A DNA stretch of 64,000 nucleotides, from NCBI GenBank assembly GCA_963707025.1, contig CAVPOM010000004.1, positions 128,001-192,000 of the forward strand, in the 5' to 3' direction. Within the stretch, counting starts at the first letter, position 1; each line of letters begins with the position of its first letter. Source of the stretch: an uncultured Verrucomicrobiae bacterium. Lineage in GTDB: Bacteria > Verrucomicrobiota > Verrucomicrobiia > Limisphaerales > Palsa-1400. A program made the position numbers and the translations under genes. Below the pieces are notes generated by a model that searched no databases, had not been told where the DNA came from, and was given only the letters and a program-made list of their open reading frames with translations. This document shows positions 1 to 64,000 of this stretch, piece by piece.

Positions 1-10
1 TCATCTGTCT

Positions 11-1138
11 TTGGCATTGCTCGTTAGTCTCTTCTCGGGTTGCGCGACCGAATCACATCAAGGCGTCAGGTCGGGAACCGTTGCCTACGCGGGCTTGCGT
101 TTGACAGTCGAGCTGCGGGACGGTTCGCGCGTTGCCGGCACCAGCAAGGACAATCACTGTGAATTCAAGTCCGAGATCCTGGGCAAACTGAAACTGCCCT
201 TGCAAAAAGTCCGGTTCGTTGAGTCGGCAGGCTCGACAGTCAATACCAATCTCGTCAAACTGACCACGGCCGACGGCGATACGCTGGCGGTGAAATTCGT
301 CACCAAGGAAATCCGAATGGCTACGACCCATGGGGAGGTCAGGCTGCCGGTGGGCCTGATCAAAAGCTTGCGGGTATCGGCGGCTGGCCGGATCGGGCGG
401 CCCAAGGAGGGGCTGGTCGGCCTTTGGTCCGGCGAGGGAAATGCGGTGGATTCCATCGGCGGCAACAACGGGGTTCTCCGCAATGTCAGCTTTACGGACG
501 GGGTGGTGGGCAGGGCGTTTACATTTGCGCCTGAAAACTTCCCGGATGGCACCTACACGGGCGTGATGATTCCCGACCAGCCCGCCTATGCCTTGACCCA
601 CTCCTTAACCGTTGATGCCTGGGTGCGCCCGCGCGGAGCTGGCTGCGTCGTCCTTTTCCGGGGCGATCATCGTCCGGGCTTGGATCCTTACACGCTCTCC
701 ATGCAGGGCAAGGACACCCTTCTATTCCAGATTTGCGGCCCAAAAGGCGATTCGGATTTGGCTAATGTTGAAACGAAGCTGGGTTATTGTGTGTGGACTC
801 ATGTGGCGGCAGTTCTGGATGGCGACGCCGGAATGATGATATTATACACAAACGGGGTGATGGCGGCGCAGGCCGCAACGCGGGTCCGGCCGTTTGGTGA
901 GTTGCTCCCGGACATGTCCCCTGGCCTCGGCATTGGCAACGTCAACGACGGTGGAAACAACTTTCCGTTCGTTGGTGACCTGGACGAGGTCGGGCTGTAT
1001 AACCGGGCCTTGTCGGCGGAGGAAGTGAACGCGATTTATTCTGAAAACTCCGCCCAGGCCGGGGGCTACGCGGCGCCGCTGCCGCCGCGAAATGCAATTC
1101 CCAACAAGGCGCGCCCAAACCTGCTTACCGTTCGGTGA
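11..1138 (+). CDS. Secreted/lipoprotein with C-terminal LamG (concanavalin A-like) domain; true start may lie upstream of the window
   Basis: Lipobox-like LFSGC; LamG-like motifs GLVGLWSGEGNAVD, WTHVAAV, LYTNG, GDLDEVGLYNRALSAEEV. Confidence 0.75.
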   Translation: MALLVSLFSGCATESHQGVRSGTVAYAGLRLTVELRDGSRVAGTSKDNHCEFKSEILGKLKLPLQKVRFVESAGSTVNTNLVKLTTADGDTLAVKFVTKEIRMATTHGEVRLPVGLIKSLRVSAAGRIGRPKEGLVGLWSGEGNAVDSIGGNNGVLRNVSFTDGVVGRAFTFAPENFPDGTYTGVMIPDQPAYALTHSLTVDAWVRPRGAGCVVLFRGDHRPGLDPYTLSMQGKDTLLFQICGPKGDSDLANVETKLGYCVWTHVAAVLDGDAGMMILYTNGVMAAQAATRVRPFGELLPDMSPGLGIGNVNDGGNNFPFVGDLDEVGLYNRALSAEEVNAIYSENSAQAGGYAAPLPPRNAIPNKARPNLLTVR

Positions 1139-2280
1139 TTTGGACGAGGCCGGATTGGGTTAATAGTTAAGCACTTCGGCTGCAGTTCTAGAACGTCCGG
1201 CTGCGGGGGAAAGCCCCATTTCGGAGTGTCCGAAGCGGGCGAAGGAGTGATTTTCAGCAGGAGGCAGCCGTGGCGTGGGATGACCGCAGCAAATTCGCCT
1301 TTGGCCTTGCCGAGGTCTCTTTGCCGCCATACGTCGCGCACTTTCTGCTGTCCGGTCAAACCAAGCTCAGACCATTTGGCGGTCACTTTCACCGGCATCT
1401 CATTCAGGTTGAATAGCCCCACCGCCTTGGAGCCGTCCTCCAACGGGCGCGCCCAGACTTGCCAGGCGCCGTTTGGGGATTGGCACACTGTCCGAGCACC
1501 CATGCCCAGCGCGTCCTGGTGGATGGCCAGCACCTCGTCGTTGCAGAGCAGGCCGACCGTGAAATCGTCGGCTTTTGCGAGATCGCATCCGAGGATCAAG
1601 GGCGAAGGGTAAAGTGTCCAAAGGGTAAAATGAGTCAGCTGCTCGGCGGGCGAAAGTTTGGACTCGTGCTGCGGTTCAAAAGTCCATCCTACGACGCCGA
1701 CCACGAGCATGTCGGGATCGTTCCAGTGGCCCGGCGGCGAAAGGGGACAAATCAACATCGGAGCCTCTCGGTCCGGGATGGAAACCGATGGCGGAAACCT
1801 GGGGCCAATGGTCGCGAATGTCGCTGGTGGTGCGCCAGGAATTGCCGCCGACGTCGGGGTTGGCCCCCCATTCCCACACATTGCCATTTCCGTATTGACA
1901 GATGCTGAAGACGATGTCGCGGGGGGCCTGGTTGAGGACGGCGCGCATTACCTTGTAAGGCTTCTTCAATCCGTCCAGGCCGTTCGTCTCCGCCCGGTAG
2001 CTGCACCAATCGTACTTGAGATAATCCACGCCCCACGAGCACCACTGCATTACGTCTTTCTCCTCGTGGCGAAAGCTGGCTTCCAGGCCCTGGCAGGTGG
2101 TCGGGCCGGGGCTGCTGTAAATGCCAAATTTGAGGCCCAGGCTGTGGATGTAATCACCCAGCGCCTTCATGTCGGGAAATTTTTTGTTGGGAATGAAATG
2201 GCCCTCCTCGTCGCGGGCCGGCCCTTCGTACAAGGCGTCGCCCTGACGCGGGCTGCGCTCCCAGCCGTCATCGAGAACTT
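1066..2280 (-). pseudogene. Alpha-galactosidase (GH27) fragment, 5'-truncated and frameshifted near 1750
   Basis: DDGW, FPDMKALGDYIHSLGLKFGIYSSPG, WGVDYLKYDWC, SWRTT in ORF 1676..2563; PGHWNDPDMLVVG and C-terminal VRDVW...IPRHG in ORF 1066..1887. Confidence 0.85.
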
Positions 2281-2288
2281 CATTGATG

Positions 2289-2918
2289 TCATGGGCACCA
2301 CGAGCAAGGTGCTGTTTGTTTAACTGCGGCGTGCCTGCTGTGGTCTCTTTCGCGCTGATACGGCACATGTTCCGCCCAAAAGAAGGTCTCTTCCCACTTG
2401 TCAATGTCTGGAAGCAACTTCGGCGGCGCCATCTTCCGGAGCCGCAGAAAAAACTCCCTTTTAAGATCCACCAGGCTGGCGTCGCCATCCGGTTCGGTGC
2501 CGGCGGCGAGCAGCACGGTGGTTTGCTCTTCTTCGCCGTCCGAGTTGCGGCGAATCGAATCATGGAGGAAGAGCAGTTCGCGGCTTCGCCGTGTTCCTTC
2601 GATCACGGAATTGATCGCCGACCGAATGTAGTGCAGGAAAGCGCCTTTGGTTCGAACCTGCCCGATCCTTGGCCGGCGGCCCCGTTCGCCTTTCATGATT
2701 CCGCGGAGTATTGACAGCAATGCCTTCTGCACGGCGTCTTCCCCTGAAACCCGGCTGCGGGAGGTCCGCCCCAGGCGGCGTTCGGCAAATTCGGCCAGGT
2801 GATTAGGATCCGCGGCGGTGAGTTGGTGCAATTGTTCCAGGGTGAGTGCCCGGATTTGACCGGGGCGCGCGGAGTTTCAGCTGCCCGAGAAAAAGCCAGA
2901 CGGAAGTTGGAGAGTCAT
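2289..2918 (-). pseudogene. Hypothetical protein with weak sigma-factor-like motif; in-frame TGA after an upstream ATG at 2918
   Basis: EDAVQKALLSIL...FLHYIRSAINS resembles ECF sigma region 2; the ATG at 2918 is in frame but followed by a stop at codon 14. Confidence 0.35.
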
Positions 2919-3067
2919 GGTCTGGCGCCTACCCAAGGAGCCGGGGGGATTCGGAGACATTGCGATAGACCCCAATGGCCGAGTTACAAATTATTATCGT
3001 GGATACTGAACCGAGGCGGCGAAAAAGCCCTTGAATGCCTCAAGAACCCTGATATGAATAATGCACC

Positions 3068-3412
3068 TTGGAGTGGCCGTTCCAGATTGCAGTCCCGGAG
3101 CGGCTGGGCTTGGACATGGTGGCGATGGCGGATCACCAGAAGCTGATGCTGGCCCGGCAACAGGCCGCCCAAAGGGCTTCCCAGCAAATCCACCAAGGCG
3201 TCGAAAGATTCGTGGCCGATTGCGTGGCTGCGCTCCGGGAACAGACCGCTCAACTCTGCGAGGACATGCTGCAAAGCATTAACGGGAGCGAGACGGGGGT
3301 TCACCAGAAAACATTGAATTGCCTCGTCCGGTTCATTGACGAATTCAAACAAATGAACTTTGTCAATGACACCGAGATGGAGCGGCGGTTGCAGGCGGTG
3401 CGCCAGGAACTC
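3068..3412 (+). pseudogene. Internal fragment of a DUF3150-like mobile-element protein
   Basis: Helical peptide FQIAVPE...ERFVADCVAALREQTAQLCEDML...LVRFIDEFKQMNFVND; both ends abrupt; family recalled from memory. Confidence 0.4.
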
Positions 3413-4540
3413 CTGGGCAGTGAGACGCCAGGGGAGCACGCTGAGGGCGCTGACCGTCAAAATGGCTGCCGTGGCCAGGACCATGCGCTTGGTGGAATTC
3501 GATTTGATAAGTTTCATAGCATTTAATCTCTTGGCTAACATTTCCTTTGTTTCGGTCAGCCCCAAGGTGACCGAAAAGGGTTCGCGGCGCTTCAAGAGGT
3601 TGAGGGCGGCGACGCCGACGAGCATGTCGCCGTAGGCGGCGGCGGGCACGCGGGTCATGCGGACAACCATTTCATCGCAGGCCATTTCCTGGGTAAGTCG
3701 CCATTCCCGGCGGACCAGCCATAATAGGGGATGGAAGAAGAACAGGCTTTCGCCGGCCACGGCGAGCCAAATCCACCACAAATCAGATCGTTTTATATGC
3801 GCCATTTCGTGCGCGATCATCAGGCGCATTTTCGACAAGCTGGATCCGGAAACCAGGGCGGATGGCAGGACAATGACCGGCCGCCAGATTCCCAGAAGCA
3901 AAGGACTGCAAATGGCCTCGCTCATCAGCAAAGATGGGACGGCGGACAGGCGGAAAGAGCAGGCCAATTCGGCGGCACATTGCAGCAGGGACGAGTCGGC
4001 CACTGGCGAGCAAGCGCACCGGAGACGACGGGCACGCCGCGAGCCGCGCCACGCGCAGAGGCCAAAGGCGGCGACGCCCAGGGCCCAAACAAGCATCAGC
4101 CAGGCGGCGGCGTTGGGCAGGATGCGAAGGGCCGGGGCGGAAGAGGGTTGGCGTGGAGGGGCGGGCGGTTCGGCGGTGGCGGCGGGCGGGGCCGGCGTCA
4201 ATTGTGGTTGCGCGGGAACGGAAAATGCGGGCGATGGGAGATCAAGATTAGGAAGCGAAGGAAGCAAGTCGGCGAACTGCGCCGGAGGCGACAGTGGCGC
4301 GGTGTTGGCCGGGAGCAGAGGCAAGTCAATGGGCGTGGCCAAAAGCAACGCGACGAGGAGTTTCAAATAGGCCAGGCGCCAGAGCCATGACTTGGCGCGG
4401 GCTGGAAGCCGATGGAAGACGCGGCAGACCGCCCAAACCAGGAGCAAGGCGAGACTTCCCTGCCAGGTCGCGCGCCATACGGCGGCCAGCCAGGAGTCGG
4501 CGAGCGGGTTGAGATGCAGAATCCAGGTGTTCATGGTCAT
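3410..4540 (-). pseudogene. BlaR1/MecR1-type M56 metallopeptidase, C-terminal sensor domain lost
   Basis: SPLLLGIWRPVIVLP, HEMAHIKRSD zinc motif, FFFHPLLW, EMACDE; after LPWRLTAQE the frame runs into the antisense of another gene. Confidence 0.85.
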
Positions 4541-4938
4541 TTCGCGGGTTTGTCGCGCTCCAGTTCCGCCACCAGATCGCGAAGTTCGGCAACTTCCCCG
4601 GCGCTGAGTTTGCCTTCGTGCGTCAGGTAGGCGACGAAGGGCGAGAGCGAACCTCCCAGGGTGCGCTCGACAAATTCGCGCACCAGGGAGCGTAGCAATT
4701 CGGCCCTGGGCACGCTTGGGGAATACTGGAAAATGCCGTTGATCTTGCGACGCTTGAGATAGCCCTTTTTGCGCAACCGCTCCATCACGTTCAGGACGGT
4801 GGTGCGGACGTGGCCTTTGGTGGCGGACACATACTCGGCCACGTCGCGAACACTGACCGGGTGGTGATCGGAGACGTAGCGGAGAATCTCCATTTCGGCG
4901 CGCCCGATATTGGGCGGGTTGTCGGCGGTGGTTCTCAT
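4537..4938 (-). CDS. BlaI/MecI/CopY family transcriptional repressor
   Basis: AEMEILRYV, TTVLNVMERLRKKGYLKR, FQYSP; 4-nt overlap with the M56 gene. Confidence 0.9.
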   Translation of the reverse strand: MRTTADNPPNIGRAEMEILRYVSDHHPVSVRDVAEYVSATKGHVRTTVLNVMERLRKKGYLKRRKINGIFQYSPSVPRAELLRSLVREFVERTLGGSLSPFVAYLTHEGKLSAGEVAELRDLVAELERDKPAK

Positions 4939-4987
4939 ATTCTGACGATAACTGTCGTCAGAATAGCGCAGACGATAACTGTCGTCA
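4938..4987. promoter_or_regulatory. Two tandem palindromic operators for the BlaI-family repressor
   Basis: GACGATAACTGTCGTCA at 4944-4960 and 4971-4987; first copy extends to TATTCTGACGA-N6-TCGTCAGAATA; directly upstream of the start codon. Confidence 0.8.
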
Positions 4988-5204
4988 AGGGGTTTTTTCA
5001 GGAATTTTTCAATGGGCCGCTAATGGGTGGGCCGGGGGAAATTTCCGATTCTTAATCCTAATCCTACCCATGAACCTGCCAGGTTCACGGAAACAGTGCG
5101 GGGTCTTCTCCTTCGGACCGGATCGTTGCTGACAGCGCAAGGCAATCAATTCATTGGCTGACTTGATCCCGGACACATCTTCTTCATCGAGCCCTTTGCG
5201 CTAC

Positions 5205-5300
5205 GTATGCGTGAAGGGCTTTTTCATTTTCAGCAGTTGACAACCATCAACCGAAAGTAAAACATCATGGCCGATTACTTCACCAGGTTCAGTGTGATCG
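5205..5300 (+). repeat. Truncated diverged copy of the leader and first codons of the 6239 gene
   Basis: AAGGGC(T/C)TTTT...CAACCATCAAC.GAAAG.AAACA.CATGGCCGATTA.TTCAC at ~5214-5290 and ~6186-6265 (MADYFTRFSV vs MADYFTKFSV). Confidence 0.75.
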
Positions 5301-5330
5301 TGTTCCGACGTGCTCGCTGATCCCTTCCAG

Positions 5331-6149
5331 CTAATTGGGGTTCGTGGCATGAGCGCGCAACCAAACCAAATCCGGGTTGTTCGGCGACACAGCGAGGAAT
5401 TCATGCTTTACGACCGCAACACCCGATTGCTGGCTGGCAAGAACCTCCGGACTTCGCCACCGATGAATTTCCGCGTGGCCATCCGCAAAAGTGACCGCGC
5501 CAGACCCGGCGTGATAACCGGCCGGGACATTTGCCAACTGCGGAACCACCATGTCTATCACAAAATAGCCGTCATCAACACTGTCGTCCCGCTCCTCCAC
5601 GAAAACCAGCGCAGCGCTGGGAGAAAGAACGACCAAGTCTGCGCACTTCCAAAACAACTGATAACCCTGGTTCCAAAATGTGCTGTTATATCCCATCCAA
5701 CCGCTCATGGATATGGTGCGCACCAGCGGAAAATAGCCATTGCCTTCCTTGACCATGAGTCTGCTCGCCGGGCAGCGATACAATTTCGCCGACGTCGTAT
5801 AAGGTCCGAGCGATGCCCATTGCGGATCGGTCAGCAGAACAGTGTTCGTGTTGTCCGTATTGTCCGACTGGCGGGGATCCAACCACCCCGTCACCCAGTT
5901 CGAATTTCCGCGGATGGATCCGGCTGCCCCCGCCTCACTCAGCCAATTGTTGCCCGCGATATAATCATTATTGTCATTCTCATACATGTGCCAGGCATTC
6001 TGCACCTGTTTCAAGTTGCTCATGCAATAAAGGGCATCCGCTCTGGCCTTTGCCCCGGCCAGAGTGGGAAGCAACAGGGCGGCGAGAATGGCGATGATGG
6101 TAATCACCACCAATAGCTCGATCAAGGTGAATCCTGCGTCTTTGTTCAA
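5331..6149 (-). CDS. Prepilin-type N-terminal cleavage/methylation protein with H-X9-DG motif (DUF1559-like)
   Basis: [46 protein letters not shown]. Confidence 0.9.
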
Positions 6150-6238
6150 GGTGAATTATTCATATCAGATTTCTCGATACAGGCAAGGGCCTTTTGATTT
6201 TCGACAGTCACAACAACCATCAACAGAAAGGAAACACC

Positions 6239-6661
6239 ATGGCCGATTATTTCACTAAATTCAGCGTGCCCTTGCCCCTGCCCAATGAAGCCGCACAACG
6301 GTACGCGCTTGACCTGGATGCCAACGCCAGACGCGTCGTGCAATGCGATGCATCTGCCGAAAAACTTCCCGCCTCCGTCCTGGAGGTGATCGAAGACTGG
6401 CTCTTCGAGACGGACCCCGAAAATGCCGATGGCAAATGGGGCCTGTGGCTGCACTCCGATTATGGCGGCATCGCTGCGGTTTGTGCCTTCGTCCAGCATT
6501 TGTTGGAGAAGTTTGATCCAGAAGGCCGGGTGGCCTTCGAGTGGTCGAATGATTGCAGCAAACCGCGCCTGGACGCCTATGGCGGCGGGGCCGCCCTCAT
6601 CACCGCAAAGGAAATCAAAACCATGAACACGTCAGATTGGCTGCGCCAACACGCCGCCTGA
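6239..6661 (+). CDS. Hypothetical protein of the integrative-element operon
   Basis: RBS GAAAGGAA before MADYFTKFS; coherent 140-aa ORF ending CSKPRLDAYGGGA. Confidence 0.7.
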   Translation: MADYFTKFSVPLPLPNEAAQRYALDLDANARRVVQCDASAEKLPASVLEVIEDWLFETDPENADGKWGLWLHSDYGGIAAVCAFVQHLLEKFDPEGRVAFEWSNDCSKPRLDAYGGGAALITAKEIKTMNTSDWLRQHAA

Positions 6662-6688
6662 CACCGTGTTCCCAACCCCGGATCAACC

Positions 6689-7171
6689 ATGCCCAAATTC
6701 GTCTGTTCGTATGCCCATGACATTGCCTGTTTTGCGGACTTTGCCGTGGAGGCCAAAAGCGAGAAGGCCGCCCTGCGTCAAATCAGGAAGGCTCTGCGCG
6801 AAGGCAAATTCGAGAACGTGGAAGCCACTCCCGCCTGGGAGAATGGCAGCACCAATGAGCGGGTCTTTGTCCAGGGTGTGGCAACGGAACATTCGACCGA
6901 CACCACCCTAGAACAACTGGTCGGACAGGAGCACATCTTCAGTACGCACACCCACCGTTGCATTCGCTGCGACAAGTCTGTTGAGGAAGCCGCCATAGAG
7001 GGACCGCTCTGCCGGCCTTATTTCATCAAATCATCAACCCAAGAAAGGAAAAACAATGAGTCACTTCACTCAAATAAAAACGCAAATCAAAGACATCACA
7101 GCCCTCCGTTCCGCGTGTCAGGAGTTGGGATTGGCCCTGCTCCAAAACGCCCAGGCCCGGGGCTATTATGA
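6689..7171 (+). CDS. Hypothetical protein; natural end probably near 7030 with read-through into the next gene
   Basis: ORF in operon order; C-terminal part overlaps the DUF1257 gene. Confidence 0.5.
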   Translation: MPKFVCSYAHDIACFADFAVEAKSEKAALRQIRKALREGKFENVEATPAWENGSTNERVFVQGVATEHSTDTTLEQLVGQEHIFSTHTHRCIRCDKSVEEAAIEGPLCRPYFIKSSTQERKNNESLHSNKNANQRHHSPPFRVSGVGIGPAPKRPGPGLL

Positions 7172-7433
7172 AAACAAAACCAAGGGCGATTTTGTCATCC
7201 GGCTCAAAGGCCCGTATGACATCGCCGTCAACAAACAACCGGACGGCACCTTTGGCCTGACGGCGGATCTTTGGGAAGGTCATGTGGAAGAGGAGGTTGG
7301 AAAAGATTACGGCAGACTCCTCCAGCTTTACGGGGTTCACAAGGCCACGATTGAAGCCAGGAAAAAGGGGCTGTCTGTGCTTCGGCGCCCACAACAAAAC
7401 GGCTCCATCAAACTCGTTCTCACGGGGGTGTAA
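7056..7433 (+). CDS. DUF1257 / Ycf35-family protein
   Basis: MSHFTQIKTQIKD...ALRSACQELG, YDI...DGTFGLTADLW, LLQLYG, NGSIKLVL; RBS GAAAGGAA. Confidence 0.8.
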   Translation: MSHFTQIKTQIKDITALRSACQELGLALLQNAQARGYYENKTKGDFVIRLKGPYDIAVNKQPDGTFGLTADLWEGHVEEEVGKDYGRLLQLYGVHKATIEARKKGLSVLRRPQQNGSIKLVLTGV

Positions 7434-7628
7434 ATGAACAAAACAATCGAAATCATCATATCGGCTTCGGGAGAAATCCAGATTGACGCCGTGGGATTCA
7501 AAGGCCCGGATTGCGAACAAGCCACCCAGTTCCTGGAAGAGGCGCTGGGGGTGGTCGGGCAAAAAAGGAAGAAACCCGAATATCACCAATCGGCCCGAAA
7601 AACCAATCAACAAAGGCTTGGCGGATGA
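7434..7628 (+). CDS. DUF2997-family protein
   Basis: IEIIISASGEIQIDAVGFKGPDCEQATQFLEEALG...KPEY; abuts DUF1257 gene. Confidence 0.8.
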   Translation: MNKTIEIIISASGEIQIDAVGFKGPDCEQATQFLEEALGVVGQKRKKPEYHQSARKTNQQRLGG

Positions 7629-7850
7629 AAAAACCGCCACTCGTTCGCGGCGAATACAGCGGCCATGGGTATGAGGTGTGGATTGGCGGCCGGGTCGTTT
7701 ATTCGGCCGGAAACCATGTCCACGATTCCACTCAACCGGCCATGTGTGAACACGACCGCCTGCCACTGCGCACCATCCGCAAGTTCCGCATCAAGACGAC
7801 CCGCGAGATCGCCACCGAGCGAGGCGGCCGGTTTGGCGGGGTGGCCTCGA
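7625..7850 (+). pseudogene. Hypothetical protein, 3' end replaced by an IS66 scrap
   Basis: ATGA overlap with the DUF2997 gene; MKKPPLVRGEYSGHGYEVW; frame runs into the antisense of a transposase fragment. Confidence 0.5.
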
Positions 7851-7980
7851 TCAGTTCCCACTGCATTGAAGCCGGCAAAGGAACCCCGAAATGACTTTGC
7901 CATTTGTCGGTCCGATACGTCGGCAGGCCGGCCCCGTAGCGCGCCAGCGCCAGCATGGTGCCGACGCTCGGGTCGTATAT
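7843..7980 (-). mobile_element. Short internal IS66-family transposase fragment
   Basis: YDPSVGTMLALARYGAGLPTYRTDKWQSHFGVPLPASMQWELIE resembles the IS66 TnpC 'KY..LP.YR....G..L..ST' region; no IS ends seen. Confidence 0.6.
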
Positions 7981-7986
7981 CAAGTG

Positions 7987-10149
7987 CTATCGTGCGGCCG
8001 GAGCGGGCGCGGGAGCGGATGGGAAGTCAGGCCAGCCTCCGGCATCCTTGACCCAATTGATGATGCGGCCCGTCCCGTCGCGCACTTCGCGCACGAGTCG
8101 TTCGTCCACGGCGTCGCGACGCGGCAGGACGGTGCCGGCTTCCTTAAGCACGCGCTCATAGGCGGCCAGCGCCGGCTCGGTGGTGACGGGCGGGGCGGGA
8201 AACGGCTTGGGGGCGCCGACGATTTCCCGCTCAAAATAATATCCCATCCCCCGCCAGTTGTTCTGGTTCACCTGCGGCTCCCCTTCCAGAATATTATTGG
8301 TGACGAACAACGATCCCGGCATCACCACCGCCGCGCCGTCGTGGAAGAGCCGGCGTTCTTGCGTGGTGGAAGGCCCCGTCTTCAGGTAGTTGGCCACGTA
8401 ATTGACGCGATCGAACTCCCCATAGGCCGAGGTATCTCCCCAATCGTAGATGACATTGTTTCGGAAATCGGCATCCACCGCGCCTTGGAAGCGGACGTTG
8501 CGGCTTTGGTTGTGGGCGAAGAGATTGTGCTGCCAGGTCACGCGGCATCCTCCCGCAATGGAGGCGTAGCCGTGGCCGGCGAAGTTGAGACTTTCTCCCA
8601 GAATGCACCATTGCACGGTGATGAGGTCGCTCATTTTGGTCACCGACAGGATTTTTGTGGTGGACCAGCTCAGCGAGAGGTGGTCGGCAATGCAGTTTTT
8701 GGAACCGTCGGTGAAATAAAGCGCATGCTCGCCGTCCCCGCCTTGATAGCTCACATTCTTGTCGTCCAGAAGAACCCCGTCGTCGCCAACCCGGACGCGG
8801 AAGTAGCGCAGAACCACATCGTGCGTCCGCACTTCGATTCCATGATTGCGGAGCATGATGCCGGCCCCAGGGGCGTTTTGACCATCAATGGATAAGAACG
8901 GCCTTTTGATGACGAGCGTGGATTTCAAGGGAATCACGCCACCAACTCGGAAAATGATGGTGCGCGGCCCGGATGTCTCGACCGCCTGGCGCAAACTGGC
9001 GGGCCCGGAGTCGTTGAGGTTGTCCACAAAAAGAGTCTTGCCGCCCCTGCCACCGGGGGTAAAGGCGCCGAACCCTTCGGCTCCCGGAAAGGCGGGTTCG
9101 CCGGCGATTTCTGCGGAAAGAGGATAAAGCGGGTGCTCGAGCCAGAGCGGTTTCGGAATTTCGGGAATCGGCCGCGCGTGGGTCACCGGCGCGTACGTTG
9201 CATATTCACTCTTGTTTACCAACACCAAGTCATTGTGCTGCGCGCCGCCGCGATAGGTCAGTTGCCAGCGATAGGCATGCCCCTGGTATTGCGCTGAGAT
9301 TTCGCTGCCTTCGGGCAGATTATCGAAGGTCCCTTGAATCGGGACGTGAGTTGAAACCAAGGTAACGTCATCGCGGGGCGGAATGGCATTCAGACCGATC
9401 TCCAGGCGGCAATGGCTTTGGGCGTCTTTGATTATTCGCAGCCCAGAGCGACGGGACTGAATGGTGACGGGGGTGACGCCGTGTTCATCGAGCGCAAATG
9501 AGAGCGTGGAAAGGCCGGAATGCCCGTTGGGGTCAGCCTTGCCTATGATGTAAACATAGTCAAAGACATGAATGGCGGTAGCGCGCGAGCCTTCGATCGC
9601 CAAAAGCGAATCGGCACCCCAGCCGACGCCGATGGTTAAGGTCCGGCCAACGAAGCTGCCGCCTTGAATGCGCAGAGCGGCCTTGGGCCCGTGGCCGGGA
9701 ACCCCATCGGCCGCGCCGACAAATACATCCATGACGCAATGCATGGCCCCGTTTTTGAGGACGAATTCCCCTTCCCCGCCGGTGTATTCACCCACGCGCA
9801 ACGAATCCTGCATGAGGATGAGTTGGCCGCCGTCCACGTCGACCCTGGCGTGGTCGTGGGCATCCAAACCCACCTCCAAATCGCCAGCCAGATGAATGCC
9901 GGCGGGCACCAGCACGATGCTGTTGCCGTGGACTCGCGCTCTTTGCATCGGGGTGGGCAAGCCATCCGACCAATGCGCCGCATCAGCCCAGTCCCCTGTG
10001 CCGGCAGTCCAGTCGGTGGAATATTTGGTTTCTTGCGCGTGCAAGAGAAAGGTGGCGGGGCCTAAAATGAGCGTGCCCAAGATCAAGAATTTGATGCCAT
10101 CGAGGGCGACGGATAAAAGGCGGGCCAGCATGAGCCGACCATGCACCAC
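7987..10149 (-). CDS. Pectate lyase (PL1-like) with N-terminal autotransporter-like beta-rich domain
   Basis: PAFPGAEGFGAFTPGGRGG, NLNDSGPASLRQAVE, IDGQNAPG, IADHLSLSWS, HNLFAHNQSRN, DFRNNVIYDW. Confidence 0.9.
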   Translation of the reverse strand: MVHGRLMLARLLSVALDGIKFLILGTLILGPATFLLHAQETKYSTDWTAGTGDWADAAHWSDGLPTPMQRARVHGNSIVLVPAGIHLAGDLEVGLDAHDHARVDVDGGQLILMQDSLRVGEYTGGEGEFVLKNGAMHCVMDVFVGAADGVPGHGPKAALRIQGGSFVGRTLTIGVGWGADSLLAIEGSRATAIHVFDYVYIIGKADPNGHSGLSTLSFALDEHGVTPVTIQSRRSGLRIIKDAQSHCRLEIGLNAIPPRDDVTLVSTHVPIQGTFDNLPEGSEISAQYQGHAYRWQLTYRGGAQHNDLVLVNKSEYATYAPVTHARPIPEIPKPLWLEHPLYPLSAEIAGEPAFPGAEGFGAFTPGGRGGKTLFVDNLNDSGPASLRQAVETSGPRTIIFRVGGVIPLKSTLVIKRPFLSIDGQNAPGAGIMLRNHGIEVRTHDVVLRYFRVRVGDDGVLLDDKNVSYQGGDGEHALYFTDGSKNCIADHLSLSWSTTKILSVTKMSDLITVQWCILGESLNFAGHGYASIAGGCRVTWQHNLFAHNQSRNVRFQGAVDADFRNNVIYDWGDTSAYGEFDRVNYVANYLKTGPSTTQERRLFHDGAAVVMPGSLFVTNNILEGEPQVNQNNWRGMGYYFEREIVGAPKPFPAPPVTTEPALAAYERVLKEAGTVLPRRDAVDERLVREVRDGTGRIINWVKDAGGWPDFPSAPAPAPAAR

Positions 10150-10369
10150 TGGGGCATTTCGTGCAAGCAGAAGGACAACCTCAGCGGAGATTCCGCAGAT
10201 TCTTTATCGCGCCAAACCGGAAGTGGAAACCCCGCCGAACACCTGAGAAATTCTTCAAGATGGCCGAAGTCATGACCGTTAAAAAAATTTGCCAATTTGT
10301 GGAGCAGGCAGGAAATTACAAAAAAGGCGCACGCTGGTCGTGGGCCAGAAAACAAATTGGAAATCTCAA

Positions 10370-13300
10370 ATGAGCCCCTTCACAGACAGGGCGGCATTTC
10401 GGCTATCATCGTTCATTATTCTGGCGGTCGCCGCCCTGGGCTTGTCCACGCCCCGCACCGTGGTTGCCGGCTCCGCCCCCGCCATCACCACCCAGCCTCG
10501 GAACCAGACGAACTTGTCGAGCGCAAACGCGATCTTTAAGGTCGTCGCCAGCGGACAAACCCCATTGTTTTATCAATGGTCCTTCAACGGAACGAACCTG
10601 GTGGACAGCGCTCATATCGGCGGCGCAACCACCGCAACTTTGGTTGTCAGCAACGTGACTGATGGTGAGGCGGGAAATTATCTTGTCCACGTGTCCAACA
10701 GCCACGGCAGCGCAGCCAGTTCCAACGCAACGCTCACGGTGGTGATTCCGGCGTCTATCACCAGCCCGCCGGCCAGCCAGTCAGTGTTGGTGGGAAGCAA
10801 TGCGACTTTCACGGCGTCGGCGACCGGCACCGCGCCGTTGAGCTATCTGTGGCACTTCAACGGCGCCCCGCTGGTGGATGGCGGGCGGGTGAGCGGTTCT
10901 GCCACGACAAATTTGAACTTGTCGAATATCCAAACCAACGATGCCGGCTCCCATCAGTTGGTCGTGACCAACAACTACGGAAGCGCGACCAGCGCGGTGG
11001 CGGTCTTGACCGTGCTCGTTCCCCCATTCATCGCCAAGCAACCATCAAACCAGGTTGGCATACTCGCCAGCAGTGCGATATTTACAGTCGCTGCCGGTGG
11101 CACCACTCCGTTGGGCTATCAATGGAATTTCAATGGAAGCCCCCTTGCAGACGGCGGACAAATCAGCGGCGCGGCCACGACAAATCTGACGATTTCAAAC
11201 CTCCAATTCACTAACAGCGGCAGTTACGTTTTGATCATGACCAACCCGGTCGGCTCAGTGACCAGCGCGGTGGCGGTTTTGACGGTGGGTGTGCCGCCTG
11301 CCATCGTCCAGCAGCCGGTCAACCAGGTCGCGCAATGGGGTGCGGCTGCCAGCTTCAGTGTCGTCGCCACCGGAACGGAGCCGCTGAGTTATCAATGGAC
11401 TTTCAACGGCACGAATCTCGCCGGCGCGACCAACTCCGTTTTTCTCCTCAGCAACCTCCAGCCGTCGCAGGCCGGAAATTACGCCGTGACGATTACCAAT
11501 GACTTTGGCTCGTTCGTCAGTTCCAACGCAACCTTGACGGTAAACCTGGCGGCGCCCGGCGTGCCGTTCATTGCTGGTTTCAGCCCGCTCATGGCCTACC
11601 CCGGCGCCACGGTCACCATCACTGGCACCAATTTCAGTTCCGTCGCCGGCAGCAACACCGTCTATTTCGGCGCGGTGCAGGCGGCGGTGCTTTCGGCCAG
11701 CGTGACCAATCTCGTCGTGACCGTTCCCCTCGGCGCGACGTTCAGCCCCATCACCGAAACGGTCGGCGGTCTGACCGCTTATGCCAACGCGCCGTTCCTG
11801 CCCACATTCTTCAGCAGTGGCATCTTTACCAACACCTCCTTGGGGCCGCAGATTGTTCTGCCCGCTGGCAGCGGCCCCAACAAGGTGGTGATTGCGGACC
11901 TAGATGGTGACGGGAAGCCGGATTTGATTGTGGCCAACGACTACGGCAACACCATTTCGTTGTATCGGAACATCAGCACCAATGGTTCTTTGACAACCGC
12001 TTCGTTTGCGCCCCCGGTCACTTTGGTGACGCCGCCGGGGAGCTACAGCCCCTACGGTTTGGTCGTGGCAGACGTGGATGGCGACGGCAAGCCAGACATC
12101 ATCGTGTCCGACTACAACCAGTCCCTGGTGTCAGTTTACCGGAACACGAGCACGCCGAGCAACTTCAGTTCCAACTCGTTCGCCACCCGGGTGGATTTTG
12201 CGACGGGTATCAATCCCCAAGGCGTTGAAGTCAGGGACCTGGATGGGGACGGCAAACCCGATCTCCTGGTGGCCAACTCAGGTGACGGGACGGTTTCCCT
12301 TTTCCGCAACACGGGCGTGGTCGGCAGTCTAACCACCAATTTATTCGCGCCGCGGGTGGACATTGCCACCGGCGCCGGTTGCGACCATGTGGCGGTGGCC
12401 GACTTGGACGGCGACGGCCTGCCGGACATCGTCACGGCCAATAATGGGGCCGGCACCTTGTCCGTGCTCCGCAACCTCGGCACACCCGGCAGCCTCACTG
12501 CCAGTTCCTTTGCTCCTGCGGTAAACATCCCCGTCTTGAGCGAACCGGTCCAGTTGGCCATCGGCGATCTGGATGGCGACGGCAAACCGGACATCATCGT
12601 GACCTTCTATCTGCCAGAGACCACCGTCTCGGTGCTTCGCAATATCAGCACCGTCGGCAGCCTGACCACCAATTCGTTTGCGGCTCGGGTGGATTTTCCG
12701 CTGGGTGGCCGGGGCCACACGCCGGCCCTCGCCGATTTGGACGGCAGCGGCAAACCGGATCTGGCGGTGGTCACCGAATTAAGCAGCCTGCTTTCCATTT
12801 TCCGCAACGTGAGCACGCCCGGCAGTTTTACGAGCAGCTCATTGGCGCCGCGGATTGACTTTGCCACGGGTTACAACGCCTGGGGCGCGGCGATGGGCGA
12901 TCTGGACGGCGATGGCCGGCCAGACATCGTCTTTGCCAACACTTACGACAACACCATCTCGATTTATCAAAACGAAGTGCCCTTCGGCGGCCCGCCCGTC
13001 ATCAGCGCGTCGCCGGCCAATTCGTTGGTTCCGCTGAACGGCACGGTGCAACTCACGGGAACCGTCATTGGCCAGTCGCCGTTGAGTTATCAATGGTATT
13101 TCAGCGGCACCAACCTGACGGACAACGGACGCGTCACCGGCTCGGCCACCGGCACGTTGAGCATTTCCAACGCGCTGTTTTCCGACGCGGGCAGTTATTA
13201 TTTCGTGGTCACCAATTCCCTCGGCGCGGCGACCAGTTCGGTGGCCGTCGTCACAGTTTTGGTTCCGCAAACGATTACCTTGCAGCCAACGAACCAGACG

Positions 13301-15082
13301 GTGCTGCAAGGCTCGAACGTCACCTTTGCCAGCGCAGCGACTGGCGACGCGCCATTGGGTTACCAATGGCTTTTTAACGGAACGCCATTGGCAGACGGCG
13401 GTTCCATTTCCGGTTCCGCCACTGTCAGTTTAATCGTCTCAAATTTCCAGCCTGCAAATTTGGGCAATTACACTGTGGTCGTCACCAACCTCGTCGGTTC
13501 CGTCACCAGTGCCATTGCCACCGTCACCATTCTCAATCCGCTGATTGCCACACAACCGCGAAGCCAATCCGTGTTAGGCGGTGCGACAGTCAACTTCAGT
13601 GTGACTGCCACCGGCCAGCAACCGCTGGCGTGGCAATGGCAGTTCAATGGAACCAATTTGCCGGGTGCCACGAACAACCCCCTGGTGTTGAGCAACGTGC
13701 TCGTCAGCCAGTCGGGACTTTACTCCGTCGTCGTCACCAATTTCTACGGCATGGCCGTCAGTTCCAACGTCACGCTCACTGTGTTGCCGCTGCTCATCAC
13801 CACCCAACCGGCCAATCAAATCGCGTGGCCGAACGGCTTCGCCACGTTCAAAGTCAACGTCTCGGGCCAGCCGCCCTTTGGCTTTGACTGGCAGTGCAAC
13901 GGCGTGGATGTTCCCGGAACATGGACTAATGTGCTGACGCTGACCAACGTGCAACCGCAGCAATTTGGGACTTGCCACGTCATCGTCAGCAACGCTTACG
14001 GCAGTGTTGCCAGCAGCAATGCGACTTTGTCGTTTTCGCAAGTGGCAGTTTGGGGCGGGAACTCGGGAGAAACCAACCTTACGGCCGGTTTGACCAATAT
14101 CATTGCCATCGCTGGCGGCGGCTATGAGCGGATGGACTGTCTGGCGCTAAGGAGCAACGGCATGGCCATTCATTGGCCGGCTACGAATATCACCGCCGTT
14201 ACCACCAACATCCTGGCTATCGCCGGCGGTGGCGGTCAGGGGCCGCCTTTCCTGGTGCTGGAGCGCAACGGCACGGTGGCGGAATGGTTGGTGGATGATA
14301 TTATCGAGCCACTCTCCGGCCTCACCAACAGCGTTGCCATCGCTCCCTGCATTTACGCGCCTTTCGCCTTGAGGACTAACGGCACACTGGTGGGCGGTAA
14401 TTCGCCCGGCACCGCCCAAGGGCTGGGAACGCTAACCAATATTATAAATGCCGTTGCGATTTCCGAAGGCTCCGGTTTCAGCATGGCGTTAAAAGCTGAT
14501 CGCACCGTGACCGCTTGGGGAAGCAACAATTACGGACAAACCAACGTCCCGGCGGGTTTGAGCAACGTCATTGCCATCGCCGCCGGCTATTGTCATGGCC
14601 TCGCGCTCAAGAGCGACGGCACAGTCACGGCTTGGGGCCTCAATAGTTACGGCCAAACCAACGTCCCTCCCGGCTTGAGCAACGTCGTCGCGATTGCGGC
14701 CGGGATATACCACAGCCTGGCGTTGCTGGCCAATGGCACTGTCGTGGCGTGGGGTTACAACTTCTACGGCCAGACCAACGTGCCGTCCGGTCTGACCAAC
14801 GTTATCACCATCGCCGCAGGCGCGTATCACAGCATGGCATTGATCGGCAACGGCCCGCCGGTTTCAAGCGCGCTCCTGGCGGGCCCGAATGTCGGCACAA
14901 ATGGCTTCAGTCTTTCCCTGCCAAGCCAGAGCGGCCGGGTCTATGTTCTGCAATATGAGAACTCGTTGTCTGACACCAGCTGGAATTCCCTGCCGCCCGT
15001 GCCGGGCAACGGCGGTACGCTGCTCCTGACGGACCCATCCCCCGCCAACCAGCAACGCTTCTACCGCGTCCAAAGGTGGTAG
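10370..15082 (+). CDS. Large secreted surface protein: Ig repeats, IPT/TIG, FG-GAP/VCBS repeats, RCC1-like repeats
   Basis: Repeated P.I..QP...YQW.FNG..L Ig units; DLDGDGKPD repeats; AWG.N.YGQTNVP.GL.NV.AIAAG.YH RCC1 repeats; ends QRFYRVQRW. Confidence 0.9.
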   Translation: MSPFTDRAAFRLSSFIILAVAALGLSTPRTVVAGSAPAITTQPRNQTNLSSANAIFKVVASGQTPLFYQWSFNGTNLVDSAHIGGATTATLVVSNVTDGEAGNYLVHVSNSHGSAASSNATLTVVIPASITSPPASQSVLVGSNATFTASATGTAPLSYLWHFNGAPLVDGGRVSGSATTNLNLSNIQTNDAGSHQLVVTNNYGSATSAVAVLTVLVPPFIAKQPSNQVGILASSAIFTVAAGGTTPLGYQWNFNGSPLADGGQISGAATTNLTISNLQFTNSGSYVLIMTNPVGSVTSAVAVLTVGVPPAIVQQPVNQVAQWGAAASFSVVATGTEPLSYQWTFNGTNLAGATNSVFLLSNLQPSQAGNYAVTITNDFGSFVSSNATLTVNLAAPGVPFIAGFSPLMAYPGATVTITGTNFSSVAGSNTVYFGAVQAAVLSASVTNLVVTVPLGATFSPITETVGGLTAYANAPFLPTFFSSGIFTNTSLGPQIVLPAGSGPNKVVIADLDGDGKPDLIVANDYGNTISLYRNISTNGSLTTASFAPPVTLVTPPGSYSPYGLVVADVDGDGKPDIIVSDYNQSLVSVYRNTSTPSNFSSNSFATRVDFATGINPQGVEVRDLDGDGKPDLLVANSGDGTVSLFRNTGVVGSLTTNLFAPRVDIATGAGCDHVAVADLDGDGLPDIVTANNGAGTLSVLRNLGTPGSLTASSFAPAVNIPVLSEPVQLAIGDLDGDGKPDIIVTFYLPETTVSVLRNISTVGSLTTNSFAARVDFPLGGRGHTPALADLDGSGKPDLAVVTELSSLLSIFRNVSTPGSFTSSSLAPRIDFATGYNAWGAAMGDLDGDGRPDIVFANTYDNTISIYQNEVPFGGPPVISASPANSLVPLNGTVQLTGTVIGQSPLSYQWYFSGTNLTDNGRVTGSATGTLSISNALFSDAGSYYFVVTNSLGAATSSVAVVTVLVPQTITLQPTNQTVLQGSNVTFASAATGDAPLGYQWLFNGTPLADGGSISGSATVSLIVSNFQPANLGNYTVVVTNLVGSVTSAIATVTILNPLIATQPRSQSVLGGATVNFSVTATGQQPLAWQWQFNGTNLPGATNNPLVLSNVLVSQSGLYSVVVTNFYGMAVSSNVTLTVLPLLITTQPANQIAWPNGFATFKVNVSGQPPFGFDWQCNGVDVPGTWTNVLTLTNVQPQQFGTCHVIVSNAYGSVASSNATLSFSQVAVWGGNSGETNLTAGLTNIIAIAGGGYERMDCLALRSNGMAIHWPATNITAVTTNILAIAGGGGQGPPFLVLERNGTVAEWLVDDIIEPLSGLTNSVAIAPCIYAPFALRTNGTLVGGNSPGTAQGLGTLTNIINAVAISEGSGFSMALKADRTVTAWGSNNYGQTNVPAGLSNVIAIAAGYCHGLALKSDGTVTAWGLNSYGQTNVPPGLSNVVAIAAGIYHSLALLANGTVVAWGYNFYGQTNVPSGLTNVITIAAGAYHSMALIGNGPPVSSALLAGPNVGTNGFSLSLPSQSGRVYVLQYENSLSDTSWNSLPPVPGNGGTLLLTDPSPANQQRFYRVQRW

Positions 15083-15342
15083 CGCCGGAATCCAGTTTCC
15101 AACGAGAACCAAAGGATGCCTTACTGCACAGCCCGCAGAATCCCGTTCGCGAAACACAGGGTCGCTGTGCCGGTTGTGAACAGCCTTGTAATTTAATCTC
15201 GAAACACCCAGCCTCGGCGGCCACTTCCCGCTCTTGAACTTGCTATCAATGCAGCCATGAATTCTCAACTCGGCCTGGGAAACAACCGTGGACGCTCAGA
15301 CGGGTACTTCACTGCTTCTGGCCAAGTTCCATAAAACAATTG

Positions 15343-16792
15343 CACAGCCATCCCACAGGAAATTGGAAAAAAGTGTTGGCTTGACCATTTGAACCTGCCA
15401 CAAGGCAGGCATGAAAAACAAAAAAATCAAACCGACACGGTCCCGGTTTAACGTTTTGCGCCAGATTTGCAATCTCATTCCTGCGCATGAAGTCTCCAAA
15501 ATAGCGCGGGAGACCGGGCTCTGGATAAGTCGCGCACCTTCAGTCCGTGGAGTCACACGGTCAGTTTGCTGGACGCGCAACTCACCCATTGCATCGGACT
15601 CAACGATCTGTGCGACTCGCTGCAATTGCATTCCGGGCCGCTGTCCACTTTGCGCGGCGCCAGCGCCCCCAGCCGCAACGGCCTCTCCCACGCCAACCGG
15701 GAGCGTCCGGCCCAGATGGCCGAACAACTCTTCTGGCGGGTCCTGGAGCATTTGAAAGCACAGACGCCCGGCTTTGCCGCGGGCCAGCGCCGTGGCCCCG
15801 CCTTCCGTTTCAAGATGCCCATCCATGTGATTGATAGCACGACCATGGAACTGGTGGCCAACTGCCTGGACTGGGCCAAGCACCGCCGGCGCAAGGCCGC
15901 CGCCAAAACCCATATGCGGTTGAATCTGCAGAATCTTTTGCCCGGTTTTGTCATTGTGGACACTGCCGCCGAGCACGACAACCGACGGGCGCGGGAACTG
16001 TGCGCCGACTTGAAGAGCGGCGAAATCGCCTTGTTCGACAAGGGTTATGTGGACTTCGGCCACTTGCGGGATTTGGACGGGCGCGGGGTCTTTTGGGTGA
16101 CGCGGGCCAAGGAGAACATGGGCTATGAGGTGGTGCGGAAAATGCCCGCCTCCAGAGACCCGAAGATTTTGCGCGACGAAGTGATCGTCCTGAGCAACGA
16201 GAACAAACCCGCGCCGGAGTTGATGCGCCGGGTGGTGGCGCTGGTCGAGATTGATGGAGAGGAACGGGAAATGACCTTCCTGACCAACAACCTGGAGTGG
16301 AGTCCGCGCAGCGTGGCCGACCTTTACCGCTGCCGCTGGCAGATCGAAGTCTTCTTCAAACAAATCAAGCAGACCTTGCAGTTGGCGGATTTTCTGGGCC
16401 ACAACGCCAACGCCGTGCGCTGGCAGGTGTGGACGGCGCTGTTGACCTACGTGCTGTTGCGCTACCTCAGTCACCTCTCCAACTGGGCGCACAGCTTCAC
16501 CCGGCTGTTCACGATTTTGCGGGCGGCGCTCTGGGAGAAATATGATCTGCTCAATTTGCTGGCGTGCTATGGGACAGCAGGCGGCAGCTTTCGCCACTTG
16601 GCGCGGCCCGAGCAGGCGTATTTCCCCGGCTTCCAATAAAGCTATGGGACAGCACACGCGCCCAAACAGGCGCATACCAAACCCAAAAGCCAAACTCGGA
16701 AAAATCAAAATCTCATTTTACCCCGAAGACCAATTAAACCCTTGCAAATGAACAGGTCAGCACCAGACTTTTCCCCTTATGAGACGGGTGTG
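15343..16792 (+). mobile_element. IS4-family insertion sequence with 9-bp target-site duplication
   Basis: Imperfect IRs CACAGCCATCCCACAGG / revcomp CACACCCGTCTCATAAG; flanking direct repeat AAACAATTG at 15334-15342 and 16793-16801. Confidence 0.85.
15411..16639 (+). pseudogene. IS4-family DDE transposase (DUF4372 N-terminus), frameshifted near 15520
   Basis: IDSTT, FDKGYVDF, FLTNN, YRCRWQIEVFFKQIKQ (YREK motif); N-terminus MKNKKIKP is in a different frame. Confidence 0.9.
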
Positions 16793-17021
16793 AAACAATT
16801 GCATAAGAACTGGCGGTTGATGCCGGCAACCGTCCAGGAGCCCCTATAAAAGGCCGCCCTCTCCGCCTTGGTGGCGAACGCCTTCGGATCAAACAAACGC
16901 CTGCAAGGCCCGTTTACGCTCAAAACTTGGTGTAATTTCAAACCTTGGCGCCGGGAACAACCAGTCCTCACCGCAGTTCTGTAAAACATTATTCACAGAA
17001 CTTTATACACATGAAAAATCC

Positions 17022-17261
17022 ATGAATACAACAAATCACGTCATGACCTTCGCGGCGGACGGTACAGCCCGCTGCCTCTGGACCGAAGCGGTGCCACTTC
17101 ATCAACTTGGCAGGCTGGATGTTCACCGCGCCAGCCAAGTCGAATTCAATACGTCCAAGCAGGTGTGGGAAGCGCGTCTGACATCCAATCCGGGTGCTGT
17201 CGCCTTCGCGCATCCATCAAGGGAAACCTGCCTGCAATGGGAACGGGAGGCGTTGCGATGA
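17022..17261 (+). CDS. Hypothetical protein of the integrative-element operon
   Basis: FAADGTARCLWTEAVPLHQLGRLDVHRASQVEFN; ATGA-coupled to the next gene. Confidence 0.65.
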   Translation: MNTTNHVMTFAADGTARCLWTEAVPLHQLGRLDVHRASQVEFNTSKQVWEARLTSNPGAVAFAHPSRETCLQWEREALR

Positions 17262-17551
17262 AATCCATCACCGTTCACCGGCTGTCACTCCAATTTGACG
17301 CCGGCCAAATCACGCACGGCACTCCCGAAGAACAGGCGGCCCAAGCCATTGTGCTAATCAACGCGGTCCTGCAACGAGAACCGTTTGGCCTGGCCGCCCA
17401 ACTCATCGCCACCCGGGATGAGATTAAGGTCGAATCGGCTGCCGAGTCGCCATGCGAAGCCTGCGATGGCGTGGGGTGGCGGCAATTCAATGTCGGCAAC
17501 GATGAATCGCCCCAATACGAAATTCAGCGCTGCGACGCCTGTGAGCGATAG
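17258..17551 (+). CDS. Hypothetical protein with CxxC motifs, probably truncated
   Basis: CEACDG...RCDAC; coupled start. Confidence 0.5.
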   Translation: MKSITVHRLSLQFDAGQITHGTPEEQAAQAIVLINAVLQREPFGLAAQLIATRDEIKVESAAESPCEACDGVGWRQFNVGNDESPQYEIQRCDACER

Positions 17552-17633
17552 CACGGCGACCAAGCCGCGAGGGAGGCCGCTGCCAGGGCACCTGAATCCT
17601 CCATAACCACTCAAAGAAAGGAGAACACGAACT

Positions 17634-17870
17634 ATGCAAATGGCGCGAACCACTAGTGAGACCATTCACGGCAATCCCGGAGAGCGACGTATCCTGCCCG
17701 CCAACACCCTGGTCGTAATTGTCCCAGCCATCAATCTCCCGCCGGACAGCCCGATCAAGTATTGGGCCTATCCTGTCGAGGGTCACCCCTGGCCAGCCGA
17801 GACCGAGGCATGGGCGGAGGACGTTGGTGCTGGCCTGGGTGCCGATGATGTGGCCTTGGTCAATAAATGA
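17634..17870 (+). CDS. Hypothetical protein
   Basis: RBS GAAAGGAG; 78-aa ORF in operon orientation. Confidence 0.55.
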   Translation: MQMARTTSETIHGNPGERRILPANTLVVIVPAINLPPDSPIKYWAYPVEGHPWPAETEAWAEDVGAGLGADDVALVNK

Positions 17871-17896
17871 AAGGCAAAAACACTTCAACCACCAAC

Positions 17897-18205
17897 ATGA
17901 GCAAGATCATCAGCAAAGTCTGGACCTTTCCATCCGACAGCAATCCCAACGTCAGTTACGAAACCTTGCGGTATGCGGATGGCACAACCTCCTGCAACTG
18001 CGAGGGCTGGACCCGTCGTGTGGCCGCCGATGGCAGCCGCTCGTGCAAACATACACGTTTCGTGGATATGGGCACGGCGGATCAAAGCTGCACGGCCACA
18101 CACAATTACGAAAGTCACCAACCACAACAAAAGGAGCAAATACATCATGCCAAAAATCACATCTGCCAAATCCCCAAACTCGGACATCGCAAAATCTCCG
18201 TCTGA
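17897..18205 (+). CDS. SWIM-type zinc-finger protein
   Basis: SDS...YETLRYADGTTSCNCEGW...SCKH (CxC...CxH). Confidence 0.65.
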   Translation: MSKIISKVWTFPSDSNPNVSYETLRYADGTTSCNCEGWTRRVAADGSRSCKHTRFVDMGTADQSCTATHNYESHQPQQKEQIHHAKNHICQIPKLGHRKISV

Positions 18206-18206
18206 G

Positions 18207-19706
18207 ATGAAGGGAAGAATCATAAACCACATCCGGGCCGGCTACCCGGGGCTTTATCTGGTTTCCCATGAGGAACAGAGGGTCAACCTCGAAATGAAAT
18301 CCATCGCCCGGGAACTCAAATACAACCTGGTTCTCTGGAGCGCGGTGGACGGCCTGGTGGACACCGCAAAGAACACCGCCACCGCCGCCAACGATCCCCT
18401 GGAAGCAGTATTGGCCATCCGGGATATGAAGGAGAAGACGATCATCCTGTTGCGGGATTTTCATTTGTTCCTCCAGGATCCCAACCCCATCCTGATCCGG
18501 CAATTAAAGGACGTGTTGCAGGAGGCCAAGACCAAATTCAAGACCCTGATTATTCTGGGTTGCCGGTTGTGCTTGCCTCCTGAGCTTGAGCGCGAACTGA
18601 CCGTCATCGAAATTGCCCTGCCCGGAAAAGAGGAACTGCGGGTTGTCCTCACCGGCATCATGGAATCGGCCGGCATCAAATCCATGGAGCAGGAAACCAG
18701 GGAGAAGGCGATTGATGCTGCTTCCGGGTTGACCACCATTGAAGCGGAAAATGCATTTGCCCTGTCCGTGGTGGAATCGAAGGGAATAAACCCGGAGATT
18801 GTGGCCAGGGAGAAAGCCCAGGCGGTGAAGAAGAACGGACTCCTGGAACTGGTCGAAGCCAAGGATTCGCTGGAATCCATTGGCGGGCTGGACGTGTTGA
18901 AGGAGTGGTTATTAAAGAGGAGAAATGCCTTCAGCCAAAAAGCCATTGAATACGGCCTGCCAACACCCAAGGGCGTGCTCATTATCGGAATTCCGGGGAC
19001 CGGCAAATCGTTGACGGCCAAAGCCACCGCTAAAGTCTTCGGCGTTCCCCTGCTGAAATTGGACGCCGGCAGGATCTTCGCCGGTCTGGTCGGTCAAAGC
19101 GAATCCAACCTCCGCTCCGTCATCCAAACCGCAGAGGCCATCGCGCCCTGCTGCCTCTGGATTGAGGAATTGGAGAAGGGTTTTGCCGGGAGCAAAAGTT
19201 CAGGATCAACCGATGGCGGCACCTCGGCCCGGGTGTTCGGCAGTTTCATCAGTTGGATGCAGGAAAAGAAAAGTCCTGTCTTCGTGGTGGCTACAGCCAA
19301 TGACGTGTCCCAATTGCCGCCGGAAATGCCGAGGAAGGGGAGGTTCGATGAATTGATGTTCGTGGATCGGCCCAATCAGAATGAACGGGATGCGATCTGC
19401 GGCATTCAGATCCGGAAATATGCACGCAATCCTTCGGACTTTGACCTGGTGCAATTGGCCAGAGTGACGGAGGGGCTGACGGGCAGTGAGATTGAAAGTG
19501 TGTTTGCAGATTCGTTGTACCTGGCTTTTGACAGTGACCGGGAGCCTGGAGATTTGGACGTGGCACATATTCTCACGGAGTTTGTGCCGCTGTCCAAACT
19601 GATGGCGGAGCAAATCACCGGGTTGAGGAACTGGGCGAAGGGGAGGGCGCGGTTGGCCACGTCAACGCAGGAGGTGGGAGGGGGTCCCAGGAGAATTGCC
19701 GCCTGA
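18207..19706 (+). CDS. Ycf46-family AAA+ ATPase, possibly degenerate
   Basis: IRAGYPGLYLVSHEE, LLRDFHLFL, IGGLDVLKEWL, Walker A GIPGTGKS, VFVVATAND, RKGRFDE; Walker B reads WIEELEK. Confidence 0.9.
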   Translation: MKGRIINHIRAGYPGLYLVSHEEQRVNLEMKSIARELKYNLVLWSAVDGLVDTAKNTATAANDPLEAVLAIRDMKEKTIILLRDFHLFLQDPNPILIRQLKDVLQEAKTKFKTLIILGCRLCLPPELERELTVIEIALPGKEELRVVLTGIMESAGIKSMEQETREKAIDAASGLTTIEAENAFALSVVESKGINPEIVAREKAQAVKKNGLLELVEAKDSLESIGGLDVLKEWLLKRRNAFSQKAIEYGLPTPKGVLIIGIPGTGKSLTAKATAKVFGVPLLKLDAGRIFAGLVGQSESNLRSVIQTAEAIAPCCLWIEELEKGFAGSKSSGSTDGGTSARVFGSFISWMQEKKSPVFVVATANDVSQLPPEMPRKGRFDELMFVDRPNQNERDAICGIQIRKYARNPSDFDLVQLARVTEGLTGSEIESVFADSLYLAFDSDREPGDLDVAHILTEFVPLSKLMAEQITGLRNWAKGRARLATSTQEVGGGPRRIAA

Positions 19707-19718
19707 TGAGGCGGGAAA

Positions 19719-19749
19719 GGAGTCCGCCTTCGGGCGGGCTCTTTTCTTT
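19719..19749 (+). terminator. Rho-independent terminator
   Basis: GAGTCCGCC-TTCG-GGCGGGCTC followed by TTTTCTTT, just after the ATPase stop. Confidence 0.8.
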
Positions 19750-19841
19750 AGGTGCGAGGCGAGGGTTACATTGGCGCGGGTTCTACCAATGCTGCCCATA
19801 ATCTTCTTGATAGTCGCAGGCGGCAGTATTATCCTATCCCC

Positions 19842-20201
19842 ATGAGATACGGGATCTTGCTAACGCTGTTGATGCTTGCCGGCTGCGTCCATATCCATCA
19901 ATCCAGCGGCATGGCCCGCAAGGAGCAGATTCAGGCGCATCTCAAGGACCAACTCCACTGCCAATGGCTCGAACTCCACGAGGACGGCGACCAACGCTTT
20001 GCAGGATTCGGAAAAAATGGCTCCGGAGAATTCACGATTGAGGTGACCCGCCAAGGAGACACGCTGACTTTTCGCGGCGTTTATCGTCCCCCAAGCAACG
20101 GTTCATTTAGCGGCACCGCCTCATGGAGCCGGCAAGTGGATTCGACCTTCGGTTTTCACAGGGCCAGCGATTCATTCCAGAATTCCCTGGGCGGTCCGTA
20201 A
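19842..20201 (+). CDS. Small lipoprotein, hypothetical
   Basis: MRYGILLTLLMLAGC lipobox. Confidence 0.65.
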   Translation: MRYGILLTLLMLAGCVHIHQSSGMARKEQIQAHLKDQLHCQWLELHEDGDQRFAGFGKNGSGEFTIEVTRQGDTLTFRGVYRPPSNGSFSGTASWSRQVDSTFGFHRASDSFQNSLGGP

Positions 20202-20403
20202 GCCATTTCTACACATACGAAACCCTGGCCATGAAACAATGGGGAGCCAGGCGGGCTCTTTTTTAGATGTCCGGTGATTTTCATTCCTGCAACTCGTCCA
20301 GAGCCACCAGTCGCCGGCGCACGCTGGTATTGCCACAACGTCCGTATGCGGCTGGGCTTCCACGTGTAGTTTCCAGCCCTCGGTTACGAAATCATAGCAG
20401 GAT

Positions 20404-21722
20404 CACAAGCCTCCGGTCATTAGTCCCACAACATCAACTGGTTATGACTATTGCTAGGATTATTTTGAGATTGGGTTTGTGTAACCAGTTGTGCCAGAGG
20501 GATTTGCTCAAAAACGTTCACGCTCAAAATCTGTAGGATTTGGGACAAGCTCAACTCCAGCCTAAGTTCCTTGCGAACGATAGCCACCAGCACGTAAACG
20601 CAGATGGCGATCCAGACTTGCGTCTTGACCGCGTTGTCCGTCGTGCCGAAAAAGTGTTTGATCCGCAGGTTTTGCTTGATCCACTTGAAGAACAATTCCA
20701 CCTGCCAGCGGCATTTGTAGAGTTGGGCGATAATAAGGGCGGGCAAGTCAAAGTTATTAGTCAAGAATACCAATATCTTCCCGTCCTTCGGATCTCTATA
20801 ACTGACCCGGCGCAAGCGGTCCGGGTAATGCGCCACGCTTTGGGGCAGACTCAGCCACACGATGTGGTCGCTGCGCACGCCCGTGCTTTTGTCCACCGGA
20901 CGGGACTCCAACCGGTTGAGTTGTACGCCGGCTTTGGTGCGGGTGACAAAGAACGCCCCCGCCAGTTCAAAGCCATAGAGCCGTCGAAAATCCACGTAGG
21001 CGCGATCCATCACATAGAAGGCCCCCGGCTCGGGAATCAATTCGTCCAGCACGCGCACGTCGGCCTGTGTTCCCTCGGTAATCGAGATCATCGTCGGAAT
21101 CGGGCCGCGCAAATCCAGCAGCGTGTGGAGCTTGATCGCGGCCTTGGTAGAGCGAAATCGCGCCTAGGGGAACAAGCTCAGGCAAAGATCAATCGTGGTG
21201 GAATCCAAGGCGTAAACGGTTTGCTCCAACTCGACGGCGAGCGGTTCGTTGGCGTAAAGACGGCGGGCGCGCGCGATGAGCCGTTGCGCCAGGTCGGCGT
21301 AGATGCGCCAGTCGCGCGCGCCGTCGGCGTCGGCCAGGGTGCTATGCGCCACGGTCGAACGGAAACCCATCCGATAGAGTTGGTCTGGCCGCGAGCGCAG
21401 GCAGACTTCGATGTCCGCCAAGCTTTCCCGATAAGTGATCTGAGCGAAGGCCATAGCCAGGAACTGATCCCAACATGGGAAGCTACAAACCTTGTAGTTT
21501 CCATCGTAGCGATTGACACAGCGACGAAATTGTTCGGGATGTATCCACTCGGTCAGTTGCGAAAAAATCAATTTTCCAGTGAGCATGGTGCCAGTTTGGC
21601 ATCATGGCTGCTGCGGAGAATGACAAAACAAAGTTCAAATCGCTCACATCATTTTTCATGCGCATGTGGTTCCCATTGCGCATTTTACAACTGGCGACGT
21701 TCTCCGTGACCGGATGACAGTG
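20404..21722 (-). mobile_element. IS4-family insertion sequence (second, distinct element)
   Basis: Imperfect IRs CACAAGCCTCCGGTCA (20404) and revcomp CACTGTCATCCGGTCA (21722); no long target duplication. Confidence 0.75.
20420..21586 (-). pseudogene. IS4 (DUF4372) transposase with nonsense codon at 21164-21166 and a further lesion
   Basis: MLTGKLIFSQL, WDQFLAMAFAQ, ALDSTTIDLCLSLFP-stop (normally W), MDRAYVDF, YKCRWQVELFFKWIKQ. Confidence 0.9.
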
Positions 21723-21900
21723 ATGTCCCAACGATGTTGGCTCATTGTCACAGCAAGCGCAACAGTTTCTTCCGCAAGGACAGGTCGCGCCCGCCACGGC
21801 CTTTCAGTTCAAATAACCCAAATTGACTCCTTAGAGCCACCACCAGGCAAAAAAATCTGAATGGTTTTGGCTGTCGTACTCACTTCGGGCCCAACTACCG

Positions 21901-22235
21901 TTACAACGTCCTCTTCCCTTCCGCCCTGGCCCTCGCCCATCTCGCCCGGACCGCCGCTGCAAGTTTGGCCCTGGTTGCTGGACTGCTGCGCCGATCCTTC
22001 TTTTTGGAAACCTTCACCCTAGCCCAACGTGCCCTGGCCCCGGCCGCAATCGCCGCCCTTCCCGCCGCACTCAATCGCCTCTTGCTTTTCTTGGCCGCTT
22101 TTGCCATTGCCGAGCGTATCTTCCGCGCCCGCGCCAGAGCCTTAATGAGTTTACGCTTGTGGGCGGCGGTCATGTGATAATTGCGTTTGGCTGGAGTTGG
22201 CACCTCGGCTGGACTGGACACGGCGACTTCTCCAG
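21901..22235 (-). pseudogene. 5'-truncated small basic (Lys/Arg/Ala-rich) putative DNA-binding protein, paralog of 38194..38568
   Basis: KRNYHMTAAHKRKLIKALARARK...SSPATRAKLAAAVRARWARARAEGK. Confidence 0.7.
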
Positions 22236-22687
22236 TATTTGGCCGCGCAATAGAGCGAAATCATCGGCAGACCGACAAGCCCTGCGCGAGAGCTGACGTT
22301 GATAATCAAGCCGCTCTTGTTCCGCCGGAAATGCGGCAACAGCGCCCGCGTGACATCCATCACGCCGAAGACGTTGACATTGAATTGTTCCTGAACCTTT
22401 TCGCGCGAAATCCCCTCGAAGATGCCGAAAAGGCTAAAGCCAGCGTTGTTGATCAAAGCGTCAATCCGGCCGAACCGCCCCATCCCGTCCGCGACGGCCG
22501 CGTCAATGCTCTCTCGATCCTGCACATCCAGTCGTGTGACCAATATGCCAGGCAGGCGGGCCAATTCCGAATCCGCCGCCGGCTGGCGCATGGTGGCAAT
22601 GACGTTCCAGTCGTTACCTGCAAAGACCCTGGCCGCCGCCAGGCCAATACCGGAGGACGCTCCCGTGATCAGAACTGTTTTCTTCAT
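22236..22687 (-). pseudogene. Short-chain dehydrogenase/reductase, 3'-truncated right after the YxxxK motif
   Basis: TVLITGASSGIG, LDV, LINNAG, IINVSS, YCAAK then abrupt switch. Confidence 0.85.
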
Positions 22688-22760
22688 GCACCCCCATCGT
22701 CTCAAGCTTTCACGCAAAAAGCGAATCGCAGGCGCTGGAGCACGGACCACCAATTTCAAC

Positions 22761-22836
22761 GCTCCCGTAGCTCAATCACCAGAGCGCGACGCTTCGAACG
22801 TCGAAGATGAGGGTGAGAGTCCTTCCGGGAGTGCCA
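22761..22836 (+). tRNA. tRNA-Arg(UCG), non-canonical T-loop
   Basis: GCTCCCG/CGGGAGT acceptor; CGACG-CTTCGAA-CGTCG; T-loop TGAGAGT; GCCA end. Confidence 0.85.
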
Positions 22837-22842
22837 ATTCAG

Positions 22843-22919
22843 GCCGCGTTAGCCCAACTACCAGAGGCGCCCCGCTTAGGACGGGGAGGTTGGGGGTGGA
22901 AATCCCTCACGCGGCACCA
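22843..22919 (+). tRNA. tRNA-Leu(UAG), short variable loop
   Basis: GCCGCGT/ACGCGGC; CCCCG-CTTAGGA-CGGGG; T-loop TGGAAAT; ACCA. Confidence 0.85.
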
Positions 22920-22923
22920 CTTT

Positions 22924-22995
22924 GCTCCCGTAGCCCAAAGCAGAGGCGACGGGCTTAAACCCCGTGCAGTGTCAGTGCAAATCTGACCGGGAGCA
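22924..22995 (+). tRNA. tRNA-Leu(UAA), short variable loop, CCA not fully encoded
   Basis: GCTCCCG/CGGGAGC; ACGGG-CTTAAAC-CCCGT; GTCAG-TGCAAAT-CTGAC. Confidence 0.85.
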
Positions 22996-22996
22996 C

Positions 22997-23073
22997 CCGC
23001 GTGTAGCCCAATTAGCAGAGGCGTCCTGCTCAAACCGGGGAGGTTGCAGGTGCAAGTCCTGTCACGCGGACCA
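22997..23073 (+). tRNA. tRNA-Leu(CAA), short variable loop
   Basis: CCGCGTG/CACGCGG; TCCTG-CTCAAAC-CGGGG; GCAGG-TGCAAGT-CCTGT; ACCA. Confidence 0.85.
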
Positions 23074-23077
23074 ATTT

Positions 23078-23165
23078 GGAATGTCAACCGGACACGCGAG
23101 CCGGGCCTGTTTGCTAAACAGTGCGTGCCCTCGGGCAAGTGGCGCAAGTCCACGGCATTCCGCCA
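23078..23165 (+). tRNA. tRNA-Ser(GCU) with 8/4 acceptor/T-stem architecture
   Basis: 8-bp GGAATGTC/GGCATTCC; loop TTGCTAA; V-arm TGCC-CTCG-GGCA; 4-bp GTGG-CGCAAGT-CCAC; GCCA. Confidence 0.85.
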
Positions 23166-23173
23166 TTTTCTGC

Positions 23174-23265
23174 GCGCGCGTAGTTCAAAGTCGAACGGTC
23201 CGTCTTATAAACGGAGTCGCACTAGATGAGTGCCCAGGTCCGGAGCTTACCGGACGCGCGCACCA
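23174..23265 (+). tRNA. Atypical tRNA with UAU (Ile) anticodon and long variable arm
   Basis: GCGCGCG/CGCGCGC; GTTC-AAAGTC-GAAC; TCCGT-CTTATAA-ACGGA; V-arm GCACT-AGATG-AGTGC; TCCGG-AGCTTA-CCGGA; ACCA. Confidence 0.75.
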
Positions 23266-23318
23266 TTTCCAATCACCGTGGTGTTCTCCAGCAATACGTC
23301 AGAATCGTCAAAAGCCCC

Positions 23319-24419
23319 TTAATGCTGATCACCAGTGTTCGTCGAACCTGAATCTTGGACGGGCGCAGGAAGTTTTTGAAGGAAGCTCTCAAGATCAGGA
23401 ACAAGCGTGTTCGCACTCTGTTCGTCGAGAAGAACTCGTAAGGTATAACCTCTCGCAGCTTCATCAAGGTAACGTCGCATCTCAGTGTTCGGCTGGTTGA
23501 ACAATTTCAAAGCCCGGCGTAGGACTGGCGCAGCGTTGGCATCCTTAGCGATTAACAAAGCATGTGCGTAATAGAAAATGCCCCAGTAATCCGTGTGGTT
23601 CCATCCACCAGCTCCGAAGTCGTCCAACCACTTTCCCAGACGGTCGCGGACGTCAGGAACGACCGACATATCTCCAACCTGCACCAGACACAGAGCGTCA
23701 TCCGGTTCATGAGATCGTTCATACTCTTTGCGTATTGTGGCTTTCGCCTCGCTGTTATTGATATGGATCAAGTAGTTCAATGCACCCTGCCGGAGGTACC
23801 AATCGCCGCCGCCATCGGCCTCAATATAGTGTTCAGCATCCGGCATCGCCCTTTGATCACCAATTTTGCCGAGTGCTACGAAGACCTCCTCCTTCACGCG
23901 CCATGCAGACCCTTCCCAGGAATACTGGTGTCGGAGGATTCTCAGCAAAACGTCAGCGCTGTCCTTTGCACGAAGGGTCCCAAGAGTTTCAATCTGCGAA
24001 TCGTATTCGATTAAGGTCAGGTCGGTCCACACGGACTCCAAGTCCTTTTGCAATACTGGGGCAGCACGCAAATCTCCCAGTTTCTGCAACGCGCGACAGA
24101 TGGCCTCCTTTGTATTGTGGTTATTCCCGCACGCTGTGTATGCTCGACAAAGGTTTGCCACCCGGTCGCGCTGCTTTTGGGCGAGTACGCCATTTAATGC
24201 GTCAGGTGTGTTGAAAAACCACAGCGTTGGTAGAATTTGAACAAGTTCGTCGTATCCACCGTCTCCAGCCTCAACCAAGGCGGTCACCTTTTCCTTCTCC
24301 CTGGCGATGCGTTGGTGCCGGCGGTGGTTGCTCAACGACTCCAGAGCATCGGGCAGAACTAGAAGCGTCAGCAACGCGACCAAGATGCTCCAAACCCAAA
24401 ATCAACGTGTCAGTTTCAT
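23319..24419 (-). pseudogene. Membrane-anchored HEAT/PBS-repeat protein; probable true ATG at 24419 followed by an in-frame TGA at codon 6
   Basis: ALQKLGDLRAAPVL, ALGKIGDQRAMP repeats; M-K-L-T-R-stop-F-W-V-W-S-I-L-V-A-L-L in frame with ORF 23319..24383. Confidence 0.65.
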
Positions 24420-24565
24420 GGTGGTCTGTGATAAGAGCGTAACTATTCCAAAGCTGAAATGCACGCGTCATCGCGGAGCCTCGGTCCAAGAAGCCGTTTC
24501 AAATCACTGAACGCGAAACAGCTCCAGCGGCCTCGCGAAGTGCATTTAGCCGGTGAAAGAGCATC

Positions 24566-24637
24566 CGCAGTCGAACCAGCGTTCAGGCAGGCGTCATAAG
24601 CCAGTCGAGCCCAGGGCAGCACTGGGGACTGCGACCA
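24566..24637 (+). tRNA. tRNA with CAU anticodon (Met/Ile2), miniature D-arm
   Basis: CGCAGTC/GACTGCG; loop GTCATAA; CCCAG-GGCAGCA-CTGGG; ACCA. Confidence 0.7.
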
Positions 24638-24642
24638 TTTTC

Positions 24643-24714
24643 GCCTCCATGCAGCAACCTGCGGATTTCTTTTGTAAGGAAATCTAGCCGGAGCATCCCC
24701 GGCTGGAGGCTCCA
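24643..24714 (+). tRNA. tRNA-Thr(UGU), miniature D-arm
   Basis: GCCTCCA/TGGAGGC; GCAG-CAAC-CTGC; loop TTTGTAA; GCCGG-AGCATCC-CCGGC; TCCA. Confidence 0.75.
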
Positions 24715-24722
24715 CAGATTTT

Positions 24723-24799
24723 GCTCGCGTAGTCCAACAGCAGAGACACGACGTCGAGAACGTCGCCAGTGTCCCGACTCGTCGGGACCGCGAGCACCA
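24723..24799 (+). tRNA. tRNA-Leu(GAG), short variable loop, aberrant T-arm
   Basis: GCTCGCG/CGCGAGC; CGACG-TCGAGAA-CGTCG; T-arm is a perfect hairpin GTCCCGAC-TC-GTCGGGAC; ACCA. Confidence 0.75.
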
Positions 24800-24805
24800 G
24801 TTCTT

Positions 24806-24879
24806 GGTCTGCAAGCATTAAAGTGATGCAACTGCCTTTTGAGCCGTTGAACCGGGAGCGTTACCCGGGCGGGCCACCA
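24806..24879 (+). tRNA. tRNA-Lys(UUU)
   Basis: GGTCTGC/GCGGGCC; GCAT-TAAAGTG-ATGC; loop CTTTTGA; CCGGG-AGCGTTA-CCCGG; ACCA. Confidence 0.75.
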
Positions 24880-25654
24880 TTTGGGCCGTGCCAAGATGCA
24901 CCGCCTCCAGCCGGGGACGTTTTGGGTGAAATTGCCCTTCGACGGGGCTGCCCGGCCAAAGGCGGTCCAGCAAGTGGTGCCGGCACCACGACCAGGATTC
25001 GGCCATGCGAGCCCAACGGCTCCGTGCGTTCCGCTCCGGCATGGGCTGCTGCCAGGCATCATCCGTCCCCGGCAAGCCGAGGGCCTGGGCCAGCGCCGCC
25101 GCGATCCGGGCGTGGCCTTCGGCGTTCACATGGAAACGGTCCTCGCTCCAGAGTCGCGGGTCGGAGCCAACCGGGTATGCGGCGAAGTCAATGAGGCGGG
25201 CGCCGGTGGAAGCTGCGGCCTCGCGGATGGTGTCATTCATGGCCCGGACCCGGGGAGCCAGGAGACGGCCGATCGGCATGACGCCGGTGAGGTCCGGGAG
25301 CGTGAAAGTCAACACGACTGCTTTCCCGCCGACGAGCGCCCCCAGCATGCACTCGAGTTCTGCCCGCAGCTTGGCAGCATCGAAACTGCGTTCGAGGATG
25401 TCATTCGAGCCCGCGAAAACCGTCGCGAGGTCGGGCTTCATTGCACGCGCTGGTCCAAGCTGCTCCTCGCGGATTTCCCGGGAGCGCTTGCCGCGCACAC
25501 CCAGGTTAGCGTAGAGCAACCCGCCCTGCGCTTGCGCCACGCGCTCTGCCAGACGGTTCGCCCAGCCACGGTAACCGCCCGCCCCATCCGGGTCTTGGAG
25601 CCCCTCGGTGGAACTGTCGCCGATCGCGACGTAGCGATCGAATCGGAGCGTCAT
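24818..25654 (-). CDS. SGNH/GDSL hydrolase; natural 3' end lost near 24895, frame reads through into tRNA antisense
   Basis: YVAIGDSSTEG, YANLGVRG, FAGSND, DRFHVNAEGH. Confidence 0.85.
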   Translation of the reverse strand: MTLRFDRYVAIGDSSTEGLQDPDGAGGYRGWANRLAERVAQAQGGLLYANLGVRGKRSREIREEQLGPARAMKPDLATVFAGSNDILERSFDAAKLRAELECMLGALVGGKAVVLTFTLPDLTGVMPIGRLLAPRVRAMNDTIREAAASTGARLIDFAAYPVGSDPRLWSEDRFHVNAEGHARIAAALAQALGLPGTDDAWQQPMPERNARSRWARMAESWSWCRHHLLDRLWPGSPVEGQFHPKRPRLEAVHLGTAQMVARPGNAPGSTAQKAVASL

Positions 25655-25759
25655 GACGATATTGTGCGGGATGGCAACGGGGCACGTCTATGTGAACTTG
25701 AAGAAGATGCATTTTCAAACCGGCGGATTTACCCCGTTTTCGGACCGCCACTGACATTT

Positions 25760-25834
25760 TGCCGGGTCGTCTAATTCGTAGGACACTGCCCTTTGAAGGC
25801 GCTTATGTTGGTGCAAATCCAGCCCCGGCAGCCA
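25760..25834 (+). tRNA. tRNA-Gln(UUG)
   Basis: TGCCGGG/CCCGGCA (U1-A72); loop CTTTGAA; GTTGG-TGCAAAT-CCAGC; GCCA. Confidence 0.8.
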
Positions 25835-25839
25835 ATTTT

Positions 25840-25913
25840 CGCCCGGTGGTGAAATAGGATCACGTCCGGCCTACACCCGGAAATCGAGGGGGCAGAACCT
25901 TCCCGGGCGACCA
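25840..25913 (+). tRNA. tRNA-Val(UAC)
   Basis: CGCCCGG/CCGGGCG; TCCGG-CCTACAC-CCGGA; GAGGG-GGCAGAA-CCTTC; ACCA. Confidence 0.8.
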
Positions 25914-25914
25914 T

Positions 25915-25989
25915 TGCCTCGTTGCATAATCAGGAGTGCGCCGGTCTCTGACACCGGAAGACCTGGAGCAAAACCAGGCGAGGCAGCCA
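25915..25989 (+). tRNA. tRNA-Gln(CUG)
   Basis: TGCCTCG/CGAGGCA; CCGGT-CTCTGAC-ACCGG; CCTGG-AGCAAAA-CCAGG; GCCA. Confidence 0.85.
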
Positions 25990-26046
25990 ATTTCATCGTG
26001 AACCCTAATCCCGACCGGCGGGGGTCGAATCGAAATAAATCATTTT

Positions 26047-26091
26047 TATCTTGTTTTTATGATAAACCTTATTTATCCTGTTTACATGATA
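26047..26091. promoter_or_regulatory. Two HipB-type operators
   Basis: TATC-N10-GATA at 26047-26064 and 26074-26091, same 18-bp geometry as E. coli TATCC-N8-GGATA. Confidence 0.75.
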
Positions 26092-26336
26092 TGACGGACT
26101 ACCCGATCAAAACGCCGCAACAGCTTGGCTCTGTGCTCCAAGGATATCGGAGGGAGCAGAGACTGACCCAACAGGCGGTCGGAGCCAAAGTGGGGCTCGC
26201 GCAAAACGCCGTTTCGCAAATTGAGGCCGACCCGGGGAGCGCCGGATTGGCGCGAATCTTCAAGTTATTGGCCGCCCTCGATCTTGAACTTGTCGTGCGG
26301 CCGAGGAAAGCAAACGCACGCCAGTCAGACTGGTGA
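26091..26336 (+). CDS. hipB: HipB-like XRE antitoxin
   Basis: IKTPQQLGSVLQGYRREQRLTQQAVGAKVGLAQNAVSQIE; directly upstream of hipA. Confidence 0.85.
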   Translation: MTDYPIKTPQQLGSVLQGYRREQRLTQQAVGAKVGLAQNAVSQIEADPGSAGLARIFKLLAALDLELVVRPRKANARQSDW

Positions 26337-26339
26337 CGT

Positions 26340-27668
26340 ATGGGCAGGCGTCGAAAGTCCCGCTCCCTCTCCGTGTGGATGAACGGGGAGAAGGTTGGTG
26401 ATTGGCGTGTGGCGGCCACCGGCCAGGAATTCCTCTACGCGGAGAGATGGCTCTCCTCTCCTGCCGCCAGACCCATTTCGCTGTCGTTGCCGTTGCGCCC
26501 TTCCCAAGAACCGTATCGCGATGGCGTGGAAGCATTCTTCGATAATCTGCTGCCTGATAATCGTCAAATCCGCGAGCGAATCCAGCGCCGATTCAATACC
26601 CGGTCGGTTGGGGCGTTCGACCTGTTGCAAGAAATAGGGCGGGATTGTGTTGGCGCGTTGCAATTGATGCCGGAAGACGAGCCACCGCCCGGCATACAGC
26701 AAATCACTGGCGAGCGCCTGACACCAACCGGAGTCGAGCAACTTCTATCCGGGACCTTGGCCCCGACGTTCCATGAAGCAGAGGCGGATGAGGACGCCTT
26801 CCGGATTTCGTTGGCGGGAGCGCAAGAAAAGACGGCGCTGTTGTGGCACAAAGGCGCCTGGCTGCGGCCGACGCATGCGACCCCCACAACGCATATTCTC
26901 AAGCTCCCCATGGGGATCAACACCCAGGGAATTGATCTTTCAACGTCGGTGGAAAACGAATGGCTATGCGCGCAAATAGCAGAGGCGTATGGCATCGAGG
27001 TGGCGAAATGCCGGATCGAAACGTTTGGCCAGTACAAGACACTCGTCGTGGAGCGGTTTGATCGGAGGCTGGCCCCTGATCGGACGTGGCATCTGCGATT
27101 ACCGCAGGAGGACCTTTGCCAGGCGACCACCACGCCCCCGGCACTGAAATACGAGAGCGATGGCGGCCCAGGCATTGCTGTCGTCATGGACCTGTTGCTG
27201 GGTTCGGAGCGAGCGGTTGAGGATCGCCGGGATTTTATGCGCACCCAATTGGTATTCTGGATGCTGGCGGCGATCGACGGCCACGCCAAAAACTTCAGCC
27301 TGTTTATTCTGCCGGGCGGTGCGTATCGGCTGACGCCGCGATATGACATTATGTCCGCCTATCCAATTCTGGGGCACGGCCGCGGCAAGTTGGCGCCGGA
27401 CAAGATCCGAATGGCCATGGCCGTAACGGGGAAGAGTCGTCATTATCGGTGGAAAGAAATTCACGCTCGGCACTGGATCGATACGGCGAGGCGCCAGGGA
27501 CTTGGAGATATGGAGCAAATTATGTCGGATGTGATCGCACGGACACCGGCGGCGATTGACCTGGTGCGCAACATGGTGCCGAGGGGATTTCCTGCTCAGA
27601 TTGCCGAGGCAATACTCGGCGGAATTGAAACGCGCGCAGAACAGCTCAATGCGGAGTTGTCGGACTAA
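26340..27668 (+). CDS. hipA: HipA-family Ser/Thr kinase toxin
   Basis: FFDNLLPD, IGRDCVGAL, RISLAGAQEK, THILKLP, LVVERFDR, QEDLCQA, DGHAKNFS, PRYD. Confidence 0.95.
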   Translation: MGRRRKSRSLSVWMNGEKVGDWRVAATGQEFLYAERWLSSPAARPISLSLPLRPSQEPYRDGVEAFFDNLLPDNRQIRERIQRRFNTRSVGAFDLLQEIGRDCVGALQLMPEDEPPPGIQQITGERLTPTGVEQLLSGTLAPTFHEAEADEDAFRISLAGAQEKTALLWHKGAWLRPTHATPTTHILKLPMGINTQGIDLSTSVENEWLCAQIAEAYGIEVAKCRIETFGQYKTLVVERFDRRLAPDRTWHLRLPQEDLCQATTTPPALKYESDGGPGIAVVMDLLLGSERAVEDRRDFMRTQLVFWMLAAIDGHAKNFSLFILPGGAYRLTPRYDIMSAYPILGHGRGKLAPDKIRMAMAVTGKSRHYRWKEIHARHWIDTARRQGLGDMEQIMSDVIARTPAAIDLVRNMVPRGFPAQIAEAILGGIETRAEQLNAELSD

Positions 27669-27703
27669 ATTCGCATTCAACAAAGATCAAACACCGGAGA
27701 AGG

Positions 27704-28966
27704 TCAGGGACCGGGTACGGCCAGGCTGTCATGCAGAATTAAAACAAGGTCGTCTGCGTCATTCGGTTCGGGGATGACCCAACGCGAACCGGCAACCAGT
27801 TTGGGGACGGCGTTATTGCCGTTCTGGATGGTCTGGCCATAAATCTGAATGGAGGTTTGCATATACCGGGCGATCCAGGGGTCGGCCCAAGCGGCGTCGA
27901 ATTTCCCCCGGCCGACCAGTTCGGCCGCTTTGGCCCTGGCGGCGTCGAGGCTTCGCGGCTGCCAGCGGTCACCGGACTCAAACGAGAACATCCAGCGGTC
28001 GAAGCCAGGAAAGGCATCGCGTTTGGCCACCCAAACCGCCAGGCCAACCCTGGCCAGTTCGCAGGAGTCCTTGAATTCATCCACGTTCCGGGGAACAAAA
28101 GGGTTGCAGTTGGTGTTCAACGGCGCCGGACACAGCACAAAGGCCAGCTTGCCGCCGTAGCGGCGAATTACCCCGTCGAGCATCAAATGCAATTGCTGGC
28201 AATGGGGGCATTGATAATCAAAGAGCAGGTTGACGACATAGGGCGCGTCGGGCGAACCGACCACCGGCGCGGCGTGCGGATCAATGGCGGTCAGGTTCTC
28301 CTGCGACTCGCCGCCGCGATAGACGGCCTTGGGAGTGAAGGCGACTTGGCCTGCCGCCAGGATACCGGCCAAGGCCAGACCAACCAGGGCTGGGCCGATC
28401 GTGGCCAAACGGCCGATCACCGCGCCCGTTGTGGCATTCGGCGCAGTTGGCGCCGCAGCCCCGCCGTCTGGTCCCAGCGCGGGATTCGTCGGCGCAACGT
28501 CGGTTGAACCATCGTCGAATTGCATGGGCGCTCGCCAGATTACCAAAGCTGCCAGCAGGAGGCCGGTGATGTGCGTGGCCATGCAATACGGGCAGAAGGC
28601 CCCAATGACCCATTTCTGCACGATGGTGAACCACACGGCACTTCCGGCTGCCGCCCCGGCCAGAACTAACATAGCGCGCCAAGCCAGCCGCCGGAGCGGT
28701 GCCGCCGTGGCCGGACTAATGAAAAAGCTGGCCAACAACAGCGCCAGGTACGCCCCTTCCGCCAGACCGCTGACGGGCAACACCCCGCCGATTGCCGACC
28801 ACCGGCTGTTGAGCACTTTGTCGCACGGGCTCCCGCCCCCGCAGCCGATGACCGACCCGCCAAGTAGGTAATGCCAGCCCAGATAGCCGCTCAACGCCAG
28901 TGCCAGCAGGTTCAATCCCGTCAAGACCCAGCGCCAACAGGGCCAGGACCGACGAAAACGAGTCAT
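27704..28966 (-). CDS. Vitamin K epoxide reductase (VKOR)-thioredoxin/DsbA fusion
   Basis: GCGGGSPCDKVLNSRWS, GAFCPYC, FDYQCPHC. Confidence 0.85.
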   Translation of the reverse strand: MTRFRRSWPCWRWVLTGLNLLALALSGYLGWHYLLGGSVIGCGGGSPCDKVLNSRWSAIGGVLPVSGLAEGAYLALLLASFFISPATAAPLRRLAWRAMLVLAGAAAGSAVWFTIVQKWVIGAFCPYCMATHITGLLLAALVIWRAPMQFDDGSTDVAPTNPALGPDGGAAAPTAPNATTGAVIGRLATIGPALVGLALAGILAAGQVAFTPKAVYRGGESQENLTAIDPHAAPVVGSPDAPYVVNLLFDYQCPHCQQLHLMLDGVIRRYGGKLAFVLCPAPLNTNCNPFVPRNVDEFKDSCELARVGLAVWVAKRDAFPGFDRWMFSFESGDRWQPRSLDAARAKAAELVGRGKFDAAWADPWIARYMQTSIQIYGQTIQNGNNAVPKLVAGSRWVIPEPNDADDLVLILHDSLAVPGP

Positions 28967-29120
28967 TTCTTCGTAAGGAACCAAAGTTCCGATCCTTTCG
29001 AGCGTTAGTTTCACAGAGAAACCGAAAGCTCCGCAGCACACCTTCGAGCCGCGGAGCCTTGGTCTGTGTTGTCCGGGACGGTTCGAGCTACTGCCGTTTA
29101 ATTCAGTTCCACAACCGTGC

Positions 29121-32100
29121 TCACGGAGTTCTCCTGGAATACTGGTTGGGCGCACCGGGCGTGGGACCGCTGCCGCCGAGCTGCGCCCCGCTGGCGTGCG
29201 CCTTGGTCAATGCAGCGGCGAGGGTGATGCCGGAGCCGGACACCTGAGCACCCACCGCGTGCGCAATGGCGAGCGGTGCGGCAACCGTGATTGAGACGCC
29301 GCCAAAGCCGCCCCGACCACCGCGGCCACCGCGGCCACCGCCGGTGACGGAGGCGACCAACGCCGTCTCAAGGTTTGTGCCACTGTCAATGGTGATGGTC
29401 TGGCCGGCGCCAAAGCCCGCCGCGCTGGCGACAGGGATAACGGTCGCGCCCACCTCGGTGCCAGTGCCGACCGTGCTGGCGCCCGGCGTGCCAACCGTCG
29501 CGATGACGACGGTCTCGCGGTTCGCGCCCGTGTCAATAGTAATCTTCTGGCCGGCGGCAAAGTCTCCCAGGCTGGCGACTTTGATATTGTTCGCGCCGGC
29601 GGCTGAAGAGGCCACCAAGGTGATGGCGGTCTGCATCAGGAAATCGCGGCAGTTGCTGCCGGAGTCGGCGCCGTCCGGAAAGCGGCCCGCGCTCCTCATG
29701 GGCGCGCCGGCGGTCGGACCGCCCCGCCCGCCGAAGCCCCCTCTGCCCCCGCCGGGCGCAGGCGCGAAGCATCCCCCGGATCCGGCACCGCCTTGGTAAC
29801 CCTCGGCGGACCAGGGGTCAACGAGGCCACCGTAATTGAGGCTGTCCACGACCAGGCTGGCGGCGTCACGCAGCACCATGCTGCCGGCGCTTGGGGAGAG
29901 AGCGGGCCCGCCAAACCACTGGTTGGGTGCCGGAGGCCCTTGGTAGCCCGCGGTCGTGACTGCGGGGTCACGCACCACCGCATCACTCGCGTGGTCTTTG
30001 GCCAGGGGGCGCTCGATCGTGATGCCGGTGCCGAGCGGCTGAAGGGGCTCGATTGCTCGAATGGGCAAAAGCCGTCGCCGGCTTGAAGCTGATCCCCGTT
30101 CCCCTGACGCTGAAGGGCATGTTGTTCGCATGGTTGAACTTCAGCGGGGCGGCCAGTTCGATCGTGCCCTGACCCCCTCCGCCACGTCCGCCGCGACCGC
30201 CACCGACCGCCGCCCGCGTGTCAACCCGCGTGACCGTGACAATCTCAATTCCGTGGTCCTTGCTGTCAATGTCCAACGTGATCTTGTCGCCGACTGAAAT
30301 ATTAGCGGCGTTCCTCACCCGGATGGCGGTGTCGCCAGCTTTCGCTTCCGCCGCCAGGGCGGTTTGCGTGCCCGGCTTGCCGACCTCAGTAACCGTGACC
30401 ACCTCGTACTTTTCCACGTCCCTCCCGACAGCGGGATAAGTGGCACCGTAACCGATGCCGATCTTCTCGCCAACCTCGACCGCGAAGCCGCCACCGCCAC
30501 CGAAACCCCCGCCACCGCCGGTGTAAGGCACGCTGGTCGAGCCGGCGGGAATCGTGATCACCGGTCCGTCGGGGAGGGGCTGCCACAGCGTCGTGCTGTT
30601 GCCTGCCGCCGTCCCGAGGCTGGCGATCTTGCGGGTTTCCACGCCGGAGCCGGTGTCAATTTCAATCGTATCACCGGCCGACATGCCGCTCGTGCTTCTG
30701 ACGTAGAGGGTGGTATCACCCTTGTGCGCGAGAACCGCCAGCCCGGAGTTGGCCAAGCCGAGCAGGTAGAAGCTTTTGCCCGCGAGTTTCGTTCCAGACG
30801 GGATCTGCACCGACGAGAAGATGGCCTGCTGGGCGGCGTGCTCGGTCAGTGTCCAGCCGGAGATGTCCACGGAGCTGGCGCCAGCGTTGTAGAGCTCGAT
30901 GAAGGAGTTCGCCGGGTCAACAGCAAACTCATTGATCTTGATCGGGCTGACGTTCCGCACCTTCTCGACCATTTTCTCGGATTGCGCCCGGCCGCTGGTC
31001 GGCTCGTCCACGAGGCGTTGGCGACCAGGTCGCCATTGAAGGCCGCCCGCGCCGAGGTGATCTTGAAGGTCGCGCTCACGCTCGCCCCCGGCGCGACCGG
31101 ATCCGGGAACGTCTTTGAGGTCCCAGAGGCGCCGGAGACCACGGAGGTCCACCCTTTGGGCGCGGCAATGCTCAACTTGACTCCCACGGCGGGCGCCCCT
31201 GTGGCATTCGTGAAAGTCACGGTGGTGTCCTGCGAGGACCCCGGTGAGAACGTCTGGAGTCCCGGCGGCGTGGTCGCTGCCGACGCCGGCGCCAGGCTTA
31301 GCGTCGGCACGTCGTACTTGGCAGCCACAACATTGGCCTGCACCTTCTGGTCGGTGGCGTCCGTCGGGAAAGTCCCTCCGGCCGTCATCGCGCCTTCATA
31401 GAAGGTGCCCTGCGAGCCGTTGCTGTTGTCGCCGCCGTTGCCCAGGAGGATGGCTCCCTGCTTGCGCATCGGGTCATAGGAGTTGTTGACGCGGGGTCCG
31501 GTCGAACATGACTTTCAGCTCGCCGCTCCGCGCGTCGCCGCCCATGGAGGTCCAGTGGTGCGGTTCGCCCTTGGCCATCGCGGTGACGAATCGCCAGTTG
31601 ATGATTGGCAGGCCTGGACAGTTTCTCGATCCATCCGGGTTGACACAACCCACCAGATTGTTTTCCTGGTCGGTCATGATCCACGGGCCGGGGGCGGGGC
31701 CGCGATACCAGTTGCCGGCGCTGCCGTAGTAGGTGGTTTCCATGGTGCCGTTCCCGTCGTCGCGGCTGTCCGTCTCGGCGTTCCCGTAGTCGAAGCAGCA
31801 GCCGCCGTTGTAGTGATGGCCGTTCACGACCCAATACTGCCCCTCCGCCTGATCGTCCACTGCCGTGCCGTGCGCGTTATTCCAGCGCAGGCCCATGCCC
31901 GGCGCGATGAAGACGCCGTAGGCCTTGTGGCCCATGATCCTTATCGGCGCCCAATCGGCGACCGGGACGTTGTTAAACCCACCCAAGGCATGGCCGCTGA
32001 ATCCGCCACGGGGCGCCTGGACAAGGTTGTTGCCATGGCCGGACTGGTCGTAGAGGGTGGTGATCCAGCAATATGTGTTGGCGCAGAAGGCGTCCTGCGC

Positions 32101-32406
32101 GGCCGCGTCGGCGTATCCGCCCCCATCCGCCGCGGAAGGTTGGACGACGCCGATGTCCAAAGTTTTGCCGTCCGACTGGCGCAGGACCTGGTAAAGCAGG
32201 CCGTTGTAGGAGGCGTAGAGAGAGCGCGTGCTGCTGTGGGCGGCGGCGCAGGGACTGCCGCCGGCGGCGTAGATGTCACATGGGCCTTCCGGCCTGGGTA
32301 GAGGAGCATTGCGTCCGGCCCCGGCCTGTCTGGCTAGCAGCAACGTGGCTAGAGGCAGCGTCAGCGCCATTGCGAGCAGTATCACAAAACTGTTTTTTGA
32401 TTTCAT
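29121..32406 (-). pseudogene. abfB: Alpha-L-arabinofuranosidase B (GH54) with NEW3 and lamin-tail domains, split by at least three frameshifts
   Basis: GPCDIYAAGGSPCAAAHSSTR, CCFDYGNAET, MRKQGAILLGNGGDNSNGSQGTFYEG, KINEF...FIELYN across ORFs 31474, 30846, 29983 and 29121. Confidence 0.85.
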
Positions 32407-32479
32407 GTTTATCCGACTCTTTAGACTGAGTTCTTCCAGTTGGCCCTCTGGCCGTGACCACCACGGACAACCGAGGAGC

Positions 32480-32663
32480 TGTGAGATGCATCATAACCGC
32501 GATCCCAGGGGCGGGAAGCAAAATCTTGAACGCGGCGACGCCAAACCGCAGCGCCTGGCTGCCAGCCAATCTCATCCAGGCCCAGCGCGATTATTTCGGA
32601 GCTCACACCTACGAACGGATTGATGCCAAAGGCACATTCCATACGGAATGGGAGAAGTCGTAG
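32480..32663 (+). pseudogene. gnd: 3' fragment of 6-phosphogluconate dehydrogenase
   Basis: [22 protein letters not shown]...FHTEW. Confidence 0.85.
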
Positions 32664-32668
32664 GAATT

Positions 32669-33969
32669 ATGAAAACGACTGACCAACTCGAACAGACTGT
32701 CCTTGTCATTTTTGGCGGGGGCGGCGACTTGACCTGGCGGAAACTCGTTCCCGCCTTGTTCGACCTCTCCCAGGACCCAAGCATGCCCGCCGCATCTTTT
32801 ACATGGCCACACCACCGAGCATGTTCGGCGAAATCCCAAAATATCTCGGCAAGGCCGGACTGGCGCGCGACCGGGAATTTGCGCGGATCGTGGTGGAGAA
32901 ACCGATCGGCTATGACCTGGAGTCCGCCCTGGCCCTGAATGCCATCCTCGCCGCCAATTTCGGGGAATCCCAGATTTTCCGCATCGATCATTATTTGGGC
33001 AAGGAAACGGTGCAGAACATTTTGGCGTTCCGTTTTGTCAACCCGCTTTTCGAGCCAATCTGGAACCGGCGTTACATTGACTATGTGACCATCACCGTGG
33101 GAGAGGCAGTGGGCATCGAGCACCGCGGCGGCTATTACGACCACGCGGGAGCGCTGCGCGACATGGTGCAGAATCATTTGATGCAGTTGCTCTGCCTGGT
33201 GGCGATGGAACCGATGGTTTCCTTCCAAGCCGACGAAATCCGCAACAAGAAGGTGGATGTGCTCCATGCGGCCCGTCCAGTTCACCGCGACGCGGTCGCT
33301 CAATCCGCCGTGCGCGGACAGTATGGCCCCGGCAACAGCGATGGCAAAAAAGTGCCCGGCTATCGGGAGGAAGAGGGGGTGGCCCCCGATTCCCAGACGG
33401 AGACCTTTGCGGCGTTGAAGTTGTTTGTGGACAACTGGCGCTGGCAGGACGTGCCATTTTACCTTCGGACGGGCAAGCGCCTTCCCCGGCAGGCCTCGGC
33501 GATTTCCATTCAATTTCGTGCCCTTCCGCATCGGTCGTTTCCGCCCGAGGCCTCGCTCGGCTGGCAGCCGTCCCGGCTCGTCATGGCCATCCAGCCGGTC
33601 GAGGGTATCGTGCTGGGCTTTCAGGCAAAATATCCAGGGCCGAAGATGCAATTGCGTCCGGTGGACATGCGGTTTAGTTATCGCCAGAGCTTCGACGCGC
33701 CTTCGCCTGATGCGTATGAAACGCTGCTGTGGGACGTGATGAAGAACGACGCCACGCTCTTCATGCGGGCCGATCAGGTCGAGGCAGCGTGGCAGTGGTT
33801 GATGCCGGTGCTCGAAGTCTGGGCCGAGGCACCGCCCAGTGATTTCCCCAATTGCGCTGCCGGCACCTGGGGACCTGAAGAGACTCAGGGGTTGCTGGCT
33901 TGCGGGCACAATTGGCCCCTCCCGGCTGAATTGGTGGAGTCGTGTAAAAGAAAGGGCAAGAATTCGTGA
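32669..33969 (+). pseudogene. zwf: Glucose-6-phosphate dehydrogenase with internal deletion/frameshift near 32790
   Basis: VIFGGGGDLTWRKLVPALF jumps to IFYMATPP; RIVVEKPIG, RIDHYLGKETVQN, LRDMVQNHL. Confidence 0.9.
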
Positions 33970-33997
33970 CTCGATGTAGTATGGAACATCTGATCGC

Positions 33998-34672
33998 ATG
34001 AAAATCCTGGTCATTGATATCGGCGGCACGCATGTAAAAGTGCGCGCCACCGGTCACAAAAAGCGGATGGAAATTCCATCCGGCCCAAAAATGACCGCCC
34101 ATGAAATGGTGGCGGCGGTTCGGAAGATCATCGCCGGCTGGAAATACGATGCCATCACGATTGGCTACCCGGGACCCGTACTACACGGACACATTGCCGC
34201 TGAACCGCACAATCTCGGTCATGGCTGGATGGGCTTTAATTTCAAAAGAGCATTCGGTTGTCCGGTGAAGCTTGTCAATGATGCGGCCATGCAAGCGTTG
34301 GGAAGTTATCGGGGGAAACGGATGCTTTTCCTGGGTTTAGGCACCGGCTTGGGTTCGGCGCTGATTGTTGACGGCGTGCTCGAGCCGATGGAACTGGCGC
34401 ATCTGCCTTACAAAAAAGGCCGCGCTTACGAGGATTATGTGGGTCTGGCCGGACTGAAGCGGCTTGGGAAAAAGAAATGGCGACGCCATGTCAACGACGT
34501 TGCCAGGCAACTCAAGGCCGCATTGGAGGCTGATTATGTCGTTTTGGGCGGCGGCAATGCGAGACTGCTCAAGAAACTCCCACTTGGAAGCCAACTCGGG
34601 GACAACGCCAACGCGTTTCGTGGCGGCCTTCGCCTTTGGTCAAAATCTCACAATCGGAATTTCCTAAAATGA
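33998..34672 (+). CDS. ROK-family / polyphosphate glucokinase-like sugar kinase
   Basis: ILVIDIGGTHVK, IGYPG, VNDAAMQALG, LGLGTGLGSA, MELAHLPY, VVLGGGN. Confidence 0.85.
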   Translation: MKILVIDIGGTHVKVRATGHKKRMEIPSGPKMTAHEMVAAVRKIIAGWKYDAITIGYPGPVLHGHIAAEPHNLGHGWMGFNFKRAFGCPVKLVNDAAMQALGSYRGKRMLFLGLGTGLGSALIVDGVLEPMELAHLPYKKGRAYEDYVGLAGLKRLGKKKWRRHVNDVARQLKAALEADYVVLGGGNARLLKKLPLGSQLGDNANAFRGGLRLWSKSHNRNFLK

Positions 34673-37148
34673 ATGATTCTGAAAACTCCGTGGCCTTCGG
34701 CGCGCCCGGCATCGAACCCCGTTGGACCTCCAGCGCCAAGGAAGGTCTCGGCACCGCTTATCATACGAGTTGCCGGGTCTGGTTCACACTCAGCCACGGC
34801 ATCATCAACGAAATCTACTACCCTACCGCAGACCAGCCAAACACGCGCGATTTTCAGTTTCTGATCAGCGACGGCGAGACGTTTTGCCACGAGGAGAAGC
34901 GCGACCTGGAGCACCGGATCGAATACCCGGAACGAGATTGTGTTTTCTACCGCCTGACCAATTCAGATCCCAACGGGCGATACCGGCTGATCAAGCACAT
35001 TCTCGCCGATCCGCATCGTTCGGTTGTGCTTCATGCACACCAAACTCGAAGTGCTTGATAAGTCGTTGCGCGGCAAGTTGCGTCTCTACGCGCTGTTGGC
35101 TCCGCACCTGGCGCGTCATGGTGCGGGCAACTCCGGTTGGTGTTCTGAAATCGGCGGCAACAGTCTGCTCCACGCCGAGCGCGAGGATGTGCATCTGGTC
35201 ATGGGATGCAGCCACGGGTTTTCGCGGCGATCCATCGGTTATGTCGGCGCCAGCGACGGCTGGCAGGATTTGATGGATAATCTCAAGATGGACTGGGAAT
35301 TCCGCAAAGCCGGGGACGGCAACATTGCGCTGACGGGCGAAATTGATCTTCAGGGCGGGGATGAGTTTGCGATCGCCATTGCGCTTGGGAGAAGCTGCCA
35401 GAGCACAGTGGCGAAGTTGCTGCAATCGCTGGCGGAGCCGTTCGAGGCCCATCGCGAAGCCTATATTCGCCAGTGGCAGCGCACAGTGGTCAATCCGAAG
35501 TTCGATTTCAGCAAGCACACATCCGACGGCGGGCACACGTATCGGCTAAGCCGCTGCATTTTGCTCGCCCACGAAGACAAAACCTTTCAAGGCGCGCTGG
35601 TGGCGTCCATGAGCATCCCTTGGGGCGAGACCAAGGGCGACAACGATCTGGGCGGCTATCATCTGGTCTGGACGCGCGATCTGGCGCAGAGCGCGACCGC
35701 ACTCCTGGCGACCGGCCAGACCGGGACTCCATTGCGCGCCTTGATCTGGCTGGCCGCCATTCAGCGGACGGATGGCAGATTCCCGCAGAATAGCTGGATC
35801 AATGGCAAGGCATATTGGTGCGGCGTGCAGCTTGATGAAGTGGCCGCGCCCATCCTGCTGGCGTGGCGTTTGCAGCGTGAAGGCGTCGCGCTGGGCCGGT
35901 TCGATCCCTGCGTCATGATTTCGCGTGCCGCAGCCTACCTCATCCGGCAGGGTCCGGTGACCGCGCAGGAACGATGGGAGGAAAACGCGGGCTTTTCTCC
36001 TTCGACGCTCGCCACGGTGATCGCCGGCCTGGTTTGTGCCGCGGAGTTTGCCAAACAGCGCAAGGACGCGGGCACTGCGGAATTCATACTGGTCAATATG
36101 CGGACTGGTTGGCCGCCCACCTTGAGGAATGGACCGTCACCACCGCCGGTGAATTGGTCGAAGGTTTCCGGCGCCATTACATTCGGATCAATCCCACGGA
36201 TCCCGGCCGCGCCCGATCCGCACGCCGATCCCAACACCACGATGCTTGCTATCGCCAATGGCGGCGGACGTCCGTCCGGCAAGGAACGTGGTCGGCGGCG
36301 ATTTTCTTCACCTGGTGCGATTGGGCATCCGCGCGGCTAATGATCCCCTCGTGCGTGATTCCATCGCTGTCATGGATCGCTTGCTCAAGGTCGATCTGCC
36401 GCAAGGTCCGGGCTGGCGCCGCTACAATCACGATGGCTATGGACAGAAGGAGACGGCAGCGCCTTCGACGGGACAGGCGTCGGACGATGCCTGGCCGATT
36501 CTGACCGGGCGAGCGCGGCCATTACGAGCTGGCGGCCGGGCGTGATCCCAAGCCGTTTATTGCCGCGATGGAAAAATTCGCCAACGAAGGCGGCATGATC
36601 AGCGAGCAGTTGTGGGACGCCGAAGACCTGCCGGAGAAGGGAATGAGGCGCGGGTTTTCCAGCGGTGCGGCAATGCCGCTGTGCTGGTCACATGCGGAAT
36701 ATGTCTCCCTCGTGCGCAGCGCTCACGACGGCGTGTGCTTTGATCGAGTCGAACCGGCCTTCCAGCGCTACGTCGTCAACCCGGTGGTAAGCCGGCACGA
36801 AATGTGGAGCTTTCGTCATTCGATTCGCCGCATGCCGCCCGGACAAATCTTGCGCCTCATCGTAGAGGCGGAGGCGACCGTCGTTTGGTCCGACGACTGC
36901 CTGGGCCAGCACCAACAAAGCGGACACCACCCATGATAGGCGCGCTGGGTTTGTGGTTCGCCGATCTTCCCACGGAGAATTGCCCGAACGGCTCGGTGAT
37001 CGAGTTCACTTTCTTCTGGAAAGCAGCCGGGCGTTGGGAAGGCACGAATTATTCAGTGGCGGTCACCGGACAAAGCCCGAGAGCTTCGGGAACGCGGAAG
37101 AATCCCAAAAACAAACTGACTGTCACGAGGGGCAGGGAAAACCGTTGA
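34669..37148 (+). pseudogene. Glucoamylase/glucodextranase (GH15), multiply frameshifted
   Basis: AFGAPGIEPRWT, VWFTLSHGIINEIYYP, GGYHLVWTRD, QLDE, QERWEE, WRRYNHDGYG, EQLWD, AMPLCWSHAEY in successive frames. Confidence 0.9.
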
Positions 37149-37162
37149 TCTATGAGTCCTCC

Positions 37163-37415
37163 ATGAATCCTGAAACCCCGCCCAAACCCAAAGGACTCTC
37201 CGGCGCCGAAGCCGCCGAGGCCGCCGGGTTGGTGAACTACCAGGACGGCTCCATTGTCAGCCGCGAAATTGTTAAGAAGCCAACTGGGAACGTGACCATC
37301 TTTGCGTTTGATGAAAGGACAAGGCTTGAGCGAGCACACCGCACCATCCGATGCGCTCGTGCATGTGCTCGAAGGAGAGGCGGAAATCAGCATCGCCGGC
37401 AAACCGCATTGCTTG
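37163..37415 (+). pseudogene. Cupin-domain protein fragment
   Basis: VNYQDGSIVSREIVKKPTGNVTIFAFD / GQGLSEHTAPSDALVHVLEGEAEI. Confidence 0.75.
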
Positions 37416-37419
37416 CGTT

Positions 37420-37637
37420 GTGCCTTGCTGGTTCGTGGAATCCGCACCGAAGACATCATGAGTCCCACTCGCCGCCAGGTGCATACGCTGACTCCCTTCG
37501 CCAAAGTTCGGGGCACTTCCATCACTTATCCGCCCGAGTCCTTGCCGAGCACGGCAAAAAAGCCGTCGGCCAAGCGCGCCCGGTTGCTACCTGTCGAGAA
37601 TTTCCGGCCAACCAAAGCATCGGTTTCCAAACCATGA
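37420..37637 (+). pseudogene. C-terminal fragment resembling DUF488-family proteins
   Basis: ALLVRGIRTEDIMSPTRRQVHTLTPFAKVRGTSITYP; family recalled from memory. Confidence 0.5.
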
Positions 37638-37810
37638 ATCATGACGTTGCGCACTTCGGTTTCCCGCTCTGGTTGCGTCTGACGCACTACATCAATTTCC
37701 TGTTTCTCACTTTGCTTATCCGCAGCGGCATTGAGATCCTTGCCGAGCATCCCAGGCTGTATGGGAACAAAGACTGCACTCCACGCAGTGAATGGCTCAA
37801 ATCCATCTAA
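37634..37810 (+). pseudogene. N-terminal fragment of a cytochrome b-like / molybdopterin oxidoreductase membrane protein
   Basis: GFPLWLRLTHYINFLFLTLLIRSGIEILAEHPRLY. Confidence 0.55.
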
Positions 37811-37944
37811 TTGGTGGAGGACTATCGGACCATTGGCGAAGGCCACGGCGGCTACCGGGAAGACGTCCAATACTACGGAACCGGGGCTGAGATTTGAATC
37901 GGTAGGGTTTTACCCCATAGGAAGATTTCGGCCAGGCGCTTAAT

Positions 37945-38130
37945 TTGAGCTTGCTGACGATCAATTGCTCATTGCCACAGGTTCGACAGTTCCTCGGTTG
38001 CAGGTGCCCGGTGCGGACCGGCCCGAGATTTTCTTTCTGCGGCAAATGCAGGATTCTCAGGCCATCCACGCGCAGATCAAACGAGGAAAGCGGGCTGTGG
38101 TGATCGGATCAGGCTTTATTGGAATGGAGG
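37945..38130 (+). pseudogene. Internal fragment of an FAD/NAD-dependent oxidoreductase
   Basis: LLIATGS...PGAD...FFLR...AVVIGSGFIGME. Confidence 0.75.
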
Positions 38131-38193
38131 GGCCACGGACGCAACCATCTCCGTGATTGACCTTCAACCCCTCCCGACATTAAACCTTCACGC

Positions 38194-38568
38194 ATGACCA
38201 ACCTTAAAGACTTAACGATCAGCCAACTCAAGAGCATCATCGCCATCAAGGAGCAAATCGAGACGCTGCAAGGGCGAGTTGATTCCATCACTGTTGGTGG
38301 CGGTGTGATTCCAATCCCGTCTGCCGAGGAAGCCTCTGCGTCCGCCAAGCGCAAATATCACATGACCGCAGCCCACAAGCGTAAACTCATTAAAGCTCTG
38401 GCGAAGGCACGGAAAATACGCTGGGCAAAGGCAAAAGCGGCCAAGCCGGCCAAGAAGAAGGATTGGCGCAGCAGTCCGGCAACGAGGGCCAAACTTGCAG
38501 CAGCAGCCAAGGCGAGATGGGCCAAGGTGCGGGCGGAGGGAAAGAAGACGCTGCATAATAAAAGTTGA
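38194..38568 (+). CDS. Small basic putative nucleoid/DNA-binding protein (coiled coil plus Lys/Arg/Ala-rich tail)
   Basis: LTISQLKSIIAIKEQIETLQ; MTAAHKRKL; SPATRAKLAAAAKARWAKVRA. Confidence 0.7.
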   Translation: MTNLKDLTISQLKSIIAIKEQIETLQGRVDSITVGGGVIPIPSAEEASASAKRKYHMTAAHKRKLIKALAKARKIRWAKAKAAKPAKKKDWRSSPATRAKLAAAAKARWAKVRAEGKKTLHNKS

Positions 38569-38583
38569 TCGCTGGTGAATTTT

Positions 38584-38793
38584 ATGAAGAGAACTGGAAG
38601 ATGTCCGAAATGCGGTGGGACAGACCTCATCGCCGATGCAATGGCGATTGGTCGCGGATACGAAATATCTATCGCCAAGTTTCAGAAGCCCGACGCGCTA
38701 ATCTTCAAGGGGAAGGAATCCTCCACCGTGTCTGCATGGAAGTGTTCCACTTGCGGCTATATCGAGCTATACGCTAACGACCCTGAAAAATGA
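38584..38793 (+). CDS. Small zinc-ribbon protein, probable integron-type cassette gene
   Basis: CPKCGG...CSTCGYIELYA; followed by an attC-like site. Confidence 0.7.
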   Translation: MKRTGRCPKCGGTDLIADAMAIGRGYEISIAKFQKPDALIFKGKESSTVSAWKCSTCGYIELYANDPEK

Positions 38794-38822
38794 AATTACC
38801 GAGAGCCTGACAATCGCCGCAC

Positions 38823-38931
38823 GCTAACAGTCGCTAGAGCCAACTACTGTTGGCGCATGCTGTTCTGCTTCGCGGTTCTGCTTCGCGGTTGACATTGCAC
38901 ATCCGGCGTGGCTCAGTTCTGAACATTGGGC
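38823..38931 (+). mobile_element. Degenerate attC-like site
   Basis: GCTAAC-AGTCGCTAGAGCCAAC ... GGCGTGGCTCAGTTCTGAAC-ATTGGGC; inner GAGCCA/TGGCTC inverted repeat; right core reads ATT rather than GTT. Confidence 0.6.
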
Positions 38932-38947
38932 CTGAAATGAGGCCATT

Positions 38948-39877
38948 ATGAAAATCACGCGCAGGGAGTTTACGATGAAAGTGAGCGGGCTTGGAGTTGG
39001 AGGCTTGTTTGCACTTGGAGGTTGCGACAGAGGGGAAAGGAAGAAGGCCTTGTCGGAGACACTGCCAAAGCAGCCAGGTGCAGCCGGGCAGTCCAGAACT
39101 GCGTCGGCTGGGGAAGACGGGGCTGGTGCTTTCGTCCGTGGGTTTTGGCGCCCAGAGGACCAGAGATGACGACCTCATCCGCTACGCTCTTGACCAAGGC
39201 ATGACTCACATTGAAACGGCGTGGAGCTACGGTTTTGGACGCTCAGGCAACAGTTGCGAATGCATCGGCAAAGCGATTGCGGGGAGGCGCGATTCGGTGT
39301 GTCTGGCGGTGGCTTACTCGATGGAGGCGTCTCCAACCAGCAAGGCCTGGCTTCCGAATCAATTTGAGCAGACGCTCCGAGATCTGGGCACCGATCATAT
39401 TGAGGTATTCCTGTGGCACCACCGGGGGGCGGATCGATCAACAACAGCCAATTGACCTTGGAGCAGAGTCAGGCGCTGGTCGCTGCGGGCGAGAGGGTGG
39501 ATCTGATGCTGAAATGGAAGAAGGAAGGGAAGATCCGATGGTGCGGTGTGACCGCCCACAGCGAGCAGGTCGAATGGCCGAAGTTCGTGGCGGAATCCAA
39601 GCTGTATAACGTCGCGGTGGTCGCCTTTAACTACAACAGCCCCACAGCGGTTGCCCAGGCCATGCAAGAGGCCTCGCGGGCGGGAGTCGGCCTGATCGCG
39701 ATGAAGACCCAAAGCCCCAATTACGTTGATGGGGAAGCGCAGATTGGCAATGCACCCGACCATCGCCAAGCCTTGAGCTGGGTTCTCTCCAAGGACTTTG
39801 TCACTGCGGCCATACCTGGCATGACCACACGCAGTCAGGTTGACCTGAACCTGAAAACAATGGGTTCAGCGATATGA
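38948..39877 (+). pseudogene. Tat-signal aldo/keto reductase, frameshifted twice
   Basis: MKITRREF; RRLGKTGLVLSSVGFGA, ALDQGMTHIETAWSYG, LRDLGTDHIE; KKEGKIRWCGVTAH, GVGLIAMK, AAIPGM. Confidence 0.8.
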
Positions 39878-39906
39878 GATTCCAAATACCGTAAGGCAAG
39901 CAAAGC

Positions 39907-41091
39907 ATGAACGGAATTTCAGAAACATCGTCGCCGGCTTCCCTCCCGACAGCGACGCAGCCGAAGGCGGGCGCCCCGGCGTTCTGGCCGGGTCTTCTTC
40001 TCTCGCTCGCCGCCGGCTTCATCACGGTCGGGATTATGTGGGACATTTCCTGGCACGAGACGGTCGGGCGCGACACTTTTTGGACCGCGGCGCACATGGT
40101 CATTTATCTGGGGGGCGCTTTAGGAGGATGTGTCGGCGGATGGCTGGCTATACATTATACGTTTCTGGCCGGCCCGGAGGAACGGGCGGTGGCGGTGGGC
40201 GTGTTTGGAGCGCGCGCGCCGTTGGGAGCCTGGGTGGCAATCTGGGGAGCAGTGGCGATGCTGACTTCCGGGCCATTCGATAATTGGTGGCACAATGCCT
40301 ACGGGCTGGATGTCAAGATTATCAGTCCGCCCCACGCTTTGCTGGGACTGGGAATGTTTGGGATCACTTTTGCCGCGTTGCTCCTGGTGCTCTCGCGCCA
40401 GAACCGTTTGCAGGATGGCGCGGGCAGCGGATTATTTGTTCTCGTGGGCGGCGTGTTCGTGGTGATGGCGGGCGTGTTCGTGATGGAATACACGTTTCCC
40501 AACATGCAACACGCGGCGCCTTTTTACGAGGCGTGCGGATTGACTTTTCCACTTCGTTTGGTCGCCTTGGGGCGCGCCGCCCGAACCTCCTGGCCGGTAA
40601 CGCGCGTCGCTGCGGTCTACATCCTGGTCGAATGCCTGATGATCTGGATTCTGCCGCTCTTTCCCGAGCAGCCCAGGCTGGCGCCGATCTTCAATCCTGT
40701 GACGCACATGGTGCCTCCACCCTTCCCGCTTTTGCTCGTCTTTCCAGCCGTGGCGATGGATCTGGTGCTGCGTTGGGCGAGCGGCGTCACCGGCTGGAGG
40801 CGCGTGGCCCTCGCCTTTTTGCTCGGCGCGGTTTTCCTGGCGGTGTTCATCCCGGTGCAGTGGTTCTTCTCCGCGTTTTTGCTCTCGCCGCACGCGGAGA
40901 ATTGGTTTTTTGTGGGAAACCGGGTCTGGAGTTACGGTGATAATCTCGGTGATTGGACGAGGCAGTTCTGGAATGTAAATCTCTCCCGCGCCGCCGTCCT
41001 GACGGCGCTGGCCTGGAGTTGGGGGTGGGCCGCCGTCACTTCCTGGCTCGGACTGCTCCTGGGCGGTTGGATGCGAAAGGTGCAGCGATGA
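39907..41091 (+). CDS. Polytopic membrane protein
   Basis: Many TM segments; WDISWH..GRDTFW..H and FDNWWHNAYGLDV.I.SPPH motifs. Confidence 0.8.
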   Translation: MNGISETSSPASLPTATQPKAGAPAFWPGLLLSLAAGFITVGIMWDISWHETVGRDTFWTAAHMVIYLGGALGGCVGGWLAIHYTFLAGPEERAVAVGVFGARAPLGAWVAIWGAVAMLTSGPFDNWWHNAYGLDVKIISPPHALLGLGMFGITFAALLLVLSRQNRLQDGAGSGLFVLVGGVFVVMAGVFVMEYTFPNMQHAAPFYEACGLTFPLRLVALGRAARTSWPVTRVAAVYILVECLMIWILPLFPEQPRLAPIFNPVTHMVPPPFPLLLVFPAVAMDLVLRWASGVTGWRRVALAFLLGAVFLAVFIPVQWFFSAFLLSPHAENWFFVGNRVWSYGDNLGDWTRQFWNVNLSRAAVLTALAWSWGWAAVTSWLGLLLGGWMRKVQR

Positions 41092-42635
41092 GGCGGCTGC
41101 TGCTCTTGGCGGTTCTATTGACACTGTTTTGTCCCTGGCCGGCGTGGGCGCATGTCGGCAGTCCTGATGTTTTTTATGACGGCATGGTGGGGAAATGGCG
41201 AGTGCATATTGCCATCCGCATGCCGGGAGTTGTCCCCGGACGGGCCGAGATCATTGCGCAAGTCCAGAGCCAGGAACCGGTGGTCGTTTCCTTCACGCCA
41301 CTTGCCTCGCGGAATGCTGTCAGCAACGCGCCCCCGGCGGAAACGGCGAAACTGGTGCCCGGTGAAACGAACATTTACACCGGCGATTTGTGGTTGATGA
41401 CGATTGGAGCTTACAGCATTGATGTGCGGATTCATGGAGCATCGGGCGATGGCGCGGTGCAAATTCCGGTCAATTCGGTCGCGATCATGCAACTTCCGCT
41501 GCCGCCCTGGCTCGGCGGCCTGTTGCTCGCACTGGGCGTGATTTTATTTTGCGGAGGGATGGCCATTGTCGCCGCCGCCGCTGGAGAGAGCGTGCTGCCA
41601 GTGGGAGCCGCGCCGGGGAAAACCGAGCGTCGCAAATACTGGATGGCGGCAGCCATCACGGGCATCGTGCTGGCGCTGGCGCTTTTGGGTGGCAAGAAAT
41701 GGTGGGATGCGGATGACCGGGATTTCCGCGCGCGACTGCGTGGGGGCGGCTGGCCGGATGTCGCGGCGGACGTCCACATGGAAGGCGCGCAACGCATTCT
41801 GGCGTTGACCTTCGGTTCGACAGGTAATTCTTCCTCCGGGCCGAATGCCTATCTGGGTTTGTCGCCCGACCACGGCAAACTCCTGCATCTGTTTCTGGTT
41901 CGGCAGCCAGGCCGCGAGGCGTTTGGGCATATCCATCCAGTGCGCAAAGGCAATCGAACTTTCGCGGTGGCTTTGCCGCCATTGCCGGAAGGCGATTACG
42001 AACTGTTCTGTGACTTGACTCTGGACTCTGGACTGAGTTCCACCGCCACGAACAGGGTCCATCTTCCCGCCATGCCTGCCACCACCAACGCCACTAATTC
42101 CCTGGAACCGGACGCGGACGATTCGTGGGCGGTCGAGTCTGCGGCCGCCGTCCGCGCCGATGCCGGCCACGACACCATTTGTCGTCTGCCTGATGGAACG
42201 CAAATCATTTGGAAAGCCCATCCACCGCCGCGCGTGAAACAAGACGCCGCTTTGCGATTCGAGGTCCTTGACCAAGCCGGACAACCGGCCCAGCTCGAAC
42301 CTTACATGGGCATGACGAGTCATGCCGCGGTGCTGCGTTCTGACGGACGCGTTTTTGACCACCTGCATCCTTCGGGAAATTATTCGATGGCGGCCCAAAT
42401 GATTTTTGACGCCAAGATCGCCAAAGAAACCGGCGCCCTTCCGCCCGGAATGATGAAGATGCCAGACGGCTCCATCATGGATCGTTCGATGATGGGTCGC
42501 GCTTCCAATGGCGATGAAACCTCGTTGGTCTCCCTGCCCTACGAATTTCCGGCGCCGGGGAATTACCGGATTTGGGTCCAGATCAAGATAGCCGGCAAAA
42601 TCATGACCGGCATTTTCGATACGACCGTCCGGTAG
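41088..42635 (+). CDS. His-rich membrane-anchored putative heavy-metal-binding protein
   Basis: AHVGSPDVFYDG, DHGKLLHLFLV, HIHP, LEPYMGMTSHAAVL, HLHP, Met-rich loop, FPAPGNYRIWVQ. Confidence 0.75.
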   Translation: MRRLLLLAVLLTLFCPWPAWAHVGSPDVFYDGMVGKWRVHIAIRMPGVVPGRAEIIAQVQSQEPVVVSFTPLASRNAVSNAPPAETAKLVPGETNIYTGDLWLMTIGAYSIDVRIHGASGDGAVQIPVNSVAIMQLPLPPWLGGLLLALGVILFCGGMAIVAAAAGESVLPVGAAPGKTERRKYWMAAAITGIVLALALLGGKKWWDADDRDFRARLRGGGWPDVAADVHMEGAQRILALTFGSTGNSSSGPNAYLGLSPDHGKLLHLFLVRQPGREAFGHIHPVRKGNRTFAVALPPLPEGDYELFCDLTLDSGLSSTATNRVHLPAMPATTNATNSLEPDADDSWAVESAAAVRADAGHDTICRLPDGTQIIWKAHPPPRVKQDAALRFEVLDQAGQPAQLEPYMGMTSHAAVLRSDGRVFDHLHPSGNYSMAAQMIFDAKIAKETGALPPGMMKMPDGSIMDRSMMGRASNGDETSLVSLPYEFPAPGNYRIWVQIKIAGKIMTGIFDTTVR

Positions 42636-43309
42636 TCTCCACGCGGCAGCATTCTCCAGTATGACATCAATTTTATTTTATGGCCGACGTTCTTTGCCGC
42701 ACTTACGGCGCTCGACGACCAACCTCTCACAAATCATCGCCGCATCGAGCTGCAAGTGTGCTTGTGGCCCCGCGACGACCACTTCTGAAAGAAAGTCGTC
42801 GCGCCTCAGGCCATGCCAATCAATATTAACCAAAATGCTGGTGCAACCTGTGGAGATGATTTATTATCTGAATTCGACTTCCTGGGTGCTGGCGTTAAAT
42901 GGTGAGAGCACTCCGAGTGAAAGATTGATTTTGCAACAATTTGCAACAGTTTCGATGCCCAAAGGTGCCTTTTGGTGCGAAACTGCGGTCAAACAGGAAG
43001 TTTATAACATCTTGTGTCCCAGGTAATTATGAATCTATGAAAAACGCGCGGCATGATTCGAATCCCTTCGCTCGCTCCATCTGCCATCCCCGGCCAAGCC
43101 GGTGTTCAACTCCAGAACGGCTTGGTTCACAGGACTTTCCGCGCATTGCCGGCTAATATCAGATCTGTCAAACAGTGCGTGGTTTTCATGGTGGCGCCCA
43201 GGCCATGCTTGTTGAGCATGGCTTATGTTGAACCATTAAGAAAGTAGCGACTCTTCTTGCATGGCCGGGAGTGCTTCGATAGAATATTTGACGCTTCGGA
43301 AGATTTTTT

Positions 43310-46300
43310 ATGAAAACGCTTTCCGTGTCTCTTGCGACGGCTCTGGCTGTCGTCTTCACTCCCTGCGCCTTTGGACAGTTCACCAACGCCATGCCGGGTC
43401 GCGCCTTGAACAAGTTGTTGCCCGACTATGCCCGCCCGCTGGTTTACGGGCTTAATCAAGCCAACGGCTCCGTGCCCGGCACCTTGCTGGCCCTCAACGC
43501 CAGCAATGGAGTCATCGTCAACGAGATCACGCTGGACTTGAATCCGACGGACATGGCAGCCAGTCCGGCAGGCGACGCGCTGTATGTCATCAACGCGGGC
43601 AGCCGAACGATTTCCAAAGTGGATTTGAATTCTTTCGCAGTGGTGTCGGAAAAGGCCATATCAACGCCCAGTACTTACAGCCTTTCCAATCCGTTGTATC
43701 TGGTGGTTAGCCCATCGGGCCTGATTTACTACACCGACGGAGCTTGGGGCCCGGAGATTTATTCTTTCGATTTCAATGCCGGGACGAACATGCTCGTCTT
43801 GGACACCGGAGGCAACCAGAGTATCGGCGCCGGCGGAATGGTGCTGAATAAGAGTGGCGATACTCTCTATATCTGGCAACAATATGGATGGAGCGCTGGT
43901 TACGCAAACTCAGCGATAGCCAGTCTCGCTGTGGGCGCCGGTTCATTGACGACGACCGCAACCGGCCCGTCGCAGGGCCGCGATCCGCTGAACACCCCTA
44001 TTTTCCTGGATGCAGCGGGGAGATGGGTATTTAACAAAGTGCAGAGAGTTTCTGCAACAAATGTCACAGTTCTGTTAAGTCAATTTGCCGACAACATATA
44101 TGCCATTTCGCTCGATGGCGCGGTCGCCTTTGGGCCCAATGAGGTTTACAACGGGCTGACGGGCTTTTTGCTGACCAATCTGCCGTTCGCGACGGCGGTG
44201 CAGACGTTGTCCGGCGATCAAACGAAGTTGTTTCGTTACAACGGCACGACCACGAACCTGGTGGTCTATGATATGGCCGGCATTGCCCCCGTCAGCGGGC
44301 CGGCCATTGTTCCCACGCCTGCGGATGGCTCGGTCGTCAGTCCGCCCATGACCAATCTGGCCTGGACGGTTTCCCCATTGGCCCTGGCCTATGACGTGTA
44401 CTTGGGAACCAACCGGGCTCAGGTTGCCGCCGCTGCCACTTCCTCTCCCCAGTACTTGGGCCGCGTCACAACTCCGGACGAGTCCCTCGCTCCGGCTCTG
44501 ATTCCAGGAACAACCTATTACTGGCGCGTGGATATCGCGGGCTTCAACGCCACCAACACCGGCAGCGTCTGGTCGTTCACAGTTGCCACTTTGTCCGTCA
44601 GTCCGCCCCAGATCGGCGTCGGTTCCATTGCGGGTTACAGTCCCGCCGCCACGACCCTGACCCTGACCGGTGGCGCGTCCGTCACTTGGTCCGCCGCGGT
44701 GACAGGCCCCAACTGGATGACGTTGAATCCGACCAGCGGAAGGACGCCATCTTCGCCGGTCGTGTCCTTCACCACGGCCAGCCTGGCGGCTGGATCGTAC
44801 ACCAACAATATTGAGTTCACGATTGGTGCTTCCAAGCTGGAATTGCCGGTCACCCTCACCATCACACCGCTCAACATCGTGAAGATGGCGGCGGACAAGC
44901 AGCGCCCCTACATCTATGCGTTGCAGCCACCATCGCTCTCCGGCCAAAACGGGTTGTTGCTTTTTATCAACACCGCCACCGGGAACATTGATAAAACTCT
45001 GGCCATCGGCCTCAACCCGGTGGACCTGAGCATTAATTACGGCGAGGGCAATTTGTATGTAGCCAGTTGGGGTGAAACCTGGACATACGTTGTGAATTTG
45101 AACACCCAAACCCTCCTCCCCTCTTTGAACCTCGGCACCGATGTTTACAAAATCAACGCCGGCAAGGCGGGACGGGTCATGATCGAAGGGGAAGACCAGT
45201 GGGTGTACGTGAGCTTGATCAATACGGGGAACGCCTCTGTGGTGTCTTCCATCTTTGTCCGTGAGGGCGATGGCGCGTGTGATCCGACCGGAACGGTTTA
45301 TTACCATTGCGACAACAATATATCCGATGCTTGCGTCCACAAATACATGACCACAAACGATTCGTTTGTCGAAGTAGCCGACAGCCTCCAGCATCCTTAC
45401 GGCACACGCAATCTGGTTTTGTCCCCCGATGGAAGCATTCTCTTTTGGAACAGTTACGCCTACGACCCCAATTTGAACGAGCTGGGCACTTTTAGCGCCG
45501 AAATCTACTCCTGTTCCACCAACGGCCGCATCGTCTTTGGCGCCAGCCAGGCGTTCGACAGCACGACCCGCCAGGCCATCTTTAATCTCCCCGTTTCCAG
45601 CGGCGTCTCTGTAGTGGACGGTCAGAATCTGGGCTTCTGGTATTTCAATTCCACCAGCGCCGCGTTGGGCCGTGTGCCGATGAGCTTGGTTGAAACTCCT
45701 GCCTTCAGCGTGCAGCCTGCCGCTGCCACCTCCGTTGCCATTGGAGGCTCGGTTTATTTAACGGGAACCGCCATCGGGCTGGCGCCCCTTTCCTATCAAT
45801 GGATCTTGTCGGGAACCAACCTCCCCGGCGCGACGAATTACTTCCTCTCGATGAACAATGTGCAGCCGGCGCAGCAAGGCGCCTATCAACTTGTCGTCAA
45901 CAATTCGTTTGGCGCGGTGACCAGCTCCGTCTCCCATCTGACGGTGGTTGTTCCTCCGACCATCTCGAGCCTTTCGCCCGGCACCAATGTTCTGGCGGGG
46001 GAGCCGATCAACTTGGCTGTCGGAGCCGCCGGCACCGCCCCGTTCACCTACCGTTGGATGTTTGAAAATGTCTCCATCGCCGGCGCCGCCAATTCGACGC
46101 TGACGATCAGCAATGCCCAGGCGACAAATGAGGGCATTTACAGCGTCGTCGTTGCCAATGTGGCTGGGTCCGTCACCAGCGCGGTCGTCGCGGTCCGCGT
46201 CTCTCCCTCGGCGCCCGTCCTGGTCACAGGGCCGGCCTCCCTTACCCTGCCAGCCTCGTCCAACGCGCTTTTTAGCGTCACCGCCGTTGGCAGTCAGCCG

Positions 46301-47977
46301 CTGGCCTGCGGCTGGCTCTTTGACAACCTGCCGATCGTGGGTGCCACTTCCCCGCTGCTCGTCCTGACCAATGTTCAATTCTCCAACAGCGGCAGCTATC
46401 AAGTAGTTCTCTCTAATTCCGCCGGCTCCACCACCAGCGCCGTGGCCGCGCTGACGGTCACCCCGCTGGCGCCTTATTTCACCCTGCAGCCTGTCGGCGC
46501 TTCCAACAGCGTCGGGACCAGCCGCACTTTCACCGCCTTGGCCAACGGCTCCCAGCCGATTGCCTACCAATGGCAGCAGAACAACACCAACATTCCTGGT
46601 GCCACTCAGACGTCCCTCCTTCTTGCCAACCTGGCCCCCGGCAACGCAGGCTCTTACACCGTCATCGCCACCAACTCCGCTGGCTCCTGCACCAGCGCCG
46701 TGGCACCACTGACCGTCTTCCAAACACCTGCGATCACCACACCGCTGACAAATGTTGTCACCGATATCAGCAACACCGTGCTTCTTTCTGTCGCCGCCCA
46801 GGGCAGCGCAACTCTCCATTACTGCTGGCGCTTCAACGGCGCGCTCCTCGCAGAAACCAGTTCCGTCCTCACCCTCACCAATCTCCAAACCTCGCAGTCG
46901 GGTTACTACCAAGTCACCGTCACGAACCAGTACGGCAGCGCCGCCTCTCTCGCCCGGGTCAGCGTCTTGTCCTTCCGATGCATGGTCATTGCGTGGGGCG
47001 ACAACTCCGGCGGCCAATGTTCCGTCCCGGCCAATTTGATGGATGCGGTTGGCGTGGGCGGCGGCGACTACCACACCATCGCCCTCCGGCACAACGGCAC
47101 CTTGCTTGGCTGGGGCTACAACGGCGACGGCCAAACAAACGTTCCTGCCGGCTCCCTGCTTTACGTGTCCATCGCATGCGGGGCCGCCCACAACCTTGCC
47201 ATCAGGGAGGATGGTTCTCTGGTCGCCTGGGGCCGCAATGACGCCGGCCAGATCAACATTCCGGCCAACGCCAAGTCCAATATTCTTTCCATTGCCGCCG
47301 GGGATTCGCACAGTGTGGCACTGCTTTCCGCAGGCTCCGTTGTTGCCTGGGGCGACAATTCGTTCGGACAAACTTCCGTGCCGGCTGGGTTGACAGGTGT
47401 CCGCGCTGTGGCCGCCGGTCGCAACCACAGCCTTGCCCTCCTCGGCACGGGCCGGGTGTCCGCGTGGGGTTTCAACACGTACGGCCAGTCCTCACCCCCG
47501 GCGAGCCTGACCAACGCCATGGCCATCGCGGGCGGCTATCTCCACAGTGCGGCGCTTTGTTCCAATGGCACCGTAGTCGTTTGGGGCGATAACTCTTATG
47601 GTCAAACCAATGTTCCAGCAGGAGTGTCCAACGTCGTCGCCATCGCCGCCGGAGATTTCCACACGCTGGCTTTGCGTGCGGATGGGACCATTGTTGGCTG
47701 GGGCAACGACAACTATGGGCAGGTTGATGTTCCGGCCGCCGCCGCCGCCGCCTCGGGTATCGGCTCGGGCAATTATCACAGCCTTGCGCTTGTTCCTGCT
47801 GTCGTGCTTCAAGCTGCCCTCAATTCATCCCAATTAATTGTCAGTTGGGATGGTCCGGGCGTTTTGCAATGGGCTCCGACCCCGATTGGACCTTGGACTT
47901 CGGTCATTTGCCAGGGCACCTGTTACACCAACCTTGATATGTCCTGGCCGGCCAGGTTCTTCCGCGTCCAACGCTGA
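43310..47977 (+). CDS. Large secreted surface protein: YVTN-like beta-propellers, BACON-like, Ig repeats, RCC1-like repeats
   Basis: Signal peptide; Ig units P.SYQW...GT.LPGAT; AWG.N..GQT.VP RCC1 repeats; ends ARFFRVQR. Confidence 0.9.
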   Translation: MKTLSVSLATALAVVFTPCAFGQFTNAMPGRALNKLLPDYARPLVYGLNQANGSVPGTLLALNASNGVIVNEITLDLNPTDMAASPAGDALYVINAGSRTISKVDLNSFAVVSEKAISTPSTYSLSNPLYLVVSPSGLIYYTDGAWGPEIYSFDFNAGTNMLVLDTGGNQSIGAGGMVLNKSGDTLYIWQQYGWSAGYANSAIASLAVGAGSLTTTATGPSQGRDPLNTPIFLDAAGRWVFNKVQRVSATNVTVLLSQFADNIYAISLDGAVAFGPNEVYNGLTGFLLTNLPFATAVQTLSGDQTKLFRYNGTTTNLVVYDMAGIAPVSGPAIVPTPADGSVVSPPMTNLAWTVSPLALAYDVYLGTNRAQVAAAATSSPQYLGRVTTPDESLAPALIPGTTYYWRVDIAGFNATNTGSVWSFTVATLSVSPPQIGVGSIAGYSPAATTLTLTGGASVTWSAAVTGPNWMTLNPTSGRTPSSPVVSFTTASLAAGSYTNNIEFTIGASKLELPVTLTITPLNIVKMAADKQRPYIYALQPPSLSGQNGLLLFINTATGNIDKTLAIGLNPVDLSINYGEGNLYVASWGETWTYVVNLNTQTLLPSLNLGTDVYKINAGKAGRVMIEGEDQWVYVSLINTGNASVVSSIFVREGDGACDPTGTVYYHCDNNISDACVHKYMTTNDSFVEVADSLQHPYGTRNLVLSPDGSILFWNSYAYDPNLNELGTFSAEIYSCSTNGRIVFGASQAFDSTTRQAIFNLPVSSGVSVVDGQNLGFWYFNSTSAALGRVPMSLVETPAFSVQPAAATSVAIGGSVYLTGTAIGLAPLSYQWILSGTNLPGATNYFLSMNNVQPAQQGAYQLVVNNSFGAVTSSVSHLTVVVPPTISSLSPGTNVLAGEPINLAVGAAGTAPFTYRWMFENVSIAGAANSTLTISNAQATNEGIYSVVVANVAGSVTSAVVAVRVSPSAPVLVTGPASLTLPASSNALFSVTAVGSQPLACGWLFDNLPIVGATSPLLVLTNVQFSNSGSYQVVLSNSAGSTTSAVAALTVTPLAPYFTLQPVGASNSVGTSRTFTALANGSQPIAYQWQQNNTNIPGATQTSLLLANLAPGNAGSYTVIATNSAGSCTSAVAPLTVFQTPAITTPLTNVVTDISNTVLLSVAAQGSATLHYCWRFNGALLAETSSVLTLTNLQTSQSGYYQVTVTNQYGSAASLARVSVLSFRCMVIAWGDNSGGQCSVPANLMDAVGVGGGDYHTIALRHNGTLLGWGYNGDGQTNVPAGSLLYVSIACGAAHNLAIREDGSLVAWGRNDAGQINIPANAKSNILSIAAGDSHSVALLSAGSVVAWGDNSFGQTSVPAGLTGVRAVAAGRNHSLALLGTGRVSAWGFNTYGQSSPPASLTNAMAIAGGYLHSAALCSNGTVVVWGDNSYGQTNVPAGVSNVVAIAAGDFHTLALRADGTIVGWGNDNYGQVDVPAAAAAASGIGSGNYHSLALVPAVVLQAALNSSQLIVSWDGPGVLQWAPTPIGPWTSVICQGTCYTNLDMSWPARFFRVQR

Positions 47978-48039
47978 TCGGGCGCGTGGAATGCGTCAGT
48001 TTCCCGAAGACCATGGTGCAGGACATTGGCTCCGCCGGC

Positions 48040-48457
48040 CATAACCCGCTCATCTTGGGGAATTATCACTCCAGAGCCTCGAATGCTGCCCTTGCGACAA
48101 CCGCCCTGCACGCGACGAAACGCGAAGGTGGCCGCAGACTGGTGCCATGCGACAGCGCCTGCATCCGGAGCGGCCTCAAGCTGGGGGCGATTTCCAATTG
48201 GGACCAGCGCCTGCGCCCGCTGTTGAAGGAATTTAAGCTGGACAGTTGGTTCGATGCCCTCGTCATAAGCGGTCGAGGCGGGGGTGGCCAAACCGCACGC
48301 CGCCATTTTCCAGCGCGCCGCGGAGCAACTGCAACTGGCTCCGGCACAAATTCTGCGCATAGGGGACTGCCGGGAGGAAGATTTTGAAGGCGCCCAAGAC
48401 GCCGGTTTCCAAGCGCTGCTGCTCCGCCGCGGCGAAGCGTCCCACCCTGGCCAATAA
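48040..48457 (+). pseudogene. HAD-superfamily hydrolase C-terminal fragment
   Basis: LKLGAISNWDQRLRPLL...FDALVIS, then in a shifted frame KP...IF and ILRIGD..EEDFEGA..AG. Confidence 0.65.
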
Positions 48458-48704
48458 ATCTCTTCCCTGGCAGAGGCCATTCTGCGCCCTTGAGAACAGT
48501 CTGCGCTTGTGCGAATGGAGATACCCATTTTTACATCTTCCCATTCTGGTTTCAAGCCGATGAGCCACAGCAGCCAAATCACCCAATTCAAGGCCCCTTT
48601 CAGCAATCGCCGGTCTTGGGAGGCGAATCTTGCAGGGCAAGATATGTAAAACAAAGGACAACCAATGGGAAGAGGGATACGCCGCTTGGAGCGACCCTTT
48701 AACG

Positions 48705-50461
48705 ATGGGTACTCGATTGATTTTAACCTTGGCGGCAGGGCTTCTCGCAACAACGGCCGTGGCCGCCGCCGAGATCAGCAGCAGCGACTGTCTGGTATGC
48801 CACGGCGACAAGACCTTGACCGGCACCAACGCGGCGGGGCGGACGGTTTCGTTATATGTTGATGCGGCGGCGCTGGCGGCTTCGGTGCATCGCACCAATT
48901 CCTGCGCTAGTTGCCATAACGACATCACGGACAAGCATCCGGACGATAACGTCGTGGCGCGTGCGGTGGGCTGCGCGCGCTGCCATTCGGAAGCGTCCCT
49001 GAGTTTCACGGCCAGTGTGCATGGGGTGGCCCTTCGGGATGGCGTCACCAACGGGACGCATCACGCCCCGGTTTGCAGCGACTGCCACGGGTCGCATGGA
49101 GTGGTGCTGCCCAGTTCGCCGCAGTCCCCCCTTAATTTTGCCCATCTCGCCCTCACCTGCGGCCAATGCCATGAACAGGAGGCCAAAGACGTGATGGAAA
49201 GCGTCCACGGCAAGGCGGTGGCGGCGGGGCAGCGCGAGGCGGCGACCTGCACCGATTGCCATTCGGAGCACAAGATCGAAGCGCTCAAGGGAAGCTCGTC
49301 CCTGAAAATCTCGCAGGAGGTTTGCAGCAAGTGTCACGCCTCGGAGCGCCTGAACACCAAATACAATCTGCCGCCGGACCGGGTGAAAACGTTTTTCGCC
49401 AGTTACCACGGGCTGGCCGCGCAGTACGGCTCCACCCGCGCTGCCAATTGCGGCAGTTGCCACGGCTTCCATCTGGTTCTCCCCTCCTCCGACCACCGTT
49501 CCAGCATTTACAAGAACAACCTGGCCGCCACCTGCGGAAAATGCCACGAGGGAGTCAGCGCCAATTTCGCGCAGAGCAAGGTGCATGTGGACATTGACGC
49601 GGCGCGCGGCGACGCCCAGTTGAGCGAACGCATCAATTGGTGGGTGCGCAAAATCTACGTGGGGCTGATTTTTGCCGTCATCGGCTTGATGGCCGCCCAC
49701 AACGCCCTCATCTTCGGCCGCAAGGCGGCGGTGCTCAATCGCCGCTCCGAACGCACCCTGGTGCGGATGGATGCTTCCCAGCGCTGGCAGCACTGGGTGC
49801 TCGCGGCCAGTTTTATCGTGCTGGCGTGGAGCGGATTTGCCTTGAAGTTTCCTGATTCGTTTGTGGCGCATTCGCTGGGGTCGGGCGAAAACTTCCGTCG
49901 CTGGACCCATCGCATTGCCGGGGTTTTGCTGCTCCTGGCCGGCGCCTATCACCTCGGCTACGTCTCCGCCGCCCGCGAAGGGCGCCGGCTGCTCAAGGAC
50001 ATGCTTCCCAGCCTGAAGGATGCGCGGGACGCGGCGGCCAATGCGCGCCGGCTGGCCGGCTGGGCGGTGTCAAACCAAAATTCGGGCGGTTCGGCTACGC
50101 CGAGAAAATGGAGTATTGGGCCGTGGTCTGGGGAACCGTCATCATGGGCGCGACCGGCCTGACGATCTGGATGAAGATGGGAGTGACGCGGTTTCTGCCG
50201 CGCTGGGCGGTTGATGTGGCGACCACCATTCATTATTACGAGGCGATCCTGGCCTGCCTGGCTATTTTGGTGTGGCACCTTTATCATGTCATTTTCGATC
50301 CGGACGTGTATCCTCTGAACCGCGAGGTTCTGGACGGTCGCGTCTCGCGGGAATGGTTGGAAGAAGAACATCCGCTGGACCCGGCGCTGGCCGGCGCAGA
50401 GCCGCCCGCCCCCGCAGCCGATCAAGCCAAACATCAGGAGACGCAACCGGCGCAGCATTGA
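48705..50461 (+). CDS. Multiheme cytochrome c (9 CxxCH) fused to a cytochrome b-type membrane domain; frameshift near 50070
   Basis: CLVCH, CASCH, CARCH, CSDCH, CGQCH, CTDCH, CSKCH, CGSCH, CGKCH; QRWQHW, THRIAG; EKMEYWAVVWG and IHYYEAILA in ORF 50108. Confidence 0.85.
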
Positions 50462-50513
50462 GCGCCTGAGTGACCGGGAGGTGCTTTCCCCGGCCATCGC
50501 ACTGGCGGTGTCT

Positions 50514-52223
50514 TCAGGCGGACAATACTCCTTTGATTTTCAGCGTGACGGCGTGCGCGCAGGGTGGCTGGTCCGGCAGCTTGACGTTGAGTCCCTGCTC
50601 GTCCTGGGTCCACTCCATCTTGCCACCGTGGCCGAGGAGCGAGACATCGGCGACTTTGCGTCCGCCAATCAGCGGCGAGTTGGAGGCAAGGCTTTTGACG
50701 GCCGTGCTCCTCGTTTCGGGCCAGACCATGATGAAGGCGTAGAGCGTGTCTCCCTTCCTCGTGAAACGCAGGTCCCCGGAGGTGTAAGGCCGCACATCGC
50801 GCGCGCCGCCAAACTGGCCCCGCTGCTGCGGGCCGGTGACGGACGGGCCTTCTCCATACACGTTCCACGGGCGCGTGCCATGGATGCCCTCGCTGTTCAC
50901 ATCCATCCAGGCGGTGAATTCGGAGAGAAACTTAAGTTCGTCGTCGTCGGGAAAACCGTGGCCGGGCAGGGGAATGTTCAACTGGAGGTTGCCGTTCTTG
51001 CTCACAATATCAATGAGCATCTGGCAGACCTGTTGGGCCGTCTTGTATTTGTGCTGGTCGAAAAGGCTGCGCTCATAATGCCAGGAGCCGATGCAGGTGT
51101 CGGTCTGCCACGGCAGAGTTTCGCCGCCATTGGTGACCCCGCGCTCGACGTCCAGCACCAGGGCGCGGCGTTGTTCGGCGTTCAAGCCTTTGCCGGTCAA
51201 CACCGCCTCCAGCTTGCCGCCGTGGCGCGCCAGGCTCGTATTATAGTAATAGGCGGCGATGCGCAGGCCAATGTCGCTGGCGGGATAAATGGGCAGAACC
51301 GTGTCGTCGAAATACAACAGGTCGGGATGGTACTGGTCAACCAGGTCAATCGTGCGGTTGAAAAACTTCTCGATATAGGGCTTGGCCAGCGGGGGATTGC
51401 CGCTCTGCGGCCAATCGTAACGGCCCATGGCGTGGTACTGGGCGTAATAGTCCTGCGGATCCAGACCCTTCCACCATTGGCCCTGGCCGTCGGCTTTGCT
51501 CATGCGCCCGTCGTAAGGCACTCCCGCCAATGGGCCGCTCGGATCGGTGCCTTGCGCCGCTTGATACCAACTCCAGGCGCGGTCCCCGTGCGAGGTCACC
51601 GCCAGCCGCAGGCCGGCCGCGCGCACCGCCTTGGCCCAGCCCCCAACGATGTCCTTCTTCGGCCCAAGGGCGACGCTGTTCCACGGCTGATACCTGGAAT
51701 TGAACATGTCGAAGTTATCATGGTGATTGGCCATGGCCGCGAAGTATTTCGCCCCGGCACGCTTGTAGAGGGAAATAAGGTGCTGGGGATCCCAGCGCTC
51801 GGCCTTCCATTGGTGGACCACATCCTTGAAACCAAACTTGGAGGGATGGCCGTATTTCTGGACATGGAATTTGTAGATGGGGCCGTTAAATTGATACATC
51901 CTTTGCGCATACCAGTCGCCCATTTCGGGCTGGCATTGCGGCCCCCAGTGCGCCCAGATGCCCAACTTCGCGTCGCGGAACCAATCGGGCACCTGATAGC
52001 TGCTGGAGAGCGATTCCCACGCCGGCTGAAACGGCCCGGGGGCGACGCCAAAACCGGGCGGCGCGGAAATCGCCCTCGGCGCCGGAGGCAAGCCGGACGC
52101 CGGCGCGGCGACGGGTGTGTTCCCTTTGCTGGCGCAGGAAGGCAGGAGCGGCAGGCTGGCCGCGGCGCCGGCAAAGAGCGCGGATTGTTTGAGGAATTGA
52201 CGGCGGGAGAAGTGCTTCTTCAT
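50514..52223 (-). CDS. Alpha-L-fucosidase (GH29), Tat-exported
   Basis: SRRQFLK; PDWFRDAKLGIWAHWG, AGAKYF...HHDNF, LIDIVSKNGNLQLNIP, EGIHGTRPW. Confidence 0.92.
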   Translation of the reverse strand: MKKHFSRRQFLKQSALFAGAAASLPLLPSCASKGNTPVAAPASGLPPAPRAISAPPGFGVAPGPFQPAWESLSSSYQVPDWFRDAKLGIWAHWGPQCQPEMGDWYAQRMYQFNGPIYKFHVQKYGHPSKFGFKDVVHQWKAERWDPQHLISLYKRAGAKYFAAMANHHDNFDMFNSRYQPWNSVALGPKKDIVGGWAKAVRAAGLRLAVTSHGDRAWSWYQAAQGTDPSGPLAGVPYDGRMSKADGQGQWWKGLDPQDYYAQYHAMGRYDWPQSGNPPLAKPYIEKFFNRTIDLVDQYHPDLLYFDDTVLPIYPASDIGLRIAAYYYNTSLARHGGKLEAVLTGKGLNAEQRRALVLDVERGVTNGGETLPWQTDTCIGSWHYERSLFDQHKYKTAQQVCQMLIDIVSKNGNLQLNIPLPGHGFPDDDELKFLSEFTAWMDVNSEGIHGTRPWNVYGEGPSVTGPQQRGQFGGARDVRPYTSGDLRFTRKGDTLYAFIMVWPETRSTAVKSLASNSPLIGGRKVADVSLLGHGGKMEWTQDEQGLNVKLPDQPPCAHAVTLKIKGVLSA

Positions 52224-52823
52224 AAGTGAGTTTTAAGGGACACGCTGCCATATCCGCAACGGCAGCGCTACAGTTTGACGTGTTGAATGTTGGGTCCGTC
52301 CGTGAAGCGCAGCCCGCGGCCCGACTGGCTGGCCGCCGCCGAAAGGAAGGCCGCCAGCGCGAGTCCGCATGAGAAAACGTATCTGGCTCGTCCGTTCATA
52401 AACTTCAATCCACTTGCGTGCTGTGCTCCCGCAAAGCTTGTCTTCCCGGCCGTTGGCGAACAAGCAAATTTCCAATGGCCAAACCGTAAAAGGACTCAGC
52501 GTGGATTGGGATGGTTGCGTCCACCCATGAAAACTCTGGCGCGATTTGTTTTGCTGGCCGGATTGTCCTGCCGCTCCACCCCGCCCAGCCCGGCCCACCA
52601 GCCGTGCCGGGAAGTCACCGTGCCGACACGATGACGGATCATGCAACAGGCTGGTTGCCGGTCAAACCAGCCGGCATCGTGGCCGGCCTGCCGCCGGCGC
52701 ATCGGCCGCCGGCGAAATATAGTGTTGACAAACTCGCCAGGGCCTGCCCATGTCAAACCAAACGTTTTCATGGCCCTGCCGGACACAGGCCGGCCCCGAA
52801 GGCCGGACTTGCGCGGCGCTTTC

Positions 52824-53771
52824 TCATTGCGCGTTTGCCTGCAACGCCGGCAGTTCCTCCGGGGCAACCCGCCGCACACAGCGGAAGCCGCAGAAGTCGG
52901 TGCAGAAACAGGCGTCGGTGTCGCCCGTGCGCTGGCCCTGGCGAAAAGTGGCCCGGCACATGGCGGCGCTGGCGTTCCACGAACCTCCGCGCAGCACGCG
53001 CTTGACGTCCCGGCCCGGACTGGGCGGCCCGCGCGGATCCACCGCCGCGCTTTGCTGATAATAAGCCGGGCTGTAAACATCCTCGCACCACTCTGCGACG
53101 TTTCCATACATGTCATACAACCCCCAGCGGTTGGGCTTCTTCTGGCCCACGGGATGAGTCCTCTGCTCGGCGTTGTCCGCGAACCAGGCGTATTGGCGCA
53201 ATTTGTCCGGCGGCCCGAAATCGTAAGGCCCGTCGGTGCCCGCGCGACAGGCGTATTCCCACTCCGCTTCGGTGGGCAGGCGATAACCGCCGGCCGCGTA
53301 ATCGCATTCCCAGTCCAGGGTCTTTTCGTTGTAACACGCTTTCAGCCCTTCCAGCATGGAGCGTTCGTTGCAGTATTGCTTGGCGTCCCGCCAGCGCACC
53401 CGCTCCACCGGTTTGTTGGGATTGTCCTGCCAGTGCGATGGATTGGGCAATTGCGCCCGGGTGAACATCCGGTGAGTCACCGTGTATTTATCCATCATGA
53501 AACTGCTCAGCCGGACGTTGTGGACCGGGCCTTCGTCCGCATTGCCCTGGCTGGTCCCCATCATGAACTCGCCTCCGGGCAGCCAAACCATTTCCACGCC
53601 GGATTTGGTGACGACCGCCAAGGGTGCGGCCGGCAATGTGGCCGCGGCAGCGCCGGCCCGGTTGACGGACCCGGCCTGGCTCTGCTGCTCCGAGCCGGAC
53701 TTGCCGCAGGAACAAACCAGACTTAATCCCGCCAGCAGACTGATTAAAGAAAGACTTCTGATCACGCGCAC
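52824..53771 (-). CDS. Formylglycine-generating enzyme (SUMF1/FGE-sulfatase) domain lipoprotein
   Basis: GGEFMMG, EGPVHNV, PVERVRW, YRLPTEAEWEYACRAG, PNRWGLYDMYGNVAEWC, VLRGGSW, GFRCVR. Confidence 0.9.
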   Translation of the reverse strand: MRVIRSLSLISLLAGLSLVCSCGKSGSEQQSQAGSVNRAGAAAATLPAAPLAVVTKSGVEMVWLPGGEFMMGTSQGNADEGPVHNVRLSSFMMDKYTVTHRMFTRAQLPNPSHWQDNPNKPVERVRWRDAKQYCNERSMLEGLKACYNEKTLDWECDYAAGGYRLPTEAEWEYACRAGTDGPYDFGPPDKLRQYAWFADNAEQRTHPVGQKKPNRWGLYDMYGNVAEWCEDVYSPAYYQQSAAVDPRGPPSPGRDVKRVLRGGSWNASAAMCRATFRQGQRTGDTDACFCTDFCGFRCVRRVAPEELPALQANAQ

Positions 53772-53776
53772 TCCGG

Positions 53777-54839
53777 TTAATTCCTGCGTGGCCGGATCCA
53801 GGCCGACTCCTTGTTGCTCAATCCATTGGTGGTGAGCATGGTGAAATCGGCTTCGTTCCCCAGGTTGAGATCAATCGTCCTGGCCTCCCCGGCGGACACC
53901 GCCGCGATATTCCAGCCCGGCGCATAGACCCCCATGATCTCGCATGCCGCTTGGAACGTCCCCGGCTTGTTGGGATCCCCCTCGCCATCCGGCCCACGGC
54001 TGAAACTGAGAAACTGGCTGTCCGGCGACCATCTCACATGATAAATCTTGTTCGCGGCGTCCTTAATCCGAACGTGCCACTCGCCCACTTTGGGTTCATC
54101 GGCATCGGTGTCTATCGGCCCGACGGCAATCTCATTGTCGCCGGCGCCCCAGGCGAGCTGCTGGCCATCGGGGCTTGGACAAGGCCGGCAGCCGGGAATC
54201 TTCAAGTCAATAATTTTATTCCCGTGCGCCTCGATGAGCAGAATCGTGTGATCGTAACCCATGCCGGGCATGCACGGTGGAGACGATCCATTTGCCGTTG
54301 GCGCAGAAGCCGGGGTTATAGAGATGGAACAGATTGGTGTAGTTGGGATGCGGTGTCATCTTCCCCGTCGCCAGCTCGTAAAAATTCATCCCCTTGGTGT
54401 AATAATCTATCACATTGAACTTGAGATACTCCTGGTCCAGATACCCGATGACTTTGCTGTCTGGCGACCAGAACGGTTCCCGCGCGTAATCGGCGATCTT
54501 TTTCCGATTGTGGCCGTCCACATCCATGACATACAGGCTGCGGATGGCCTCGCGGCCCTCGCCCTGGTCCGCCACGAAGCAGATGCGCCTGCCGTCCGGC
54601 GAAACCTGCGGGTAATGCTCATTCAGGTCCGGCGTTTTGGTCAGATTCACCGGCTGCGACCCGTCCGCGTTCATGACAAAGATTTCCCAATTCCCATCCA
54701 CATAACTCTCGTAGGCGATCTTGAACGGCGACGCCTTCAAACGCTCGCGCAACGGCACGGGGTCAGCCGCGCCCGCCCGTTGAGTGAGCCACGCCAGCGC
54801 CGCCAGCAGGCTGGCCAGCCGAAATAATGTTGTTCTCAT
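53777..54839 (-). CDS. TolB-like/PD40 beta-propeller secreted protein, frameshift near 54270
   Basis: GNWEIFVMNADGS..VNLT, PQVSPDG, PFWSPDS, PCPSPDG, VRWSPDS. Confidence 0.75.
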
Positions 54840-54999
54840 CGCAGCAACCCAAAGCCTAGCCCGCCCGCAGAATGGCGTCGAGCAAAACCCTCCGTGGTCA
54901 AGGTGGAAGGAACTCGCGTATTGGCTCCTCCGACGCCAAAGCCAGGGAGGACAGGGCGAATTGGCGCGAATCCTGAGTGAAATGGTTGGGTATTGGGAT

Positions 55000-55352
55000 G
55001 GTGGAGTGATGGCCGTGGTCAAGGTTGAAGAAATGGTTTGACTGAGTTTGACCGGGTTTGACCGGAAAAGCTGATTCTTTGGCGCAAATACTTCGTGGAA
55101 AGGCACTTGAGTTGATTTGCCGTGAAAAGGCTCATCCGCCGTCGCTGAAGCTTTGGCGGACAAGAAAGGCGCAGAAAAAGACGCAGTTGCAGCGCAGGGA
55201 TCATAAAGTACAGTGATTTGGTTAGGTATTGGGATGCGCTTGGTGTGGTGGAGTGATGGAGTCTTGGGCATGGTCAAGGTTGAAAAAATGGTTTGACCTG
55301 GTTTGACCGGGCGGGAAGGCAAATGCAGAATGCAAAATGCAAAATGCAAAAT
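55000..55352. repeat. Diverged ~60-bp direct repeat plus 7-mer tandem repeat
   Basis: GGTGGAGTGATGG...TGGTCAAGGTTGAA.AAATGGTTTGAC..GTTTGACCGGG at ~55000-55056 and ~55247-55311; (AAATGCA)-type heptamers at ~55321-55352. Confidence 0.7.
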
Positions 55353-55975
55353 GGGAAGCAGGGCGGGAGCGATGAAGTTCTCATGGGTGCGACAAATTGG
55401 GGCAGCACGGTTGCTTTGAAGACAGGATGAACGGGAGGCACAGGATTTTGAGTGTTGAAACCTGCGCGGTCCCGGCAGGGCCGGGATTGGACATGGAACC
55501 CCTGACGCTTTGGAGTGTGCCGACGGGTCGGCACCGCTTTGCTCTCCGGGAATCGTTCCCCATGCAACAGCGGGACCGCGCTTCCCGCACTCCATATTCG
55601 CCGCCCTCATAACTCAGGAAATAATAGCATTTAAGTACGGGTTGTCAAAGGAAAAAGGAGGATTATTGCAAGGGCCTCATCATTAGACACTTATGTGGGA
55701 AAAGTATAAAGGATAAATGCAGAATGAGGAAAGGGGTTTCAACCGGAGGCCACCCAGGCAACGGAGATGGAAAGGCAGAGTGCAAAACTCCTCCTCCTCC
55801 GCCATCCCCGCCTGCGCGATTCAGCCCCGGGCCAATCACCGCAAAAATGCCGTGATGCGGGACCGGTTTATCTCGCTCACATCAAGGACAAATCTAAAAA
55901 GACGGCAACCGCCACGGGTTGGCTCGTGCGACATCAGCGGCATCCTCAAAATGTCATTTTTCCAGTCAGACACCT

Positions 55976-57004
55976 TCAGTGATGGGTCCCTTTCTTCTGC
56001 AACTTTGAAATGGGAACGTGACCACCGGGCCGACCAAATGGAGTCGCGGGTTCGGCGAGGATCAGGGCCATTTGCTCGCCGGATTCATCCGGTTGGACAA
56101 TTCCATGTAGTTCGACTTCCATCTGCTGACCATTGAATTGACGGTAGAGGCTGGCGAGACGGGGAATTGCCTTCTGGGCGAGGTGGAAATAAGCGCGGTC
56201 AATTTCCAGCCCAATGGAGGTGTAGCCAATGGCTTCGGCGGCGGCGATGGTGGCACCTGATCCCATGAAGGGGTCGAGAATTGAACCCTCACCCAACGGC
56301 AGGAGGGCGCGCACGATGATGCGCATGAAATGCTGGGGCTTGAGACAGGGATGGTCGGAAATGGCTTCTTCGCGCTTGGGCGTCCGGCCGCTGGGAATGG
56401 CGTCGGGCAGAGGCTTGTCCGTGGAGAGGCGGCGCAACGCGCCGGTTTTCCAGCGACGCAAGTTTTCGGCGACGGTATTGGTTTCGATGGGCTTGCGAAA
56501 GAGCATCCACGGTTCATACGCGCCTTTGGGGCTGACGCAGACTTCCGGGAATTCCGCTTCCGCGTTCTTGGGCCGGTCGCCGCCGCGAAAACTGTAGTAG
56601 AGGCGCATGATGGCCGGCCGCACTTCGAAGCCCGCCTCGGCCATTGCGCCCTGCACATGGTGTTGCAGAATCGGATGGCCCGCCACGCAAACATGCGCTC
56701 CGGGAACCAAGGCCGGCAGGAGCAGGTTGCCCCAGTCGCGAAAGTAATCCCGCAGGTTTTGTTTCTGGTCATCGGTGAGGATGGTAAAGCGCGGCAAGGG
56801 ATCGCGGTGGCTGCCGCCCATTTTCGGAGGCAGCCGCCAGACACCCCCTCGTCCGGCCCGCATCTTGGCCACCTCTTTTTCGGTGAACTCCAAAATGCCG
56901 TAGGGCGGGTCTGTGCAAACGGCGTGGAGCGAGTGGGCGGGACACTGCCGCAGCCAGGCAAAGCAATCAGTTTGTTCAATCCGAAACACGGTGCTTAATT
57001 TCAA
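55976..57004 (-). CDS. Site-specific DNA amino-methyltransferase (N4C/N6A, beta class)
   Basis: Catalytic TDPPY near N-terminus; HPCLKP; SAM-binding ILDPFMGSG near C-terminus. Confidence 0.9.
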   Translation of the reverse strand: MKLSTVFRIEQTDCFAWLRQCPAHSLHAVCTDPPYGILEFTEKEVAKMRAGRGGVWRLPPKMGGSHRDPLPRFTILTDDQKQNLRDYFRDWGNLLLPALVPGAHVCVAGHPILQHHVQGAMAEAGFEVRPAIMRLYYSFRGGDRPKNAEAEFPEVCVSPKGAYEPWMLFRKPIETNTVAENLRRWKTGALRRLSTDKPLPDAIPSGRTPKREEAISDHPCLKPQHFMRIIVRALLPLGEGSILDPFMGSGATIAAAEAIGYTSIGLEIDRAYFHLAQKAIPRLASLYRQFNGQQMEVELHGIVQPDESGEQMALILAEPATPFGRPGGHVPISKLQKKGTHH

Positions 57005-57055
57005 CTATAGGTGAAAGACAAGCAAGCGAAAAATGTGTATCAACTAAAGGCGAAA
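57000..57055. promoter_or_regulatory. Two C-box-like sites in the divergent promoter
   Basis: TCAACTATAGGTGAAA (57001-57016, near-palindromic) and TCAACTAAAGGCGAAA (57040-57055). Confidence 0.6.
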
Positions 57056-57942
57056 TGGACGCCAAAACGATTCTGGGCCGATTCATCCGCAAATTGCGCG
57101 AACAGGCCAGCCTGACGCAGGAGCAGTTGGCCCAGAAAGCCGGGATCACATACCAGTATCTTTCCGGCTTGGAAAACGGGCGGGAGAACTTTTCCATAGA
57201 CATTCTGGATGCTTTGGGAACGGCGTTGGAGTGCCCTTTGCCGCACTTGATTTCCGGGGCCTTCGCCGAGGAGAGCCTGGCTCCAATTCCCACGGTCAAT
57301 AAAGATTACTTCCGAAGGCGGGTCCCGTTGCCGCCGAAGCTCAATCTCTCGCACATCGAAAGGTCCATGAACGCGGCTCAACGAGTATTGGCGGTGATCA
57401 ACAGCAATTTGGTTTCGACGGGGGCGAAGCCGTTGTACGACTACATTCAGGGGAATAACTTCAGCGGGCTGGTCTCGAATATTCTGTGCGACGCGCTGAA
57501 TGACCACTCGCCTTACAAACACAATTCTCATCAGGCTTACCCCGATTTGATCAATCCCGAAGTGGAGGAAGCTGGCAAACCCATCGGCCTGGAGGTCAAA
57601 ACGACGATTCAAATCGGCAAAGGCGGCGAAAGCCACAACGGGCATTCGGGCTGGCATTTGGTGGCCTGTTACCGGATTGACCGCGAGACATGGAACATCA
57701 AATTCGTCCATGTCATGCTGGCCGTTTTGAATGGACACGCGCAGCCGCAGCCGGATTGGACTTATGTCGGCAGCAAGGTCAACGCGAAGACCGGCAGCAG
57801 GCGGACGGAGACCTACAACACAAATCTGGTTGGGACGACGAAACTGCGCGATGGCTCTGTGTTTCTTGACGCGACGATGGTCAATTTCAAGCGATGGCGG
57901 GCGAAACGCCTGGGGGAGAAACCGCCCTACGCGCTTTGTTAA
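57055..57942 (+). CDS. XRE HTH (controller-like) fused to a putative PD-(D/E)xK restriction endonuclease
   Basis: LGRFIRKLREQASLTQEQLAQKAGITYQYLSGLENG; YPDL...GLEVKT; divergent from the methyltransferase. Confidence 0.75.
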   Translation: MDAKTILGRFIRKLREQASLTQEQLAQKAGITYQYLSGLENGRENFSIDILDALGTALECPLPHLISGAFAEESLAPIPTVNKDYFRRRVPLPPKLNLSHIERSMNAAQRVLAVINSNLVSTGAKPLYDYIQGNNFSGLVSNILCDALNDHSPYKHNSHQAYPDLINPEVEEAGKPIGLEVKTTIQIGKGGESHNGHSGWHLVACYRIDRETWNIKFVHVMLAVLNGHAQPQPDWTYVGSKVNAKTGSRRTETYNTNLVGTTKLRDGSVFLDATMVNFKRWRAKRLGEKPPYALC

Positions 57943-58137
57943 CGATCCTTTCAACTCTGTTTAAAAGAACTCTGCCCTTTTGTTTCGTCCCATAAGCCTG
58001 TTTGCCTGAACATTTCCAACCGCCTGGAACGTCTTTGCCGACCAAGACGAGTGGTATTCCACATCATGTTCTAACATGATCTCCCCAAACGGCGGTCAAA
58101 GTGGCGATTGCGGCGGATGCAAAGAAAGGAAGAAAAC

Positions 58138-58365
58138 ATGATGCCAAGTAATGTGGAATTAAATGATTTGGAATCAACCAATGGCGTGTGTGACCATTGC
58201 GCCAAGCCGATTGAAAATTGTGCGTGCGAGGTGCATTGTGGATATTGTGAAGATTTGATGCCGCGAAAGCATGAACACGTTCCAGATAAAGATTACTGCC
58301 AAAACTGCGGCCAGCCTGCCCACGAGGGCGATTGCGAGGATTTTCCAGCCGACCATTTCGATTAA
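58138..58365 (+). CDS. Small Cys/His-rich hypothetical protein
   Basis: RBS GAAAGGA; CDHC, CAC, CGYC, CQNC in 75 aa. Confidence 0.5.
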   Translation: MMPSNVELNDLESTNGVCDHCAKPIENCACEVHCGYCEDLMPRKHEHVPDKDYCQNCGQPAHEGDCEDFPADHFD

Positions 58366-58491
58366 ATAGTTTCAAATTAGGGGACTACCTCCAATGTCCA
58401 AGTTGTCCGCTATCTTCCGCCGCGCCAGTGGCCCGGCGGGACGGGTCCCGATGGCATCGGGATTCCACCCATGCGGCAGGTAATGTGCGGG

Positions 58492-60960
58492 CTAAGGGGT
58501 GAGGTCAATGGCGTTGGCGCCGCTCTTGAGCTGCACTTCTTTGGCGCGCCATACGAAGACGCCGGTGATGTTCGGCGGCAGTTGCACGCTGCCACGACAG
58601 CGGCCGGCCTCAAAGGCGAGGTCCAGCGCAATGAAGCCGTCCGGATGCGGCGTGCGGCTGACGATCTTGGGCAGGTTGCCCGGCTGGGGCGCGATGCGCA
58701 CGGTGCGGAACCCCGGCGAATCAGGGCGCACGCCCGCGATGCTGGCATGGAGATGGAACAGGGGATGACTGCCCCAGGCATGGCAATCCGAACGCGTATC
58801 GCCCGGCATTTCGACCGGGGTTTTGAGTCCCTGCTTGACCAAATCCTTCCAGAAACCCATCCGTTCGACGATGAGATCGCCGCGTCCGAATTTTTGGAAC
58901 GTCTCCAGCAGGTAGAAACTGAAGTAAATGGTGGCGCGCTTCAGGCCGGGCGCAGTCAACAATTGCTCGAAGCAGCGCCGGGCCTGGTCGCCGGTCAGCG
59001 TATCGGAGAGCAGCGCCAGGCATTGGGCGTGCTCGCTGAATTCGGTATGCGCCAGGTTGTCGGCCATGAGGCCGCGGGATTCGTCCCAGAATTTGGCGCG
59101 CACGGCCGCGGCGGTGCGGGCCGCCTGCGCGCGCAGGCGTTGCGCCAGGAGCGGTTCGGCCAGGAAATCCTCGACCCCGGCGGATTGTTGCAGGGCATAA
59201 ACGTAGAGGAGGTTGTTGAGGGAAGAAATGCCGTTGACGCCATCGGGCGCGTCGCCGTTGCGCCACCCCGGCACCCAATCCATGAAGGGCCAGCCCGGCA
59301 AATTTTCCAGCAGGCCGTCGCCATTCATGTAAGGTTGAAAATGCTCGAGCATGGAGCGCAAGCCGATGGCGCGCGCCTTGACGAAGGCGGGGTCGTTGTG
59401 CCAGAAGGCATAGTCGTGGAGCATCAAGGCCCATATTAGGGAAAAGGTCGGCGAGTCTTGCGGCAGAAAGGCGGGATAGCGTTCGTTGACAAACCCCCAA
59501 TTGCGGCGCGAGAAATCAAACAGCTCGATGGCGCGCTTGACCAGTCGGTCATCGCGCGTCATCACCCCGGTGGTGAGCAGTTCCAGGCGGGTGTCGCCGT
59601 CGTACTGAAGTTGTTCGTAGTACGGGCAGTCCATGTAGGTTTCGTGGGCGCACATCTGAATGCCGCGCACGGCCAGGGCCATGACGCCCGCCAGTTCGGC
59701 ATCCCCGCCGTCGAAACTGCCCTCGTTTTCGTAGGGGTAGCGGTTCTCGTTCAGCGCCAGGCGGTGAATGGTCAGCGGTTCCGCCGCGGTTTTAATGGAG
59801 AGCAGGCACCAGCGGCAGGCGCGCCACCAAAGGGTGGTGAATTTCTTGTGCGTCCCGCCGCCCGGCAGGAAAGTGTCCGTCATGCCGCGGAAGGTTTTGC
59901 CGATGAATTCGCCGCGCTGGCCTTTGGCGTTGGACCTGGGCAGGTAGAGCGACTCGGCCCAACTCCACGCCAGTTTGGCGCCCGTGCCGCCGCTGACTTC
60001 GCAGAGCGGATAGGCGCAATAATAGTTGTCGAGGTCCCAGAGGAGGAACAGCTCGGTATTGGCCGGGACGACGACCGGCTCTCCGCCCCCGAGGAGCGCC
60101 TGCCACTTGGGCAAATCGGGATGCTGCGCCTGTTCCGCGCGCACGGGGTCATTCGCGCCCAGCGCGCCGCTGCCCAGCGCGACGGCGCGGCCGGCGGTGA
60201 TCTCGCGGTCCAACTGATCGGGCAGGGTGGTGGGAAACAATTTCCAGCCGGCCGCGCTTTCGCCGGTGGCGTTGCCGCGGATTGCGGAACGGACCACCTG
60301 GGCCTTGACGTAGTTGCCTTCCTTCCATTGCGGCCCGCAATCGTGCGCGGTCAATTGTGCGCCGACAAAGAAAACACCCGGAGCGAATTCGCAACCCTCC
60401 AGCCTGGCGACTTCCCACGCCGCCCTGCCGGTGGTGAGTTGCCGGTCATAATCACCCTCGGCCTTGAGGACAAAACCGCCGCGCCAGGACAACTGCGCGA
60501 CGGGCGCGTAGGGGCCGATGCTCCAGGCCAGCGCTTCGAGGCGGTGCTGGCCCGGCGCAAGCTGCAACTCGTAGGTCGCGTAGGACCAGTGCTCGACATC
60601 GGACCGGTCGGGGCCGCGCGCGATGCGGGCGCCGTCCAGAAACAACTCAAAACGTTCGTCGGCGCTGACGTGAATGCGCAGGGGCGCGGCGCCGGCTTCA
60701 AACTCCTTGCGAAAGCGCAACAAAACCGGCTCGCGCCATCCGCCGGAAAAAACGTCGCCATGCGACGGCGCCACCGCGTTGCCGAAGTCCGGATGCCAAA
60801 TCCACGCGGCCTCGTCAATGGGCTGGAGCGGGACAATCCCGGTGTTGCCAAGCTGCAGGCGCGGCGGCAGAAAAATTTTGCGGACGACGGGCGGATTATT
60901 TTCCGCCGCAACAGCGGAAAGCGCCAGCGCGGCGGCAAACAGGCTTGGCAGGAATTTCAT
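58492..60960 (-). CDS. Alpha-L-rhamnosidase (GH78)
   Basis: HVSADERFELFLDG...RGP, ETYMDCPYYEQLQYDGD, FMDW, RSDCHAWGSHP, VRIAPQPG. Confidence 0.9.
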   Translation of the reverse strand: MKFLPSLFAAALALSAVAAENNPPVVRKIFLPPRLQLGNTGIVPLQPIDEAAWIWHPDFGNAVAPSHGDVFSGGWREPVLLRFRKEFEAGAAPLRIHVSADERFELFLDGARIARGPDRSDVEHWSYATYELQLAPGQHRLEALAWSIGPYAPVAQLSWRGGFVLKAEGDYDRQLTTGRAAWEVARLEGCEFAPGVFFVGAQLTAHDCGPQWKEGNYVKAQVVRSAIRGNATGESAAGWKLFPTTLPDQLDREITAGRAVALGSGALGANDPVRAEQAQHPDLPKWQALLGGGEPVVVPANTELFLLWDLDNYYCAYPLCEVSGGTGAKLAWSWAESLYLPRSNAKGQRGEFIGKTFRGMTDTFLPGGGTHKKFTTLWWRACRWCLLSIKTAAEPLTIHRLALNENRYPYENEGSFDGGDAELAGVMALAVRGIQMCAHETYMDCPYYEQLQYDGDTRLELLTTGVMTRDDRLVKRAIELFDFSRRNWGFVNERYPAFLPQDSPTFSLIWALMLHDYAFWHNDPAFVKARAIGLRSMLEHFQPYMNGDGLLENLPGWPFMDWVPGWRNGDAPDGVNGISSLNNLLYVYALQQSAGVEDFLAEPLLAQRLRAQAARTAAAVRAKFWDESRGLMADNLAHTEFSEHAQCLALLSDTLTGDQARRCFEQLLTAPGLKRATIYFSFYLLETFQKFGRGDLIVERMGFWKDLVKQGLKTPVEMPGDTRSDCHAWGSHPLFHLHASIAGVRPDSPGFRTVRIAPQPGNLPKIVSRTPHPDGFIALDLAFEAGRCRGSVQLPPNITGVFVWRAKEVQLKSGANAIDLTP

Positions 60961-61329
60961 ATACTCTTTCGATATTGTCACTCTTCCGGTTTCTCGGATG
61001 AACTGGCCGGAAAGATGAGCGATGCCCATGCGGCAGGCGAGTTAAAAAAGGGGCAGGTCAGCCAAATTCTGGATCGCGTTTGCGCTCCAACAGGCTGATG
61101 CCTCGGTCATTGGTGGGTCGGGAAAGGCAGGGCGGGCACTCTGCCCTTTGCGCCATAGCCTTGGCGAAGGCGCCCGCCCGCCGTCGGGCATTGGCAGAGG
61201 AAGCAACGCAACACAACCGTCCCGCCGCCGGCAGGGCACTGCCGGACCTGCCTCGCATGACGGACGCATTTTCAAACAGGTTTTTTATTTTGCCTTTCGC
61301 GGTCTTCGTTCGGGTACTCTCGTCATCCC

Positions 61330-63183
61330 ATGAACACCAAAATGCCACGCCGCGAGTTTTTGAAAGCCGCCCCCGTCGCCGCCTACGCGCTCTCCCAAGC
61401 CGTCCGGGCCGACGCCCCGCTCCCGGGCACGGCCGGGGCCGCCCTGAAGCTGGAGCCGTTCAATTACCGGGGAGTCACCCTGCGCGCCAGCCCGTGGCAG
61501 AAGCAGTATCAATCGGCCCGCGATTTTTATCTGGGCGTGGCCAACGACGACATCCTGCACGGCTACCGCGCCGCCGCCGGACTGCCCGCGCCGGGCAAGA
61601 CCCTGGGCGGCTGGTGCGAGACCAACAGCAACACCGTCTTCGGCCAGTGGCTCAGCGGGCTGTCGCGCATGGCTTGCGCCGGCGACGACCAGGCCCTGCG
61701 CGAGAAAGTCGCCTATCTCTTCACCGAATGGTCCAAGACGGTCAAGCCCGACGGCAATTGCGCCATTTTCACACGGACTGGCCTGGGCCATTACCCCTAC
61801 GAGAAATTGATTTGCGGCCTGGTGGACATGCAGTTGTACGGCGGCTACACCGGGACCGGCGCGATGATGGAAAAAGTCACCGACTATGCCATCAAGAATC
61901 TTCGGCGCGACCGCATTCCGGCCGCCCCGCGGCCCTGGCCGCTGCATTCCGGCACGCCCGGAGAATGGTACACGGTGGGAGAAAACCTTTATCGCGCCTG
62001 GCAATTGACGGGCAACTCCAAATACAAGGATTTTGCCGAAGTCTGGCACTACACGCCTTACTGGAACAAATTCGCCGACACGGCCGCGCCCGGCGACGCC
62101 TGGGGCGTTCACGCCTACAGCCACCTCAACTCCTTCAGCAGCGCGGCCATGGCCTATGCGGTCAGCGGCGACGCCTCTTACCTGCGCATCCTGAAAAACG
62201 CCTACGACTTTTTGCAAAACACCCAGTGTTACGCCACGGGCGGCATCGGCCCGGCCGAGCGCATCATGCCCGGCAACGGCAACCTGGGCAAAGCGCTGGA
62301 TTACCATCAGAACACCTGTGAAACACCGTGCTGCTCGTGGGCCTCGTTTAAAATGGCGCGCTACCTCACCCAGTTCACCGGCGAGGCCCGCTACGGCGAC
62401 TGGGTGGAACGGCTGCTCTATAACGGCGTCGGCGGCATCCTGCCGATCAAAGACAACGGCCGCCATTTTTATTACGCCGACTATCGCGTCTCGGGCGGGG
62501 TCAAGGTGTATGCGCGCGGCACTTACACCTGTTGCTCGGGCACTTATTGCCAGGCGGTGGCCGATTACCCCAACCAGATTTATTACAAGGACGACTCCAG
62601 CCTTTGCATCAGCCTCTATCTCCCCTCCGAAGTGACCTGGGACCGCCCCGGCGGCGCCGTCAAAGTCGTGCAGGAAACCCGCTATCCGCGCGAGGAAACC
62701 AGCGCCTTCACTGTGGACACCAAACCCGGCGCCGTCTTCGCCCTCAAATTCCGCGTGCCGGGGTGGTCGGAAAATATGTCTGTAAAAATCAACGGCGCGG
62801 CGGCGGCGGTGGATTGCCGGGCGGGAACCTGGGCGGTGGTGCAGCGAAGCTGGAATCCGGGCGACCAGGTGGAGGTGAGGATTCCCTTGCGCCTGCGCTT
62901 CCAGCCGGTGGACCGATGGCATCCGCAGCGGGTCGCGGTGGTGCGCGGGCCGGTGGTGATGGTGCAGGAGGGCAACGCCCACGAGCCGGTCTTCAAACTG
63001 CCGGACACCGATGAAGATCTGAACAAATGGCTGGTGGCGGATGACACCGCCGGCTGGTTCAGGATGGCCCCGCCCGACGGCCAGAACGTCATTGCCAAGT
63101 TCCTGCCCTTTCACGAGGCGATTGAGTCACTGGCCTATCGCATGTATTTCGACAATGACAAACTTCCCTTTATTTTATGGTAG
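61330..63183 (+). CDS. Beta-L-arabinofuranosidase (GH127/GH146), Tat-exported
   Basis: RREFLK; GQWLS, HAYSH, YATGG, ETPCCS, ERLLYN, TCCSGT, QETRYP, FRVPGW. Confidence 0.88.
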   Translation: MNTKMPRREFLKAAPVAAYALSQAVRADAPLPGTAGAALKLEPFNYRGVTLRASPWQKQYQSARDFYLGVANDDILHGYRAAAGLPAPGKTLGGWCETNSNTVFGQWLSGLSRMACAGDDQALREKVAYLFTEWSKTVKPDGNCAIFTRTGLGHYPYEKLICGLVDMQLYGGYTGTGAMMEKVTDYAIKNLRRDRIPAAPRPWPLHSGTPGEWYTVGENLYRAWQLTGNSKYKDFAEVWHYTPYWNKFADTAAPGDAWGVHAYSHLNSFSSAAMAYAVSGDASYLRILKNAYDFLQNTQCYATGGIGPAERIMPGNGNLGKALDYHQNTCETPCCSWASFKMARYLTQFTGEARYGDWVERLLYNGVGGILPIKDNGRHFYYADYRVSGGVKVYARGTYTCCSGTYCQAVADYPNQIYYKDDSSLCISLYLPSEVTWDRPGGAVKVVQETRYPREETSAFTVDTKPGAVFALKFRVPGWSENMSVKINGAAAAVDCRAGTWAVVQRSWNPGDQVEVRIPLRLRFQPVDRWHPQRVAVVRGPVVMVQEGNAHEPVFKLPDTDEDLNKWLVADDTAGWFRMAPPDGQNVIAKFLPFHEAIESLAYRMYFDNDKLPFILW

Positions 63184-64000
63184 CCGGAATCACCCAATCC
63201 CGGGCAACGTCCCCGTCTGGCGCGGCCGGGCGCGCGCTCTGTGCCCGCCCTTTTTTTCTGGTCGTGCTGGCTTTTTTGATCGGCTTTGCGCCCTGGGCGT
63301 TCGCCGGCCGCGGCGCGCAGACGGGCACCAATTCAGACCGCCCCGCGACCCGCGCGGAAATCCTGCGGGGCGCTCTCACCCCTCTGCGCACTTGCTACGA
63401 CATCACCTCCTACCATCTGGACGTGAGGATTGATCCCGGCGCCAAATCCATCAAAGGCTCCAATCGCATCGGGTTCAAAGCGACGGAGGATTTTGACAAG
63501 CTGCAAGTGGACCTGTTCACTAATCTGGACATTGAAAAAATCGTCTTGGACGACGGAGCCGAGGCGAGCTTCACGCGCGAGTGGAACGCGGTCTTCGTCC
63601 AGCTTCCCGTCACGGCGCGAAAGGACAGCAGCCATGCGCTGACGGTTTATTATTCGGGGCGGCCGACGGTGGCGCGGCGGCCTCCGTGGGAGGGGGGATT
63701 CACCTGGACGAACGACGCGGCGGGCCATCCCTGGGTGGTGGTGACGTGCGAGGGCACCGGCGCCAGCCTGTGGTGGCCCAATAAAGACCATCCGACCGGC
63801 AAACCCGGCGACGTGACCATCAGCGTGACCGTTCCGCCCGGCCTGGAGGACGTTTCCAACGGCCGATTGCTGGCCCGGACGGCGCTGCCGGACGGCTGGA
63901 CCCGCTTTGACTGGCACGTCAGCTATCCGATCAACAATTACGATGTCACCGTGAACATTGGAAAATTTGCCCACTTCAGCGACCAGTATGCCAGCCGCGG
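63177..64000 (+). CDS. M1-family metallopeptidase, runs off the window end
   Basis: Open frame from ATG 63177: signal peptide, LRGALTPLRTCYDITSYHLDV, PPWEGGFTW, CEGTGASLWWPNKDH, VSNGRL, PINNY. Confidence 0.8.
   Translation, partial: MVAGITQSRATSPSGAAGRALCARPFFLVVLAFLIGFAPWAFAGRGAQTGTNSDRPATRAEILRGALTPLRTCYDITSYHLDVRIDPGAKSIKGSNRIGFKATEDFDKLQVDLFTNLDIEKIVLDDGAEASFTREWNAVFVQLPVTARKDSSHALTVYYSGRPTVARRPPWEGGFTWTNDAAGHPWVVVTCEGTGASLWWPNKDHPTGKPGDVTISVTVPPGLEDVSNGRLLARTALPDGWTRFDWHVSYPINNYDVTVNIGKFAHFSDQYASR

What the first reader, a model, noticed from the sequence alone, without database searches (positions are those of the whole stretch)
22761..25989. Array-wide redesign of the tRNA elbow: G55 instead of pseudouridine-55, with D/T-loop covariation
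Seen: T-loops are TGAGAGT, TGGAAAT, TGCAAAT, TGCAAGT, CGCAAGT, AGCTTA, GGCAGCA, AGCATCC, AGCGTTA, TGCAAAT, GGCAGAA and AGCAAAA, so 12 of 13 have G at the second loop position. Most D-loops lack the GG dinucleotide and show AG instead. In Leu-UAG the D-loop has ACCA and the T-loop GG, whereas Leu-UAA and Leu-CAA have AGCA and GC, which looks like a compensatory G19-C56 to C19-G56 swap. Inference: the same change across unrelated isoacceptors indicates selection, for example independence from TruB/TrmA or escape from elbow-reading factors.
Basis: partly seen in the sequence, partly recalled or inferred. Interest (0 to 1): 0.78.

Follow-up and report, generated by a model that had tools for sequence, protein, structure and literature searches.

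The report
Spare tRNA set with rewired elbow
These 13 genes are the cut-off tail of a widespread spare set of tRNAs that lock their L-shaped corner with an A18-G55 pair instead of the near-universal G18-pseudouridine55 pair; intact copies of the set sit behind a short "test gene" using all 20 amino acids, so the set is probably switched on when any normal tRNA runs short.

Summary
Observation confirmed: 13 tRNA genes at 22761-25989; 12 of 13 have G55, none has G18, 11 have A18. Of 46 tRNAs outside the arrays, 45 keep U55.

The change is compensatory. Among 727 homologous array tRNAs (Neff 472), 54-58, 18-55 and 19-56 rank 18th, 20th and 32nd of 2,556 column pairs, beside known tertiary pairs. 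The stand-alone tRNA-Glu(CUC) is A18/G55 in 34 and G18/U55 in 15 of 49 orthologues, never mixed; two differ from this genome's gene only at 18 and 55.

The window copy is the leaderless 3' remnant of one of three paralogous long tRNA arrays (L-arrays) in this genome. Intact arrays begin with a leader-ORF attenuator; 36 of 45 leaders contain all 20 amino acids (1-2 expected).

Best reading: a stall-inducible back-up tRNA set with a riboswitch-type T-loop. Why G55 was selected is inferred: escape from enzymes that read the UUC/G18 corner (about 45%). TruB independence is weaker, since the host has truB.

L-arrays and the A-G T-loop contact are known separately; my ten literature searches found neither the array-wide swap nor the leader. 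This scan noted both before on other DNA, including this genome.

The parts
22761..22836 (+). tRNA-Arg(UCG); A18, G55; C19/A56 mismatch; CCA encoded
   Evidence: ARAGORN, Rfam 54.7 bits; parse; 97% match to the C2 paralogue
22843..22919 (+). tRNA-Leu(UAG), short variable arm; A18/G55 with swapped C19-G56
   Evidence: same swap in homologues
22924..22998 (+). tRNA-Leu(UAA), short variable arm; A18-G19/G55-C56; 3' end reads CCC and abuts the next gene
22997..23073 (+). tRNA-Leu(CAA), short variable arm; A18-G19/G55-C56
23078..23165 (+). tRNA-Ser(GCU) with 8-bp acceptor and 4-bp T stem (8/4 type), long variable arm, G73; C54, G55; C18 here, A in homologues
   Evidence: fold; homologues at 87-95%; missed by ARAGORN and Rfam
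23174..23265 (+). tRNA with UAU anticodon (Ile by anticodon), long variable arm, A73; A18-G19; 6-nt T-loop AGCTTA (most homologues AGCGTTA)
   Evidence: fold z = -3.5; homologues
23319..24383 (-). inserted ORF with HEAT repeats, splits the array
24566..24637 (+). tRNA-Met(CAU)-like gene with compact D-arm (CAGC tetraloop); G54-G58, G55; weak anticodon stem
   Evidence: fold; homologues in L107, L025, L079
24643..24714 (+). tRNA-Thr(UGU) with compact D-arm; A54-U58, G55; D-loop CAAC (homologues parse with AG at this place)
24723..24799 (+). tRNA-Leu(GAG); D-loop A18-G19 but T-arm replaced by an aberrant hairpin; the one gene without G55, probably damaged
24806..24879 (+). tRNA-Lys(UUU); A18-G19, A54-U58, G55; one anticodon-stem mismatch absent from homologues
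24818..25654 (-). inserted GDSL/SGNH hydrolase gene with a 92% identical twin elsewhere on the contig; its 3' end overlaps tRNA-Lys
25760..25834 (+). tRNA-Gln(UUG); C18-G19, G55; anticodon-stem mismatch absent from the C2 paralogue
25840..25913 (+). tRNA-Val(UAC); A18-G19, G54-G58, G55
   Evidence: Rfam 41.7 bits
25915..25989 (+). tRNA-Gln(CUG); A18-G19, A54-A58, G55; last gene of the array
22151..22759 (-). short-chain dehydrogenase ORF; the same gene precedes tRNA-Arg(UCG) in the C8 array, and similarity stops near window 22236, marking where the upstream part of the array was lost
20420..21586 (-). IS4-type transposase (DUF4372 + DDE_Tnp_1, two ORFs) upstream of the break
25914..27668 (+). 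HTH_3 antitoxin-like ORF (ends 26336) and HipA-family gene (26340-27668), where the intact paralogues have an HNH endonuclease gene

Best explanation
STRUCTURE (shown by covariation; 3D inferred): the tRNAs keep the L-shape with a different corner. A18 replaces G18 as the base that slots between 57 and 58 and contacts G55 instead of pseudouridine-55, as in YGNRA T-loops of FMN/cobalamin riboswitches. The 19-56 Watson-Crick pair is kept (G-C, sometimes U-A, A-U, C-G). The 54-58 pair varies as U-A, A-U, G-G, C-A or C-C.
FUNCTION (inferred from conservation and one published experiment): they are translating tRNAs forming a spare, near-complete set in a mobile L-array.
CONTROL (sequence shown in the intact paralogues, mechanism inferred): promoter, then a 45-65-codon leader using all 20 amino acids, then a terminator whose 5' arm can instead pair with the last leader codons. 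A ribosome that finishes the leader covers that segment and transcription stops. A ribosome stalled for lack of any tRNA leaves it free and the array is read.
WHY G55 (inferred, about 45% on its own): the spare set must survive what disables the normal set, most likely nucleases or modifying toxins that read the shared U54-U55-C56/G18 corner.
THIS COPY: a leaderless, partly decayed 3' remnant, probably little used.
For: Covariation: in 782 tRNAs with an unambiguous 7-nt D-loop, A18 goes with G55 in 507 of 592 and G18 with U55 in 167 of 173. APC-corrected ranks are 18, 20 and 32 of 2,556 for 54-58, 18-55 and 19-56; the controls 8-14, 15-48 and 9-23 rank 26-28. MI(18,55) is 0.697 against at most 0.045 (shuffled within anticodon) and 0.236 (within locus) in 1,000 shuffles each. 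Of 150 disjoint nearest-neighbour pairs differing at 55 (34 anticodons), 114 switch AG/GG cleanly and 2 keep the same motif.
Function: stand-alone tRNA-Glu(CUC) orthologues are 34 A18/G55, 15 G18/U55, 0 mixed of 49 parsed; G449 and G451 differ from G000 only at 18 and 55. Stem mismatches are 0.36 per G55 tRNA versus 0.32 per U55 tRNA. The Anabaena operon tRNA-Ile(GAU) has A18/G55/G54-G58 and gave an aminoacylated band in vivo (PMC8421152 section 21).
Control: 36 of 45 leaders hold all 20 amino acids, 1.1-2.2 expected under three nulls; 14 of 22 unrelated leader clusters. The leader end pairs with its own terminator arm at -13.4 versus -9.4 kcal/mol for foreign arms.
Conflict setting: HNH beside 42, RtcB beside 22 and TROVE beside 22 of 104 arrays. 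In mixed arrays 100 of 553 non-G55 tRNAs also leave UUC by other routes, versus 3 of 77 in control arrays. A tRNase that cuts between T and pseudouridine of the T-loop exists (PMC9086364 passage).
Against: No expression, charging or structure data for any G000 array tRNA. No nuclease that discriminates U55 from G55 was identified, and no such gene is among the commonest neighbour clusters. The tRNA nucleases I read about act elsewhere: OLD cuts the anticodon stem (PMC12445682); Cas12a3 binds the T-arm backbone and CCA by shape and charge (PMC12851939). A single housekeeping gene, Glu-CUC, made the same swap alone, which a pan-tRNA escape does not explain. Six other mobile arrays are canonical or nearly so (L043-L047, L356). 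66 of 592 G55 tRNAs show G18 in the fixed register (many look like register shifts, not checked one by one), and 19-56 is loose in Arg-UCG and Arg-UCU. The leader is a separable module: 3 of 12 leaders in arrays with under 80% G55 also hold all 20 amino acids. The antiterminator energies are biased upward because leader-terminator pairs were picked on complementarity. The Anabaena Ile-GAU band migrated aberrantly.
Confidence: 0.55

Rival explanations
1. Same working spare set, but G55 was selected for self-sufficiency: an A18-G55 riboswitch-type T-loop folds without pseudouridine-55, m5U54 or Gm18, so a burst of new tRNA is usable at once when modification enzymes are limiting or foreign.
For: YGNRA T-loops are the functional consensus in FMN/cobalamin riboswitches (10.1101/2022.12.26.521914 passages). 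U54 is also relaxed: 584 of 1,864 G55 tRNAs lack U54 versus 46 of 725 U55 tRNAs. The arrays move between hosts and phages. Loss of TruB lowers stress tolerance (PMC5485724 passage), so the G18-U55 corner leans on modification.
Against: The host has truB and no TrmA/TrmFO over cut-off. Many mobile arrays thrive with U55. It does not explain C55, A54-U55 and U56 variants, which keep G18.
Confidence: 0.22
2. Neutral compensatory drift: A18-G55 is simply an equivalent pair. Weakly expressed spare tRNAs crossed to it, and gene conversion among tandem genes homogenised the array. There is no benefit of G55 as such.
For: The swap is tolerated in a housekeeping gene. Mixed arrays cover the whole range of G55 fractions. 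The window copy shows decay.
Against: Two changes 37 nt apart are needed in each of about 40 anticodon families that keep their own stems and identity elements. Intermediates are rare: 2 A18/U55 among 173 U55. Position 55 is G or U in 2,589 of 2,625, not random. 54 of 68 genome loci are at least 80% G55 (overlapping loci not merged).
Confidence: 0.15
3. The RNAs are decoys or repair scaffolds rather than translating tRNAs: tRNA-shaped sponges for RNases or partners of Ro60/RtcB, with the altered elbow keeping them out of normal use.
For: Ro60/TROVE and RtcB neighbours. A sponge role is discussed for the Anabaena operon. Several members have odd arms (Ser 8/4, Met, Thr, Ile-UAU).
Against: Near-complete anticodon sets, intact stems and encoded CCA. 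A leader that senses every amino acid fits replacement of decoding capacity. The same elbow is in a conserved stand-alone tRNA-Glu(CUC). A decoy should resemble the target, not differ at it.
Confidence: 0.08

Closest known systems
L-arrays, e.g. the trn operon of Anabaena/Nostoc PCC 7120 plasmid delta (PMC8421152; abstract, sections 18, 21, 25 and a supplement search read)
   Same: Long same-strand array of supernumerary tRNAs, patchy among relatives, HNH gene at the 3' end, RtcB link, short-arm tRNA-Leu. The paper's supplement counts one 18-gene Verrucomicrobia L-array. One Anabaena member (Ile-GAU) has the same A18/G55 elbow.
   Different: Anabaena has G55 in 2 of 21 parsed genes; here nearly all. 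Control there is by a repressor on direct repeats (TrcR, PMC10272220; listing and a term search only); here by a leader-ORF attenuator. The main text has no hit for 'T-loop' or 'D-loop', and the one held supplement (cut when stored) none for G55, A18 or T-loop.
YGNRA T-loop with intercalated adenosine in FMN and cobalamin riboswitches (bioRxiv 10.1101/2022.12.26.521914; introduction part 1 and passages read)
   Same: G at loop position 2, purine at 4, U-A or C-A closing pair, an incoming A between positions 4 and 5, 7-nt loop. 6 of the 12 window loops fit YGNRA.
   Different: The paper states that tRNA T-loops are excluded from this consensus by U at position 2. Here the receptor is a tRNA D-loop, and A-U, G-G, A-A and C-C closing pairs are common.
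D-loop/T-loop contact of valine-accepting plant-virus tRNA-like structures (de Smit et al. 2002, PMC140539; citation confirmed in reference lists, text not held, content recalled) and lab-selected E. coli suppressor tRNAs with randomised D/T loops (Steinberg laboratory; recalled, not held)
   Same: Recalled: the 18-55 pair alternates between G-U and A-G with functional rescue; G54-G58 can replace U54-A58.
   Different: Those are viral mimics or artificial tRNAs, not whole natural sets of cellular and phage tRNA genes. If the recollection is right, the base-pair chemistry itself is not new.
Leader-peptide transcription attenuators (trpL, hisL, thrL type; established knowledge, recalled)
   Same: Short leader ORF, alternative antiterminator/terminator pairing, read-through when the ribosome stalls.
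   Different: The leader has no run of one amino acid; it holds all 20, rare ones about once each (Trp exactly once in 41 of 45), and controls tRNA genes rather than biosynthesis genes.
(8/4) tRNA-Ser / allo-tRNAs and irregular tRNA polycistrons (PMC5389517; section 13, passages and a supplement search read)
   Same: The window tRNA-Ser(GCU) folds 8/4 with long variable arm and G73.
   Different: Applies to one gene only. The held supplement has no hit for G55, A18 or T-loop; figures are not held.
Phage tRNAs that resist host tRNases (PMC12445682 passages; van den Berg et al. 2023 seen only as a citation)
   Same: Spare tRNAs with sequence changes at a nuclease target restore translation.
   Different: Known changes are in the anticodon arm of single isoacceptors; here the change is at the elbow of all isoacceptors, and no matching nuclease is known.

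Membership tests
L-array (long tRNA gene array) | Long same-strand, non-periodic array of tRNA genes | tested here: met
   C2 and C8 paralogues gave 21 parsed genes each, with more by eye; the window holds 13, collinear with their 3' parts
L-array (long tRNA gene array) | Supernumerary to a housekeeping set | tested here: met
   46 credible tRNAs parsed outside the three arrays
L-array (long tRNA gene array) | Patchy distribution / mobility | tested here: met
   38 of 151 related genomes incl. G000, reversed pattern 0; 116 stretches in viral contigs
L-array (long tRNA gene array) | Adjacent HNH endonuclease gene | tested here: inconclusive
   Present after the C2 and C8 copies, absent after the window copy
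L-array (long tRNA gene array) | Silent until translational stress, then charged and on polysomes | not testable with these tools
   No RNA data were available
Canonical bacterial tRNA | Cloverleaf with paired stems and CCA | tested here: met
   CCA in 12 of 13; Leu-GAG T-arm aberrant
Canonical bacterial tRNA | G18 in the D-loop and U54-U55-C56 in the T-loop | tested here: not met
   0 of 13 have G18 or U55
Canonical bacterial tRNA | Watson-Crick 19-56 pair | tested here: met
   10 of 13 window genes by hand numbering (not Arg-UCG, Thr-UGU, Leu-GAG); covariation rank 32 of 2,556
Riboswitch-type YGNRA T-loop | G at position 2 and purine at position 4 | tested here: met
   Purine 57 in 1,861 of 1,864 G55 tRNAs
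Riboswitch-type YGNRA T-loop | Pyrimidine-A closing pair (1-5) | tested here: inconclusive
   U-A or C-A in 1,414 of 1,864; the rest mostly A-U, G-G, C-C, A-A
Riboswitch-type YGNRA T-loop | Adenosine intercalated between positions 4 and 5 | not testable with these tools
   Only inferred from 18-55 covariation
Leader-peptide transcription attenuator | Leader ORF followed by an intrinsic terminator with an overlapping antiterminator | tested here: met
   In the C2 and C8 paralogues; ORF plus terminator in 45 of 51 homologous arrays. Not present in the window copy
Leader-peptide transcription attenuator | Run of control codons for one or a few amino acids | tested here: not met
   Leaders hold all 20 amino acids instead
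Leader-peptide transcription attenuator | Ribosome-dependent read-through | not testable with these tools
   Needs a reporter or in vitro transcription-translation
(8/4) tRNA-Ser / allo-tRNA (window tRNA-Ser only) | 8-bp acceptor, 4-bp T stem, long variable arm, G73 | tested here: met
(8/4) tRNA-Ser / allo-tRNA (window tRNA-Ser only) | Long D-stem with tetraloop | tested here: inconclusive
   Plausible in homologues, weaker in the window copy

The most novel reading that the evidence does not exclude
Verrucomicrobia and many uncultured phages carry a self-contained emergency decoding system: a complete second tRNA set built on an alternative, orthogonal elbow (A18-G55 with a free 54-58 pair), switched on by a ribosome-read sensor of all 20 amino acids, and evolved to escape a still unidentified class of enzymes that attack all normal tRNAs through the T-pseudouridine-C corner. 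The alternative elbow has also entered a core tRNA gene in one lineage.
Probability: 0.35. Interest if true: 0.88.

Novelty: new variant of a known kind. Interest (0 to 1): 0.66.

Why it matters
G18 and pseudouridine-55 are taught as near-invariant in cytoplasmic tRNA. Whole natural tRNA sets, and one conserved stand-alone tRNA, that use A18-G55 show a second stable solution. They supply a natural double-mutant pair (tRNA-Glu(CUC), two differences) for testing which enzymes read the elbow by sequence and which by shape. The question why tRNAs keep U55 when other T-loops prefer G becomes directly testable. Gene finders miss many of these genes (5 of 13 found by ARAGORN here), so tRNA counts in these genomes and phages are too low. 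The all-amino-acid attenuator would be a general sensor of tRNA supply, and elbow-recoded tRNAs could serve as orthogonal parts. The window copy itself is a remnant and adds little beyond the family.

Tried and rejected
Pseudogene decay as the source of G55: rejected. Position 55 is G or U in 2,589 of 2,625 homologues and tracks position 18.

Assembly duplication as the source of three arrays: rejected. The copies are 72-98% identical in pieces and differ in inserted genes.

G55 as a property of all L-arrays or phage arrays: rejected. L043-L046 and L356 have no G55; Anabaena has 2 of 21.

The three plasmid hits and the top phage hit of the window query and the S-CBWM1 hit of a homologue query were canonical arrays. 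The other hits were not opened, so no cultured phage with the G55 set was found among those opened.

A strict Ile-GAU pattern found nothing in viral contigs. Ten of the 18 regions fetched held no array and were dropped before counting.

No promoter or leader for the window copy: one weak consensus site inside the inserted ORF, at chance level; no terminator-pattern match; no upstream array piece elsewhere in the genome.

RNA evidence: no RNA holder was listed for the C2 array; this says nothing about expression.

A dedicated partner enzyme beside the arrays: the 8 neighbour clusters scanned, of 23 listed, were HNH, RtcB, TROVE, sigma-70, SPFH, LysR and two without a Pfam match; several unscanned clusters look like antisense frames.

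Literature: ten searches gave no paper on array-wide A18/G55 or on an all-20-amino-acid leader for tRNA genes. Term searches in PMC8421152, PMC10272220, PMC4758250, PMC5389517 and PMC7609411 gave none either. Two older NAR papers that probably bear on the base pair were not held and subscription journals are missing, so absence from print is not established. Figures and bioRxiv supplements could not be seen. R-scape and tRNAscan-SE were not available; MI-APC with permutations was used instead.

Full report
WHAT IS THERE. The window is G000:C4:128001-192000. Between 22761 and 25989 lie 13 tRNA genes on the + strand, split by a HEAT-repeat ORF and a GDSL hydrolase ORF on the other strand. ARAGORN finds 5 and Rfam 6 at its gathering score. 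I wrote a cloverleaf parser that scores stems, U8, A14, U33, R37 and CCA but ignores positions 15-21 of the D-loop and all T-loop letters. It recovered 11 of the 13; Ser and Ile-UAU were placed by folding and homology. Twelve genes have G55, none has G18, and eleven have A18 by my hand numbering. Outside the arrays 47 ARAGORN calls parsed, one of which I judge false; 45 of the other 46 have U55, and four calls did not parse.

CONTEXT. The genome has two longer paralogous arrays on C2 and C8; every parsed gene with a 7-nt T-loop in them has G55 (20 of 20 and 16 of 16). Both end in an HNH gene; C8 also carries Ro60/TROVE and a phosphoesterase, with RtcB about 4 kb downstream of the HNH gene. The window copy is collinear with their 3' parts. 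It starts at a dehydrogenase gene shared with C8 whose similarity breaks near 22236, has an IS4 element upstream, and has HipA-family genes where the HNH gene would be. Some members are damaged relative to homologues: the Leu-GAG T-arm, anticodon-stem mismatches in Lys and Gln-UUG, and position 19 of Thr. It is a remnant. G000 is unnamed; the named records with the most similar leaders are titled Verrucomicrobiota, so that placement is an inference.

DISTRIBUTION. It is in 38 of 151 related genomes, the reversed pattern in none. Of loci with at least 8 tRNAs, 54 of 68 genome loci and 29 of 77 viral loci are at least 80% G55; the rest are mixed (overlapping loci of one contig not merged). The pattern selects for G55, so these are not prevalences; it holds no D-loop letters, so it cannot create 18/55 covariation. 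The first homologous arrays were found by BLAST, not by the pattern. Control arrays from a Streptomyces phage, three plasmids and cyanophage S-CBWM1 have no G55.

COVARIATION. Scanning 280 loci, dropping 10 without arrays and adding the window gave 2,641 distinct array tRNAs; 2,625 have a 7-nt T-loop: G55 1,864, U55 725, C55 34, A55 2. In the 782 with a 7-nt D-loop, where numbering is fixed without looking at the T-loop, A18 goes with G55 (507 of 592), G18 with U55 (167 of 173) and G18 with C55 (15 of 17). For 19/56: G-C 670 of 751 C56, U-A 10 of 16 A56, A-U 10 of 10 U56, C-G 2 of 5 G56. For 54/58 in G55 tRNAs: G-G 169 of 170 G54, A-U 198 of 230 A54. In a weighted MI-APC analysis of 727 sequences the top 17 pairs are stems; 54-58 is 18th, 18-55 20th and 19-56 32nd of 2,556, with known tertiary pairs 8-14, 15-48 and 9-23 at 26-28, while 26-44 and 13-46 rank only 85 and 97. 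All three test pairs exceed 1,000 shuffles within anticodon family and within locus. Among 150 disjoint nearest-neighbour pairs differing at 55, 114 switch AG/GG cleanly, 23 are compatible (one side has both motifs), 2 keep the same motif and 11 are uninformative. For 56, the matching D-loop motif is present in 68 of 94 cases versus 22 of 94 when partners are swapped. Kin are not fully independent, but the switch recurs in 34 anticodon families. The pair is loosest in Arg-UCG and Arg-UCU.

A NATURAL DOUBLE MUTANT. The one non-array exception in G000, tRNA-Glu(CUC), is a stand-alone gene matched in 54 of 61 genomes. Of 57 other matches and the G000 gene I examined 50 loci; 49 parsed: 34 A18/G55, 15 G18/U55, none mixed. 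G449 and G451 differ from G000 at exactly positions 18 and 55. This may be a single event, but it shows the pair in a conserved core gene. In the Anabaena trn operon, tRNA-Ile(GAU) has A18, G55 and G54-G58, and PMC8421152 reports its aminoacylated band in vivo, with aberrant migration.

REGULATION. Upstream of intact arrays I found a sigma-70-like promoter (by eye), a short ORF and an intrinsic terminator. Of 51 arrays with at least 80% G55 and 700 nt of upstream sequence, 45 had ORF plus terminator and 36 of these ORFs contain all 20 amino acids in 44-67 codons, against 1.1, 2.0 and 2.2 expected from host proteins, pooled leader composition and random codons. The leaders fall in 22 BLAST clusters, 14 with all-20 members. 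ORFs were not chosen on amino-acid content. They also use more distinct codons than a uniform null (39.6 versus 35.5). The last leader codons pair with the terminator's 5' arm, and the two change together between families; 27 of 40 beat 95% of shuffles, a figure inflated by how pairs were picked. The nascent C2 leader folds into the antiterminator and the full transcript into the terminator. Among 37 arrays with less G55, 12 had ORF plus terminator and 3 all 20 amino acids, so leader and elbow are separable. The window copy lacks the leader.

HOW IT MOST LIKELY WORKS. Shown: compensatory A18/G55, a retained 19-56 pair, a flexible 54-58 pair, and the leader architecture. Inferred: the 3D contact equals the intercalated-A/YGNRA T-loop of riboswitches; the tRNAs translate; the array is induced when ribosomes stall on any codon. 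For the purpose of G55 I favour escape from enzymes that read the common UUC/G18 corner (about 45%). A sensor for every amino acid and a complete spare set fit an insult to many tRNAs at once; RNA-repair genes are frequent neighbours (HNH 42, RtcB 22, TROVE 22 of 104 arrays); mixed arrays leave UUC by other routes too (100 of 553 versus 3 of 77, P = 0.0008 with kin counted as independent); and a T-loop-cutting tRNase is on record. Against it: no such enzyme was found here, the nucleases read other features, the lone Glu-CUC switch needs another reason, and canonical arrays persist. Modification independence is weakened by truB in the host and no TrmA/TrmFO over cut-off. In arrays with at least 80% G55 the exceptions are enriched for Met-CAU (13 of 44), which is unexplained.

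COMPARISON AND NOVELTY. The element is an L-array (PMC8421152). The T-loop contact is known in riboswitches (read) and, from recall only, in plant-virus tRNA mimics (de Smit 2002; citation seen, text not held) and lab-selected suppressors. Ten searches and term look-ups in five array or tRNA-structure papers found no account of the array-wide swap or of the all-amino-acid leader; older and subscription papers, figures and some supplements were out of reach. The scan has noted the elbow in at least 10 earlier findings, one on this genome, and all-amino-acid leaders in phages. Added here: the ranked covariation test with controls, the two-position Glu(CUC) pair, the Anabaena precedent, the coupling of leader and elbow in the same chromosomal arrays, and the remnant status of this copy. 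Verdict: real, selected, a new variant of a known kind; interest 0.66.

Noticed in passing
G000:C2 about 113400-113150 (-) and C8 about 82830-82570 (-); L025, L026 and 43 other loci: Leader ORF containing all 20 amino acids plus antiterminator/terminator ahead of the intact arrays; candidate sensor of any tRNA shortage.
   Followed up: yes
G000:C7:240632-240706 (-), L305-L355: Stand-alone tRNA-Glu(CUC) with A18/G55, conserved across the family; orthologues in other families have G18/U55, some differing at only these two positions. An HNH gene 39% identical to the array type lies about 3 kb away on the other strand.
   Followed up: yes
window 23174-23265: tRNA with UAU anticodon, long variable arm and A73, conserved in homologues; if charged with Leu or Ser it would misread AUA. 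Identity untested.
   Followed up: partly
window 24566-24714; Trp-CCA genes in L025 and L026: Met-CAU, Thr-UGU and Trp-CCA members have a compact D-arm with a CAGC-type tetraloop and a lengthened anticodon stem, conserved in homologues.
   Followed up: partly
window 22843-23073, 24723-24799; L047; L043: Four tRNA-Leu genes with short variable arms, also seen in the Anabaena operon and a Streptomyces phage.
   Followed up: partly
window 24767-24787: The Leu-GAG T-arm is a 7-bp hairpin whose loop reads as the reverse complement of the usual CGAGT; possibly a local inversion.
   Followed up: partly
window 24490-24560: Decayed piece resembling a further tRNA-like element just before Met-CAU; a 39-nt match exists in L156.
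   Followed up: partly
L026 about 8800-9550 (G000:C8 about 79300-80050): Several tRNA-like elements with canonical GGTTCGA T-arms just upstream of the Ro60/TROVE gene, resembling Y RNAs (label recalled); they keep U55 inside an all-G55 array.
   Followed up: no
arrays with at least 80% G55 (e.g. L028, L029, L066, L071, L084): Met-CAU genes make up 13 of the 44 members that keep a non-G55 elbow, many initiator-like.
   Followed up: partly
mixed phage arrays, e.g. L204, L217, L244: A third elbow type, G18 with C55 (TCCGA loops), 34 sequences; A54-U55 and U56 variants also enriched.
   Followed up: partly
L025-L030, L122, L202, L218 and others, about 100-200 nt before the first tRNA: A conserved structured-looking element (CCGCCGTGAAA ... 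GCGGG ... GGTGTGTGTTCTTT-like) between terminator and first tRNA, shared across unrelated arrays.
   Followed up: no
L103: A record titled Staphylococcus petrasii has a 17-gene cluster with 4 G55 members; not checked for origin or contamination.
   Followed up: no
window 21901-22221 (-): Small Lys/Arg/Ala-rich ORF without a Pfam match, histone-H1-like by composition, at the array break point.
   Followed up: no
T-loop positions 54/58/60 across G55 tRNAs: Position 60 covaries with the 54-58 pair (ranks 21 and 22): U-A goes with U60, A-U and G-G with A60.
   Followed up: partly

What the first reader, a model, noticed from the sequence alone, without database searches (positions are those of the whole stretch)
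22761..25989. Split array of 13 non-canonical tRNA genes, invisible in the ORF track
Seen: 13 co-oriented cloverleaves in three blocks, with spacers of only 1-8 nt inside a block: Arg-UCG, Leu-UAG, Leu-UAA, Leu-CAA, Ser-GCU, UAU | CAU, Thr-UGU, Leu-GAG, Lys-UUU | Gln-UUG, Val-UAC, Gln-CUG. Twelve encode a full CCA and stems mostly pair, yet none has the near-universal TTC T-loop. Established: horizontally mobile tRNA arrays exist, and bacteria normally avoid a UAU anticodon and mostly read CGA with ICG. Inference: this is an accessory tRNA set with its own structural rules. It might serve as a stress-induced backup, as decoys for tRNA-targeting toxins, or as substrates for dedicated synthetases. 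It is the best candidate here for an under-described system.
Basis: partly seen in the sequence, partly recalled or inferred. Interest (0 to 1): 0.88.

Follow-up and report, generated by a model that had tools for sequence, protein, structure and literature searches.

The report
Headless spare-tRNA array with swapped elbow
These 13 odd tRNA genes are real: they are the tail end of a mobile set of spare tRNAs whose corner is locked by a different base pair than in textbook tRNAs, and intact copies sit behind a likely switch that senses stalled ribosomes, which this copy has lost.

Summary
All 13 cloverleaves are there. They are the 3' part of a long tRNA array (L-array type, a known class); the genome holds two longer copies. 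The missing TTC loop is not decay. G55 stands in 413 of 424 distinct genes from related arrays and covaries with A18. In viral contigs, U55 goes with G18G19 in 587 of 594 genes and G55 with A18G19 in 83 of 91. A stand-alone tRNA-Glu(CUC) of this order is A18/G55 in 19 genes and G18/U55 in 12, never mixed. Intact arrays begin with a conserved leader: a 53-57-codon ORF with all 20 amino acids in 13 of 17 copies, wired to a terminator/antiterminator. This points to induction when ribosomes slow (inferred). The window copy lacks that leader and the HNH gene, and several genes carry lesions, so it is probably a silent remnant. Dedicated synthetases were not found. I found no paper on the elbow swap, but this scan noted both elbow and leader attenuators before on other DNA, the elbow also in this genome.

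The parts
22761..22836 (+). tRNA-Arg(UCG); G55, A56; lacks A20, the main ArgRS determinant, as do its close orthologues
   Evidence: A20 rule from PMC9976931 passages
22843..22919 (+). tRNA-Leu(UAG); short variable loop; A18 C19 with G55 G56; most orthologues read CAG
22924..22998 (+). tRNA-Leu(UAA); short variable loop; 3' end ACCC, overlapping the next gene by 2 nt; only 2 of 14 orthologues end in CCA
22997..23073 (+). tRNA-Leu(CAA); short variable loop; A18 G19 with G55 C56
23078..23165 (+). tRNA-Ser(GCU), 8/4 acceptor/T-stem, long variable arm, G73; position 23095 (D-loop, read as 18) is C where 32 of 32 orthologues have A
23174..23265 (+). tRNA with UAU anticodon, 7/5, long variable arm, A73; T-loop shortened to 6 nt in this copy; Ile identity untested
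23319..24383 (-). Inserted antisense ORF, 354 aa, HEAT repeats; no match above 45% identity in the other loci or elsewhere in the genome
24566..24637 (+). tRNA with CAU anticodon; 4-bp D-stem with tetraloop directly after the acceptor stem (two-sided change among orthologues); G54 G55 G58 loop; Met or Ile identity undetermined
24643..24714 (+). tRNA-Thr(UGU); D tetraloop, U73; position 24657 is A where 22 of 22 orthologues have G
24723..24799 (+). tRNA-Leu(GAG), probably a pseudogene: T arm (24771-24788) replaced by the core of a genome-wide palindromic repeat
24806..24879 (+). tRNA-Lys(UUU); A54 G55 U58 loop; position 37 (24841) is G where 45 of 45 orthologues have A; one anticodon-stem mismatch
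24818..25654 (-). Inserted antisense GDSL-family hydrolase ORF, 278 aa, whose end runs into Lys-UUU; same insertion in 4 of 46 other arrays; 92% paralogue at C4:97942-98704
25760..25834 (+). tRNA-Gln(UUG); U54 G55 C56; position 25787 is T where 27 of 27 orthologues have C
25840..25913 (+). tRNA-Val(UAC); G54 G55 G58 loop; C33 shared with orthologues
25915..25989 (+). tRNA-Gln(CUG), last gene of the array
22151..22687 (-). Truncated short-chain dehydrogenase ORF at the 5' break; the same insertion precedes Arg-UCG in the C8 copy (about 91% amino-acid identity)
20420..21586 (-). Broken IS transposase (DUF4372 and DDE_Tnp_1) just upstream of the break
26091..27668 (+). hipB-hipA toxin-antitoxin pair, standing where intact arrays have the HNH gene

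Best explanation
The stretch is the decapitated 3' part of a mobile long tRNA array that is common in Verrucomicrobiota. SHOWN: the family keeps one gene order and a near-complete anticodon set. Its tRNAs replace G18/U55 by A18/G55 and mostly keep the 19-56 pair (G-C, C-G, partly U-A). Intact copies start with a promoter-like site and a conserved leader ORF overlapping a terminator/antiterminator, and end in an HNH gene, often with RtcB and Ro60. INFERRED: the leader is a general attenuator. A ribosome that reaches the stop covers the antiterminator segment and transcription ends; a ribosome slowed at almost any codon lets transcription run into the tRNAs. The tRNAs are charged by host synthetases and act as an emergency pool during translation stress or tRNA damage. 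A18 and G55 dock as in riboswitch YGNRA T-loops, so the L-shape survives without pseudouridine 55. THIS COPY has lost the leader, about two thirds of the genes and the HNH gene, and is probably silent or only read through.
For: G55 in 413 of 424 genes. D-loop by T-loop table: G55C56 with AG 224 of 257; G55G56 with AC 14 of 17; U55C56 with GG 6 of 7. Viral set with the bait gene left out: 587 of 594 and 83 of 91. Stand-alone Glu-CUC: 19 A18/G55, 12 G18/U55, none mixed. For 12 of the 13 genes, 4-12 of 20-24 stem pairs show two-sided changes among orthologues. Leader ORF is open for 53-57 codons in 17 of 17 despite indels, with 38-47 codon types against a mean of 29.5 in coding windows. Antiterminator 153 of 153 cells paired (slid controls 38-83); terminator 186 of 187. 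HNH in 23 of 24 arrays with enough 3' flank; RtcB 15 of 46; TROVE 16 of 46. No leader match and no HNH, RtcB or TROVE in the window. Precedents: the Anabaena array is induced, charged and on polysomes (PMC8421152 section 21); YGNRA loops take an adenosine (bioRxiv 10.1101/2022.12.26.521914 passages).
Against: No expression, charging or structure data. RNA runs gave only short contigs of relatives. G55A56 genes show AT at 18-19 in only 15 of 34, and the window's Arg-UCG has C19 opposite A56. The Arg genes lack A20, and G18G19 is reported as essential for E. coli LeuRS (PMC9976931 passages). 123 of 813 G55 genes in the bacterial sets have C33. In my folding model the antiterminator is weak at codons 15-45 in 4-5 of 17 leaders, and the hairpin just before the first tRNA always formed (12 of 12 scorable), so no switch was shown for the second leader ORF. 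Against base shuffles the 20-amino-acid content is only P about 0.05-0.07 (6 leaders tested), and the sequences are related. The window's load of rare changes (6 of 530 sites, rank 12 of 26 copies) is ordinary, so its decay is no faster than in other copies.
Confidence: 0.62

Rival explanations
1. The elbow swap is an escape mutation: the whole set avoids nucleases or other enzymes that read the universal T-loop/D-loop sequence, while Y-RNA-like elements with canonical loops and RtcB absorb and repair the damage.
For: The swap is array-wide and recurs in phage tRNAs. In the C8 copy, YrlA-like RNAs (E 1.6e-6 and 1.7e-5, below the gathering score) keep TTC loops beside G55 tRNAs. A bacterial CDI tRNase is reported to cut between the T-loop thymidine and pseudouridine (review PMC9086364, passage).
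Against: No such enzyme was identified in these hosts. Most phage arrays are mixed, with only a few G55 genes. The single housekeeping Glu-CUC toggles both ways, which also fits a neutral alternative fold.
Confidence: 0.3
2. A18/G55 is a neutral, self-sufficient elbow that needs no TruB modification; it became fixed in a founder array and spread with the HNH gene, with no special benefit.
For: The host has TruB and canonical genes for 12 of the window's 13 anticodons. The arrays are patchy (21 of 60 relatives), eroded and often interrupted.
Against: About 30 unrelated isotypes carry the same double change, which a single founder event does not explain easily. The leader switch is tightly conserved.
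Confidence: 0.3
3. The RNAs are decoys or Ro60/RtcB substrates and do not take part in translation.
For: Missing identity elements, odd D-arms and C33. Toxin-antitoxin and RNA-repair neighbours. A sponge role was proposed for the Anabaena array (PMC8421152 section 25).
Against: Near-complete anticodon set, CCA in 742 of 813 G55 genes, fitting discriminator bases, and a stand-alone gene with the same elbow.
Confidence: 0.15
4. The non-canonical loops are random decay of ordinary tRNA genes.
For: This copy does carry lesions and has lost its head.
Against: One base (G) at position 55 in 413 of 424 genes, with matching D-loop changes and compensated stems.
Confidence: 0.02
5. The tRNAs are substrates of dedicated synthetases.
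For: Several lack known host identity elements.
Against: No synthetase among the 32 commonest neighbour clusters of 58 loci (read by eye). PF00133 hit 5 separate ORFs, PF00587 4 and PF00750 1, none near an array. The other synthetase families were not searched.
Confidence: 0.05

Closest known systems
L-arrays: the trn operon of Anabaena (Nostoc) sp. PCC 7120 plasmid delta (Santamaria-Gomez et al. 2021, PMC8421152; TrcR, PMC10272220)
   Same: Long co-oriented, non-periodic set of supernumerary tRNA genes, patchy among relatives, with an HNH gene and RtcB linkage. Short-variable-loop Leu genes with the same D-arm, and an 8/4 Ser gene. The paper's survey lists one 18-gene array among 12 Verrucomicrobia genomes (supplement).
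   Different: Anabaena keeps TTC in 20 of the 22 genes my finder found; here G55 is array-wide. Gene order differs. HNH is downstream, not upstream. Control appears to be a leader-ORF attenuator rather than the cyanobacterial TrcR repressor. The window copy is truncated.
Mycobacterial and phage tRNA array units with HNH endonuclease (Morgado and Vicente 2018, PMC5966550)
   Same: Dense mobile tRNA clusters with an HNH gene as the commonest neighbour (passages).
   Different: The main text has no occurrence of T-loop, leader or attenuation. Their elbows were not examined here.
(8/4) tRNA-Ser and allo-tRNA(UAU) (Mukai et al. 2017, PMC5389517)
   Same: The array Ser-GCU has an 8/4 branch, long variable arm and G73.
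   Different: The UAU gene here is 7/5 with A73, not 8/4 with G73 or U73. Three of four motifs of these genes are absent from the held supplement table, and the fourth hits an unrelated tRNA.
YGNRA T-loop with adenosine receptor in FMN and cobalamin riboswitches (bioRxiv 10.1101/2022.12.26.521914)
   Same: G at loop position 2 with an adenosine from the partner loop; the paper states tRNA loops differ by having U there (passages).
   Different: Here the motif sits in tRNAs; the geometry of A18 with G55 is inferred, not solved.
Leader-peptide transcription attenuators of amino-acid operons (trp, his, ilv; recalled, no call)
   Same: Short translated ORF with alternative 1:2, 2:3 and 3:4 pairings and a U-tailed terminator.
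   Different: The ORF samples nearly all amino acids instead of one to three, and it precedes tRNA genes. It is absent from the window copy.

Membership tests
L-array (PMC8421152) | Long run of co-oriented, closely spaced, non-periodic tRNA genes | tested here: met
   13 genes here; up to 35 found in intact homologues with a shared order. The window copy alone is a fragment.
L-array (PMC8421152) | Supernumerary: mostly duplicates host anticodons | tested here: met
   Canonical host genes exist for 12 of the 13 anticodons; only UAU is new.
L-array (PMC8421152) | Patchy distribution, signs of horizontal spread | tested here: met
   21 of 60 relatives match block 1, some weakly; three copies in one genome; G55 sets on viral contigs. 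No tree test was run.
L-array (PMC8421152) | Linked HNH endonuclease and RNA-repair genes | tested here: inconclusive
   Met for the family (HNH 38 of 46, RtcB 15 of 46); not met for the window copy.
L-array (PMC8421152) | Silent in normal growth, induced by translation stress; tRNAs charged | not testable with these tools
   Only contigs of relatives were available.
TrcR regulon (PMC10272220) | TrcR repressor and its repeats at the promoter | not tested
   The paper describes TrcR as restricted to cyanobacteria and two cyanophages; I did not search for it.
allo-tRNA (PMC5389517) | 8/4 or 9/3 acceptor branch, long variable arm, G73 or U73 | tested here: met
   Met for Ser-GCU (23078-23165) only.
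allo-tRNA(UAU) (PMC5389517) | 8/4 branch with G73 or U73 | tested here: not met
   The UAU gene is 7/5 with A73; all 28 distinct long-arm UAU genes found have A73.
Canonical tRNA elbow | G18G19 with U54 U55 C56 | tested here: not met
   0 of 13 in the window; 45 of 47 non-array calls of the host have TTC.
Leader-peptide attenuator (intact arrays) | Conserved short ORF overlapping mutually exclusive antiterminator and terminator | tested here: met
   17 of 17 leaders open; pairings 153 of 153 and 186 of 187. Absent from the window.
Leader-peptide attenuator (intact arrays) | Read-through depends on ribosome stalling | not testable with these tools
   The folding model fits only in part and partly by construction.

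The most novel reading that the evidence does not exclude
Intact members of this family are a self-regulating emergency translation kit. A leader ORF that samples almost every amino acid senses damage to any tRNA and switches on a full second tRNA set. That set's A18/G55 elbow makes it invisible to enzymes that read the universal T-loop, while canonical-loop Y-like RNAs, Ro60 and RtcB handle the damage. Phages and one housekeeping tRNA have adopted the same elbow.
Probability: 0.27. Interest if true: 0.88.

Novelty: new variant of a known kind. Interest (0 to 1): 0.64.

Why it matters
G18-pseudouridine 55 is taught as near-universal. Hundreds of natural genes with a matched A18/G55, and an almost identical housekeeping gene that occurs in both states, give a clean test of what the tRNA elbow really requires. 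These genes are under-called by standard tools (5 to 7 of 13 here), so tRNA inventories of Verrucomicrobiota and phages are incomplete. The candidate pan-amino-acid attenuator makes the open question of how cryptic tRNA arrays are switched on outside cyanobacteria directly testable with a reporter. The window copy itself matters less: it is a headless fragment, and the intact copies are the ones to study.

Tried and rejected
ARAGORN at lowered thresholds gave mostly noise (444 calls at ps90), so I wrote a cloverleaf finder. Its first version missed the UAU gene and was widened; it misplaces Leu-GAG by one base. The Leu-GAG row used wrong coordinates and is discarded, so the lesion load covers 12 genes. 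A Leu-based pattern found 0 viral contigs. A phylum-wide pattern for G55 Glu-CUC (15 of 301 genomes) gave mostly non-tRNA matches with similar control counts and is not used. Sequencing runs held at most 0.13 of the words; laid contigs were short pieces of relatives, also covered the inserted GDSL gene, and do not show expression. The consensus promoter scan of 21600-26400 found 1 site against 1.7 expected. The window's apparent membership in the HNH cluster was a chaining artefact; tblastn finds no HNH on that contig. A host that depends on the array's Ser-GCU was rejected: a canonical gene lies at the end of contig C12. No switch could be shown for the second leader ORF. No tyrosine integrase lies inside the window. 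Paper searches: G55, A18, T-loop, tRNA array, reverse Hoogsteen, elbow; 1 paper, on riboswitches; 1, tRNA-Pyl; 3; 3, none on this; purine trap; 0; 2; one search was swamped by clinical papers and is uninformative. No search was aimed at attenuators of tRNA operons; only two array papers were read for it (sections of PMC8421152; term search in PMC5966550). The library lacks most subscription papers. I recall, without a call, in vivo selections of D/T-loop variants from the Steinberg laboratory and a 2012 paper on the Anabaena cluster; either may bear on novelty.
Full report
OBSERVATION. The 13 cloverleaves are in the sequence as described. ARAGORN finds 5 and Rfam 7. A cloverleaf finder written here finds all 13; 400 shuffles never gave more than one hit, and the rest of the window gave none at score 52 or more. 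Twelve end in CCA and none has TTC. Leu-UAA overlaps Leu-CAA by 2 nt. Twelve have G at position 55; in Leu-GAG the T arm is a different hairpin.

WHAT IT BELONGS TO. The window lies on contig C4 of a 6.96-Mb, 88% complete genome. Two longer arrays lie on C2 and C8, with 24 and 23 genes found. Block 1 matches 21 of 60 relatives, some only weakly. Their arrays share one order: Gly, Trp, Ala, Met, Pro, Arg, Asn, Ser, Ile, Phe, Glu, Arg, Thr, His, Cys, Gly, Lys, then Arg-UCG through Gln-CUG. The window holds only this last part. A Lys-UUU pattern found 49 genome loci, 38 of them titled as Verrucomicrobiota or its subgroups, so I infer that phylum for the host. Among 46 distinct arrays with at least 8 G55 genes, tblastn found HNH in 38, TROVE/Ro60 in 16 and RtcB in 15; HNH was present in 23 of 24 arrays with enough 3' flank (families confirmed). 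Flanks were limited, so these are lower bounds. This is the anatomy of L-arrays (PMC8421152; I read the abstract, sections 4, 18, 21 and 25, term passages and supplement rows).

THE ELBOW. Of 424 distinct genes with 7-nt T-loops from related loci, 413 have G55 (the set includes the window and a few flanking host genes). Allowing three register offsets, the D-loop carries AG in 224 of 257 genes with G55C56, AC in 14 of 17 with G55G56, AT in 15 of 34 with G55A56, and GG in 6 of 7 with U55C56. Orthologous Leu genes show three states: GG with UUC, AG with UGC, AC with UGG. Positions 54, 58 and 60 also move together (U-A-U 224, A-U-A 63, G-G-A 47). The same pattern found 76 viral loci, mostly mixed arrays; L086 (21 of 21) and L107 (18 of 20) are nearly all G55. 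With the bait gene left out, U55 goes with GG in 587 of 594 genes and G55 with AG in 83 of 91. The cleanest case is outside the arrays. The host's stand-alone tRNA-Glu(CUC) is A18/G55; among 31 full genes from the 31 loci read (52 of 61 genomes matched; one locus was truncated, one held two genes), 19 are A18/G55, 12 are G18/U55 and none is mixed, at 95% mean column identity in a 14-gene subset. It occurs in genomes with no array match, such as G001, G002 and G009. The Anabaena array keeps TTC in 20 of 22 genes found, so the array-wide swap is the distinguishing trait. Structural precedent: riboswitch T-loops of consensus YGNRA take an adenosine from the partner loop (bioRxiv 10.1101/2022.12.26.521914, passages). 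Kin are not independent, so the counts overstate the number of events.

THE LEADER OF INTACT ARRAYS. About 590 nt before the first tRNA are conserved (17 sequences aligned) and had no Rfam match in the five loci scanned. They follow a promoter-like site seen by eye. The first ORF is open for 53-57 codons in 17 of 17, starts with ATG in 16, has all 20 amino acids in 13 and 19 in 4, and uses 38-47 codon types. In 56-codon windows of host genes the mean is 29.5, P(38 or more) is 0.0075 and P(20 amino acids) is 0.018; against base shuffles of six leaders the excess is weaker. Its last codons pair with the 5' arm of a U-tailed terminator: 153 of 153 cells, one column compensated in 3 sequences, slid controls 38-83; the terminator pairs in 186 of 187. 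With a modelled ribosome at codon 5 the antiterminator forms in 17 of 17; at the stop it cannot, partly by construction; at codons 15-45 it is weak in 4-5 leaders. A second ORF of 60-65 codons follows, for which no switch was shown. A profile of the leader hits C2 and C8 but not the window.

THIS COPY. It starts at a truncated dehydrogenase insertion shared with the C8 copy, next to a broken IS. It is split by an antisense HEAT-repeat ORF, not found elsewhere, and an antisense GDSL ORF, shared with 4 of 46 arrays. It ends at hipBA instead of HNH; HNH, RtcB and TROVE are on other contigs. Lesions at positions invariant in orthologues affect Ser-GCU, CAU, Thr-UGU, Lys-UUU and Gln-UUG. The Leu-GAG T arm matches a palindrome with 53 genomic copies, 0.5 expected. 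Its load of rare changes ranks 12 of 26 copies, so erosion is general in the family. Sequencing runs gave no evidence on expression.

MECHANISM. Most likely (0.62) the intact arrays are a spare tRNA set opened by ribosome slowing and charged by host enzymes, with a second workable elbow, and this copy is a remnant. Sequence anatomy and covariation are shown; induction, charging and the reason for the swap are inferred. Escape from T-loop-reading enzymes (0.3) and neutral fixation (0.3) are alternative reasons for the swap and are compatible with the backup role. A pure decoy role is less likely (0.15). Against function: Arg genes lack A20, and G18G19 is reported as essential for E. coli LeuRS (PMC9976931, passages). 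Dedicated synthetases were not found. The host has TruB and a TilS-family gene.

WHAT IS KNOWN. L-arrays, their HNH and RtcB neighbours and stress induction are published (PMC8421152; PMC5966550, passages; PMC10272220, passages). (8/4) tRNA-Ser is published (PMC5389517, parts 2-3 of 5 and supplement searches). A review of non-canonical tRNAs showed no A18/G55 class in the passages seen (PMC7609411). The CDI review was seen in passages only (PMC9086364). The searches listed under Tried and rejected did not find the A18/G55 elbow in print; none targeted the attenuator, and supplementary figures were not visible. This scan's notes already record the elbow many times, once in this genome, and leader attenuators before other tRNA arrays. 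I noted the elbow idea and saw the leader before those look-ups; the riboswitch comparison came from note e1-7688037.

VERDICT. Real; a new variant of a known kind; a truncated copy of a family whose elbow and leader deserve experiment. Interest 0.64.

Noticed in passing
G000 C7:240632-240706 (-), L186:4633-4707; L190-L219: Stand-alone tRNA-Glu(CUC) toggles between A18/G55 (19 genes) and G18/U55 (12 genes) across the order: a ready-made test pair.
   Followed up: yes
L052:16223-16815 (-) and 16 other loci (alignment A2): Conserved leader with a pan-amino-acid ORF and attenuator-like switch, a second ORF of 60-65 codons, and a further U-tailed hairpin directly before the first tRNA whose role is unexplained.
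   Followed up: partly
window 24771-24788; G000 C2:107176; L054 Thr-UGU: The core of a 53-copy palindromic repeat replaces a tRNA arm: the T arm of Leu-GAG here, and the D arm of Thr-UGU in C2 and in one other genome.
   Followed up: partly
L052:13365-14005 (-): Several Y-RNA-like elements (weak YrlA and Y RNA matches) before the Ro60 gene keep canonical TTC loops inside an otherwise G55 array.
   Followed up: partly
L036:11755-11830 (+); L148: The Arg-UCG slot carries a UCA anticodon (opal-suppressor-like) in L036; a G55 gene with a UUA anticodon occurs in L148.
   Followed up: no
window 23174-23265; L070, L077, L101, L107, L113, L119, L146, L169: Long-arm UAU tRNAs recur in phage and bacterial arrays, all with A73 and a variable-arm loop that contains GAU, the usual Ile anticodon.
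   Followed up: partly
L086, L107, L169: A viral contig with 21 of 21 G55 tRNAs, one with 18 of 20, and a record titled Sphingobacteriales with 13 of 14.
   Followed up: partly
window 15343-16792: An IS-like element with more than 40 near-identical copies in the genome, whose 357-aa ORF has no Pfam or NCBIfam match.
   Followed up: no
window 17022-19706 and 6194-7433: Small-ORF clusters with an AAA ATPase and a DUF1257 gene, with 86-91% paralogous pieces on C5, C6 and C9; they look like decayed mobile-element cargo.
   Followed up: no
window 21901-22221 (-): Small basic ORF with several genomic paralogues at the array's 5' break; no family match.
   Followed up: no
G000 C2:97389-98173; L031, L038, L138: The C2 array lies about 8 kb from an integrase beside tRNA-Pro; three other arrays lie just after a canonical tRNA-Gly, suggesting integration at tRNA genes.
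   Followed up: no
L150, L180, L156, L183: Records titled Saccharimonadales or Bifidobacteriaceae carry the Verrucomicrobiota-type array at 56-59% GC; the titles or bins may be wrong.
   Followed up: no
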